From the NCBI GenBank assembly GCA_047495785.1, contig JBLDXI010000007.1, forward strand, positions 1,550,001 to 1,614,000: 64,000 bases of DNA, written 5' to 3'. The notes under the pieces were generated by a model. That model was not told the origin of the DNA. It saw only the letters and a list, made by a program, of their open reading frames with translations, and did no database searches. This DNA comes from Lepidodermella squamata. Taxonomy: Eukaryota; Animalia; Gastrotricha. Positions 1 through 64,000 of this stretch are shown here, one piece after another. A program made the position numbers and the translations under genes. Position 1 is the stretch's first letter. Every line of letters starts with the position of its first letter.

Positions 1-103
1 ACCAAATTATTGAATTCAGTACCAAACATCATTGAATTCCGTACCAAATTATCCCAAACAGTTCCAAATTCCAAATCCCCAATTTGAAGACCCAGTCTTC
101 AAC

Positions 104-161
104 TCTAACCTAACCCTAACCTAACCCTAACCTAACCCTAACCCTAACCCTAACCCTAACC
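104..161 (+). repeat. Interstitial telomere-like tract of mixed CCTAA/CCCTAA units inside a repeat element (1-230) with inverted GTACCAAAT motifs
   Basis: ctaacctaaccctaacctaaccctaac... is directly visible. Left flank has repeated gtaccaaa and right flank has aaatttggtacc. Confidence 0.8.
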
Positions 162-345
162 ACTTAAAAAACGAATAAAATGGTTAGGTATTGAATTAAA
201 TGAAATTTGGTACCGGCGTAAGATTTTCCCTTGAATTTAAAACTTTTTTGAATTTTGAATTTTGAATTTTTTTGAAAATAAATTTGAAATTTGAAATTCA
301 AATTTAATTTAATTTAATTGTTTAATTTAATTAGTATTCCCATTA

Positions 346-1248
346 TCAGAAATACCTACCTAGAAGCTTCTCGTATCTATTCAAGTTTTTCTGATTGATA
401 TAGATGACGAAATATTCGAAACCGATCAATCGATGATACTCAATCCATTCGGGCAGCCGGTCGAAATGATTGTGCGCCGTCATTGTGCAAGCCGCTAGTT
501 TGTACTGCCTGTCTCTTTCCGGCAGGTCAAAATTGCAGACTCGCAAATTTCGCCCGGCTTGGTCGAACTCTGGCCGTTGCGGCGACGTTAAATTTACCAT
601 AAAATAGGACCCATTTCCCGCCGGCTCGTTGATCTCACCGGCAATCGGGCATTTCAAGACGATTGTCCATCTTTCACTGTCGCCGGTTCCATTTCGACCC
701 TTGATACTTTGGCAAGCGCTGTTTGGTCCGTTAGGTAAATGAACAACAAATTTAGTGTCTAGCCAATCGTTGTAGTCTTCGAAGTGATGAGGGGAATCGA
801 ATTTCCAGTTCTTTTTCTTATTATTCTTCGAAGCGCTAACATTGCGTCTAGGATCTTCTTTCAGCTTAGGATCCACCATTAACGCGAGCAAAATAACGTA
901 AAGGAACGTAGCTTCTTCAGGTGATGAGCTGCTGTTTGATGAGATTATTTCGCTTTTCAGGAATAAACTGCCAGGAATGGGCAGTCGGGGAGAAATCATA
1001 TACAGCTGTTTGTCGTTGATATCGTCCTCGAAAGCTTTGCGACATGCTGCAAATTCATCGTTCGATCTGAAACGAGGCGTTGTCAGCCTTTTATTAGGGG
1101 CGGCATCGATCAGCTTCGACCAGTAATTAAAGCGATTGAAATACGCGGAAAGAAAAGGTTGTTGAGAAATGATGACGAGGCATAACAGAGCGGAAATAGT
1201 AAAAAAGATTCCAGTTAATGGCTGAACCTTTTTGGGCTCGAAAGTCAT
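346..1248 (-). CDS. Glycosyltransferase family 92 (DUF23)-like type II membrane protein, first exon; gene probably continues past the left edge
   Basis: N-terminal signal anchor and motif LAACTM...LPEWIEYHRLIGFEYFVIY. GT donor (GTAGGT or GTATTT) just before the apparent stop. Confidence 0.7.
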   Translation of the reverse strand: MTFEPKKVQPLTGIFFTISALLCLVIISQQPFLSAYFNRFNYWSKLIDAAPNKRLTTPRFRSNDEFAACRKAFEDDINDKQLYMISPRLPIPGSLFLKSEIISSNSSSSPEEATFLYVILLALMVDPKLKEDPRRNVSASKNNKKKNWKFDSPHHFEDYNDWLDTKFVVHLPNGPNSACQSIKGRNGTGDSERWTIVLKCPIAGEINEPAGNGSYFMVNLTSPQRPEFDQAGRNLRVCNFDLPERDRQYKLAACTMTAHNHFDRLPEWIEYHRLIGFEYFVIYINQKNLNRYEKLLGRYF

Positions 1249-1325
1249 TCTTGAATTTTCAGTATAAAAGTCTATCTTCCGAAAATCTATCTCAAATTTT
1301 TAACTTGAATTTTTGGCTATAATAC

Positions 1326-1459
1326 CAGGTGTGTAGAATCTGCAGACATTCCCGGCAGGAAACTAAATTTTCCTGCGTTAGGAGGCTTAAAAACTTCCCA
1401 AACTATCACTGAAAAACACAAATTTCCCAGCAGCAAGGCTGTCCGGATCTACACCCCTG
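1326..1459. mobile_element. hAT-like MITE
   Basis: Terminal inverted repeats CAGG(T/G)GTGTAGA and an 8-bp near-TSD TATAATAC/TTTAATAC. Confidence 0.6.
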
Positions 1460-1675
1460 TTTAATACACTGACCGAAAAGGCTCCCATTTATCTTTTCAA
1501 AAAAATGAATGAATTGGCGTTTCGAATTAAGCACGTGCCCATTTGTATTTGTCATGATTTAAGGTGCGAGATTCAGCTTATATTCTACGCATCACAGTAG
1601 ATGGCGACAATTCATAACAAAAATTCAAGCTAAAATCACCATTAATAATTTTGTCCACAATTAGGTTCAGAATTA

Positions 1676-1930
1676 TACTTTAGTGTCCTGGCGCTAAATG
1701 TTTCTGATTCTGGCGATTTCAGCTTTTTTCGTTTGTTCATCGACACTGATGCCCTCCCTGAACCTTGGATTTTGTATTTTCGCTAAATGGTACCCTAAGC
1801 TCAGATATAAGTATATCGGAAAAATCACTGATTTGCAAAATCGATATTCGATACTGGGAATCGATATTTACGAATTGGGGGAATCTAGCACTGAAGTATC
1901 AAATTTAGGGTTGGATAAACCTTATAATTT
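1676..1930 (+). repeat. Dispersed repeat family, copy 1 (others at 25866-26170 and 28257-28425, inverted)
   Basis: Shared core atatcg(g)aaaaatcactgattt...aatcgata seen in all three copies. Confidence 0.6.
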
Positions 1931-2273
1931 AGGATGCGTACTTGGCACATGGTCCGATTTCTACCTCCAGGCTTATTCAGCTAGCTTTATTTTCTGTAAG
2001 ATACCGATTCCTCAAGGTTCAGTGACAGCTAAGCAAAACCGAAACTTCCAACCTTGAAAACCGTTCGCCAATCGACACTTTTTTATTCAAAAATTGTTGG
2101 AACAACAGTACAACAATAACAAGATCATGAATTCGCGAGGTTGAGGTAGCAATATAATTTTAAATGATAATAATATAACATCAACATTGAATTCCGCCAA
2201 TATCACTTCGATTTAATTTCGTTGCGCTCTGTTGATTCTATAATTAGGCTATTCAATCGTAGATATTTAGAAG

Positions 2274-5200
2274 TTAGCTCAGCGTGTTGTTATTTTTATC
2301 GAGCGGTTGCCGAGAATAGATCGGGCACAGCCTGGAGCCGCAACACCTGACTTGGGCCAGAGTCGCCGGCTGAACCCAATGCTGAACGCCGCCGCTGCAG
2401 TAGACCATCAACTCGCCGATGGGTATCGATTTCTGGCGGCTCAGCGACCGTTGCGGAACAATTTCGCCGGCCGTGCAGTTTTCGCGCTTGAAATTGTAAA
2501 TTTGCGCGCCGCAACAGCCCCAACTTAACAGATCGCGGGGAGATAGTTTGTAGCGATAGATTTCGCAGACGACGTACTGCGGACCGTTCGGGCCAGCCGA
2601 CATGTCCGGTAGATCGAACATTTCTTCCTTAGTTGCCTTTGACGCGTAAGATACGTCGGACCATAATTCGGGCTGACGCGGCTGAAAATAACAAAAATCG
2701 TTCAGTTTAGCCGGAAAAATTAGCGCGCGAAAAAATAGCTCACAAAATATATCAGAATATTTTTCCGCGGAACTAAATTTGCCTGTATTTGCACTGTAGC
2801 GGAACCAAATATCAAATATTAACACCTCAAAAATGAGTCATTTTTGAATATTTTTTTAATCATGGCCCTCTGCAAGTGATTAAACAGAAAATCGCGGAGA
2901 ATTTTAACATATTTTTTTTTTATAAATCGTGGAATTTCACGATTTTCGGAAAAGGCAGTTTTGGGCGAATTAATTATTTAAAAATTTGGTCCCGCTTAAA
3001 GTATAATCCGAAAACCATTAACCGTGTAAATTTTTGCTTCGAAATAAACAAAATTTGAAAATTAAACTTGAATAAATCACTTTCACTCAAATTCAATTTC
3101 AAAATTGATCAAATAAATTGAAAAATAAATTTACATGTTTGCCTCAATTTCATTGTTCGATTTGGAAATTTGGCAGATCCGTTATCTTCTAATACCAACA
3201 TTACAGGGGAAAAAAATCAATAAAAAAGGTTCCATAATTGCAAGAAAAACTAAAATTAAAAAATAAAGAGTCTCGTTCCTATATAATTTCGTAAAAATAA
3301 TTTAAAAAAAATAGAAAAGAAAATTAGTGTGATTTCTCAAAAAAATTGCGCAATAAACTATAGACAGGTGTATATTTGCAACACCATGCGTTATAGCTTC
3401 CCTAACTCACATTGAGCCATAATTGCTGGATCTAAAGTCCGAAAAACAATTCATAATTTTACCTGACTCCTGATTCTATAGCCTCATTTTCGACTAAAAC
3501 TATGCGTATATTAATTTGACTCACCAATCCCATGGAACAGACGTATTTCGTCGAATCGTAAAATGTCCCGTTGCAGCAGCGTAAAGCGTTCGGTCCAAAG
3601 TACAGCTTCCCGCCGCACGTGATATGCGTCAGGCGTTCGGCCGGGGTGAGTGGCGGTGAGCCGGGGTGAAGCGGCGAAACAGCGCCGTTGTTACACGCCT
3701 CAAATCGCATATCGAACGAATTCTCGGCGCAGCACGACAGCAACTTGAAAGAATTGCGATAGACAGCTCCGTTATCACAGCATAGAAAACCGGCCGGGCA
3801 AATGGAACCGCCGTCCGGCAGCGGCCCGTAAACTGTTGGCTGGGGGTTCGAAAGCGGCAAAACTAGCTCAGAGGCCTGCTGCTGAGAACCTGGCACTGGC
3901 AATACCGGTGCTAATTGCTGGGCCAATTTCATTCCAGGCTGGAAGATGTTACCAGGCAGAATCGACCCGCCCGGCCTCGCATTTCGGGTTGCTTGAACCT
4001 TAGGCTCAGCTTGTTTCAGGTCGATAATCGGTGGCGAATTGACGTTATCATTCGTAACTCTCGTGTCTGATTGGTAGTAGAAGGAGGGTTGCTGGAAAGG
4101 TTCCTGGGGGAATAGCTCATCAGTAATCCCATTGAAAAATCCATTGCCTGCATTTCGATCTGTAAAAAAAGTAATCGATTATAAAATTAAGGCGGCTGGA
4201 ATATTTCTTTGAGCCTATTTTTCATCTAATACCGTCAGTTGGGGCTATCCGGACGGCGAAAAAAAATTACCCCCTGATTTTTTTGCATTTTTACACGTTT
4301 CAGAAGGTCCTGATTCCAATGGAACCAGGATTCCGAATAGCCCCACGGATGGGGCTATTCGGACAGGTGTGGGGCTATTAATGATACATAAATATTCAAT
4401 TCAAATATTACTAATATGCTGTGTTCAGTGGTCGAGTGGCTTGGGATGTGCTTCTAGAAAGCATAGCAAAGTACGAAAGCAGGGTTCGAGTCCACGCCGC
4501 GGAGCAATTTTTTTCCGCAACATTTTTTTATTATCATTTTTATGCCCAAGAATTTGAGCAAACTAAAACACTGATTTTTAGTTGAATTATTTGTCAATTA
4601 TAGTCGTAATTAATTAATTGGCACTGTCGTATGACACCAGTAAATTAGTCTTCTCTTAGTCTTTCCAGCTCATTCAAAAATTAAAATGGAAATGAAGTTA
4701 AAGTCCGCATTAATCAGTAAGAAACCTTTGAAGAACGCAGTTCATTAGCATATTCAAATGGCAGACCGAATAGCCCCACAACATCATTTTTTCGAGGGGC
4801 TAAAAGGACGCAATTAATTAGACAAAAGTACGAGTCGGATCGGGGCGTTTTTAATTTTCATGGGTGCCCTAGCGTCTGTAGATTCAGGAAAAATTGGGCG
4901 CAGGTCCAGCAAAATTCTCTTCGGGTCCAGGTAATTCAACGCAGAACAGTGCTTAAACTGAGTCAAACTTACACCTGAAAGGTAAGGCCATATCTTTACA
5001 ACCACTTACTCTCAGGCCATGAAATTTTTATAGCATATGGGTCGTCTTTCCACCTAACTCCGTGCAAAATTTCACTGCCAACGGCCGGGTAGTTTTTGAG
5101 CCATGCTCATTCTCCCGTTTTCATGAACATTCGTCCGAATAGCCCCACTGACCCAGATTACCCCAAGTGACGGTAATGAACCAAAATTAATTTTGAGGAA

Positions 5201-5421
5201 ATTATATAGACAATAAATGATCTAGTGATCTCGAATGATGTTGAAGCTTACTCTTAAAAAAGAGTTCTGGATTGTACGGAGGACCTTGGAAAATATCATT
5301 TCACAGCAATATTGGAAAATGAAACTGTTAGCTTCATATTATAAGCAATAAACTCACCCCAGAAAAATGCAGAGGCTTGAGCTATCAGCTGATAGCTGAA
5401 GACGAACAGCGAATATTTCAT
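2274..5421 (-). CDS. Secreted galaxin-like dicysteine-repeat protein (exons about 5358-5421, 3525-4159, 2274-2681; small exons between are uncertain)
   Basis: Signal peptide MKYSLFVFSYQLIAQASA spliced in frame to an open exon. Repeated CC motifs: LCCDNG, SCCAEN, RCCNGTFYD, GCCGAQIYN, RCCGSR. Confidence 0.65.
4232..5173. mobile_element. TA-flanked Tc1/mariner-pogo-type non-autonomous element (MITE) in an intron
   Basis: TA|CCGTCAGTTGGGG ... CCCCAAGTGACGG|TA, with internal ggggctattcggac/gaatagcccc repeats. Confidence 0.75.
4422..4514 (+). pseudogene. tRNA-derived (Leu-like) Pol III head or SINE-like sequence inside the MITE
   Basis: A-box TGGTCGAGTGG, B-box GGTTCGAGTCC, stem GTGCT/AGCAT around loop TCTAGAA, T-run terminator. 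Confidence 0.5.
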
Positions 5422-7125
5422 AATTCAATAAATAATATCCACCTGAAAAATGAGGTTGAAGTTAATTTTTCGCGAGGTTATGATTATATCAGTTTTTCCG
5501 GGAACATATCATCGCCGCGCTATTGTTATCTTTGTTTGTTGTAGTAAATTGCTACCATTCATCATCGCCGTTTTAATATACCTTGCGCATATGCAAAACA
5601 TTTAAGGATCCTGTTTATGATATATATAACCGCAAGTTTTTAAATTGAGCTACCTTAAACACGAGTGTATAATAAAAACGCGTTGCGAGCGCAGGCAGCG
5701 GCGGTGGCGCAAAAAATCAAGTGGTGCAGTGGTTGAAAAATAATAACGAGAATCTCGGCAAGAAAATGCTAGAACACTTGTAACCTGACCGCGCGCGCGC
5801 ATCTAGCAATAATAATAAATGATGATACTAAAAGCGGCTCGTAATAATGCTGCACAGGTCAGCAAGTGCGTCGCCAGATTTTCATCATATAACGCGCGAT
5901 TAAATAATATCATGAAAATAAGATTTTAAAAAGTTGAAAACGACACGTTGCTCGCGTTGCGTGTTACGCGCGCCGTTATTTATGCATTTTTTTAATGAAA
6001 TTTTTCGCCCGCTTTTTGAGATTGAACAAGCAGCCTGATGTAAGATGAGAGATAAAACACAAGTATCACTTAATGCAGCCATTTTCCTAACCCCCACCCC
6101 TGCTAGAATTGTGCCGGCTATTGGTGAGGGTAGACGTGAACAAAATAATGTCAAAAGGCCTATTTTTAAACGATCAACATGTTATATCATTGTTGGATGC
6201 CTTTTGATTGTTGGGCAAAAACAATGCGATTATCACTCTAAACCAACTTTTTCTCAACAGGCCGCTAAAAAGCTGCGATGCAATTTTGTTTAAAAATGAC
6301 CCTCCTTTCAACTTGAAAAACAAAAAGGCGATAAATCAAGCATGATTATATTCATAAAAACAAACGAAGCATCACCTCGTCTTATTCATACGCCGCAGAA
6401 AAATAGCGAAATTGCAGTGCGAAACGTTGAAATTTATAATGCGCACCTTTTTTTAGTTTAAAGGCATTGAGCTAAATTGCGGCCAGGCGCGATAATAACA
6501 ACCATCAGAGGCGAGCGGTCACGCAGAAAATACCTGTTTATTCAAAGGCCGAGTTATTGCTTATTTTTTTCTATAATATTTTTACGCGCCCTCCTGCGCT
6601 TAAATGAGTATTTCCGTTATTCTCGCGCTCGCCTTTTCATAAGCGCAAGTTGATTATATTGGAACATTTCCGTCTGATCGCGCGTGAAAAAAATGTCAAA
6701 TATTTTGTTCCGGCTGTGAAGTATTATTTTCTTGAAACTTGTTTATCAATCAAGTCAACACAACAAAACTTGCGTGATTATTCGCTCGCAAAAGTCACCT
6801 TTTGATGTATTTTTGTCCCAAAACCTCTCAATTCAGTTTATTATTGCTCGAACATCATGAGTTTTTGCAACTAAACAACCATAAAATTGCACAATAAAAT
6901 CAGGCCATATTACACTATATAAGTATATTATGTAGAAACTAATAGAAGGTCGAGAAGTTGTTCAGGTAAATAAAAATTAAGGTGATACAGAGGTAGTATT
7001 TTACCAAAATTAATTCTCATAAAATTTAAAACCGTCGTTAATTTATATACCAATAATACCCGCAATAAATAGAAGTTCTCATGTGATTGTCGAATTTAAA
7101 AAAAAAATTAAGGAAGATTGGTGGT

Positions 7126-8717
7126 TCAAGCTGTTTGGCGCGGCAGGTAGCAAACCAGGGTGGCAACAGCTGCAATGGTAAATAACACGAAAAACAGTCT
7201 GTTGAGTACGATTGCGATCAATTTGCCATCGCTGAGTCCGTCCAGACAACACTTCTTCGTAACAACAACGGGTTCTTCATCGGCCGATTTTATGAACGAA
7301 GTTTCAGCGCCATCAGCAGCCACTGCCGTTGCCCCAGCCTGAGCAGCCGGCTTCTTCCCAATTTTACCGAGGAAGGAACACAGGAAAATCGAGCCCAAAA
7401 TATCGATAAAAATCTGGAATAAATTACGTAAATTTTTTTTAATTTTTCGACTAAAATTCCCACCTTTTTCACGATAGCCGGGGCTTCGCCGGAGCAGGCG
7501 TACGAGTCGCGGATTAAGGCGCTGAAGAAGGCTGAGAAAGCAGCTAACAGACTGCCAAGGCAGAAGCACATGACGATTTTCGGGGCGCCGTTCGACGCAT
7601 TTTTAGCCGCCGAACCAACCATATCGGACATGACGAAGGCATAAAGGAAGAAGGCTATGAAAACAGCGCTGGCTACCAGTACTTTCGATTTCGAATTTGC
7701 GGGCAGCAAAAATGGCACAACGGTTAGAAGGACTAACAAGACCACCGGCTACAAATTATGTCAACAAAAATTAAATTTTCGAGAAAAATTATTCTAGTTA
7801 CCCAAAGAAGAATTCTTTGATAGAATTCGATATTGCCTCGTCGCAATTTCAGCGTGTAAGTTAGGTCGGAGAAGGGAGTATCCGGGCAGCAGGAATAATA
7901 GGCAACATTTTTTCTGGCCCAATGTCCGACTAATTCCCAACGTTGCGAGGCGATGTACGGCGTGAGGGAGATGTCAGCAATGTCGTCCGAAAACGAGGGG
8001 TCAAATGCCTTGGCTTCCCAGGCCCATGAACCGAATTTGAACGAACATTGCGGCTCGTCGTACGGGAAATTGGTCGAGTCGAAGTGATCGTCGCATTGGC
8101 TCTTGTAGACATTAGGCGGGATCCAGATGACAGTTCCATCTGAGTGGACCCACGCCATGGCTACGGCATCATCTGAATCTCGCATAGTAGTCTGATCATC
8201 CAAGCTGCGGAAATTATTTCAATTTTAGCTAAATTTATCCAATTTTATCGATTATTACTTGTTGTATAGGATGAAATCAGGCTTCCAGATCGAATTGACC
8301 GGAACGCGGACGGTTTTGATACCTCCGAAGTCACGCGGGTTCCAGGTAAGGAACGGGTCCTTCCACTTGTGGCGAGACCAAATAACTGAAGATAACGCTT
8401 GCTCATCCTCGTTCAAATCGATGATTTTCACCAGTGATAGCGTGAATTCAAGTCGAAAAGTATCGTTACTGAAATATTGATAAAATTAATTGAAATTAAT
8501 TAATATTTAAAAAATTACTGAAATAATAGAGGCCGACCAGATCGGCCAATTTTTAGGTATTGCCCATGAATGCGTTGAATTAGCTGTTTTTCGTAAGGAA
8601 TTTCTGCGAGAATTGTGAAAATTAGAACAAATTATTATTTAAGCTTGGAAATTTACCTGGAATACTTTCAGAACTTGCGAAAATCGGTAGTATAAAAAGC
8701 GGTATAATTAAGCGCAT
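7126..8717 (-). CDS. Divergent nicotinic acetylcholine receptor alpha-type (Cys-loop) subunit, about 6 exons
   Basis: Signal peptide, WKPDFILYN, GTVIWIPP, FPYDEPQCSFKFGSW, loop C YYSCC, four TM segments ending in LNRLFFVLF. Confidence 0.85.
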
Positions 8718-10001
8718 TTTCTCCTAAATAATAAGGTGGCTGTTTTAGTGATAATGAGCAGCGATAATGAGGGAGAAATAAAGCCGGCCACGTGCGCGGG
8801 AGTCATGAAGCTGGCTGGTTCTTCGCGTCTGGGTCAGGCAAGCAATAAAAATATTAGTGTGGCCGAATTAGGCGGCTGTGTCTTGTGCAAAACACGTCGA
8901 GATGGCCGCGGCAATCGCACACACTTCGCCGGCACTTGTCTCCTGTGTTTATCGTTTGTTCAGCTGTGTATAATTGGCCCCGTGTTCTGCACATCAGAAA
9001 AACTGTGGGCGCGCGCGCTCGCTCGCGTTTGTTTTTAGCGCTTCTCCTCAAGCCAAGCAAATAATACCAACCGCAAGCCGGTAGCCTAGGTAAATGCGGT
9101 TAATAACCCGCGTAATTATAGCCGGTGGGTCGGCTGGATTAAACACCGAGCCTGTTGATGACGGACGGGCGGGGCTGAGACAACCTCTTGACAAGCCGTC
9201 GCGTTGTTCAGGCCTTTGTCTCAGTTGTAAAACAAGTCGCGTTGCGATTATTTGCCAGCAGCCATCGAACCTCCTTAAAACAGCTGAGATGACCGGTAAA
9301 AATGTCATCTTTCAGCAAATAACCCTCTCGAGTGTTGTATTTACATTCAGCAGCGTTAAATAACACATATCAGCTGTGCTTCGCGAGAGATATCGCCTTT
9401 TTATAACTCGCCTTGACATCATGGCCTATTACTGAGTGAGTGAGAACATGCAGAATTTAATAAAAATCAACGTGAGTAAACAAAATTTTAATAAAATCAA
9501 CCTTAAAAAAGTTGTGCGCGCGCGCTTAAAATCGAAAACCAGTGCGCGGAACGCAACAATAGTGTGCGCTAATAGATTTTGTCACCTCTACTTGATGTAA
9601 ATATAAAATATCAATGCGCAGCCGTTTTTCCGATTAATTTCACGTCATCATCATCATCATCATTGAGCTTTCATTATACAATTTTAAAAGCAAATATTCG
9701 CCGTGATGTGCAATAAATTGTTAAAAAAAAACTTGTCACTTGCGCTATTGCTTTGAGGTCACCGCCGCAGTTTTTTCACCTCTCGAATGTCGCAGCTGAA
9801 TTTTTTGATTGAAGCGACGCGTCGGGACTGAGTGCACTGGATAAAAAGAGCCGCTGTGAATGCCGATCTCCCGCCGGGCCTTGGTTACCTATGAAAAGCA
9901 GAAGCCGCGCTAAAATGTGTCTCTCTTGAGAGGTATTAGCTCTCAACTGTACAAAGAGTGAAAAGAAATCAGGCAGTTTACAAGTTTCGAGGCTAAGAAA
10001 A

Positions 10002-11438
10002 ATGGCGGCTTTGAATAAATTCGCATCGAAACGGGTGTCGTCTGGAACCCGGTACCTGACTGGTGACGGATCAGGGCGATACAACGAACACCCCTTGTTC
10101 ACCCTTGGTATGCCAAGCATGCCGGCGCCGAGGCAAAAAACTACAGTGCCGTCAACCTCCTTGCCTCAACAATCGCTTGTAAGTAAAAGCAAAAAAATGT
10201 TATATTGAAACAATAGGTGGCAAAAATTTTGTGAGAAATGCTGCTAATTACAATGTTTTATGCTTTTTACACCTCGAACCGCCCACTTCCTGCTTTAGTT
10301 CGTATCACCTGAGTAACAAGACGAGAAAATTTCTTTGAAGAGCCCTCTCCATTTCTTTAACTCGAGTGGGACATTGAGAGAAATTTTCTTTTTAAGGCTG
10401 CCATGGGCGGAATTTTCTACGGCTATCACGACCCGGTTCCAGTGAACAATCTACCGGCCCCGAACAAATTTTCATTGCGAAATGAACGATCACGTGAGGA
10501 CGATCTCGAGCTGGCCAATCCATCGAAAACTCTGCCTTTAAGGCCGGTCGACGAAGGAGCTGGTAGGGTGTCTAAAACAGCCCGTTTCGCCCGGGAAAAT
10601 CCGAAAATCATCGAAAGCCTGAAAATTGTTCGAAAAAATTTATCGGCTCGGTTAGAAGAGGCGGAACGAGAATTTCGACGGCTTGACGAAGTCAACTGCC
10701 AGCGAATTAACCACGAAATTTTTATCGAAATGCTTCGCAGGTGAATTTTGAAATTCAAATTTTTTTGAAATAATTTGAATTTTTTAGAATGAATGCTCGC
10801 GAGAGTATTTACGATGGCGAGGGTGGTATTTGCGAGCCGGATGAAGAAATTATCGAGGCGTTGTGGCTGGTTTTACGCAAAACAACATCAGGCTGGGTTC
10901 ATTTCCACGAGTACCAGCGTTTCATCGCCGGCGTTGTTCCCGCGTCATCGATGCGCTTCCGCCGACCGGAAAAGGGCGATTCGAACTTTTTCGTGCGTTC
11001 AAAGCGGCTAAACAGCGAGAAGGAGTTGATGGAAAATTCACTGAAGCAGAAACTTGAACACAGGCTGGACGATGTTATATCGGAGATGGTTGCTTTTGAT
11101 AAAACAAATACCGGCCGGATTCCGGAGAAGGCTTTCAAATCTATCTTAGCAGAGTTACAGCCCGAATTTAGCAATGCCGATTTAAGAATGTTGGCGAAAC
11201 GTTACGCTTGTCCTACCAACGAATCGTAATTATTTTAAGGTATAATTTTTATTTTTATTTTTTATTTATTTTTTTTTGCAGAATGGTGAATTATTACGAA
11301 TTTTTGAAGCCGATCGCTATGCCGCACCTGGTCAAGTGGGAAATGAAGCACGTTGTGAATAATTCTCGGCCGCCGGTCGTAAAAAGTGCCCTAGCGGCGC
11401 CAGCACTTCCTCGTCATCCAATCGACAATCTCTGGTAG
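10002..11438 (+). CDS. EF-hand domain protein (EFCAB6-like), 4 exons (10002-10178, 10398-10740, 10789-11225, 11283-11438)
   Basis: FDKTNTGRIPEKAFKSIL...MVNYYEFLK EF-hand pair with consistent GT-AG junctions. Confidence 0.6.
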
Positions 11439-12324
11439 ATGAAACTATGGCCACTCGGTTCAATCTTTTCGATCCCGATGCTGTTTTTTATTTTAACCTA
11501 ATACCCATCAACATCTCACATTTTCAATTGACTACCCATTGATAGCTTAGTCATTTCATTATTTCAGTCACGTGGAAAATGAAATAAATGATCAAATGGC
11601 AGCATTAGTTTAGTATAAACATTTCATCACATGTCCGCTTACTTTTGCTTCTGCGCACAAAATTAAGGAAATGATCACAGAATCATGGACCTCAGGTAGA
11701 ACAAGACCAGCGATTTTGGTTTTCAAATTCGATTCAAGCATCATCGGTAAATTTCGAAGCCAGAGCTAAAAAAAAACTCAAATTTTGACAGGTGGATTGA
11801 TTGCACAATTTTTTATACGAAAATGAAACCAACAACTTAGATCCAGGAATTTTCCTCGGGGTCTCAAAAGCGCATATTCAAGTTAAAGTGCGGCGTTTTG
11901 AAGTACAAAAGGGGCTTCAATAATAGTTTTGACTTCAATAAATTACCTTTGAATCGCAATAAATTGGATTTTCCTAATAGACTGCTCTAATATAGAGCAT
12001 GAAACTGGGCCAATGCTGATAATTATGCAAATTTCCCCTTCTTTTTTAGCGCTCACCTTTTGGCTAATTGTTTGTAATGAGCGTCTTAAATATTATTGAT
12101 CGAAATCATATAATAAAAAATGACTTGGAACGCATGCGCGATGAATCATCGCTCTAATCAAGTCGCTCATACAAAAAGAGGCTTCCTTACCAGCTAGAAG
12201 ACCACCTTTGTACACCTTTGTACACCTACCAGTTAAAGGAAGCCTTTCGCTAAATTAAGCTCAAGTATAAAGATTTTTATTTATGTGCCCGCATTTTTTA
12301 TTTTACTGAAATTAACAATTGTCT

Positions 12325-12515
12325 ACAAGCGGTGGCTACAAAAAGCCGCAGGGGGCAAAGTTCATTTATTGGAGTGCGCCTCAATTTAGACAAGAATTTC
12401 TTGAAATTCAAGATATTCCTCGGCTAGGATATAATGCTAGATATTTTTTTCTCTTAATTGATGCGCACTCCAATCAGTGAACTTCGCCCCCTGCGGCTTT
12501 TTGTGGCCGCCCTGT
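12325..12515. mobile_element. About 190-bp foldback MITE with ~60-bp inverted arms
   Basis: ggctacaaaaagccgcagggggcaaagttcatttattggagtgcgcctcaatt pairs with aattgatgcgcactccaatcagtgaacttcgccccctgcggctttttgtggcc. Confidence 0.75.
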
Positions 12516-15297
12516 GACCTTTTTGAATGCAGCGTTTCATGCGGTAGGATCAATATAGCGATTCGCTTGAGGGTTCGAAGCTGGCCGTGGAATGTTTCTT
12601 CGCCCTCTACTTCGTTCGGCAGCTTATTACTGATTGCTAGCCTGAAAGCCTGTCAGGAATTTTCGGAAAATATGCGTCAAACGACGTAATGAGAGCACTT
12701 TCGATCGATTAGTAGGACGTACTAATTGCAAATGAGTATTATCCTTAATCTGGAAAGACTCTGAATGACGTAGATTGTCGATCGATCGATAACCGCTTGA
12801 TTTTCGAGGTGAATGATTCATAAATTAAAAAGAAATTGCTCAATTGCGTGCCTGAAATTAATCGGGTTAATTCATTGAGGTCAAGTCAACTTTCCTTTAT
12901 ATAATGCTATAGTTATTTGATATGTGGATCCTGCTTTCAGCAACATTACCCTTCAGCAATCTAGTACTTGTTTACTCTACTCTCACCTCAATTAGGTTAA
13001 TCTATTAAACACTCATTCGGTTCGCTGTTTCATCGCCCTCGCCCGCAAATTTCATATGTTAATGTGCTACACAAAATTCGACAACTCGTTGATGCGTGAA
13101 ACAGCACAACGCCGGATATTTTCCCCATATATGTACCTGCTCCTCAGTATAAAAAATAGTTGGCACGTAGTTTTATACACATCGCGCAATTTTACTGTAA
13201 AGTTCTTTTCTTTTTGGCAGACGTGCTCAAGCTACAAAATATCACCCACCAAAATTGAAAAACAAGACTACAAGCTACAACATGCTGCTCATTCTGGCGT
13301 GGCAGGGTAAAAACTTGTAATCTGCCTAATAGTGGCGATAAACAGCGTCCATCAGATGAACTTTAGCCATGAAATAAAATTTTACTACATCACTATGGTT
13401 ACAGAACAAAATCTGCCACTTGACTCCTATTTGCTAACCACCCTCGGTACATTGTTTTCGGCGACGATTATCGGCCATTATGCCAGGTTGGTTAAATTGT
13501 CAGCGCTCTAACTCCTTTCATAATTACTTGTACCAAAGCCCATTATTTATCCTCCTCATTAATCATCTTTCATTGACATGAAATTGTTTATTCAGACTCT
13601 CTTTCTCTAACTTCCGTCGATCTTACTAACTTCGTTTAGATCCGTTTTTATTACAGTACATTTTATGCATTTTTGAACGGACGAGCATTTCATCTGCAAA
13701 AATTTTTCGGAATAATTGAGGCTTTTTTATACTTTTTTTCATCAAAGCGCTTAAATTTAATGACATAAATTTATCTTCATTGATTTTATATTTGATGTAT
13801 TGGAAATCCGAATCAAACACCCTAGCAACGGACGATTTGTTTTTTTCCTTTATTATCGGGCTTTCTTTAGATTTTTATGTGTTCTTGGCACTGGGCAAAA
13901 AATACCGATCAATAAAAACACATCACGATATTGTTTTTTTGCGCATCTATTTTCTGCGCCTTGCTATCGATTTGCTCGAAAGTAGGACAAAGGATCGAAT
14001 TACCATAATATATGTACATGATATATTGCAGCATTGCATGTGTTTTATAAAACAAATGATAACTGTCTTTTTCCAGACCACGGATCATCTATTAGCTGCC
14101 AAATCTTGCGATGATGCATGACCTCGTAAAATAAATTGTCCTCGAAAGCTATAAACTTAGCTTGCTCCAATTTTATTAGGGTTAAACCAGGATAAAATCA
14201 GCCCAACAAAAATTGGCTGCTGTCATAATAACTTCCAATAATCTATCATTAGACCACGCCTCGCTTCGAAGGCAAAAAAATCTGACTTCTTTTGTGTATA
14301 CAAGCGCGATCATAAATGAACATGCAAGCATCTGCCTGCGTTATATATAATAATAAATAGTGTCTGAATAGAGGCTACGGATAGAAGCCTATAAAGGTGC
14401 ATATCGAACGCGCTTTTTTCACCTCTGCACGTAAAACATTGTGTGTATGATGTGGCTTCGCATGCATTCATCATCAGGTTACTTGGATCGATGAAAAAAT
14501 TTGTTTTTTATATGCGCAGTATAAATAGGTTAAATATAGTTTCCTAAAAAAAAATATTGGCAAAAATTAGGTTACAGCGTGTCATATTTACAGAAAAAAT
14601 AAACATTTATCCTACTTTTTGTTGCAATGTAGCGATAAGGTGAACTGACAAGCTTATCTTGTTGCTTAAAATAACTGAACCTCCCAGAAATTTTGCATAA
14701 TTTTGGCTAGAAAATTATTTTTATTCAGGCGGATTCAGGGTTAAATTTCAGCGTTTAATTCAATGAACCTTGACTTCTTTCTCACCTGATATCCGGTTTT
14801 TCAGGTTTATAATATCTCATTTTTGCCTTGGATCACCGCAAGCCCGCTTAATATTGGACTCTCATGAAAAAAAACATCCACGCCTGCTATAGCTGTTTAT
14901 TACTGCCTCAGGTGCCAGCAGCTGCATGACTACCGTGCGATGTTTTTTTTTCATCCACTAATTACTATTCAGTATAACGTAAAAAAATATATGAAAATTA
15001 CCGCCGCGAGGAAAAATACCTGCCAACGGCATTTTGCTGTATCTCAATTTTCAAAAAAACAAATTAGCCAGGAATGTCCCTATTTAATCACCTACTTATT
15101 CTACTTTAATTCATATTTTTTCTTTGAATTTATCGCAAATATTATCATCGATTTTATTTTGTCTGAATTTATTTCCGCCATTTGATTTCCGGCATCTCGA
15201 GTGAGTGCAATAGAAACATTTAATACAGAAAGTTCATTTGCCGAATTTTCCTCGGTTTATAGTGACGTTTAAATTGAAATTTTAACTCGGCAATGGA

Positions 15298-16994
15298 ATG
15301 GTTTTGAATAGCGACTGCGAAATGACGCTGCCGAACGGCTTGACGTTACAAGTTTCGGAATTCGGCCCGCTTCAACAGATTGGAATCGGCCAATATGGTT
15401 ATGTCTTCAAAGCAATACACGTACCATCACAAAAAGCTATGGCAGTTAAAGTAAATTAATTTTCAGTCAATTTTTCGATTTTAATATATTTTTGCTAGAA
15501 AACAATATGCACCCGAGGGCAATACAATCAACTGAGCAAATTTTGGGATTTTCTACTCGACCTTAACGCTTCGAGACAGGAGGAAGGTCGCGAGTTTATT
15601 GTCGATTTTTATGGCACAATATTTTTTGATGTGAGCAAAAAAAATATTATGGTGGAATTTTTTGATTATTTTTTAATCTTTTTCCAGAGCGATTGTTGGC
15701 TCTGCATGGAGCTCATGGACCTGTCGTTGGATAAATTCAGCCGTTTCGTCTACGCAATGCCCGGTGAAGCCATCCCCGAGTTTGTAATCGCCCAAGTCGC
15801 TAGATCAATGGTTTCCGCCCTGAATTTTCTCGAACTTCACAGCTATAAAGTGCGCCGGAAATCGTATGCCGATTGCAAGGAGTCGCACAGTGCGAACACG
15901 TCGTCGAGTGCGACCCCGTTTGCCGATGTTAAAACGTCGAACGTCCTCATTAGCCGAAGTGGCTTCATTAAACTGTGCGATTTGGGCATGTGCCGACGCC
16001 TTATCGATCCTACGGCTTCAAGCCAAGGCGGCGAATGGTACCACTACATCGCAGTAAGCTTGAAAAATTAATTTAAATACTTGGTCTGAGAAATCTGAAA
16101 TTTTTGTAAAATTCAAGGAAGATAATACCGAATAAGGGGTAACTTTGGACGGATGTTAAAAATCAAATTTTTCTCATACAATTCTGAAATTTTTAAATAA
16201 AGTGGGCGAGGTGGTTTCTGATTTTCTTGAATTTTTCTTGAATTTTTATAATTTAACCTGATTTTTGGCAATTTAAATAGTATTCGTGATTATGAGCGCG
16301 CATTTGCATATAAAAAGCCTAATTGAGTTGCAATATTCTCCCTTAAAAGTCAGATCGAATTTTATAACATTTTAAATTCAAGAAATTCAAACATTTTAAA
16401 CGTTAAATTATTTATTTTATTTCTTGTAGCCCGAAAGAATTTGCCCGAGTGTTTCCGAATCTTGCGATGATGCTAGCAGCAACAGCAAAGCAGATGTTTG
16501 GGCTGTTGGCATTTCATTGTACGAGTTAACTACCGGCAAGCTGCCTTACCAAGACGTCAAGTTGGCCTTTCAGGTAATCGCGGCAATAGTCAATGGCGAA
16601 AGCCCTAAGCTTGAAGCAACCGACGAACCTGTATCCCGGTCTTCGCAATTAAGTTCCTTCGTCAATTACTGGTATTTAATTTTTTTCTGAATTTTTCCGG
16701 ATTTTTTATATTATTTCAAATAGTCTGACGAAAAATGCGGCCGAACGGCCTGGCTATGAGGACCTGCTAAGTCATGATTTTTTGACAAATGCAGCCAGCG
16801 AGCGAGATGTCAACAAGTTGTCGACGTATTTTTCAAATATTCTCGATCAAATTTTGGTTGAGGAGGAGCAGAAACAGCGTGAAATTGCCGCCCGTCGCCA
16901 CTCTTCGCTAAAACCGAAAAAATCGGCATCTAAACGCAAACCGTCGGATTCTGATATGATAAATAACGATAACAACTGCATATCTGTTCCTTGA
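15298..16994 (+). CDS. Atypical MAP2K (MKK4-like) protein kinase, 5 exons (15298-15450, 15499-15630, 15688-16052, 16430-16671, 16723-16994)
   Basis: GIGQYGYV, AMAVK, IVDFYG, DCWLCMELMD, DVKTSN, IKLCDLG, YIAPER, DVWAVG. Confidence 0.85.
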
Positions 16995-17219
16995 GTTGGG
17001 CCATTTTGTGCTTTATTTTGTCTTGTTTTCTTCCTTTTATTAAATAAAGTAAAATGTCTTCGTATTTATCGACGACTCAAACAAAAAAAACGATTTTACT
17101 TAAAAAAAAGTTCGTTGAATGTGGCGGTACCTCAATTTCCTCAGCTTTCCGATATCGGATACCTCCGGCTTCGAGGTAGTTTGGATTGCAGCTGACCTTG
17201 CCAGAACCAGTATTCGAAA

Positions 17220-17291
17220 GGTCCCATGGTGTAGCGGTTAGCACTCTGGACTCTGAATCCAGCGACTCGAGTTCGATTCTCGATGGGACCT
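17220..17291 (+). tRNA. tRNA-Gln(CTG)
   Basis: Full cloverleaf GGTCCCA...CTCTGAA...TGGGACCT. Confidence 0.95.
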
Positions 17292-17376
17292 TGGCTACGT
17301 TTTTTGGGCAAGAGAACAAACAATCATGTGCGACTCAAGTCCCAACCAGTGTTAATCTAGTAGGCAGGTCAGCCTA

Positions 17377-17448
17377 GGGGGCATAGCTCAGTGGTAGAGC
17401 GTCTCATTCGCATTGTGAAGGTCTCGGGTTCAATCCCCGATGCCTCCA
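17377..17448 (+). tRNA. tRNA-Ala(CGC)
   Basis: Cloverleaf with G3:U70 and loop TTCGCAT; one T-T mismatch in the anticodon stem. Confidence 0.85.
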
Positions 17449-17507
17449 GTTGGCCACTTTTTACGAATTATTAATCGGAAATTACTAGAAAAGTCGGTCA
17501 AAAATGG

Positions 17508-17591
17508 TGTCAGAAGTGGGGTTCGAACCCACGCCCTCTTTCGAGGACCAGATCTTGAGTCTGGCGCCTTAGACTGCTCGGCCATCCTGAC
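17508..17591 (-). tRNA. tRNA-Leu(CAA), intronless
   Basis: GTCAGGATGGCCGAG...CTCAAGA...long variable arm...TTCTGACA. Confidence 0.95.
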
Positions 17592-17693
17592 TGCTTGACC
17601 GACCTTCGATTTGATGCAATTAACACGCAAATTCTGCTTTATTCGCAGTCACGGAGCTTGAAACCTTGCATAGGCTGCATTTTTGACAAGAGA

Positions 17694-17766
17694 GGCGCCG
17701 TGGCGAAAAGGCTATCGTGTTGGACTTTGGATACGAAGATTGAGGATTCGAGTCCATTCAGCGTCA
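17694..17766 (+). pseudogene. Degenerate tRNA, Arg-like body with TTG at the anticodon position
   Basis: 73-nt cloverleaf outline with mismatches in the acceptor, anticodon and T stems. Confidence 0.6.
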
Positions 17767-17885
17767 TGCCCTGCTTTTCCAATATGTTTGTTTATTTTCA
17801 GTAGCACACTTCAAAGGCCAGAAGATTCAATTTCGCATTTGGCTGATTGGCTACATCGACCATCAATCTGCTTCGCATTCTAAGG

Positions 17886-17958
17886 GCCTTCCTAGCTCAG
17901 TCGGTAGAGCATGTGACTTTTAATCACAGGGTCGGGGGTTCGAGTCCCCCGGAGGGCG
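17886..17958 (+). tRNA. tRNA-Lys(TTT)
   Basis: Full cloverleaf, loop CTTTTAA. Confidence 0.95.
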
Positions 17959-18032
17959 CAAGCTTTTTACCCAAAGTAACTTGTTTATAGGAAGTAACTT
18001 GCTAATGCTGCTAAGATGACGAAGATCTCGAA

Positions 18033-18105
18033 TGGGGATTAGCTCAAATGGTAGAGCGCTCGCTTAGCATGCGAGAGGTAACGGGATCGACGCCCGTATC
18101 CTCCA
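18033..18105 (+). tRNA. tRNA-Ala(AGC)
   Basis: Cloverleaf, loop TTAGCAT, G3:U70; position 1 is T, mismatched with C72. Confidence 0.85.
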
Positions 18106-18154
18106 TACTTTTTTCGGCTTTCGGCGATTAAGATGAGAAACACCTCTACACCTG

Positions 18155-18355
18155 AAAATATAGAATTGTCGCCATAGATATAGGTCGAGTAGCCTTGACA
18201 ATTCGATATTTTACGGTATAACATTCGTAAATCGTTCATATCTGAACTCGCCGCACTCGATTTACTCTTCGTAACTCGCCTCCGGCTCGTCACGACTCGT
18301 AAATCTCGGGCGGCTCCGTACAGATATAAACGTTTTACTCATGTCATACCATACA
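18155..18355. repeat. About 200-bp double-hairpin repeat, copy 1
   Basis: Highly similar to 19923-20122, with a long internal imperfect palindrome centred on GCC-TCC-GGC. Confidence 0.85.
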
Positions 18356-18364
18356 AATATAACA

Positions 18365-18525
18365 CTGTGTCTATATTTTTAACCTTGAAACACAAATCTA
18401 TATTTTTTCATACTTCAAATATAGATTTGAATATGAACTATATTTCTGATCTATATCTGAAATATAGATTCAGGTGTATCTATATTTTTGACCTGGGAAA
18501 TCTATATTTTGAATATAGATGCCCA
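18365..18525. repeat. Array of inverted TCTATATTT/AAATATAGA motifs (MITE-like relic)
   Basis: Motif repeated about 8 times in both orientations. Confidence 0.5.
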
Positions 18526-18833
18526 TTTCCAAGCCCAATACTTCCGAAGTCTTGAAACAACTAATTCTAACGGAAAAACACAGGGATATAGTTATCGCAA
18601 CGCAATTTATTATGAAGGAAAATGGAGAAATTCAATTTTGAGAATAATTTAGACGGGGACAGCTTGGCAGGCGGGCTGCAAAAATTGGCCGTAGGAATCA
18701 GAATTTCTCAGAAAACTCCGGAAAATCGGGAAAATATGAACCTGACCTTGACAATTTTCGGGGAATTTAGAGGTCTTCCGTCCCTTTTATATAGCCATTT
18801 TATACTAAATCAAAATAGAAAGGGTTAAAAATG

Positions 18834-18905
18834 TTCCCTGACCGGGAATCGAACCCGGGCCGCCGCGGTGAAAGCGCGGAATCCTAACCACTAGACCATC
18901 AGGGA
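18834..18905 (-). tRNA. tRNA-Glu(TTC)
   Basis: TCCCTGATGGTCTAGTGG...CTTTCAC...TCAGGGAA. Confidence 0.95.
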
Positions 18906-18994
18906 GGTGCAAAATCCCTGTTGTATGCGTAAACTGTGAAGAACTCAATCTATCAATGACATTACCTCCAGCAGCTCTGCGAAAAAAACGGAAT

Positions 18995-19066
18995 GGGCCC
19001 GTTCGGGAATTGAACCCGAGACCTCTCGCACCCGAAGCGAGAATCATACCCCTAGACCAACGGGCC
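18995..19066 (-). tRNA. tRNA-Pro(CGG)
   Basis: GGCCCGTTGGTCTAGGGG...TTCGGGT...ACGGGCCC. Confidence 0.95.
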
Positions 19067-19254
19067 AGCCAGACTTTCGAAGCTGGCAAGCATAGACTTT
19101 GCTCGAACGTCTCTAGCAAATGAATAACAACGAGACCACGGACCTTCAGACTTATTCGATGATGTCGATGTCATTTAAAATAGCGGATGCGCCTTCATGC
19201 CTTGGTGATTTGTGATACACCAGCTCTTAATTTTCCATCCTCCAACTCCTTTGA

Positions 19255-19342
19255 CCTGCGACAGCTCAGCTGCTAGAGCGGAGGACAGTAGATGCAGAGC
19301 AGCTATCTCCATAAGCCGGTGGTTCAAGTTCGCCTCGCAGGA
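19255..19342 (+). pseudogene. tRNA-Tyr(GTA) pseudogene with intron remnant
   Basis: CCTGCGA...GGAGGACAGTAG[intron]...TCGCAGGA, with substitutions at T8, G18 and U33. Confidence 0.75.
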
Positions 19343-19356
19343 TTGCATTTACAAGA

Positions 19357-19428
19357 GGCCCGTTGGTCTAGGGGTATGATTCTCGCTTTGGGTGCGAGAG
19401 GTCTCGGGTTCAAATCCCGGACGGGCCC
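19357..19428 (+). tRNA. tRNA-Pro(TGG)
   Basis: Full cloverleaf, loop TTTGGGT. Confidence 0.95.
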
Positions 19429-19494
19429 AAGCATTTTGCACCAAGGGCTGAAGCGGCCGCAGAACAAAAAGCGGATCAAATGAAACAACGGCAA

Positions 19495-19565
19495 AATCTA
19501 ATGGTTCAGTGGTAGAATTCTTGCCTGCCACGCGGAAGGCCCAGGCTCGATTCCCGGCCAAATTT
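19495..19565 (+). pseudogene. tRNA-Gly(GCC) pseudogene
   Basis: TGGTTCAGTGGTAGAATTCTTGCCTGCCACGCGG...; acceptor stem destroyed and B-box mutated. Confidence 0.75.
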
Positions 19566-19667
19566 TCTTGCATTTCAGGTTCGACTCCCTGCCAAGGATT
19601 CACCATTAAAAAATGGGTACAGGTACTATCAGCCTAGTTTTTAATAAAGTGCAAAAACGTTCGTTGC

Positions 19668-19740
19668 CGCCCGATGTGGGGCTCGAACCCACGACCCTGG
19701 GATTAAGAGTCCCATGCTCTACCGACTGAGCTAACCGGGC
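19668..19740 (-). tRNA. tRNA-Lys(CTT)
   Basis: GCCCGGTTAGCTCAGTCGG...CTCTTAA...ATCGGGCG. Confidence 0.95.
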
Positions 19741-19827
19741 TTTGGTGACGTCGCTGCCAAGTAGGACTGGCTCGAAGGCCTAAAACTCAGGCTTGTGACG
19801 CGAATCTAACAGCGAGTGTGCTGAGGT

Positions 19828-19872
19828 GTCTGATCCGTAGTCATAGACGCGTTGTCTATCACCCTACAACCA
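19828..19872 (-). pseudogene. tRNA-Arg(ACG) relic (5' half and anticodon arm)
   Basis: Minus strand reads AACGCGTCTATGACTACGGATCAGA. Confidence 0.5.
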
Positions 19873-19922
19873 TAAAATCGTGTATCGTCTCTTTGCGTCT
19901 TATTTCGCTATAGCATAGGGAG

Positions 19923-20122
19923 AAATATAGAATTGTCGTCAAAAATATAGGTCGAGTCGCTATGACAATTCGATATTTTACGGTATAACATTCGTAAAAC
20001 GTTTATATCTGAACTCGCCGCACTCGATTTACTCATCGCAACTCGCCTCCGGCTCGTTCCGACTCGTAAATCTCGGGCGGCTCCGTACAGATATAAACGT
20101 TTTACTCATGTCATACCATACA
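19923..20122. repeat. About 200-bp double-hairpin repeat, copy 2
   Basis: Perfect 18-bp arms GTAAAACGTTTATATCTG/CAGATATAAACGTTTTAC plus inner stems. Confidence 0.85.
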
Positions 20123-20137
20123 TCGACCATACATCGA

Positions 20138-21874
20138 CACTTTTCACTTTTTCATTTTGATTAAAACATCACTTTTCACTTTTTCATTTTGATTAAAACA
20201 TCACTTTTCATGAGTTGTAACGCGTGCCAAAAACGCTGTGGAAACGCCATTTCATGCATTATATGTAACAGCTTATTCCACAATACGTGCATGGGCCTAT
20301 GTAATACCGATTTCACGACAATAACCAATGCAAATCGGAAGCTGTGTAAGTCGGAGACTTCTACTTATCAGCCAAAGATCGTCATCATCTGCTCTGAGAA
20401 TTGCCGTAGACTGTTGAACAGTTGGATAGGTCAAAACGCAGCGGCGTCTACAATTTGTTCGAATAAGACCGACAAAGAATCATCGGTTGGCGAGGCTGTA
20501 GAGCAGCCCACAGAAGGAAATCCTGTCGCTGAGGCTGAGATTCATGCGTGTTCTAAAACGTCTTCGGGTGGGACCGACGAGGAAGCAGTAGGTGGTGATG
20601 CCGTCCATCAGCACGTGGGAGACAAACCTGTCGAGTCTACTATGGATTTTGTAGTCGTAAACGAAACTGCTGAGCTGCTTCTCTGCCCCTGTGGTAATGA
20701 AGTTTTCGCATTGTGTGTTTGTGGGTGTGCTACGCCGCTTTGCCATGATCACTTTACCAACAAAAACAATTGCTCTTCCATTGATGAAATGCCGCAATAC
20801 GCGCGTGCCCCCGAAAAAATAGTTTTTTCTCGTAAATTATTTAACGCAAAAAAACGTGAAATTCCTGATATTTCTGACTCGAAAATCTCTGCCTATACTC
20901 TGAAGTCTAACAAATCTGCGCCTGGCAGTTCAAAAAATACTACTGCTACTCGAGGCCAATCTATTCCAGTAATAATAACAGGCTCTACTCAAAAGTCTTT
21001 ATTCGCTCCTAAACCCAAACCTATTCGCTCCAACTCAATTCCAGTTGTAATCAATGGGGTGGTAAATTCCCCCGATGCTTTTTTGAAAAACACTGCCAAC
21101 CGATCTTTTTCTAACGCATCAACAAAAATTGGAATTTCCATTCCAATTTCGAAAAACCATTCTACAGTGAAAAACCCTTTCCACTTCGATCCTTTTTTAC
21201 AAGGCCCAAGTAGCGTTCTCTTCTCAAACTACTCGAACAAAAAACCTTCCAATTCCTCTGTAAAGCTTTCTGATCACTTCAAGCACTAGGTTCTAGGCGT
21301 ACCCGTCGGAACACAAGAAATTGCAACTTTGACATCTATTTTCTATGCAAATGTAAACGGACTGTGTGAAAGGCTAAAATTTCTATGGAGTTATCTAGAT
21401 GATCTGAACTTAGATCCTGATTTTCTCATCTTTGCGGAGACTTTTCTACGTTCACGTTCAAACATAAATCAAATTTCAAATAAAGGATATGTGATCTACA
21501 AACAAAATCGCGAAACTGAGTATAAAAAGAAAAGTGGCGCTGGCGGAGCGCTGCTGGCCGTGAAAAAGCATATACCCTCTTGCCTTCTCTCAGACTTTAG
21601 CGAAGACCTAGTTGAGGCCGTCGCAGCCGAATGTATCGGCGAATCTTGTAAATATGTTGTTGTTTCTGTTTATCGCTCGATGTACGCTTCAGACTTGGCA
21701 ACTAAACACCTCTTTGACTATCTTCTCGGTGTTGTAAATACTCACGAAACTGTAATAATTGTGGGAGATTTTAATTTCCCGAAATTTGATTACATCTTTT
21801 CTACGTTTTATACCAAACAAAGTTTCATCGATTTTAATGCTTTTCTAATCGAAAATAATCTTGTTCAAAATGTT
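20138..21874 (+). mobile_element. 5' part of a non-LTR retrotransposon (CR1/L2/Jockey-like), lacking reverse transcriptase
   Basis: 31-bp tandem duplication at 20138-20210, then a PHD-finger ORF and an AP-endonuclease ORF. Confidence 0.75.
20210..21289 (+). CDS. LINE ORF1-like protein with N-terminal PHD finger and a second Cys/His cluster
   Basis: CNAC...CIIC...FHNTC...CSENC (C4HC3) and CPC...CVCGC...LCHDH. Confidence 0.7.
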   Translation: MSCNACQKRCGNAISCIICNSLFHNTCMGLCNTDFTTITNANRKLCKSETSTYQPKIVIICSENCRRLLNSWIGQNAAASTICSNKTDKESSVGEAVEQPTEGNPVAEAEIHACSKTSSGGTDEEAVGGDAVHQHVGDKPVESTMDFVVVNETAELLLCPCGNEVFALCVCGCATPLCHDHFTNKNNCSSIDEMPQYARAPEKIVFSRKLFNAKKREIPDISDSKISAYTLKSNKSAPGSSKNTTATRGQSIPVIITGSTQKSLFAPKPKPIRSNSIPVVINGVVNSPDAFLKNTANRSFSNASTKIGISIPISKNHSTVKNPFHFDPFLQGPSSVLFSNYSNKKPSNSSVKLSDHFKH

Positions 21875-22114
21875 GCAAAGATGAAATCTGACTCTTACGG
21901 TTCCGGTAAGTTAATAGTTTCCGCTTACCGCCACTACTCTAGGAGCGGCAATGGCAGTCTTCCTTTGCCAAGTGATAGCGGCAATGGCACTGCTCCGTAC
22001 GGTGGCAACGGTGCCGGAATCCCTCCACAAGGTGGGTGCAGTGAAGGCGGTTTTCCTTTCCCAAGCGGTGGCGGCAATGGCAGTCTTCCTTTCCCAAGCG
22101 GTGGGTCGAGTTAA
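21329..22114 (+). pseudogene. Truncated APE (exonuclease-endonuclease-phosphatase) domain fused to a Gly/Ser/Pro repeat tail
   Basis: YANVNGL, AETFL, GGALLAVK, SVYRS and GDFNFP motifs present. C-terminal LD/SDH motifs absent. Confidence 0.75.
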
Positions 22115-22600
22115 ATGGTCCGTTGTTGCAACCATAGCTGTCCGTTGTTTTATCCCCGTTTAGAATACTGTATGCCCATAAGGAATGGATAGAACAATAT
22201 TGTAATAGAAGAGGAGAAAGTAGGTTGACGGCATGAATTAATCTGAAGCCCATATGATAATATGAGCGCTAAATTTATTTAATGTTGTAATGTTAAAGCT
22301 TAAATAAATTAGGCTATATTGTCGACTGGTTAAGAACAGATTCTACAGATTCTACCCTGTTCTACACTTTAACAATGAGTGAACCTCCTGGATCTCTACT
22401 GGCGTTAAGCAGAAACGATTAACGCGACGGATCCCATTAGATGAGGCTTTTATTTTGAAGCGGAATTGTCAACTTTCAACTGACAGAAATTTAGTTGGCG
22501 GAATAGTTCGTAACTGATGTCGAACATGGTATGGCGGAAACTAGAGAGAACCAGACGAATTAACTACTTAAAGCACGAAATTCGTTAAAAAAATTACCAT

Positions 22601-22668
22601 GGTAGCGCCTCCGTTCAAGGCGCCAGATTTAGGCTCTAGTCTCTTCAGTTCGAACCACACCGCTGCCA
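22601..22668 (+). pseudogene. tRNA-Leu(TAG) pseudogene with internal deletions
   Basis: Aligns to the intact copy at 23303-23384. Confidence 0.75.
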
Positions 22669-22760
22669 ACATTATTTCATTCAAATTCTAGATATCTTCA
22701 AAAGCGATAACTTGATAGCTTCATGAACAAAAATATTCGTGTGATTCATTCACTCTTCAG

Positions 22761-22810
22761 ACGCTGGGCCCATAACCCAGAGGTCTGTAGATCGAAACTA
22801 CGCTCTGCAA
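22761..22810 (+). pseudogene. Initiator tRNA-Met 3' fragment
   Basis: CTGGGCCCATAACCCAGAGGTC...GATCGAAAC...CTCTGC; 5' end missing. Confidence 0.75.
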
Positions 22811-22923
22811 AAAGTCAATTTTTTCTCTTGTTTTCTTCACCATAAGATGAATATGCTAAGCAAGCTGTTCTCGGTATTATTTTCAACTACCGATTGGCGT
22901 CGGTAACAGAAATCTATTCAACT

Positions 22924-23083
22924 AAACTTACCTGGCACTGGGATGAACCGAGCTCAGCAAGTCGGTCGCCCCAGGGCGAGGCGGGCCATTGCACTGCGGT
23001 CCGCTGACCCCTGCGCTCTGCCTCATCGGTGGAGTCGGGTGCAAAATATTTCACTTGGGTATCGGCGTTCGCGCCACACCCGT
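22924..23083 (+). ncRNA. RNU1: U1 snRNA variant
   Basis: 5' ACTTACCTGG, helix H GCAC/GTGC, four stem-loops, U1A loop ATTGCAC, terminal TTCG tetraloop. Confidence 0.9.
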
Positions 23084-23302
23084 AAAATTACGAAAAAAAT
23101 ACCGTATTTCTCGAAAATACGCCGCCCCTTCCTGAGTATTGAAACCATCCTTTAGACTATCCCGATGAAAATAATGGAATGATCGGTGGGGCGATCTTGG
23201 AATTTTATGACTTTGAATGACGGTTTCATTCGGAATTTTCAATTTTATTCTCAAGCGCAAGTTTTTACTCGTTGTTCGGGCTTTCCGACATCTTTCTATC
23301 AA

Positions 23303-23384
23303 GGTAGCGTGGCCGAGTGGTCTAAGGCGCTAGATTTAGGCTCTAGTCTCTTCGGAGGCGTGGGTTCGAACCCCACCGCTGCCA
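23303..23384 (+). tRNA. tRNA-Leu(TAG)
   Basis: Full cloverleaf with long variable arm. Confidence 0.95.
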
Positions 23385-23545
23385 TCATTTTGCCATCGGC
23401 CAAGGCGAAACCGAAACTCAAACTAATTTCAGCAGGCAGTGGGCAAATATTTGAAGTCATTCGTGACTCGGGGTAATTAGCAATGAGGTTTCTTTATGTT
23501 ATAGCCAAGTATATTGAGCCAGCTGGTCATCTGGTATTTCAGCTA

Positions 23546-23627
23546 GTCGCTATGCCCGAGTGGTTAAGGGGTCTGACTAGAAATCAGATGCGGTCTCCGC
23601 GCGTAGGTTCAAATCCTACTGGCGACG
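23546..23627 (+). tRNA. tRNA-Ser(AGA)
   Basis: TCTGA-CTAGAAA-TCAGA arm, long variable arm, G73. Confidence 0.95.
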
Positions 23628-23701
23628 AACATTTTTGCAAACTGATTGGAAATCTGAGTTCTGCAACAGTTCCCTTCGATAATAGTTCTCACATTCATGA
23701 T

Positions 23702-23773
23702 GCGTCAGTGGTGTAACGGTCAGCATGGTTGCCTTCCAAGCAGCCGATCCGGGTTCGACTCCCGGCTGACGCA
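23702..23773 (+). tRNA. tRNA-Gly(TCC)
   Basis: Full cloverleaf, loop CTTCCAA. Confidence 0.95.
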
Positions 23774-23860
23774 CACGTTTTTATAGCCCATATTCGAGAG
23801 TAGCAAGCTCATTACTATAGTACAGATTGAAGGTGATCTTGCCCGAACCGGTTTTCGAAG

Positions 23861-23932
23861 GGTTCCATGGTGTAGCGGTTAGCACTCTGGACTCTGAATC
23901 CAGCGACTCGAGTTCGATTCTCGATGGGACCT
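23861..23932 (+). tRNA. tRNA-Gln(CTG)
   Basis: One base different from 17220-17291. Confidence 0.95.
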
Positions 23933-25023
23933 TGATATGTTTTTTCAACCAAAATTCAACCCAACTGCTGGAAAACTTTTAATTATTAATTCCTTCTACG
24001 TTGTACCAATAGATCAATTTTATGCGGCCAAGTTATGCCGTTATCCCACCTTTCCCGGTCAGTTCACACGAGAATTAAACGATGTGTAGCCTCGGCTATG
24101 GCAGATTTCACCTGCCAAGACCAACTGTGTGAAAGGCAGATGGGGCTCCGAGCCGCTAAACGCTAACTCTTGACCTGATTTTGGATAAAAAGGCACTACA
24201 ACTTTTCCAGTAGGCAATAATAGAATGAAGTAAATTGGACGCTTCTTCTCTCAAGCGGAAAATTTTTCAGTGAACAAGATCAAATGCATCTGATTTTCTA
24301 TTTTTTTACGGCGATTATATCGATTTTGAAGCCGTAATAGTTCTGGCTGAGAGGCTAATAATTTCGCTCGCTTATTGTACTTCAAACCTGAATAATTCGA
24401 GAATATGCATCGAAGACTTTAATTCCCAGACATTGATCGCACTTGAAAGGTTTGAGGTTGTTCCCACTTATATTGTCTGATATTCTGTAATTTGTAAATT
24501 CCCGCTGTTAATCCGAAAACTGACCATGAGTGATTTTCGAAATCGGAACATGTTTTTATACCCTGGAATTCGATAATTTTCTCATTGTCGACTTATCCTC
24601 GAATAACGTTTTTAATCCTTTTTGTAATAAACATTTCATAGAATAGGTCGTGTGGATGCTATCGAATAATAAAAAACATTAGGTACAACTTCCACCATAA
24701 ATCGCAGCCTTGCTGTTTATGCTATAATAGGAAATGTATTGGCACTATTATAGAGTTCGCCGCTTCGCTCAACCGTGAAATTTGCAAGCTATACGATTCG
24801 GATGCAATTGATTCCGAAGCCGTATAGACTATACTTTTTCTTACCGAAGGAATTTAACTCTAATGATAACAGGGAATCAATATGAAACTTGCCATAGCAT
24901 TTTAATCCCCATATACGCTCATCGGGCTGGCAAAATAATCATTAATTAATTAAAGTGCCTCTTTCTTACATCTGATTTTTGAACCTATACACATTGCACG
25001 TTTTAAAGGCGGACACATTTTGA

Positions 25024-27353
25024 ATGGATCAATGCTTTGAGCTGGCCGCTAACGAGTCAGCGATAAATCAGTCTTGGTTCTGCCCAGCCGACTCGGACAG
25101 CGTGTGCGTTTTTTCTTACCTGCACCAGGTCAACCGGAGCTACCTTAATTGCGGCTATTTTGAAGCAATAATCCCTGCAATAAATTTGCTTCTATGCTAC
25201 CCATGCAATATTATGGCGATTCGAAATTTTAAGCTCAGAAAGGTCAGCTCTGAATTTCTTCTCTTAATCACGGCGCTGGTGATTTGTAACGTCACTTACG
25301 TGACAACAGGATTCATTTTAGCACTGCAAAGGTAGTAATAAAAATTATTTAAAATTAATTTAAAAAATTTAATTTTTTTTTCACAGAATTGATGCCTTAA
25401 TTTCAAGCAGCTTTCTGACTACCACCCTGCCATTGATTCTCGGCATGTCCTGTATGACGTTATCACTATACATTTTCGCTCTCATCAGCATTCAGCGGCA
25501 TATTTGCCTGAAAACTCTTCAAATTCATCATCAGCTATCATCGTCGGAGAAAACAAACAATCAGTTCTCGCTGCTACTCGGTGTTTTGATTTTTCTTTCA
25601 ATTTCTGTCACTTCGGCCTATGCTGCTCAACTCTTGGCCCTCGGAGCAATACAAAATATTGACATAGACGTGGATCCAAGGCTCGGTCCTGTTACTGTTT
25701 CCGTTGTATTTCCATCAAGGGAAGTTTTCAGCGGTCCCGTTCTAGGAATGTCCTTTGGCTTTGCGACATTCTTCATTCCTCTCATCATCATAATTGTCAA
25801 CTACAGGTAATTTGAAGTCGATTACCTGGAACCACAGTTTTTAAGGATTTTGATTGATCACCCAAAAATTAGGGTTTCGGCACTAAATTTGACACTACAG
25901 CACTAGATATCCCTAAAATCTCAATTTTCACGCGTATTTTGCGCTATGAGCTTAAATTCAGCTACAGAATCGATATCACTTCCAAGTAGCGAGTTTCCAA
26001 ATCAGTGATTTTTGATATATCAACTACTTGGAACAAAATCTTGGAATCTAGGAACACAAATCTATAATTTTTCTTCTCAGCCTGGGGAAAATCCCAAGTT
26101 CAGGGGGCATCCGTATCAGTATACAAAGGAAAAATTCAGCCCCAGCTAAAATTTAGTGCTGGAATCGCTATTTCAAGTGCTATTTAAATAATCGGTGGTA
26201 CGACCGTATAGCCCAAGACAAAATAGCCCCGACAATATAGCCCCGCAACGTTATATCCCAGGAAAAATAATTTGTTTACGCGACAATTTGGCCCCTGCCA
26301 AAAGAGCCAAAAATGCACGACAAAATAGCAAAATAGCACGAAAAATATCCAAATACAAAGTAGCCCGAATTCCTGTGTTTTATTTGACTGAAAATAAAGT
26401 CGGATTTAATTAATTTTGAAATCGGAAAGCTCAACAGTTTTTTTTACTGAAATGAACAAAGTCGCAACTTGACCATGTCCCTATATTAAACCAGCATTCT
26501 TTAATATCATGAACAGCCAGGTGTAGCTTATTTTTTGATACCTTACTACCTGTTTGCCGGTGCGATAGTCGAACCGTTTGCAGACAATATGGCCACACCG
26601 AAGCGCCCTTTGGTGACGCGCCGTCTCCTTACATATTCTAAATACATTCAAGTAGCCTACGCAATAAGAAATCATCAGGTGACTTAGCGATGTCATTTCA
26701 TTAGGCGCGACAACTTGTCGCGTGCTAAAATGTCGCAACAAGTATTCTATTTTGGGCTGAATCGTCGGGGATATTTTGTCCCCGACTTTTTTTCAATCGT
26801 CTTGAGATATGTATTTTGTCGCCAAAATCAAACATTTTTATTTGGGCTCATTTGTCTGGGGATATTTTGTCGTTGAAACTTCCAATTTCAGTCGGGCAAA
26901 AATGTAGACCTTCTTCAATTTCGATTCCATTAGATAATTATCGATAATTAACTGATTTTATTACCGTTAAACAGTTGTGTTTGGTGCGTTGTTCGAAGCA
27001 AACAGCCATCGCCATCGTCAGAAAATTCAGTGCGTAAAAAGGCTCGAAGACGCGAGCGATTTTTAGCAATTCTCATGAGCTGTTCCGTCATCGAATTCAT
27101 CATCTGCTTCCTGCCTATCCTAATCGTATTCGCCCAGGTGCAACAAGCTACTCAAACGCGAAATTATCGCATTCAATCGTTCGCAGTATCGGCATCTCAT
27201 TACCTACAGCAGTTTGACTCGGCTATAAACCCGTTTTGGACAAGTTTTGTGTTGGGACGGAAAAAGTTCCGGAGCCGGCAGTCTACAGCAAATAATTCTG
27301 AAATAAATAGCCAAAGTGACTCTCGAATCCAGCTTAATAGCCGGGAACATTAA
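25024..27353 (+). CDS. Orphan rhodopsin-like (class A) GPCR, 3 exons (25024-25331, 25388-25806, 26974-27353)
   Basis: TM segments with ISIQRH (DRY-like), FFIPLIIIIVNY (TM5), FIICFLP (TM6) and DSAINPFW (TM7). Confidence 0.75.
25866..26170 (-). repeat. Dispersed repeat family, copy 2 (intronic)
   Basis: Reverse-complement similarity to 1676-1930. Confidence 0.55.
26200..26910. mobile_element. Intronic non-autonomous element with inverted subterminal repeats
   Basis: Left gacaaaatagcccc-type repeats mirror right ggggatattttgtc repeats. Confidence 0.6.
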
Positions 27354-27426
27354 AAAAAATACGCCAAATATTGATTATTTGAAATATTATTTTTCAAAGA
27401 AGAGATCATAAATTATAAAAAAAATG

Positions 27427-29209
27427 TTATTCTTCATGTTGTGGAAAAGAAAATTCGTTGAAATTGAGGTAATTGATCAAACAAACAGGCAACGGCAAGG
27501 TTTCAATCGCTTTCAGTCTCTTCTCAGGGCCTCGTGGTAGGGTGTCTAAAATCGCCTGGCGGCAGATTGCCTGAAGAGGCCTAGGGTATTTCAATCCAAG
27601 GTAAGTCGCAAGGTGTTTCAAAGGCAGCGCGTAATTGAAATCAACGTAATCCGAGTCCGAAATCAGGTCATTGTCAACTTGATTATTTTCCAGTAAATTT
27701 GCGAGATTTAACGAGCCGTAATTAGCTCGGCAGTTCGATTCGATTAAAATATCGGCAATCACGTTAGGCCGGCCGAAAATTGCGACACTTCGAAAGGTAT
27801 TCAGCCGAGCAATTGAGGCTAGATACGATGGATTCGCGAGTAGCTTTTCGTAATTTAGCCGAGCACCACTTCGTAATAAAGGTAGAATGGCGTGTTGAAA
27901 TATTGCTGCGATATCTCGATTGCATCCGTAGTTTTTAGCGGCTCGTATGAAGAGAGCACTCAGGGGTGTCTGCTGGGTTGTATCACAGTTACAAACAGGT
28001 TCGTAGGCACCTAAGAAAATAATGAAAAATTATGCAGTTTTTACTAATTTCTTTCAGCTTTTATTCGGTTTCTAGTTTTGGCAGAGCCAAAGTTTGAAAG
28101 GTCAAACAAAATATTTTCAATATTTTCGGGGATTTTATGATTAATTTTTAGAATTTCCAAACAACGTGCAACTAGGACAATAAAGCCTCAACATGACCTA
28201 GAAAACAATGCGTAATAAAATTATTTGGGAAAAGGTCAATATGCAGCTCAAACTCAATTAGGGATTCCAATTTTGAGGCTCCAGCACTGGATATCCCCAT
28301 AAACTGGCTTTTTGCGTTTCAAGTCTTGGTCCCAAAATTGGTTTTCTATTTGAGATTCAGCCTAAAAAGCCGATATCGATTCGGAGTATCGATTTTAAAA
28401 ATCAGTGATTTTCCCGATATCGGTAACTTTGAAAGCCATCACTGTTATTTTTTCTACATACCTAGGGGTCCCAGGTGCGTAGCTCAAATGAAATAATTCC
28501 CTGGGTTATGGAGTGCATCATCATCAAAATTAAACAAATTAAAAAAGTTGAAGTGGGGAGAAATTGAGATAATCTTGTTTTATGTTTTCAAAGAAAATTC
28601 AATTTTGTTACCTTGGAATCGATTGCTAGGAACAGCTTTGAGCAATAAATCGGCCGAAATCGGTGAGTTGACTGCCAAATGGTGGAGGTAGAATAACGGA
28701 TTCAAAATCTCACTTCCACTACCGCTGTAATGCTCCAACGGCGTGATTTCGCTAAAAACAGACGAACATTTCGTGCATGACTCATCCGAATTTTCGTCTT
28801 CACCCGCAATTTTCGGCAAAGGATCCGCTCCATGCAGTAACAAAGCGCGGATAATTTCGGCGACAGATAAGGCCATTAACGTAGGATCGCGTTCGTACAA
28901 CGAGAAAATCCGGCCGCATTTGACTGCGCTAATTAAAGGCACAACAGCGTTTCCATTGATTAATCTTGCGTTAGGATCAACGCCCAGTTCGAGGAGCAGC
29001 CGAACTGCTTTCTCGTTTGTCACATGAATTGCGAGGCAGAGTAATCCGAAAAATGTTGACGAGTATTTATTGGTAATTTCTTCGCGCGAGAAATGTTGTA
29101 GTAATTTTTCCAATTTCGAGTTATCACCCTCGAAAATCGCTCGTCTCAGCTCATTTTCTCGCGCTGCTTCGTCTCCAGATTTGTTAAAATCTCGGTAAGT
29201 TGGAGGCAT
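27427..29209 (-). CDS. Ankyrin-repeat and SOCS-box protein (ASB-like), 2 coding exons (about 28612-29209 and 27427-28010)
   Basis: AVRLLLELGVDPN and IRALLLHGADP ankyrin motifs; SOCS box PRPLQAICRQAI...IETLPLPVCLINYL. Confidence 0.8.
28257..28425 (-). repeat. Dispersed repeat family, copy 3 (intronic)
   Basis: Reverse-complement similarity to 1811-1930. Confidence 0.55.
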
Positions 29210-30879
29210 ATCAAGAATTATCTAAAATAAAGAATTGGTAAATTAAGAATAAAAAAATGAAAACAGAATTCTTATAGTAAATTACAAAGCAGAGTACATT
29301 CATCATATATATTGACGATTTAGATTATTTTTAGAGCTAATCTGCCGTGAAAAGGTTGTCATGCCTATGTAGACAATGTTTCACACGTATTTTTTAAATT
29401 CCACGCTATAAAAAATTGGTCTCAATTACGCAAAAAATTTTGAATATTATTAAGAGCTCAAGCGTGGCTGTAATGATTGATGCTGAAAATGAATGAAAAG
29501 AATAAAATCGCAGCCGCTGTGCTCAGAATATGAAATCTATGGCAGGAAGTCAATATAGCGACGCGCTCTCAACTTGCTTATTATATTGTGCGCGTATATT
29601 TTTCAGCAAAAATCCATATCACTCAGCGAAAACTGAATTATTACTACAGCGGGTATTAAGCAAGTTCACACCGCCGGCTCAGGAGATTCCCGTTAATAAC
29701 CTCACGAAAAACTCGATAAAAAAATCATATAGTAGTAACGCGCGAAAAAATAATATTTTTAATACGGCTATTTCTAAGAACCAGTTATTCTAATGAAAAA
29801 AATAAATTACAATCAGGACACGTTTTGGCCTGAATAATATTCCTAACAGAATGCGTTTATAGCTATACCATATTGTATTGCCTGCCATAATTTTTTTGCT
29901 CGCGGCAAAATAAGGACGCGCACCATTCTATTGTATTGGCGAGGGTGAGATGTTTACCTCTTTCCATGGAAATAAGACCAGGGCGTGGTTTCTCCAGTGC
30001 ACCATATTGCCGGTATCCTCTAATAGCAATAAATGTTGTGCACCGTCCTGCTTTCTCGCGAGAGTTAGTGCCGCGGCCAAATCGATTGAAAACAACAGGT
30101 ACTATGTTGTTTACGCCAAACCGCCATGCTTTTAGTGCGGTTTTTGAAGATCCATTAGCAACTCGGGTGAGTAGAAGTAAAAACGGCAATTAACTCAATG
30201 ACCTATTACTCCTCCATATTCTGCCTTTATATTTCTGAAATGAATTGCGAATTGTTGGCAATGAAGCCAGCCGACAAGTGGTCCGATGTTCATGGAATGG
30301 CGATTAAAAATATTAAAAAAGAAAAGAAGCGAAAATTACAGGTGTCAACTTTAAAATTTAAAAATTTCAGTTATGTCTATATAGTATCATGGGCCCGATA
30401 ATTTCTTCCTATATTAGATTATATCAATCAATAATTTTCTAGATTGTTAGGAGAGTTAATACTGAAAGAATTATGTTTTTCTATTTTTTTGCAAATTTTG
30501 AAACTCGATTAAAAATCGACGGTAACTGCTAGATAGCGTTGCAAATAATTTCTTGGAATCGAGAGGATTTTTTTGAAATATATTTTGGAGATAATTTATT
30601 TTATTAGAAAATCGACGAATGGAAAATATGGAATTGTCTCATTGATGAACAATGAAGTGAACTTTGTTTACACCCCGAAGGCCTCTAATATCAAGAAAAT
30701 CTATGAATAACTCTGGTTATCAAATACCACTTTTGGGTCTATTGATTACAGGAGTAAACTGTCAATAGCGCTTGCAGCGTCCATTTACTCGCGATTTCAG
30801 CCATTCATCAAAGCTCTACACCAATGAGCTACTAGTAAAATTGAAAACACTCTCACATTTTCTATACGAAAATTCTACC

Positions 30880-33800
30880 ATGGAAGATTCTGAATCACTA
30901 GCAGCTAGCCCTGTCCAAGCGCGAGGCGTGAAGAAGCCGCCAAAACCGAAGCAGGATGAGCAGCAAGGTGGCGAACAAAAGGCCCCAACTCGGGTGCGTT
31001 TAAGAGATCGCAGGCCGGCTTCCAACGCCCATTCGTCGTCTGATGAAGAGAGCGATTTCGAAGAGCGGCGGCTTCGGCTCGACGTCTTCAACCAACCGTG
31101 GATGAATTCATGCCTCAATGAAACTGTTTTACCCGGCAGTCCATGGCACAAGGTACTCAACACCGCAAAATTCGATTTGGATTTTTTCCAATTTTTCTCT
31201 AAATTTTCCAGATGATGAAGCGAGTTATACCAGTGTTTATAAAGCGGTTGAAGGGCCAGTTTGGCGATGCCGCTCGGAAGGAGGCAATTTTTCAACTATT
31301 AGGACCAAACTTTGTCGAGAAAACCTTCCCAGACGAGAAGCGAGACGTCATGGCGCTGGTTAGCCGAATTTTTTGGATTTTTCGAGCATTGTTTTATTTT
31401 TATTTTAAAGCTCACATTAAACGAGGGTGATCGGCGGCAAATTGTTCGAGAGGCTGCTGATTGGCTGAATGTTCAATGGACAAAAGCGACAGAAGAAGCT
31501 CGCTGCGAACGAGTGCCTCCGAACGAGGATGTAGAGTAAGCATTAAAACTAATTTTTTCTAAAATTAATCCGAATTTTTCCCAGTCCGAAAGCTTCACCA
31601 GAAATGGCGGATTTTCTCACCCATTGCTATAGGATTTTCTACGTCGGGCTAGATCGGCACATGTTTATCACTCAGGCGCGGGCTAAAAGGGCGAAGCAAG
31701 CCGAAAAAGCTGCAGCTATGGCGGGTGATGATCCGAATTCGATGAATAAAGTTATTCCGAAATTGTTGGCCGGTCGGCTGAGTAGTTTGGGATTCTACGA
31801 AACGGCATCTACTGCCCGATCTACGGTCCCGTCTGAGGCTGGCGACGACTCGGAAGCAAATATCCTGAAGAAATACAAAAGTAAAATAAAAAATTTGAAA
31901 AATTTAAATTAAAAAAACTTCAAAATTTTTATAATTGAAACCCCGAAATATATTAATTTGTAATTTTTCCTATCTACTACATTTATTTCGTAATGTTTTA
32001 GGCTGGAAATGATGGAAAATTTGAGATCTCGCTAATTTAAACTATTAGATCCTCATTAAACGGAATTTCTCTCGAATTTATTGTAGTTTATTTATAATTT
32101 TTATTCAGAAAATGTAGCCCTTCCAGCTCACGCTCCAATGCCTCCACTCACGTCTCAAGCTTCGGACAGAATCGGCGGGGCTGTAGTCGCCCTACTTCAA
32201 CGAGATCCTCGTCGAGTTGCCGATGTCGTCTGCAAGTAAGTCCCTTGAAATATCTCATTTAAACCTGAAAAAGAGCTTCAAATCTTAGATTACACGGCCG
32301 TCAACTTCCGAAAACGCTTCGAATATTTATTTGGATGGATTCCTTACTCAGAAAAGAACGAGAGCGAACTCGGCAGCTGTTAGTTGGAACCTTTTAATCA
32401 AAGTTTTAGAAGCTCTATTTTTTGCCCTTAATAGACAAGCTGAGAGATTGGTTCGAGAAAATTTCGGCCGAGGTATCGCTCGAGGTTTAACCGAGTTGAA
32501 CCTCAAAAAGACTAACCTATCCCCGATCGCATCCGTTATTGACAATGCCTTAATTGAGGTATTCATTTCGACCCAGATTATTTCAAATTTATTGAAAATT
32601 AAATTCTAGACCTATAAGCGAGCTCCAGGTCTAGCGTCCTCTTTCAATGACGCCCATCTCAAAGATGCAGCTGATGCTTTGAACGCGTTTTACATCAGCG
32701 AACGAAGCTATGAAGTTCACATGATCTTTTGGCTTTACCCGCTACAACTCGCATTCGAAGATGCAACCCATCAGCGTAAATTAGAGCCTCACATTTCGAG
32801 AAAAAATTTTAATTTAATTTTTAATATAGCTGAGCATTGTTTGGATCTTGCCTTATACTTACACCTGTTTCGCCGCGATGTTTTCCCTGGCTGGGACGAG
32901 GCTCGAAACATCGCCGAGGCGGTTGTTAAAAAAATCGCCGAAAAAGACGACGAACTAGCTAGCCATCTCGAAGAAGCTTGCCGGCAGCACGAAATGATGA
33001 AAAAACCTAGCTCATCGAAAGGCGACAAACGATCAGCTGAAAGAAGTGATGGCAAAATGCCGTTGTTTGTCCGCGATCAAGCGTTGAAAGGCTTCGAGCA
33101 TTTTATCAATATTATGTACTCATGGGTTTCGGAGGGATTTGTCGGAGTTCTGGATAGCCATGGCGTTATGTTTGCCTGGGATCAATTCATGATGTTTGCC
33201 TGGAACAGCCGGGTCATTGAACACCTTGCTTTATCAATCCTAATGCTACTTCGACATCGACTTCTCGAAGCTTTCGATTTCGAAGGCCTTCAAGAGGTTT
33301 GAAAATTTTCTCGAATTTTTCAGAATTTTCTGAAATTTTGCCGTAACTAAAGATTCTGGTCCAAGAGCCGAACGTGTTATACACAGTAGACCTTCAAGCC
33401 GCATTTGTATTTATCGAGCATAATGATAATATTCTCGAAGCTTCGAAGCTTAATCGCCAGAAAGTGTGAGTGATTTTTCCGGATTTTATTTTAATTTTTT
33501 TAATTATTTCATTTTTCAGGCAACTGGATGAAATGTTTTCTGGACCATTGTCAGGCCGGCTTTCAGCGCGAGATCAAGGTCATTTAACCAGACTAGATGC
33601 AATTCTCCCACGTTTCGGCCTTCGCGACCTTGAAATTCAGTTGATTATTCCTAATCATTGCCTGAAACAATACCAGTGGCTGTACGAACTTGATATCAGC
33701 AAATTCAGCGTCATCATGTCGACGTATTTCGGAGCTCTTCACATGGGCAATTTCACTAATCGAAGGCCTCCTTTCGCCCGAGATTCGGTAATTCATTTTG

Positions 33801-36800
33801 AGTTAAAATCATGTTTGATCAATTTAATTTTAAATCTTCAATATTTCCACCAACTAAACTTGAGGTTTCAGCTCTACATTTTCTCAATTCGAATCGTTCC
33901 TTTCTTGGATCAATGATGAGGTTCCCTATAACCTTGGGATTTTTTTTCAGCTTCCTGATCCTTCGAGTATATAGAACCATTTTCTATGTTGGTTTCCAAG
34001 ATTGCTGATATTGGGAAAAATTCCTAATTTTTTTATTCGAATCCGGAAATCGATTTCGGCTGAATTTCAGCTCGTAAACTGACCGCCGAATATTGGCACA
34101 AAATAGATCTAAGATCTATTGGTTTGGCATCAAAGATACATATATAAATTAATTAAATATATTTTGAGATTTTTAACGCTGGAACCCTTGATTTAGCTGG
34201 AATTTATAGTTTTTTATTCTAATATATATTTATTTTGCAATCTAGTCAACAAACTCAGCTGGCGACGTAGTTCATGTCGTTCGATTTTTGGACGAATTCG
34301 TCGAAGGTCCATTTTCGCCGAAAACCTTCGTCACGCAAGAACGCGGAATCGAGCTCCTCCGCCGCAGCGGTGGCCTCCCCAACGTGTTCATGGCCCTCAT
34401 CTACAACGGCGATTTCCCACTAAAATCTGAAGAAACACAAAGCGCGCTATTCGGCTGGACGCAAATCGGCCCGTGGACACCGTCAGACAACAACAAATCT
34501 TGGCAAGTCATCAACGATGTGAAATGGTTTTCACTACAAACTGCCAAGTTATCCCTAGCCCTTGCCCCACTCGCAGCTTTAGCCGACAAAAACATCCTGC
34601 TGGACAACGAATACGCGTCCCATTTTTCGCATTTAACCGTTGAAATTTTCAACCCTGGCACTGTGCCAATTGATGAGCCAACTTTCAATAAGATCATGCC
34701 GACCAAGTCATCGCCAACATCAGCAGTCCAACCCGCGATGGAATTTGAGGAGAAACTGCCCGAGTTGGATTTCGCCTCGATTCGGCAAATTGTCCCAGAA
34801 TTGCCGCCATCGGGTGGCTTTATTCGTTATCAACCTAGTCTGTTAGCCGACGACGATCACATCGATTTCGGCGAGACGTTCGATTTCTACGTTGACGGGG
34901 CTAGATTTCTACCGGATAACTGCACGATAACTATGGCGCATTTGACGTTTGGCAATTCCGGCAGTGTGGCGGCGCCGGAAAATGTCCTGTTTTTGTCCCA
35001 CCTTGAGTCGGCCCTAAAATCGCCCTACTACAACGGCCGGGTTGTTCTTAATGATAAGAAGAAAAAACCGACTAAAGAGATGGTTGCGATTTTGACGATT
35101 ATAACCGTGGATAAATTTAGTGGGAAGCCTTTTGTTGTGGGCAGTACCGTTTTTCCGATGTTCAAAGATTTACAGGTTGGACGAAATTCGAAGGTAATTA
35201 AGAAATTATTTGAAATTTTCAAAAAAAGTTGAATTTTTTGTAGACTGTGTTGAAGAAAGGAGGCCATCAAGTTCGCCTTTTCCAATCACTTCCACCGAAA
35301 CCGGATAAAAGGCTCAATACAGTGACTCAGGACGCGATAGATGGAGTCTTGAACTCGCCGCCAATACCCGCTGCCACCCTTCTGATTCGCTTGCTTCCTC
35401 ACGAAGATGTAAGACATTGATTTAATTTAAAAAATTTAAATTTTAAAATTCGAATTCAATTTTAAATTTTTTATACCGTAACGTGTGGTGATTGTGGACA
35501 GGGTAACTTTGGACACTTTCTGCTTTGCAGGTTTGCAACTTTTCAGGGTTGAACGTTTAAATCATTGGGGTTTTCACATAAAATGCTCCGTCTCTTCAGC
35601 TTTTGTTTGACATTAAAATCAAGACGATTGGAGCTGAAATCGGATTTCAGAAAAAGTTACAAGCCGTTAGACTTTGGGTGCCGTTTTGGGACCCCCCTTC
35701 TATCTTTCTAATAATCGATCAGTTTTCAATGAAAGTTGGCATGAGTATTCTCCTATCTATACTATCCCTATAATCGAAGAAAAAGTGGGAATCCGTCGAC
35801 GCGTTTTAGCAGGGCATTTATCTGAAAAACAGGTGAAAATTGGGGTAATTTTGGACACTTTTGGACGGGTTAAGTATGCTGCTGCGCAGAAACGTATTTT
35901 TATTGAAATTCCGAGAAACAGATGATGCGCCATCAGTTCATAATTTTTTTCGAAATCTGACCTAAGATTAAATGAAAAACCATGAAAAACAGATAATTCA
36001 CAATGAAATTGCAATGAAATTGCATATGCAAATGAGTGTCCAAAGCTACCCTCTAATTGTCCAAAGTTACCGGAACACATATTAATTAGCCAAAGGTCAG
36101 GTAAAATTCTAAAAATTTTAAAAATTTGCAGTAAATTCAAGAATCACCGTCCCCACCTTTGGTAAAAATTTCAGAAATTTAGGAGCAAAGGCTGATTTTT
36201 AATGTTTGAAAAACACGTTTTGTCCAAAGTTACCACTCGTTACGGTATGTCTGAAATTTTAAACGTTTAAAATTTAATTTTCAATATTTTCAAGTTTTCA
36301 AATTACTTTTTCAATTTTTCATTTTTTTTAGAAATATGCTGATGTACCGCTCTACTCTAGCGGTTATTACCAGAACAACGAAACATTCATCACATCAAAA
36401 TTCGAAGAGACATTTATGACTGTTTCAATGGAGGAAGATCGGATGATAGCTGAGACAAGCCCGTCCCAACATCCGCCAACTGTTCGAGATGCGTGCCACT
36501 TTTTAATGTCGCAAAAGGGCGAAAAATCAGATGGGTTCAATACAGCTGCTTATGGCAAGTGGATGCAGAAGCGGTGTTTGAAAGACGGCGTTTTTCCCGA
36601 TGACTTACTCTCGCCTAGCGAGCATTTAGTTTACACTGAAATGGCCGGAATTACTGTCAAATTCGGCACTTCGTTCAATCTTAACGACGGTATTTTTTCG
36701 AATTTTTCCGGTAATTTTTCCAGAATTGTTTCACATTTTTTTCAGATGGTCTTCCTGCTCCAGCTCAATTATTGTTCTGTAAATGCGAATTATTCCCACC

Positions 36801-37669
36801 TGAAGCTGCAAATGTAGCTAGCGGGACACGTCGCAATATTTTTGCCCTAGAAACGGACATTGACAGCTCAGTCGGCCAGCAATCTTGGAAAGACCCTGCT
36901 CAAGTGAGTTCAATTTAAACTTTAATCGCACATTTGAATTTTTTTTTCATTTCTAGACGCTGTACCCATCTCTGAACAAATCCGTTGTTTTGCTTTTCAC
37001 TGTTTATCGGCTGAAAGCTGACTACATTGTCCCAACAGGGTCATCGGAAAAAGATTTACTGAGACCCGGGGCGTTGCGGTCGTTATCAGAAAAGCATCTT
37101 CACATCCCACCAACCGCCGATGATCTCGAAGCTATCGCATGGGCTGTTGTTCCTATTTTCAAAAGTGAATTTTTTTGATTCTCGTCAAAATTGACTAAAT
37201 TTGTTGGTTCTAGATCACTCGGTTTTTGAGCAATTTAACCTTGTTTTGGACATGGTAGAAGGGGCGCCGCCTTCGAGTAGCGACGCTGTTCTGCCAGAAT
37301 TCGTGAAGCGAAATAATGCCCCAAAAACGAACAAAAAGTCGCCTCAACTGGTCGTATCGATCGCCGACGGCCGGCGAGCTGCTGATTTGGATGTTAACAA
37401 GCCTAAAAATAAGGATAGCTCTTCGGTAAATTTTATCAAAATTAAAACATTTTAAATAAAAAAAATCATCCACATTCTTTTTTCAGATTCGTCTGCTTCT
37501 TTCTCAGCACATTGCTAAATTAATTTCAACAGCGACTGGGCAGCAAGGTGCGCCAGATGCAGCTAGAGTGAAATGGCATGTCGACTGTTGCCTCAAGAAA
37601 GTAACCCACACTGTGATAGAAACAATCACAGCCGAAGAAAAACCAGTTCGAAGCCGAGTATTTACATGA
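30880..37669 (+). CDS. Large multi-exon uncharacterised protein with a Rab-GAP TBC-like helical region and a C2-like region
   Basis: Chain of in-frame exons separated by short introns; SWVSEGFVGVL...FAWDQF (TBC C-terminal-like) and FDFYVDGARFLPDNCTIT. Confidence 0.6.
35476..36245. mobile_element. TA-flanked Tc1/mariner-pogo-type MITE in an intron
   Basis: TA|CCGTAACGTGTGGTGATTGTGGACA ... TGTCCAAAGTTACCACTCGTTACGG|TA. A related end fragment lies at about 16125-16150. Confidence 0.8.
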
Positions 37670-37855
37670 TTTATCCACAATTTATTTACAAAAAAATTTA
37701 CAAAAATTCACCGTTTAAATTTGGAAAAAATTGCTATCAATAAAATGTGACTAAGAAAAGAGTTTGAGCGAAGACTTCTACTGCTAATTTGATATTTAGA
37801 TGCTATTCTACTAGTTATTATTTGAAAAATAATTCTGATCACGTGATGACACGGT

Positions 37856-40254
37856 TCATTGGTGCGAACCGAACCGTTTCAGCGTCTTGTCCTTATCGTC
37901 TTCCGGGATCGGAGGCAGTTTCCGGTGATGCAGAGTTGTCTCACCCGAGTGACTTGCAACAGACAACAGGGTAGGCCGGTCTGGAACTGATTCAATATCA
38001 TCAACCCCAAATTCAGCGTTACCAACTGAAAAATTAAGAGAAAAATTATAATTTTCAATTTTTTAAGGTGGGTTTTCAAAATTACTTGTAAGTGGAATAT
38101 CGCCGTAGAATCGTGGCGCTGAGTCGTCGGTTTGAATTAAATCCATAATTCTAGCCTCTTGAATGTGGCGTTGATCATCGTCCTTGACCTCTGGCAGGGT
38201 GACCTCGCCACTTTTAACCTGTTCAGCGCTGTAAATGATCGAGAAGGTTCGAAGCATGCGGTCCTTTTTATCCTCATAAGTTTCGTCGATAATCTTCGCC
38301 CCAGCCGATAGCTTGCTAAACTCGGAAATGGCTGTTTCAACACTTCCGACGTGCGAGAAGTTTTCAATGCCGATCGCCTCCAGTTGCACGCGAACTGGCT
38401 CGGCGAGGTTCGTGAAAATTAGATGCTTCTTGTGCTTGAAGGCGAGCTGCATCAACATGCGCCAAGCTTGCATTCCCGTAAAATCGATGCCGGTTACAAA
38501 TCGGCAGTCGACGACGAAGTGAATGTCAGCACTGCTTGACAATAGAGCCGTCATTCTGTCAATAAACTGGAAAAAGGGAGATGAAAAGCAAGAAAAAGCT
38601 TGGAAAAATTGCTTACCTTGTCGACCGAAGGATACTTCATTCCGTGGGAAAGTTGGACTATGGTTACCCGGCCATTGTCAGGATCCCCAATAGCCGCACC
38701 AGTAGTTATGACATCGAGTGGCTCCCGTGAAACCGAAAGATGCATGCTGACGATAGGCTTGATGAACGTTACCATGTTGATCAGGATTGCAATTACAATT
38801 CCGTAAGCCAGATCGTAGAACAGGCAGAGAAGGAACGTCAACAGGTACAGGAAGATATCAGGACGATACTGCTTCCAGATGCTAATCGCAGCGTTGTAGT
38901 CGAACAGATGGTGAACAGCCGCGATGAGAATAGCGGCGAGCGTTGCCTTAGGGACGTAGTAAAAGAGCGGGGTAAGGACGCCCAGGGTGATTACAATGAT
39001 AACAATGCTGACGATGGTACTCAGCAGCGACTTGACCTGGCACCGGTCATTCAAGGCAGTCTTAGCCGTAGCAATGGCGACTGGGTATCCCTGGATGAAG
39101 CTTTGAATGAAGTTGGAAAGACCAATTGCGACTAATTCCTGCGTCGCATCGACTCGGTAACCATTCTTACGGCCCATAGCTTTCGTGATAGCGAATGTCT
39201 CCATAATACCCATTAGAGGGATGATGATAATGCCAACACTTAGCTTGGTCATGATTTCTTGAGTGGTCTCCAAGAGTACTTCCTTCTCAACCCAAGTTCC
39301 ATTCACGCCGATGGTGTCGTTGCTAGGGACCCAGACTTTTGTCGTATTCCATAGCTCAAATCGGGGCGCTTGCGGCATAGGGAAGCCTGGTTTGATGAAA
39401 CCGACCAGGCCGAGTCTTTCTTCCGTTCCCTTTGGATCCTCGCGGTGCAATGTGTAAGCGATTGCAGTTGATCCAATAAAGACGAACACATTTCTCGCCG
39501 CTACGACAAGGCGGAGAATGGTCAACAAGATGTGCTTAACTTGCTTGCCTCGCTCTGTTGTAGGCTCCTTCATCCTGGCGACAACACAGCGTAGGAATAG
39601 ATCGTGGGCATACTCGACGAAGAGAAGAATTGCTAGTGAAACGCAACCGAATGTGACGTCCATAATGCGAATCTCAGCACGACGGTCGTAGAGATTTTTC
39701 AGCTGTTTAACAAACAGCCCAGGGCTGTCACTTGGCCCTTTACGAATTCCGACGAAAGCGCGAAGTTGAGAGGCGATGATGCTGAAGCAAGCTGCGGATG
39801 TGAATCCGGTTACGACTGGAATACTGAACAGGTTAACGATGAAGCCGAGTTTGAAGACTCCGATGAACATCATGATTAGTCCGCTGATCATCGCAAGAAT
39901 TGATGCATAGGTATTGTCACCCTGAGCTTGAAGTGGACTCAGAATACTGAACTGGCCGAGTAGCATTGATCCGATAGCAGACGGTCCGATAATCGCATCC
40001 TTACTCGATCCGAGGAAGATGTAGATGAAGGTGCAGACGAAACTGCTGTACAAGCCGAATTCAGGCCTGAGATAGGCCAATTGGGCGTAAGCGAGGGAGA
40101 TGGGCAGCAAGGTGCATCCAACCGTGAAACCAGCGATTATGTCGTAAGGAATGAAAGACGGCTTGTATTGAGGCAACCATTTGCAGATGGGGACCGCATC
40201 CTTAACCCAGGCCTTAGGGTCGCTTCTGATTTGCCTGATGAACTTGAAGACCAT
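37856..40254 (-). CDS. SLC26A11: SLC26/SulP anion transporter with STAS domain (SLC26A11-like), 3 exons
   Basis: DIIAGFTVG...LAYAQLAYL...FGLYSSF, DATQELVAIG, STAS DCRFVTGIDFTG. Last exon 37856-38025 is open in frame. Confidence 0.9.
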
Positions 40255-41659
40255 GCAAAAGTTGTTAGGTTGTAGATTTTTTTTCGAAAAATGTGGAATG
40301 ATAACCCAACTGGATGGTTTGGCGCCTTTTTATAGCTTCGCGGCTGTTGACTCAGCCAATGTTTGTTTTTTTCGGGGTTAACAAAAAGATAATTATCTCA
40401 CGGTTTGTACGTCCATGTTTTCTAGCTTGTATATACCTAATGACGTGGGCATTCTTTTGTTTTAGCCCGCGTTGCCCTGCGGCATTGACACCTGGCCTAA
40501 GATGGAAAGATAAAAACATGCATTAATCACTGTGACTTTCATCTAGAAAGATCGGCCTCGTGAAGCAATTTGTAGCCAACATTGTCTGCCGACTAATGAT
40601 TACACGAACCTTTTTAGCACCTGAAACGTTCTCGAATTTTTTGACGTCAAATTTAAAGCGTGTTCTAGAAACTTTAGACTTAAAACTGCTGGGAATATAA
40701 ACGATAATTAGTCGCCAAATTGATGAAAAATCAGTGCGATGAATCATTTGATGAGACGAAAGCTAAGGGAAGTTATTCTGGACGTGGTGACGTTACCAAG
40801 GACATCTGTTTACGTCATTTCAACACCTAAGCAGTTGTGAATCATAAACCAAAATAACAGTTAAAATTGAACAGCGAAACTTCGTAGCGTGATTCACTCT
40901 TTTGTTTACTGAAGTAATAATATCAATAGCATAAGCCATAAGCGAAAGCTGCAAACCTGAACAACAAGCCGCGATAATCTGGTTCCTTTTCGAAATTTCA
41001 GCTGGACGTATTGGTAGGTACTACATATGTCCATGAATCCTCATCCCTAGGTGTCAACACACCTGTAAATTGTCCTCAATCCTGTTTAATTGCCATGAAG
41101 CACTCTTTGGAGGTAAAGCAAGCGAAAGTTTGGCTGGGATGGCTATTTTATGAATTTTTAAGTATTTTAGCTCGTTTCAGCCCGTTGATGACTCTCAGAG
41201 GCATATCTGCAGTAAAAATGATCTACATTCAGTTGCGATTCAGTTACAGCGTAACCGCCTTTCAGCAAAATTGCGGATAGCTAAACAAATTACGAATACT
41301 TCGATCCATATCGCTACTATGACGTTTCAACAGCGACATCACAGCAGCATGAGGTGAGAACAGGTTACGGCTTATTACAATCCCAACATGAAGTTTTTCC
41401 GGGAAAGCCACCTCAAATCGTCAGATTTGTCCGATCCCCTATTTTGCTTGTTTTTACAGTGGAAAAAACGAAACCCACTCGAACTTTGCGGATTGTAATT
41501 GAAATCTGCACATAGACTCCACCTTTAGTCCGACCTCACCCAAATCAGGCCAAACCGGGAGTCTGTTTTTCAACTGGTTCCCACCTCTGAATTCAGCATT
41601 TTGGCTCGTTTTAGTTATGACAGGTAAAATGGTCATCTTTAATTTGCGAACTGCTTGGT

Positions 41660-42065
41660 TCTACGACATTTCAGCTAAGCCCGACTTTTCAGCCATCGAC
41701 AATTCAGCTTAACTCTTTGAACATTTTAATTTATATTTTAATTAACTGAAAACGTCATTTCAGCTCAGCCATACGCAGCTACGCAGTTTTAAAATGGACA
41801 ATCAATAATGTAACATCAATCAATCAATGGTTCGAGAGGGCGCCCGGGAACCACGGCTTCCTGAACCGCGCCATATAAACACTATAACATCCAACTTGGT
41901 TCGGTCTGGGTCTGATCTTTCCCCGGCGCCCTCTCGAACCATTTGATTGATATTAGGTAATTAATTTCCCACATTAATTCATGTTGGCTGAGTTTTTGCT
42001 GAGTTGTCGTTAGCTGAAATGTCGCGGCTGAGTTGTTGTGGATGAGTTGTCGTTGGCTGATATAC
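41660..42065. mobile_element. Inverted-repeat element containing a nested ~130-bp hairpin (41819-41951)
   Basis: Outer gacatttcagct/agctgaaatgtc repeats; inner caatcaatggttcgagagggcgcc pairs with ggcgccctctcgaaccatttgattg. Confidence 0.65.
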
Positions 42066-42392
42066 GCACTATACGCACTGCTTTACTAACCTTATAAGAA
42101 CGTTTTGAGGCAAACTAGTCTATACCTAAAATCTATCACCTAATGCTTCCTTCTTAAATTATATTAACCTCCTGAGCTTGATCCAGTTCTTTATTTTCCT
42201 AGCGGTAAATAATAATTGGTCATCATTCATTATTTTTATTATTTATTAAGCCGCGGAGTGAAAAAATATATCGCAACAGTAGAAAATTCATGCTGTAAGC
42301 CATTTTATCCGCGTACATTATAATATTTCCAGAAAGAATAACAAGGAGAGGCAGCTTAAGCATGCGGTGTACAAGAAAAACCAGCATCAGGT

Positions 42393-43767
42393 TCAGGAAA
42401 TTGTGCAACTTTGGCGAAAACGCTGTTTAAGCGCCGCGTTAAGGGCAATTTCGATGACCTCGTGAACGCCTTTTCCAGTTAACGATGAGCATTCGACGTA
42501 GGAAGCTGCACGGATGCTTTTTGCGAATCTCACGGCTTGGTCTTGAGTGATGACACCTTGCTCATTTTTCGAACTTATTTCTCGAATGTCGCTCTTCAGC
42601 CCAACCAGAACCATAGGAATATGCTGCTTTTTTATCCGCTTGCGAATCTAAAAATAAAAAATTCACGAAATTAATCGTTTGCCCAGTTTTCAATTTCGAA
42701 ACTCGTTTTTTGTTAAAATATTTTTCAAGAATTTTCGACAAATTTCATGGAAAAATGGTCAAATTCCCGCCCTTGGAAATGAATGGATATTTTAGACTTT
42801 TATCGAAAAAAATCGAATGAAAACAGTAAATTCATGTAGCGCACGATTGCTCTGAATCAGCGGTATGTGAAAATTTAAATTTGACTGAAATTAGCTTAGA
42901 ATTAATGTAGCGTGTCCTATAAAAGCAATTAAATTCGGAGAAAATAGGACCAACTGAAAGTTACCGAACCAATTACTATCGGGTTTTTTCCGGTAAATTC
43001 AATTTTTTTCTATGAAATCGTGGATAGTGGATGTAATATAATCCGTGTATTTAATATTGTACAAAAATATTACTCAAATATTTTTTGCATAAATTATATG
43101 GGACAACGGAGGTTCAAGTGGGACAACACGATTTGTCACCTTTTGTGCATGATATTTTGCTATAAAATCGAGGGTTTACATTTTGGGCGATGAAAACTAC
43201 TAAAACAAATGTAAAAATTTAATTTTAAATTTATAGTAAAATTAAAAATTAAAAATTCAGTTTTTTCTAATTTTCCAGGTTCGAATAACATAGTTTTGTC
43301 TAAAACATTGTTATTCGATATAGGCCTTTCAAGATTTCCCCACGAACCTCGTCTACTAATTGTTCTCGAAGGTGATCAAACGTGACCGGTGAATCGATAG
43401 CAAAACATAGCAGAAAGACGTCGACATCATCGATAGGCAGCGCGTGGTGTTCCTTATCGAGAAGGCTCGGCATATCATGCATATCCAACACGCCCTTGTG
43501 ATGCGAACCATCAAAGGAGATTTTAAAATTTTCAACCGAGGTCAGGTAAAAGTCCTCAATGTAGTGGTTATCCGCCACCGTTTTCATCATCGCTGTTTTG
43601 CCCGTTGAAGTGTCACCAACTGCAGCTAATTTGATGACCAAATCGTTGTTATCTTGCGGCTATAAAAAAAATCAAATAAATTTCGAAAAATTCCGCCTTA
43701 AAATGCTCACCTTGTGCAGAGCCGCAAATTTTATTGGCGAATGACTCACATTGCTGTAAATTGCCAT
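42393..43767 (-). CDS. Atypical Rho-family small GTPase, 3 exons (43711-43767, about 43349-43659, 42393-42647)
   Basis: GDTSTGKT, DVFLLCFAIDSP, LVGLKSD, YVECSS, CAAX CTIS. Confidence 0.85.
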
Positions 43768-45633
43768 ATTTATTTTCTGCCTCGAAGTCTAGAAAATAAT
43801 GAGATTTAAATATAATCAACATAGGACACAGGTGAGAATACATATTTCTACTTTCGGACACTATAGCGGTCTATGATTTAATAATTAAGTTGTTTACGCG
43901 AAAAAACAGGCTCAACTCATGGGCGAAACAAACTCATGACAGCAATTAAAATGCGACAAAAAATGAATGTTTAGGTGGTATTTTAGCAGGTAAACGTGAC
44001 TGCGCATTTTTAAATGATCAGTTGAACTAGAAAAACAGAAAAAACTAGGCGAAAATGGGCGAAATTATAGGTACGCATGAAATCAACGTCATATAAGTAG
44101 AGATTGTAAGTAATGTCCTTCCTTTCGCCCTAATTTTCTAACCAGGGTATGAAAGGGAAAAAATCAGATAAAAATACCGCCCAGATGGCCTCATCCACGG
44201 TGAAAATGAGGGAGTAAGTGAGGTAGGAACTAACATGTTTCACAACCGTAAAACTACCCACTACCCACCCCTCCTCATTAGTAGCCCGAAGTGTAAACAA
44301 CCCCAGTGTGGGGTTCCGATACGGGCGTAATCACCCCTTCGTTTAAAATAAAATACTGTTCTCTATGTGGCAGCAATTCTGTTTGTGTGTGAGGAAGGGT
44401 AGTAAAGTCATTTTTTCCTACATTTTCGAGCATTTTTTTAATTAATTTTAATTTTTTTCAATTTTTCAATATATAAAGTCATCACATTTACTTTGCCTAG
44501 GAAATTAAAAAATTGGCGAGAGGTTTAATTTTTTTAATTAGCCAAGCCGCTTATTCACTGGAATAGGGTGAATTTCAGCGGAATTGAATTGCTTAAAAGT
44601 TTGGATTTCCTAATTAAAAGGTGTTGGCATCCGGTAATCAGGGTAAACTTTGAATTCACGCTTCGTCAAATAGCGCAACAACAGTGCTTTTTTGGAAAAC
44701 GTAACTTAGGGAGCGGAGTAGGTTGTGAAAGCTAATGAGAAATTCAGGCCTCGATGTTGATTATTATTTACTCAACTCGCGCCTCCATTTTTGTAATAAT
44801 TTTTTTCTACGCGCAACTCAGTGAATCGTGTGCCTTATTGTATATGAAAGCTAAAACCTGGCCGGTTCAGATTTCAAGAAGAAAATATACTATTATATAC
44901 GAGCCGGCTTACGAAGACGTAGTTTGCTAAGAAGTGGTAAAGAGTGTGTTCCAAAAACTAATCCCAGGTAAAATACCCGACACGATCAATGCCATCAAAG
45001 CTGTTACTATTGGCTAACAAAAATTGACAGTTGAAGGACATTTCTAGGACGGAACCACTCGTAAAAATATATCATATATATAGAGTATAGAGCCAAATCA
45101 AATGAATGCCAATCATTCGAGTTCATTGTTATTGATTTTAGCCGCCAGAAATACTATTTACCTTATGCTTCCGCAACCCGTGACTATATTGGCTTATATC
45201 ATAGTCAAGTACTATAGGAAAATGTTCAGTCCACCAGATTAAATTATAAAAATTTAAATTTAATATAAATATTTCGAAGAAATATTAAATTTTATTAATT
45301 TTTCAATTGAATTATTTAATTAATTATTATCTTTTTTTAACAATTTAAAAAAAATTAACGAAATTGTCCATAAATAATATCGATATCATCGATTGAAAAT
45401 ATTTGTTTTTTTATCAAAAGCCGTCGTTAATTTTTAAAGCAATCTATTGAGACCAGAGTAGGACCCAAGTTCGACCCTCGCAACCCATGAAATCGATACC
45501 ATGTATTGATTGGAACAGAGAGGGCCATCAATAATTCAAGTACATCGTCACTACGTTTCTATCATGGAGTGCGCAGTTTAAAACATTTTGTCAGCCTTGA
45601 TTGAAATCTACACCTTAGCTACAGCTGTGCCTA

Positions 45634-46446
45634 ATGTCGGAGGTAATATGGAAAGAGAAAGATGCCGAGACGTTGTCTTTCTTCTCCGAACCCGTCGACA
45701 GATTCAGATCAGCCCACCATCGAGAGCGGAAATCTTCGTGCAAAAAAATTGTCTATAGCTCTCAGGTTGAAAAATCATTCGAAGGCTTTACGAAATCAAT
45801 GATTTTCAGCCTTTTATCGGCCTGGCGCCGGCTAGCTGAGCCGTCGAGAAAATCGCGGAAAGCAACCCTACTACGTCTTCAAGAAGCCTTCCAGCTCGAG
45901 GCCTTTCAAAGCGTCGACGCCTGCATTCAATTCGCAATGAACTCGCCGACTCTGCCGCGAATTTGCAGCGTAATCGGCCTTCTATTGCCGAAATATCGCC
46001 GCCATTTCGTCCAGGCGATAAATGGCTGGGGAGATATTGCTCACAGCTACGAAATAAATAAACGCGAAAGGCTGTTATCAATCATTCGACTTCAGACTAA
46101 TTTATCGAAGAAGAGTCGAGATGTTGAGAATCGCCGATTCATCGCTTTAGCAACTCAAGCGAGTCTAGATTTCGACGATTTCGCCTATTCGTTGGGTTCG
46201 ATCATAGCTAATCAAGTCGAGGAAATCGTTCATGCTAGTCGGGGTTTGACCTACGATCGGCCTGCTGCTCGCAGGAATAATTTTGAAGGCTCAACTACGT
46301 CGATTCTACCGCCTATTCAGTGGGGTTGGCAGCGAAATTGCGAGAATTGTTCCCGGCCTGGTCACCTGGCATCTCGGTGTCCTGATGTACCGGTTTGTAA
46401 TAAATGCAAAAGAACTGGCCATATTACTACAGACTGCTGGACCTGA
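45634..46446 (+). CDS. Intronless Gag-like protein with two CCHC zinc knuckles
   Basis: CENCSRPGHLASRC and CNKCKRTGHITTDC after a predicted helical region; no pol follows. Confidence 0.6.
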   Translation: MSEVIWKEKDAETLSFFSEPVDRFRSAHHRERKSSCKKIVYSSQVEKSFEGFTKSMIFSLLSAWRRLAEPSRKSRKATLLRLQEAFQLEAFQSVDACIQFAMNSPTLPRICSVIGLLLPKYRRHFVQAINGWGDIAHSYEINKRERLLSIIRLQTNLSKKSRDVENRRFIALATQASLDFDDFAYSLGSIIANQVEEIVHASRGLTYDRPAARRNNFEGSTTSILPPIQWGWQRNCENCSRPGHLASRCPDVPVCNKCKRTGHITTDCWT

Positions 46447-47084
46447 AATTTGTTTTTTAGCTAATTTTAAAAATTTGGGAAATTTCGTTTTGTTTAAATT
46501 TTGAAATTTCTCGAGAACCCTTTGATTTTGTTGGGAATGGCTATAGCTTTTATGAATTTGACCTGAATAGTTGTGTTGATGACCTACATTTTCGAAATTT
46601 TAAAACACTACGGACAGCCTTTCAAAGCGTCAATTTCCATGCATTAATATGAATGACCCAGGTGAGAATTGTGAGCAATAAAAGATTGAGGGCATTAAGA
46701 GTTTTATGAATATAAGGAAATTTTATACGGTAATGAAACTAATGGCGACAAATGCGTCGGAAGCTAGGACGCCTTATCTTAGCGTTTTGTTTTGCATACC
46801 GGTTAGCGAGTTGTCTTGAGGACAAAAGCAGCTCATTAAAGATAAAGAAAAACTCACAACCGCGAGGCATTTTTAGCTTGATATTAAAACCAGAGGCAGC
46901 CTGGGGCTATTAATTATCAATTATTAAATTCTTTATTCCTTGGTCGGCTGGATCGTTTAGTAAAATGAGAACGGGAAATAATTATTTCATACATTTTTTC
47001 CGAGTTTATTCCCTTGCCTGATGTTGCTGAAAATGGATAAAAGAAATTATTGAATTGAAGCCAAAATGTTGTCGAAAAGCTTAG

Positions 47085-49593
47085 TTATTTTGATTTTTTC
47101 GCTGTAATCAATCGACTGAAACTATTCGAAGCAGAATTGCCAAGCTTGCCAGCAGAATCGGGAAGGTAACGCCTGGTAACAGCCGAGTTGAAGAATTCAC
47201 TTTTTGCGCTGTTGTCGAGACTTTGCGAGCCGGGAAATCGAAGAAAAATTCCGCCGTTCCCCAGAACTCGAAGTTGAACCCTTTGCTGCCTTAATTTAAC
47301 AACTTGCTGAGCAATATCTTCCAGGCTTTGATCTTCAGGTGTTTCGACGTCCGGAATCGAAAGTTGAGCAGTCGAAACATTAGGCATTTGAGCCCCGTTT
47401 TGCCCCAATTTGCCTAGAAAGAAGAAATAAATTATAAACAAGTAAAATTCGCAAAAATTAAAATTGTACCCAGAGGGATCGAAAAAGTTGGAGATCCAGC
47501 ATTATTTTGCGATGAACTCGGAATTGACGGCTGGTTGGAAATCGGGCCAGGGATTAATGGTGATTTAGTGGAAACCATGCTGCCCAAAACAACTGAACTA
47601 GAACTGCTCGGATTGGCCTGACCAGAGTTCTGACTTTTCAATTCCAGGGGAGAATTAGGTTTTGCTGGATTCAATCCTGGAATATCACAATAATTGTCCA
47701 ATTTCTTATCAATTTTTCAATTTTCAACTCACCTTGATCGTTTTGCTGTTTCGAAGCCGCGAGATCAGCCAGGTGCGTTTGAACGAAATTCGTCAAATTT
47801 TTCGCCTCCTGCTTCGTCATCATAATCACGCCATTTTCATTACCATTTTTAGTAGAATTGATCAATTTAAGCAGATTTGGATCTGTCGCGCTTGATTTAC
47901 CGTCAGTTTCAGGAGCGACCAGTAGTAAATTCGTGAAATTCTTCGGGATGAACGACAGGTTCGAACTCAAATTGTTGTTATTCACGACGACAATCATAGT
48001 TCCAGCAGCCGCTGCTGCGGCACTAACAGGCGGCGGGTCTCGGGTGTTGTTCAAATTGGTCACGCTGAGTAGGATAGGTTCAGACTTCCCAGACGCATTA
48101 TTAGGCGCCATCATTACGGCTACAACAGCAGCGGATGAGTTAGACCCAAGGCCATTGCTATCATTCTGGATTAGACTGGTTTTGATTGGGATTTGCTTGG
48201 CAGCTGGTAAACTGGGTGATTCGGGGGCTGTCGAAGCAGGTGGAGTCGCTGCAGAAGTCAAGCGTACTGTTGTAGTTTCTAAAATTAAAATCGAACTTTT
48301 TAAAAATTTTGAATTTTTAAATACATTTTAATTTTAATTTTTAAAATTTTGAATTTTGATGAAAAAATTGAATTTTCTTCTCCCACCTGTGGTAGCTGAT
48401 GTGGCTGGGGTCAACTTCGGAGCTTCCGTAGCAGCAGTCTCTTTTTTCTGAGCCTCAGTCTCTGCTTTTTGTGTTGATTTAGCCACTTCTGAAGCCGCTG
48501 GCGGGGTTGACTTGACAGAATCACTTGCTTGATTATTCGAAACAGCTGGATTTCCTAGAACAATGGTCACCTTGGAAGGTACAGCTGGGGTCGAACCCTG
48601 TTTGGCTGAACTGGCCATTGTAGGAGTTGAGTGATGGGCCTTTTCATCCGATTTCCCTGTCGACCCAGCCGCTGCTGCGTTTCCTAGCAATCCATGCTTC
48701 GTTGAACCTCCAGACGGAGCTGGGGAAGATTTAGACCCACTCGCAGTGCTTTGACCAGCTTTGCCAATTGAACCGGAATGTGGGGTCGATTTTCCAGGGA
48801 CTGGACTGGAACCTGAATGGGCGTTTCCAAGTTTCGGAACTTCAGGAGTTCCGGCCTTACCCGATCCAGTTGTCGCCTTGGCCGTACTGCCACCGGCCTT
48901 TTGAGTACTTTGACCTGGTTTCAAAGTGGTACCTGATACATGAGCGTTTCCCATCTTCGGAATTTCAGCCGAGTTAGTTTTAGTGGATCCACTGGAAGGT
49001 TTAGCAGTAGAACCGGCAGGCTTGCCACTTGGTGTTGTCCCAGCCTGTTTTTGAGTACTGCCTGGTTTCGAGGTGGAACCTAAAGCGACCTGGGCATTTC
49101 CAAGCTTCGGCATATCAACCTTGGTCGAAGCACCCGAGTTCGGTGTAGTTCGAATCGAAGATCCAGAACTTACTGGCTTGGCGGTTGAGCCGGTCTGAAC
49201 CTTGGCATTTCCAAGTTTCGGGACTTCAACCGAGCTAGCTTTCGTTGATCCACCCGAGGAACCCTTCTGGGTGGTTCCACCAGCTGTTTTCATTGAACTT
49301 GCTGGCTTTTGGGTGGAGCTAGGCAATACTTGAGCATTGCCTAGCTTTATCGGGACTTCATTTCCTTTTGGCTTACTGCTAGTACCCGTTGCTACCGATT
49401 TTGTGGTGGAGGCTGCTTTGGAAGTTGAACCAACTTTTAAAGGGGTGGCCACCGCTCTTTTCTCGCGAATCAAATCAGTCGAAAATGCTATGAAAAAAAT
49501 ATTTAAGCCTTGAGTTTTTTTGTGATTTTTTCATAATATACCTGAATGATAGCAGCTGATTGTTAGTATTACGAAAATATAAGATAAATACAT
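47085..49593 (-). CDS. Secreted Ser/Thr/Gly/Lys-rich mucin-like protein with KLGNA repeats, about 5 exons
   Basis: Signal-peptide exon MYLSYIFVILTISCYHS, REKR site, low-complexity exons joined by short introns. Confidence 0.65.
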
Positions 49594-50413
49594 CTGAAAT
49601 TTCCGGCCGATGAAAAAATACTAACCGATTTGAGGCCAATCTGGTGCCCTTTGATCATTTAAATATTCCGACCCGTCTGGGCCTAACCGATTATTGAGGT
49701 GCGTGCGCGCTTAATTGCAGGTAATTACATTTATTGATTTCGCACCTGGTTCAGGAACGATTTTTTCGCCTTTGCGATGATGCGCTGATGCGATGATGAT
49801 CACGTGACTGATGATGCTATGAAAAAAGACCTTGTCATGTACATGTAGCATGGCGGCAAGTTGGATTATGGATTGTTAGCTAGGAAATGCGCCTTAAAGT
49901 TCTGAAAATATTTACTCAGCCAACAGATGTGCTAAAATTGATATTGATATCCACTGCGACTTAACGCTGCTTTCTGCCTCGGTTTATATTTATGTTTTTC
50001 TTAGTTTTTGCTGGGGCATGTGCGATTTAAAAATTATTCCGTGATTTTTATCAGATTATACAGGCTAATAAACGGAACAAACTTCGAGAATAACACCACT
50101 CGATCTATGACTCGCCAGTATTTCTTTTCCTGATAAACTACGCCATTGCTGTGGTGACCAACAAATTCCTCAATTCGTAATACTTGACTGTAGTAATAGC
50201 ATATGTTCGGTCATCATCGATTAACTGTTCATTCGAATTCGTATCTCAATCATCCTATTTCCCTATATAGTATTTTGCTCGCACTCTGGCCGCGACACTG
50301 GCTAGTTATGCACCTCAAGTGGAAAGAACTTGAATACTTTATACCTTTAATATACTAGGTCATTATCAGAAACAGCAGTTTAATCGCATGAATTGAGTTT
50401 AAAATCATAGAAT

Positions 50414-51430
50414 ATGGGCGCTGGTGAATGCTGCCTTAAAGCGTGCTCCATTATATTATTCATTTTCACGCTTCCGTTTTCCCTTCTCTGTGCCATTCGA
50501 ATCGTTCAGGAATACGAGCGCGCCGTTTTATTCCGCCTAGGGTAAGATATTTTGCTCAAAAATAATTTCCATTTTTCGGAATTTTTTGTTATGAAAATAA
50601 TTTAAATTTTAAATTTTTTCAATTTCACAACAACTGTTAACTCTAGATTTTTGAAGGCAGATGAAATTATTTCTATGATTTTCTGAATTTTTTTTCTCAA
50701 ACAGGCGAATCCAAGGAGGTGCTCGTGGGCCTGGTATGTTCTTCGTTTTTCCCTGCATCGATAAAATAACTGTAGTCGACCTCCGAACGCGAACATTCGA
50801 TGTCCCACCCCAGGAAATTCTCACCAAGGACTCAGTAACAGTCGCAGTCGACTCAGTCGTGTATTACCGAGTCCACAATGCTGACGTAGCTGTCACCAAA
50901 GTCGAAGATTACGAACGCAGCACGCATTTATTAGCCGCTACCACACTTCGGACAATTCTAGGCATGAAAAGCCTTGCTGAGATTTTGTCGGATCGAGAGC
51001 AAATCACCCACTCGTTGAGCCACATGTTGGACGAAGGCACTGAGCCGTGGGGTATTAAGGTGGAACGAGTCGAACTCACCGACGTCCGCCTGCCTCTCGA
51101 TATGCAACGCCACATGGTATGCGTGAAATTTTAAGCTGGATTAATTTAACTGTTTATTTATAGGCTGCTGAGGCGGAAGCTACAAGAGAGGCCCGTGCGA
51201 AGGTGATCAGCGCCGAGGGTGAGCAGAAGGCGTCGCGGGCGCTCAAAGAAGCCGCCGATGTGATGAGCGACTCGCCGAGTGCCATTCAGCTGCGCTACTT
51301 GCAAACACTTCACGACATATCGACCGAAAACAATTCGACGATAATATTCCCGATACCGCTTGAGCTGTTCCGATCGTGGATGCCGCATAATACCGCCGCC
51401 ATTAGTCAACCACCTGTTGAGAAACTCTAG
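50414..51430 (+). CDS. STOM: Stomatin / band 7 (SPFH) protein, 3 exons
   Basis: QEYERAVLFRLGR, GPGMFFVFPCID, PPQEILTKDSVTVAVD, AIQLRYLQTL. Confidence 0.95.
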
Positions 51431-51865
51431 TCGTTTCATTGTTACATCAGCTGCTGTTTGATTTTGTATACGGGTTTCACTTTTTTTCGATCGCCTCATC
51501 CTTGTTACTGGCTTTTCGATTTTCATTTCTTTTGGATTGTCGTCTTTTTTTAGCACTTTTGAAATCGAAATAAAATCGTGAACTGAGGTTCAATCGAGCT
51601 ATTTTCATCGTCATGTGAAAGGTGGAATTTTATCGACGAACAACTCCTGAAAATAAATTCCTTGATCATGAAAATATTGGAAAAAAATAATTACGAGACT
51701 ACCATTTCGACGTAATTAGAAGTAAAAAATCAGCGTTGACTCAGAAAATTTTGATGATTTAGAGCATGGCGAGGAACGCGATTTCTCATCAGGTTGGCAA
51801 ATTTTGTGATTTTACCATTTTTACCTGATTTTTTGTGATTTTTGGAACTTTTTACACAAAAGTGG

Positions 51866-53156
51866 AGGAAATCTCCAACTGTACAACCAAAATCTTAATG
51901 TCGTACAACTAAAAATCTCCGGTTCGTACAACCTAATATTTATTGGTGTAATATCTTTCGACCGTACAACTTTCAATTAAAATCATGTGATTTATCTTTA
52001 TTCGTACAACATACATCTCTCATGTGTACAACCAGTGCCAGATCATGACTGCTAAAATTTACCATTGGTCCCAAGGAAAAAAACAGGGTCCACCTGTAGT
52101 TTTTCATCTGAGTTGCCAAAATTTCATCGGGCCCCTAGGCCTAACTTACTAATTGAGGATTACACTGTGTATAACACGTTAAAAACGGATCACTTCATCC
52201 CACACATTTAAATGAGGATTTTTGATTTTGATTTTTTTTATCTATTGATGGGCGGTAAGTACCTTATTTTTACTTCTGAGCAAATTTGAAGGCCCATGAT
52301 GGTGATGATGACCTACCAGGTGCCCCGTATATTACACTATTTCCGAAGAAAACGCGAAAAAAGTCACCGACCTAGCCCGGCGCCGCTTGCTATAATCAAG
52401 ACGGGAAGTGTAAAATTTTGTGCACCCCGCTGCTACACAAGAAGCCCACAGACGTCTTACAGAAGTGCGTTTAAAGGATCAAACAGCAGCAAAATGGGTC
52501 TCATGCCCGCCTGTGGTGAAAGCTTTGGAACCCGCGCGTGAATATCTTCAACACGTACAACTTAGTGAAAAATGTCTTTTACTCGTACAACAGGTGGCGC
52601 TTCGCGCGAAAATGAGGCGGCTTGCGTGCCACCTCTGGCGCTCGTTATGAAGTAAAAGGCGGATCCACACGCTTTCGCTTATCGACCTCTTGACTATGAA
52701 AAACAAATGCTTCATTGTCTCTTTTCCTCGCCTATAGCCTTCTGGGTTTTTAGGAAACCCGAATACCAAATCTATCAGAAATCTATCAGAAGGCTTGTTA
52801 GAAGGTTCATCAGACAATGCTTAATACGACCAGGTTTGACCAGCTTTTACTTTGGTCAGTCATCATCCATCCTAAGAAACGCGGTCGCAAGGCTGGTATA
52901 GCCACAACCCTGATATGTGTGCCGTGGCAGCCGAAAAAAGCGGCGAGGTCGTAGCAGAGAAATGGCAGCAACCGGTTTTGAATAGTTGGGTGGTTGTACG
53001 AATGAGAGACTTTTGATGTTACATTGAATCAACAAAACATTAAATAAAAGTTGTACGATCGGAAGACTTTAAAAATTAAATTAAATTGGTTGTATGTCCG
53101 GAAGATTTTTCGGTTGTACGGAAAAATATACGGGTTGTATGAAAAAAGATACAGCC
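51866..53156. mobile_element. About 1.3-kb non-autonomous DNA transposon-like element with GTACAAC subterminal repeats
   Basis: Six or more gtacaac on the left and five gttgta(c/t) on the right, flanked by direct repeat CAAAAGTGG (51857-51865 and 53157-53165). Confidence 0.65.
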
Positions 53157-55424
53157 CAAAAGTGGGCCAATTAGCGAGTAATATTGTCGCTCATTTGCAT
53201 ATAGGTCATCTGCCCTGTGGGTTCTCTATGTAATTTGCTATTTTGTGTATAAAAATTGCTCAGCAACCTTAATCACCGTATAATTGCGACATTCGGTAGA
53301 CGAATACGCAAGATGACCTTGGCAAAGTAATCCTATACCGATCTTGGTATAAACAAATGAAAATTATTATTTATTAAAAATTATTACGGATTTTTTTATA
53401 TCATGTTAATCCCAAGTTTGGGACATTTAAGATCCATCTCAACATCCCGTGAACCGCAATTGTTTTGTAGGCATGAGTTGACATGCACTTGACACATTTC
53501 AACAGCCACTGGGCTTTAATCCAAAAGCAGCTATAAATTACGACGCGGCAAACTGCTTGTTTATTACAGGGCTAGTGTGTGTGTGTGTTGGCGAAAAGCC
53601 GCGCGCGCGCGCCAACAACCTGTCATCTGCTGTTTCGAAAATCCTATTAATAAACACGCGCGGTAACAGCAACGAAAAACGGCGCGAGATTCAAACTCTC
53701 AAAATAGCAAATCTCACAAACATGTGACGATTCTCCACCAAATTGCGTTTTCATCTACTTATGATATCATCTTTGTTTTAATTGTTCAAAGAAAATCGCT
53801 AAAACAGACGTGACAAAATTTCAAGTGATAACTTCTCGGTATTATTATTAGCTTTTATTATATTGCTATCTCAAACACACGCTGTCGCAAATCCGTGACA
53901 AAACACCTTTTGTTTGCCATCTAGGACATATGCGCGCACACTGTTCCGCCATCACTCCGCTGGCATATGCGCGCGGGCCAGATTATTTTGGCGCTATTGT
54001 CAAGTAAAAACTGGCATTTTTCAATTTTTTTCATGTAATTACCGGCATATACCATTCGAATCAGGGCGAATTGCTCTTTCGAACGATATAGGTCTTAAAA
54101 TACGTGATTTTTCTTTGAAAATAACCATATTTCGAGGGGTTTCCGAATATTTTCTTATAATTATTGTTATGCTGCGATGTTCCAATTTGCATAAACGCCA
54201 AATTCCACACCAACATCGACGTAATACCTTATAACGCACCGGCGTCGATACATATACTGCGGCTATTTGATGGCTGTTATTATGACATTATAGCCCTAAC
54301 CGCTGCCTTAATACTAAGCCTGCTATAGTATACTGACCACAAGCACGGTTAAGCAAGAGCATTTCTCGTGCTGCTCATCAAGCTGTTTTGTACGCGTATG
54401 TATGTGTGCGTGGGCTTGGGTTTCTTTACTCCTTGTTCTCGTAGATCGGGATAATATTAATGTTAAATAAGCAATAATAGCTGTTATGTGCTGATGCCTA
54501 CGCTGCTCGAGTGTTTAGTCAGCCTTGCTCGCGAGCGCATCACAGGTTCGTGCGTACATTTAGTGCTTTCCTTTGATAAATAGCTGTGATAGGCCGGTAT
54601 GTCATTAGAGTCGCCAAATATAAGTATTATGCCCTCAAAATAATTTCGAAGATGTTTTCCTTAAAATCTCAAACAATCCGAGATTTTCTGCAAATTATTT
54701 ACGCCTCTTTTTTGCAAAATTTGACATTTTGAGATTTCTTGTTTGAATCAAGTCTTCTTTATCAACGATCTGAGTCATATTTTATGGCGATTCATTTTTA
54801 TTAGCTGCGCAGAGATAAAGCAACATTTTATACCTATTTAATTGTCCTGAGAATGAGAGATGACCCTGAGACATTTTTTTGCTGTGCTCTCTTACGTAAT
54901 AAAATCTCAGTCCTCCGCCTTGCTATTGCCATCTCACCTATTTTGTCTATCCTCATTTTATTATTAATATTATTATGTTTGGCACTGCGATGGCAATAAA
55001 AACGCGCGTATTTATCTGACCCGTCACTCGACCAGACGCAAGATTTAGCCTACTATCTATGACCCACACGCCATAAAAATAGAGGTCATTTGAATGCTAT
55101 CTCTTACCTACTAATTTTTAGTATTCACTGATTGGTGTTAGAAATATCATTACAGATTTTTCATGTTAAGGGCGAGGAAGGCTTTATTTAAGGTGGATCG
55201 AATCGATTTTTAATTTTTATAATTAATAAGCGAAGCGACGTAGTATTATCTTTAATTTAGATTTCATTTTTCTGTGACGTTTCGGCCCTCGCTGAGACCA
55301 TCTTCAAACTAGATTACTAGCCTTTAAATTCAAAGTGATACTAAGTTGCTTCTCTTTTCAATTCCCAATTTATTTCGTTTTTTTTCAAATTTTTTAGAAA
55401 ATATTTTGATCTCTCTTTCGTCGA

Positions 55425-56666
55425 ATGGAAGGCCGCCACAGCCGAACAGTCTGCGCCCATGACTACTGCCCGCTTACTGAGCCCGGATATTACGCCGACC
55501 TCTGCCATTTGGCCGTGACCTGCGTTCAAAGTGCCCTGTCCCGCCTCGGTTTCGACAAATCACCCCGGCGAATCCTGCTTAAATTCAGCCAATACCCAGC
55601 CGCTCGCTTTCCACTCAACGACGCCTCGCTTCATGGCAACAACGAAATTTTTATCCACAGCCAGCAATGCGACGAAGACTGCATGGCTATTTATCGACAA
55701 ATTCTAGAAATTCTTCTCGAAAAAATCGCATCGACAAATTATTGCAGCGACACCGATCTTGAACTTCTGCTATGGTGCGCGTTGAGCTGCAATGATTTAG
55801 ACACCCTCGAAGCCAGTCTGCGGTCTTTCAACGAATCTGTCCCAATCTGCATTTTAACATCTCTGCTATACCAAGCTATCAATTTATCTTCAAGCCGAGG
55901 CGTCGAAATTTTGCTGAAAAATGGCGCACCGCCAAATGCGTCGTTATCGATTAAAAAGCCTGGCGATCGGCCTTTAACGAAATTTTTCGAATTGATCGAA
56001 GATGGATTCTCGGGCGACAAACAGTCTGTGGTTGACATTTACCGGTTACTAGTTAAACACGGCGCCGAGCTCGAAATCAGAAGCATTTCTCCGGTCAAAA
56101 TCGCGCTGGAAAATCCGCAACTCGCTACGGCAATCATCGAATCGATATCGATTAATCATCAATCAAAATCATCCGGGTCTTTCTCACCCCTGGCTCGAGC
56201 TTTCCGCGACCTGGCTAAGCTTGATGTCGATTTATCGCTTTCCGACGCAAATATCCGGCAAATTTTAAACTCGGTAATTCTGCCGTTGATTCGAGCCGGT
56301 TTCAAAATGTCGCCTGATCCGTTTAAAAGCATCGATTATTGCCTGGTTGAATTTGTGGCAAATCGAGCAAGTTCCTTGTTACCGTTATTGATCGCAAGCC
56401 GGCAAATAACTGGCTTGGATCTTCGAAAAATCAATTTAATTTTTGATTTGAACGGTAATTTAAATTTCATGTCGAATTCTTTGCCTCGCTTCAACAGCCT
56501 CGTTCGCGCGAATTTCCCGCTCGATTTGCAAAATGCGTGCCGGGCGAAAATTTTGACCCGATTGCCTATCGGTCTTACGCAAAGGCCTGAAGCTATCAAC
56601 AAACTCGGCTTACCGGCGTGTCTTTCCTCCTATCTCAACTTCGCCGAATTTGATGGATTGTTGTAA
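55425..56666 (+). CDS. Ankyrin-repeat and SOCS-box protein (ASB-like), single coding exon
   Basis: VEILLKNGAPPN and LLVKHGA; SOCS box PLDLQNACRAKI...INKLGLPACLSSYL. Confidence 0.8.
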   Translation: MEGRHSRTVCAHDYCPLTEPGYYADLCHLAVTCVQSALSRLGFDKSPRRILLKFSQYPAARFPLNDASLHGNNEIFIHSQQCDEDCMAIYRQILEILLEKIASTNYCSDTDLELLLWCALSCNDLDTLEASLRSFNESVPICILTSLLYQAINLSSSRGVEILLKNGAPPNASLSIKKPGDRPLTKFFELIEDGFSGDKQSVVDIYRLLVKHGAELEIRSISPVKIALENPQLATAIIESISINHQSKSSGSFSPLARAFRDLAKLDVDLSLSDANIRQILNSVILPLIRAGFKMSPDPFKSIDYCLVEFVANRASSLLPLLIASRQITGLDLRKINLIFDLNGNLNFMSNSLPRFNSLVRANFPLDLQNACRAKILTRLPIGLTQRPEAINKLGLPACLSSYLNFAEFDGLL

Positions 56667-57349
56667 AAAAAAATCCTGAAAAATTGTAAATAAATTCCAT
56701 CGTCCTTTATTTGAAAAAATTCAGCTTGATGTTCTTCTATTTTCGTTTTTTTCTAAATAATTTTGCTGGTGATTTTTATAATTTTCAAGTCCATCAATGC
56801 GCTTTTCGTGCGATTTCTCGTTTTTTGTTGAGTAATGAATCATCACCGCACTCGTTTGCTTTTGTACCTGCCGCCTAATATACCTATGCCTGTTTTCGCT
56901 TTTAACATCTCAACTAAAATATTAAACTTGGGTTCCAAACCTCTCGTTTTGTACCGTGAAAATATCGACGAAGATTGTTTTCCGTTTTTTCTGATTTTTC
57001 TATATGTGTCAATCTGCATGTCCAACTGCCTTTTTGAAACTTTCATCGAATTTTTCCGTTCAAATCTAAAATTAACAACAAACTCTGTGCGACTGTTGAA
57101 ACAAAATATTCGGATTTTTTTATACTGTTGGGAAAGAATTGATATTTGATAACAAACTCGCGGTTGAATAAAATATTTCATTTAAAAAATTGTTTTTATA
57201 AGTAATTCAATAATAATGCCAAGAAGCTGATTAAGGTTACATGAGTACTTTTTTCTGAGATAAGATAAGAATTTCGCAGCCCTAAGTAAAGTAATTCCTG
57301 TGGTGTGGTAACTTTTATTCTTTTTTGCAACACCAAGCGAATTTCCAAT

Positions 57350-57650
57350 ATGAAAACCTTGGCCTTAAGCTTTGTCTTAATTGCTGTCCTCGTGATCAGC
57401 ACCCATACCGTTGAAGGTCATATTCAAAGGCAAGGAGGGCTCATGGACATCCTCAGGAAATCAACTACAACTCCTAAGTGCGTTGACGAGCGTGGAAGCT
57501 GCGATCCGATCGCGAAAAATTGCTGCCCAGGACTGTAAGACAGCAGTTAAAATAGTTAAAAATTGACAGATACGGATTTTTATAATTTTCAGAGATTGCG
57601 TTGGCGTTATGGGATTCGGCTGTATCAAGCGCCCGACGTATCAGCTTTAG
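57350..57650 (+). CDS. Secreted inhibitor-cystine-knot (knottin) peptide precursor, 2 exons (57350-57534, 57593-57650)
   Basis: Signal peptide, propeptide, then CVDERGSCDPIAKNCCPGL|DCVGVMGFGCIKRPTYQL after removing a 58-nt GT-AG intron. Confidence 0.85.
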
Positions 57651-58953
57651 GTTTCAACTGAGAATTGATCAGTGTCGCGTGAATGTTACCAACTACCTTA
57701 ATTATTAATTATTTAAGTTTGATTACTATTATTATTACTCATATTTTGATCGATTATAATTAGTGAAAAGCTCGATTCTGCAACATTTTGGAAAGTTTAA
57801 TTAACGATTTCGCAATAAAATCATTGTTGAGGAAAGTTTCCGGAAATAGCTCAAACGAGACATTATTAACAAATTTCGAAAGTTTTACAATCGTCAATTT
57901 GGCTGGATTGTATACATTTTGCAATTGGTTTACACCTTAGGTCGGCCGATATCGATTTTAAGCCTCAGAATTCGGGCTAAACAACTTCAAAATAGACGAA
58001 AAATTCGGTTTCTCAAATTTCAAGTCGCTTCTTTGACTGCGATATATTTTCATGCTCGTTCTCAGTGGTATTATTATAATTTCTCAAACTCATGACTCAG
58101 GCTTTTCTCCTTCGCCTTCTACTCTGATAACCCCCTCAAAACACTCGAAGCGCAGTTTTATCTCTGATAACCAAACAACGGCATGAGATTAACCATCATG
58201 CGAATCCACAGTATCCAGTATAACCAAATTAAATACTTCACAGACAAATTGCAATTATCGATATATTTTTGCGCAGCCGATCGTCGCTTTCAAGGCTGGT
58301 AAAATTCCAAAAACTGGAATAATTTACTTCGAGATTCAAGTTTTGAAATTTTTCTCTGAAGTTATAGCTGGTAATAGGATATCCTGGTAGATCAATAGTC
58401 CTATATCAGAGTGATGCAGTAGTATTATGAGCCATTCCATCGCCAAGAGGATAGTACGGAAAACTATCAGCGAAACGCTAAGCTTTCGCAGTATCTGAGT
58501 TGTAGAGAGATTTTTAAATCACCGTCAAAATGCTTGAAACTGGAACGCGCAAAGATCTAGGTAAAAGTGGCATCATGTATCTTGCAGCATTTAAAGTCGT
58601 GCATCTCACAAAAAAGCGTTGATTTCCTACGTCGTGTCATTTAGAATTAGCATCGCATTGCCAGGATCATCCATCATAGCAGACGCTGTCGATGAACATA
58701 AGTCGAAAGAGCGTGGAACAATCAATAGTTCACGAGGAAATGCGAGACGTTTTACTCGCGTGCATTTCGCTAATCACCTGAATTACTAATAACAGTCCGC
58801 CATAAACATTAAAAAAGAGCACATGACAGAAAAACGAAGAGTTGCCACTTATATCAAAGCATATTAGACCCAATCGTTAATTTGATGGGATTATTTATTA
58901 TTCATCCTATCGTCACTTTTTCTCTATCGATATGATTTTTAGCCCGTGATAAA

Positions 58954-61561
58954 ATGGGTCTTATAAGCTTCGGTGTCTTTTTCATACAAATTCTGAGCGT
59001 TCAAACGGCTCAAGAAATTGTTCGCATCTCCAGTCGCCTATCGACCAATGCCAGCCGTGAAATTTCCTTACTGACTTTTGGCAATCGGAAAGGTCATGTT
59101 TTCTACCCTGGCGATGTCTGCATCGAAGCTATGCGACTTGCTCTCGACGACACTCAGGCGGCAATTCTACCAAATTACCGCGTCACCCTTGAATTTATCG
59201 ACGATGAATGCATTCAAATGGGATTTGCGGGTAAATTTATAAGAGCGATGGATCAGGACAACGCTTCGACCAACAGATTCCCGGTCGTTGTCGGATCAGT
59301 CTGCGGCGGTTCTGCGACAATCATTGGCCGACTAGTGCCTCAGTTCAACTTTTTCGGCATTTCCGGGTCTGCTATAGGCGGGCAGTGGCGCTATAGCAGG
59401 CAAGGAGCAACTGTAGCGCCGACAATGGATAAAACTAGTTTCTATGCTTTATCGCCATCGATGCATCTATCAGCCCCGGCAGTTGCAGAGTTTTTGAACT
59501 CAATGAATTGGCAACGGGTTGCAATCATTTCCGAGACATTGCTAACATGGTCGTTGCCAGAATTCACGCTAATGCAGCACATGACGCGCCTCAATATCTC
59601 GCTTTTAGGTAAGATTTGTTAATTAGGTATATTACTCGATAGTTTTTTTATCTTCACAGGCCTGGTAAAAATTTACGTGCCACCAGGACTAGCTCCGACA
59701 GACGATGACATTGTTCAAGGCCTTGCAGATATCGTCAAAACCGATGCTAGAATCTTCATCGTTAACTGCAATTTCTGCCTCAAGTACTCGTGTTTCTTCA
59801 ACCAGTTCAATCTTATCGGACCGCGTTATGTCTTCATCTTCAACCCTTACACGCGTTTCGATATCGACGACCCATCCCGACCAGCCTGGTGCAAACGCGA
59901 GTGGCTCCGTGAAGTCGTCAATCGGTCGATTTTTGTCGGGTTCCGGGCTGAAAATACTGAGAGACCTTTGCCCAATTCCGAGAGAACTTACTCCTCCTTA
60001 TCAAGCAATCTCTCTGCTCTAATCCCCGGCGCCTCGACATTTGCTGGCTGGAACAGTAGAGTTTCTTGCTACGACCAAGTTCTCGCAGCCATGCATCTAC
60101 TGAATAGAACGGAAGAGCGGCTGAAACTTAAAAATGAAAGTCTAATAGATTGGAGAACATCGGACACCAAATTTCGGACCCAGGGGGCGACGATTCTCAA
60201 GCTAATGAACGAGACCATTTTCGAGGTCGATACACCAGGAATTCAAACTCGTATCGCCTTTCGAAGGGACACTCTTGAGGTCAGCTCATACCCCGTATAC
60301 GCGATGCAATGGCAAGATAAGGCGAAGAATTACGTCCGAACTAGGTCTTTCGATTTGCTACAGGACGCAGCGACAATGTCGGCTGGACCTGATGGCGACT
60401 TTGTTTGGCTTGGCCAACAACCTAGGGACAGGTTGACAACAACTGAAATGAAGGTACCGCCCCTGCCCGCGAGCGCTTGTATCGCCTTCGCTTGTTTTGC
60501 TGGGTTACTTTTGGTTGTTAACCTTAATTTCCTTTACCTTCAATACTCTTGCCGAACAACTTTCGCCGTGATGAAATCAATGCCAAGCGTCAATAACGCG
60601 TTATTAATCGGCAGTTGCATTTCATTACTTCAAGTGCTTATACTCGCCTTCACCGCTATTGATTACGAATTGATAGCTAATTACGGCGTAGCATCTTTAA
60701 TGTATGTCTTCGGCGTGACTGGATTCGCGATGACGCAAGCAAGTGTCATGTCGAAATTAATCCTTGGCTCTCGCTACGTATACCGACGTAGGCGGCGATC
60801 GCGACTCGCATCATGCACAATCGCCCAAATGATTGTGACAACATGGACATGCATCAATCTAGGCCTCATCGTCACGGGCCTTATAGCTGACCCGGTTTCA
60901 ATTGTCCCGGTGAGTAAGTGGCCCGATGATGATATCAACGGTGATGGCATTATCGAAGTGCGAACTACACTCGACTGTGAACGAGCGAACGCAGACTCGC
61001 CTTCATGTGGGTCAGGTCAATTACTTGTCTTCGTATCCGTTATTGCAGTGTGCCACATTGCTACTGCAATTTACGGCGGCCTCTTAGCGACCTTTCTCAA
61101 ATCGGTTAGTTTCAAAAATTCCTCCTTAAAATATTGAGTAAATATTTAATTTTTTAGCGCATTTTGCCTCGAATTAACGATTTGGCTCAGTTCTGCATTT
61201 GCGTCTACGGCGACATCGGGATATCTGTTTTATTCGCCGTATCATGCTTAGTCTTTCAAAACAGCTTCGTTATGTTCATGACAGCCATTGCCGGTTCGAG
61301 CATTCTCTCATCCCTTCTACACCTTAGCACAATTTTTCTACCAAAGGTTGGTGAATTCTTAGTATATGGATGTTCTTTACTTTGTTTTTCTTTCAGTTAC
61401 AAAGCAGTTACTTCATTTTTGCGAAATTTCGTGTGAAAACTGTGCCAGATGGGCGATTTCTGGCAATCCTTGGCAACGGCCGGCGGTTTATAGTACCACC
61501 ATTGGTGCTTCACCCGCCAACATCGCTGGCTTCAACAGACACAGCCGTTCGTGTTATGTAG
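58954..61561 (+). CDS. Divergent class C GPCR (GABA-B receptor-like): Venus-flytrap domain plus 7TM, 4 exons
   Basis: ILPNYRVTLEFIDDEC, NWQRVAII, DARIFIV, YDQV, MKSMPSVNNALLIG, INDLAQF, IFLPK; no Cys-rich domain. Confidence 0.8.
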
Positions 61562-61921
61562 ATGCGCCTCTTGAAAATCTTTCCAGCATAATTTTCCAGT
61601 AAAGAAACAACTTTGAGTGGGATGAAAAAGCCATAGGTTTGAAAAACCACGAACTCTTTAACTCGTGTCTGAGTTTTTTCCGCGCGCATTATTCCTGAAA
61701 AAGTACAAGGAAAAGTTGAGCAGGGTTACAGGCAGCCTTTATCTCATACTCATAAAAAACTGTGCCATATTAGCTTGTTTGTGCATGCCATCCTTAACGT
61801 GTTTACATAACTTCTCGATCGCGAAAATAACAAAGAGCCGGCAGATGTGCCAACTACGCGTTTAAGGTTCGAGCAGCCAAGAGCAGAAAACATTGACAGT
61901 TCAAAAAATTAGATTAAAATA

Positions 61922-63059
61922 ATGCGCCTTTTACTGCTGGTCGCCTGTGTCGCCTCAGCCTCAGCAGGGCAAAATCCACAATGGATGGCTGATCTGCCCG
62001 AGGAAGTTCGTGAAAGGCCTTTAACCGAACTGGCCATCCCCGGATCACATGATTCCTTCTCCGCAGAGTTGTCTGTCGAAGATGGATTCAGCCCCGATAC
62101 CAGCATGGAAGTTTTCGCAGTACAAAAACAGACAAATGCCAGTGATGATAAGTTCCTGTGCAAAATGCGTAAATGGGCAATCACGCAAGAACTCAGCCTT
62201 GTCGACCAACTCAATATTGGCATGCGTTATTTTGTCCTGTTCATCGCTCCATTCGGCGAACAATTCCGCTTCGTTCACTACCTGTACGGCCGCGAGGTTT
62301 TCGCTGATCTCGAGGCTATGAATACATTCTTGGACGAAAACCCGGATGAAGTCATCATTCTGAACTTCGAACATACCTACGCAATGTCGGCCGAGCAACA
62401 TGCAACAGTTTTGAAGAATCTACGTGAAATTTTCGGTGCGAGACTTGCGACTCCTCTTGATTACCCCGAAGGCCCGAGATCGATGACTTTGAACGATTTG
62501 AGCATTGCCGATCAGCAGGTCATTGTTATCTATGACGAAGCTTCCGGACCAGCTGCTGATATTGCCTGGGGACGCCGCCACATCTGGAACCCGTGGCCCA
62601 ATACCGCGAACAGGACTGTCTTGGAAGGATTCTGGCCTAGGGTTTAGTTCAACTTGGAACCATCTTTAATCATTAACTAGTGTTATTTTTTAGGTCTTGA
62701 ACTCCAGAAATATCAATGACACGAATTTCTTCGTTCTTCAAGGCATCATGTCAGCTGGGCCAGCTCAATTCCGCGAGGGAATGACGAAAACAGGTGGGTT
62801 CAGGGAACGTGTCGGACTCTGCGCTGCGAGCACCTTTGTTCGCTGGATCCGCCGTAACCAGTTCAAGTCGAGCAATGGCCGTGTCAACATTTTCATGACG
62901 AGCTACGCGAATAACTACAACTTTGTCGAAGAAGTTATTGCGTTGAACTATGACGACGTGACCGAGCCTATTGTAGCTATGGAGCCGTCTTTGGAGTTCT
63001 GCTACTACCAGGGCGCGGATCGCGATGAGTGCTCGGACTTCACACCAGCGGAATACTGA
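61922..63059 (+). CDS. Secreted PI-PLC X-domain protein (PLCXD-like), 2 exons
   Basis: Signal peptide; WMADLP, LAIPGSHDS, WAITQ...QLNIGMRYF, FVH, FLDENPDEVIIL, PWPNT. Confidence 0.85.
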
Positions 63060-63153
63060 GCTGAATTGTTCACAAAATAACATTTAAAACTTGAAAACTT
63101 GAAAAAACAGTAAATTTTATTGTAAAATCTGGTTGATCAACAATATCATAGCT

Positions 63154-63603
63154 TTATAATAATGGCTGTGGTCTTGGTATCGGAATAAATTTGCCAACCG
63201 GGATCTTCCGTTTGTGAAGTTCATTTACCCTCTCACGGCTGAGATGAAAGCGAGGCGCCGATTTCGACCTTAGGATCGATAAGTCGTCGCCCAGATCTGG
63301 AAGCTGAGGCGATTGCTTTGGTCTAGGGTTTTCTTCAACCCTGATCAATCGGCTTGTCTTGACCCATGGCGAGGAGTGGTGATAGTAGCCGCCGTTGTAG
63401 CCGTAGTTTGAACCGTAAGGTCGATGATGATTGTGATGGTGATGATGGTGGTTGTGGTGGCTGTGGTGATGGCCGTGATGAGCGCGAGGAGGCCGAATGA
63501 GCTGGCTTGATTGATAATGGTGAAAGTGACCTCGTTCACCTTGAGTGCTCATCATTAACCAATCAAAAAGCGCAAAAGAAAATAATAAAATTCGAACAAT
63601 CAT
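63154..63603 (-). CDS. Secreted His-rich / Gly-Tyr-rich small protein
   Basis: Hydrophobic N-terminus, then HHGHHHSHHNHHHHHNHH and YGSNYGYNGGYY. Confidence 0.6.
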   Translation of the reverse strand: MIVRILLFSFALFDWLMMSTQGERGHFHHYQSSQLIRPPRAHHGHHHSHHNHHHHHHNHHRPYGSNYGYNGGYYHHSSPWVKTSRLIRVEENPRPKQSPQLPDLGDDLSILRSKSAPRFHLSRERVNELHKRKIPVGKFIPIPRPQPLL

Positions 63604-64000
63604 TTTTAACAATTTCTGGATTTTATCAACTTTGAGCTTTGCGTGCTAAACCATGCGAACGATGACGTGATTTGTTTGCTTGGCGCCATTTGCAATAAAA
63701 TCTAGTTGTGGTAAACATTGCTTTGCTGAAAATGGGGATAACGTTATCTGTAGTTGGACTGATGGAATGGTAGGTTTCACAAATTAGATTAGGTGAAAAA
63801 TTCCAGGAAAATGATTGGCACATTATTGACTGAAATTTCGGTGAATTCTAGAAAAAATAAAAAAAAACCCGTAAGATCAGGTGAACGAGAAAGGTCGTAA
63901 TCCAGCGGCGCCATTATTATGAATAATTAGTTCGACCTGAGCCCTGAACCGCCTTATTAAATTTCGGGAATTCACGATAAATTGAACGAATTCCTAAAAA

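Follow-up and report, generated by a model that had tools for sequence, protein, structure and literature searches.

Is the U1 snRNA gene in this window a specialised variant, or is it the normal U1 of its animal? The window is the whole 64,000-nucleotide stretch of Lepidodermella squamata DNA that was analysed (G000:C7:1550001-1614000). It belongs to a 121-Mb assembly, which was the genome surveyed. The initial annotation had described a U1 with intact stems and a rewritten U1-70K loop and Sm site. It had proposed a specialised U1-like snRNP, possibly built on paralogous U1-70K or Sm/Lsm proteins. We found that the gene is an ordinary member of the animal's multicopy U1 family. In its loop it is the most typical member.

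Architecture of the U1 gene in the window

The Rfam search retrieved one U1 gene from the window. It is full length, with 160 nt on the forward strand. The match to RF00003 scored 102 bits against a cut-off of 69.5 (E 1.6e-24) and covers the model end to end (1-166). Such a match, with complete U1 features, is far beyond chance. In a genome-wide alignment, the body of the gene is identical over all 160 nt to three other copies (L028, L029 and L031). The positions of its parts and of the flanking elements are given in Table 1.

Table 1. Features of the U1 locus, with positions in the window
Feature	Position	Strand	Basis or remark
Decayed tRNA-Leu(TAG), with D-arm and variable-arm deletions	22601..22668	+	Part of the U1 cassette
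Initiator-type tRNA-Met remnant, 3' half only, 5' half replaced	22762..22809	+	
Distal upstream block with degenerate octamer ATGCTAAG (other subfamilies: ATGCAAAT)	22846..22865	+	Common to L001 and L034; putative promoter role, from conservation
PSE-like block (CAACTRCCGAT.GG.GTC) and proximal box AAATCTATTCAACT ending at -1	22883..22923	+	Counterparts in all promoter types; putative role, from conservation
U1 snRNA gene	22924..23083	+	Rfam RF00003 (102 bits) and genome-wide alignment
SL1 apical loop GCUCAGCAAG (U1-70K site)	22952..22961	+	Human-numbered changes A29C, C33G and G34C
SL2 loop AUUGCAC (U1A site)	22988..22994	+	Invariant in all copies
Sm nonamer AAUAUUUCA	23045..23053	+	Identical in 42 of 42 genomic U1 copies; nonamer as defined in PMC4383343
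SL4 with UUCG tetraloop (23068-23071)	23056..23082	+	Rfam structure, covariation and minimum-free-energy fold
A-rich 3'-box-like element	23084..23100	+	Directly 3' of the gene, conserved among copies; putative function

The 5' arm of the gene is AAACUUACCUG. It contains the single-stranded segment that pairs with splice sites, ACUUACCUG, which is invariant in 42 of 42 genomic copies. Helix H pairs G12-C15 with G116-C119. All four stem-loops, SL1 to SL4, form. When the 160 nt are folded for minimum free energy (ViennaRNA), the four-way junction and SL4 are present, in agreement with the Rfam architecture. The single-stranded Sm region, AAAAUAUUUCAC, lies between helix H and SL4 at about 23043-23054. 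The initial annotation had described the stems, the 5' end, the U1A loop, the UUCG tetraloop, the SL1 loop and the Sm site, and the Rfam match and the fold bear out that description. A random or decayed U1-like sequence was ruled out by the Rfam score and by the covariation reported below.

The RNA resembles canonical metazoan U1 (RF00003; human, PMC4383343). It shares the splice-site-pairing 5' arm, helix H, the four-way junction, the UUCG of SL4 and the AUUGCAC loop. The 10-nt SL1 loop and the length of about 160 nt are shared as well (human, PMC4383343). Unlike human U1, it begins with the bases AAA rather than AUA and has one extra U after helix H. Its stem sequences differ from the human ones, with the pairing kept. 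Its Sm nonamer is the one in Table 1 rather than AAUUUGUGG, and its loop carries the three changes listed there.

The U1 gene family of the genome and its flanks

At least 42 U1 genes were retrieved from the genome with RF00003, with scores from 79 to 110 bits. The pattern of the 5' arm plus helix H occurs at 47 genomic sites. The alignment and the counts of loops and Sm sites cover all 42 RF00003 matches. One U1-like site on the reverse strand (G000:C13:4190540-4190556) has the splice-site arm AGTTACCTG instead of ACTTACCTG.

The Sm nonamer is the same in every one of the 42 copies. The wider Sm region is the same in 41, and the remaining copy has one C immediately before the nonamer. The Sm site had been taken as the mark of a variant, and sharing of the altered sites by all U1 copies as the sign of a lineage-normal U1. 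For the Sm site, that sharing is what the genome-wide comparison shows, and the site is normal for the lineage.

The SL1 loop occurs in nine versions (Table 2). The loop of the window copy is no outlier; it is the most frequent version, with 20 of the 42 copies. Loop position 7 is C in 30 copies and the canonical G in 12. Loop position 2 is C in 22 copies, on three backbones (the main class, L017 and L038). The canonical-loop copies outscore the others with Rfam. The subfamilies are located on different contigs.

Table 2. SL1 loop versions in the 42 genomic U1 copies and in metagenome matches
Loop	Genomic copies	Metagenome matches	Remark
GCUCAGCAAG	20		Loop of the window copy
GAUCAACAAG	7	at least 41	
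GAUCAUGAAG	5		
GAUCACGAAG	4		Human loop
GAUCAGCAAG	2	at least 41	
GAUCAAGAAG	1		
GUUCAGCAAG	1		
GCUCAUGAAG	1		
GCUCAAGAAU	1		
GAUCACCAAG		at least 27	
GAUCAUCAAG		at least 11	
GCUCAUCAAG		at least 3	C at the A29 position

The family was examined for signs of selection. Base pairing was counted on 28 distinct full-length paralog sequences with the Rfam U1 structure. Among these, 92.9% of the cells are paired, against 36-48% in slid controls. Compensatory changes on both sides occur at seven pairs: SL1 has four, SL2 two and SL3 one. The covariation score was reached by 0 of 500 shuffles.

Identity was also compared region by region in 18 copies of the main GCUCAGCAAG class. It is 98.6% in the U1 coding region, 95% in the upstream tRNA block and 81% in the 110-nt spacer. 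In the 200 nt downstream it is 51%, the same as after shuffling. The U1 body is therefore kept constant while its surroundings drift. This constancy could come from purifying selection, from gene conversion limited to the gene or from both. No disabling change was seen in the 5' arm, the U1A loop, the Sm site or the stems of the GCUCAGCAAG class, by alignment and covariation. The initial annotation had read the gene as a product of selection rather than decay, and the compensatory pairs and the contrast between coding region and spacer support it on that point.

Nearly every U1 copy, with any loop, has a tRNA-Met(CAT) about 116 nt upstream and a tRNA-Leu(TAG) further upstream. The spacer contains blocks that are kept in all promoter types. 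These are an octamer-like block at about -70, a PSE-like block between about -40 and -20 and a box whose end is at -1. Homology among the copies stops after the A-rich 3'-box-like element. The main GCUCAGCAAG class has AACCAAAT at the site of the octamer ATGCAAAT of the canonical-loop subfamilies. In the window copy, a promoter of the type seen in the canonical-loop copy L001 precedes a main-class coding sequence, so the variant loop is found behind two promoter types. Pol III co-transcription with the upstream tRNA was set aside, given the T-run that follows the tRNA position in the spacer and the conserved upstream blocks of U1 itself.

Both cassette tRNAs are broken in the window copy and in its near-twin L034 (L034:661-1000, reverse strand), and the U1 body is perfect. 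With both upstream tRNA genes decayed in the window copy, the locus is not uniformly maintained. The window U1 is placed between two tRNA gene clusters. ARAGORN called 10 genes in the first (17219-19740) and 4 in the second (23303-23933). A weak tRNA-like Rfam match at 17694-17766 (33 bits) has no ARAGORN call. The tRNA-Gly(GCC) called by ARAGORN at 19494-19567 is absent from the Rfam list.

The SL1 loop, the Sm site and their protein partners

The differences at the two protein sites are real, as the initial annotation had reported. To call the sites rewritten was too strong, with three of the ten loop bases changed and seven of the nine positions of the Sm nonamer matching the U4-type nonamer AAUUUUUGA.

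The canonical SL1 loop, GAUCANGAAG, is the U1-70K site, and the window copy keeps 7 of its 10 bases. Against GAUCACGAAG the count is likewise 7 of 10, with positions 2, 6 and 7 different, in what would be a putative binding site for U1-70K. The kept bases are G28, U30, C31, A32 and A35-G37 in human numbering. They include the bases contacted by the U1-70K RRM in the human structure. In the human U1 snRNP, G28 is flipped out between Arg172 and Tyr112, and U30 is packed on Leu175 and bonded to Asp177 (PMC4383343). C31 and A32 are stacked on the two RNP phenylalanines, and A35, A36 and G37 stack (PMC4383343). The A29-A36 pair closes the human loop (PMC4383343). C33 and G34 are stacked on each other between Arg191 and Lys138, and both residues form salt bridges with the C33/G34 phosphates (PMC4383343). 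The A29C change removes the A29-A36 pair of the human complex. In a ViennaRNA prediction for the free RNA, C at position 2 extends the stem by C30-G38 and U31-A37, with G29 bulged and a small energy gain. This predicted extension could alter U1-70K binding.

The genome encodes U1snRNP70_N (PF12220) at one locus (C17:3338569). A query with the 70K-specific C-terminal RRM exon retrieved the same U1-70K gene only (G000:C17, about 3,338,560-3,339,900). No second U1-70K-like protein was found with PF12220 and the 70K RRM exon in the 121-Mb genome. At E <= 0.01 the RRM exon retrieved no second locus and no U11/U12-35K-like gene, and as a short query it has little bearing on the minor spliceosome.

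The U1-70K exons were compared with solved structures one by one. They align with residues 111-158 and 160-244 of human U1-70K. The RNA-contact residues Y112, F148, R172, D177, R190, R191 and L196 are kept. So is F106, by eye and outside the structure searches (the RNP2 exon has TLFIARL, and the human protein has TLFVARV). Two residues are substituted, L175 by V and R200 by K. Loop 3 of the RRM (beta2-beta3; L043:1936-2079) is KDTETEKS, against YSKRSGKP in human, and has Thr in place of Lys138. This part of the protein holds RNA positions 33 and 34, the most variable bases of the RNA loop. Plant and nematode U1-70K proteins have a loop 3 of the D-x-E-T type.

The LSM domain (PF01423) occurs at 17 genomic loci in a rough exon-level count, which is about the usual Sm and Lsm set. 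No expansion by extra Sm/Lsm paralogs was seen in this genome-wide count. With a single U1-70K gene, whose RRM is conserved, and about 17 LSM loci, the genome speaks against the paralogous 70K or Sm/Lsm proteins that had been suggested.

The U4-type Sm nonamer used for comparison is quoted in PMC4383343. The window nonamer lacks the usual G of the AAUUU(G/U)UGG type and is in the correct location for putative Sm loading. In the same genome, U2 has the canonical Sm site GAUUUUUGG (L052:1501-1696). The Sm sites of U5 (GAUUUCUUG; L044:1501-1618) and U4 (ACUUUCUGG; L048:1501-1636) are off consensus, so loose Sm sites are apparently a trait that this lineage tolerates. Among the sites compared (U1, U2, U4 and U5), that of U1 is apparently the loosest. 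A U1 Sm site without G is fixed throughout the whole gene family.

About 20 U5 genes lie in a tandem-like array with a spacing of roughly 1.8-2.4 kb (G000:C25:47161-107259). U2 genes are arranged in a similar array (G000:C15:3264183-3290274). The U4 and U5 genes also adjoin a tRNA gene.

Natural variation was examined in metagenome contigs. The genes counted have the 5' arm, a GNUCANCAAG loop and the U1A loop. Unrelated eukaryotic U1 genes with C at loop position 7 are present on at least 120 contigs (Table 2). The U1 bodies are very diverse among the matches listed, so C at human G34 is used by many eukaryotic lineages. Among these natural U1 genes, variation is wide at loop positions 6 and 7. 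The position of human A29 is C in at least one other lineage as well. Three environmental U1 sequences with the loop GCUCAUCAAG (L129, L131 and L163) have a short 3' end, and their Sm site is the normal AAUUUUUGA. The window loop differs from the canonical one at three positions that are apparently tolerant. The U1-70K loop in nature is less fixed than in the textbook, with C common at human G34 and C at A29 in 22 genes of this genome.

Among the 81 distinct full-length metagenome sequences listed, most have the Sm site AAUUU(G/U/C/A)U(G), and a few have no Sm G, for example AUUUCUCC and AAUUUCUCA. The Sm site of this genome is absent from these 81 sequences. The exact pattern of this lineage's own U1 had no match in the metagenome contigs. 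Six sequences with the loop GAUCAACAAG (L061, L063, L091, L098, L099 and L132) have an Sm-like AUUUCUC(C) without the usual G. They belong to a further lineage whose U1 Sm site lacks G.

Readings of the loop versions

The window U1 is probably a working-type copy of an ordinary multicopy family. It would have its own promoter, standard proteins, the Sm site normal for the lineage and the commonest loop. The at least 42 full-length U1 genes would descend from a cassette of tRNA-Leu, tRNA-iMet and U1. Each copy would have its own PSE-like promoter upstream for transcription, which would end at the A-rich 3' box. The RNA would assemble with a standard Sm ring and with single U1-70K, U1A and U1C proteins. 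Its unchanged 5' arm would pair with 5' splice sites. An apparently reprogrammed U1 would then be the normal U1 of a little-studied animal lineage.

The loop versions may instead be differently regulated U1 isoforms, which we consider unlikely. They would use the same proteins and differ in U1-70K affinity or in timing, like embryonic and adult U1. Developmentally switched U1 isoforms are known from Xenopus, mouse, sea urchin and Drosophila, and the mouse isoforms have distinct protein affinities (PMC4291461). The family resembles these systems in having several subfamilies per genome, each with its own promoter flanks and few base differences (PMC4291461). It is unlike them in that the differences lie in the U1-70K loop itself and in its linkage to tRNA-iMet genes. 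The nine loop versions coexist and track the promoter subfamilies (AACCAAAT or the octamer ATGCAAAT), which occupy different contigs. The compensatory changes point to structural constraint on more than one subfamily. However, eukaryotic U1 genes vary freely at loop positions 6 and 7, and the differences may be neutral. The variant loop of the window copy behind an L001-type promoter also weakens a strict link between loop and promoter. It is similarly doubtful that subfamilies differing in promoter and in loop (A, C or U at the closing position and G or C at position 7) form particles with graded U1-70K affinity for different stages or transcripts, in a lineage that also tolerates unusually loose U1, U4 and U5 Sm sites. 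If the loop isoforms were differently expressed, the family would be a natural series for how U1-70K reads its loop.

An amplified set that is inactive or expressed at a low level, made up of the window copy or of the entire GCUCAGCAAG class, is quite improbable. Such a set would be homogenised by duplication or gene conversion, and the canonical-loop copies would supply the U1. The main form expressed could be that of the 12 copies in which position 7 is the canonical G. The broken tRNA-Leu and tRNA-iMet of the window cassette fit an inactive set, as do the higher Rfam scores of the canonical-loop copies and the structural pair that A29C loses from the canonical complex. Sm loading is poor in human variants whose U1-70K site is changed (PMC8457000). 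The family also resembles the human vU1 and U1 pseudogene family in being multigene, with many members substituted in the U1-70K loop or Sm site (PMC8457000). In human, canonical U1 makes up at least 96% of the particles, with variants that are minor and often unstable (PMC8457000). Unlike in human vU1, by the gene counts here, the "variant" loop is the most numerous one, its copies are nearly identical and the Sm site is invariant. The 20 copies have at most a few differences, despite 19% divergence in the spacer and unrelated downstream flanks. Their upstream blocks and 3' box are conserved, and the 5' arm, U1A loop, Sm site and stems have no disabling change.

The specialised U1-like snRNP on paralogous U1-70K or Sm/Lsm proteins has in its favor only the sequence differences at the two protein sites, and it is largely refuted and most improbable, given an Sm site common to every U1 copy, a loop that is the commonest version, single matches to the U1-70K N-terminal domain and to the RRM exon, and 17 LSM-domain loci that make up about the usual Sm and Lsm set.

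Contigs of two metagenome runs of one study (X1 and X2) matched the variant U1 without a difference, joined to the promoter flank of the main class (…GGACCTTTGGCC). They run into that flank and are therefore genomic DNA, silent on transcription. A U1 copy like L037, with the loop GAUCAGCAAG, was retrieved from run X14 (organism E).
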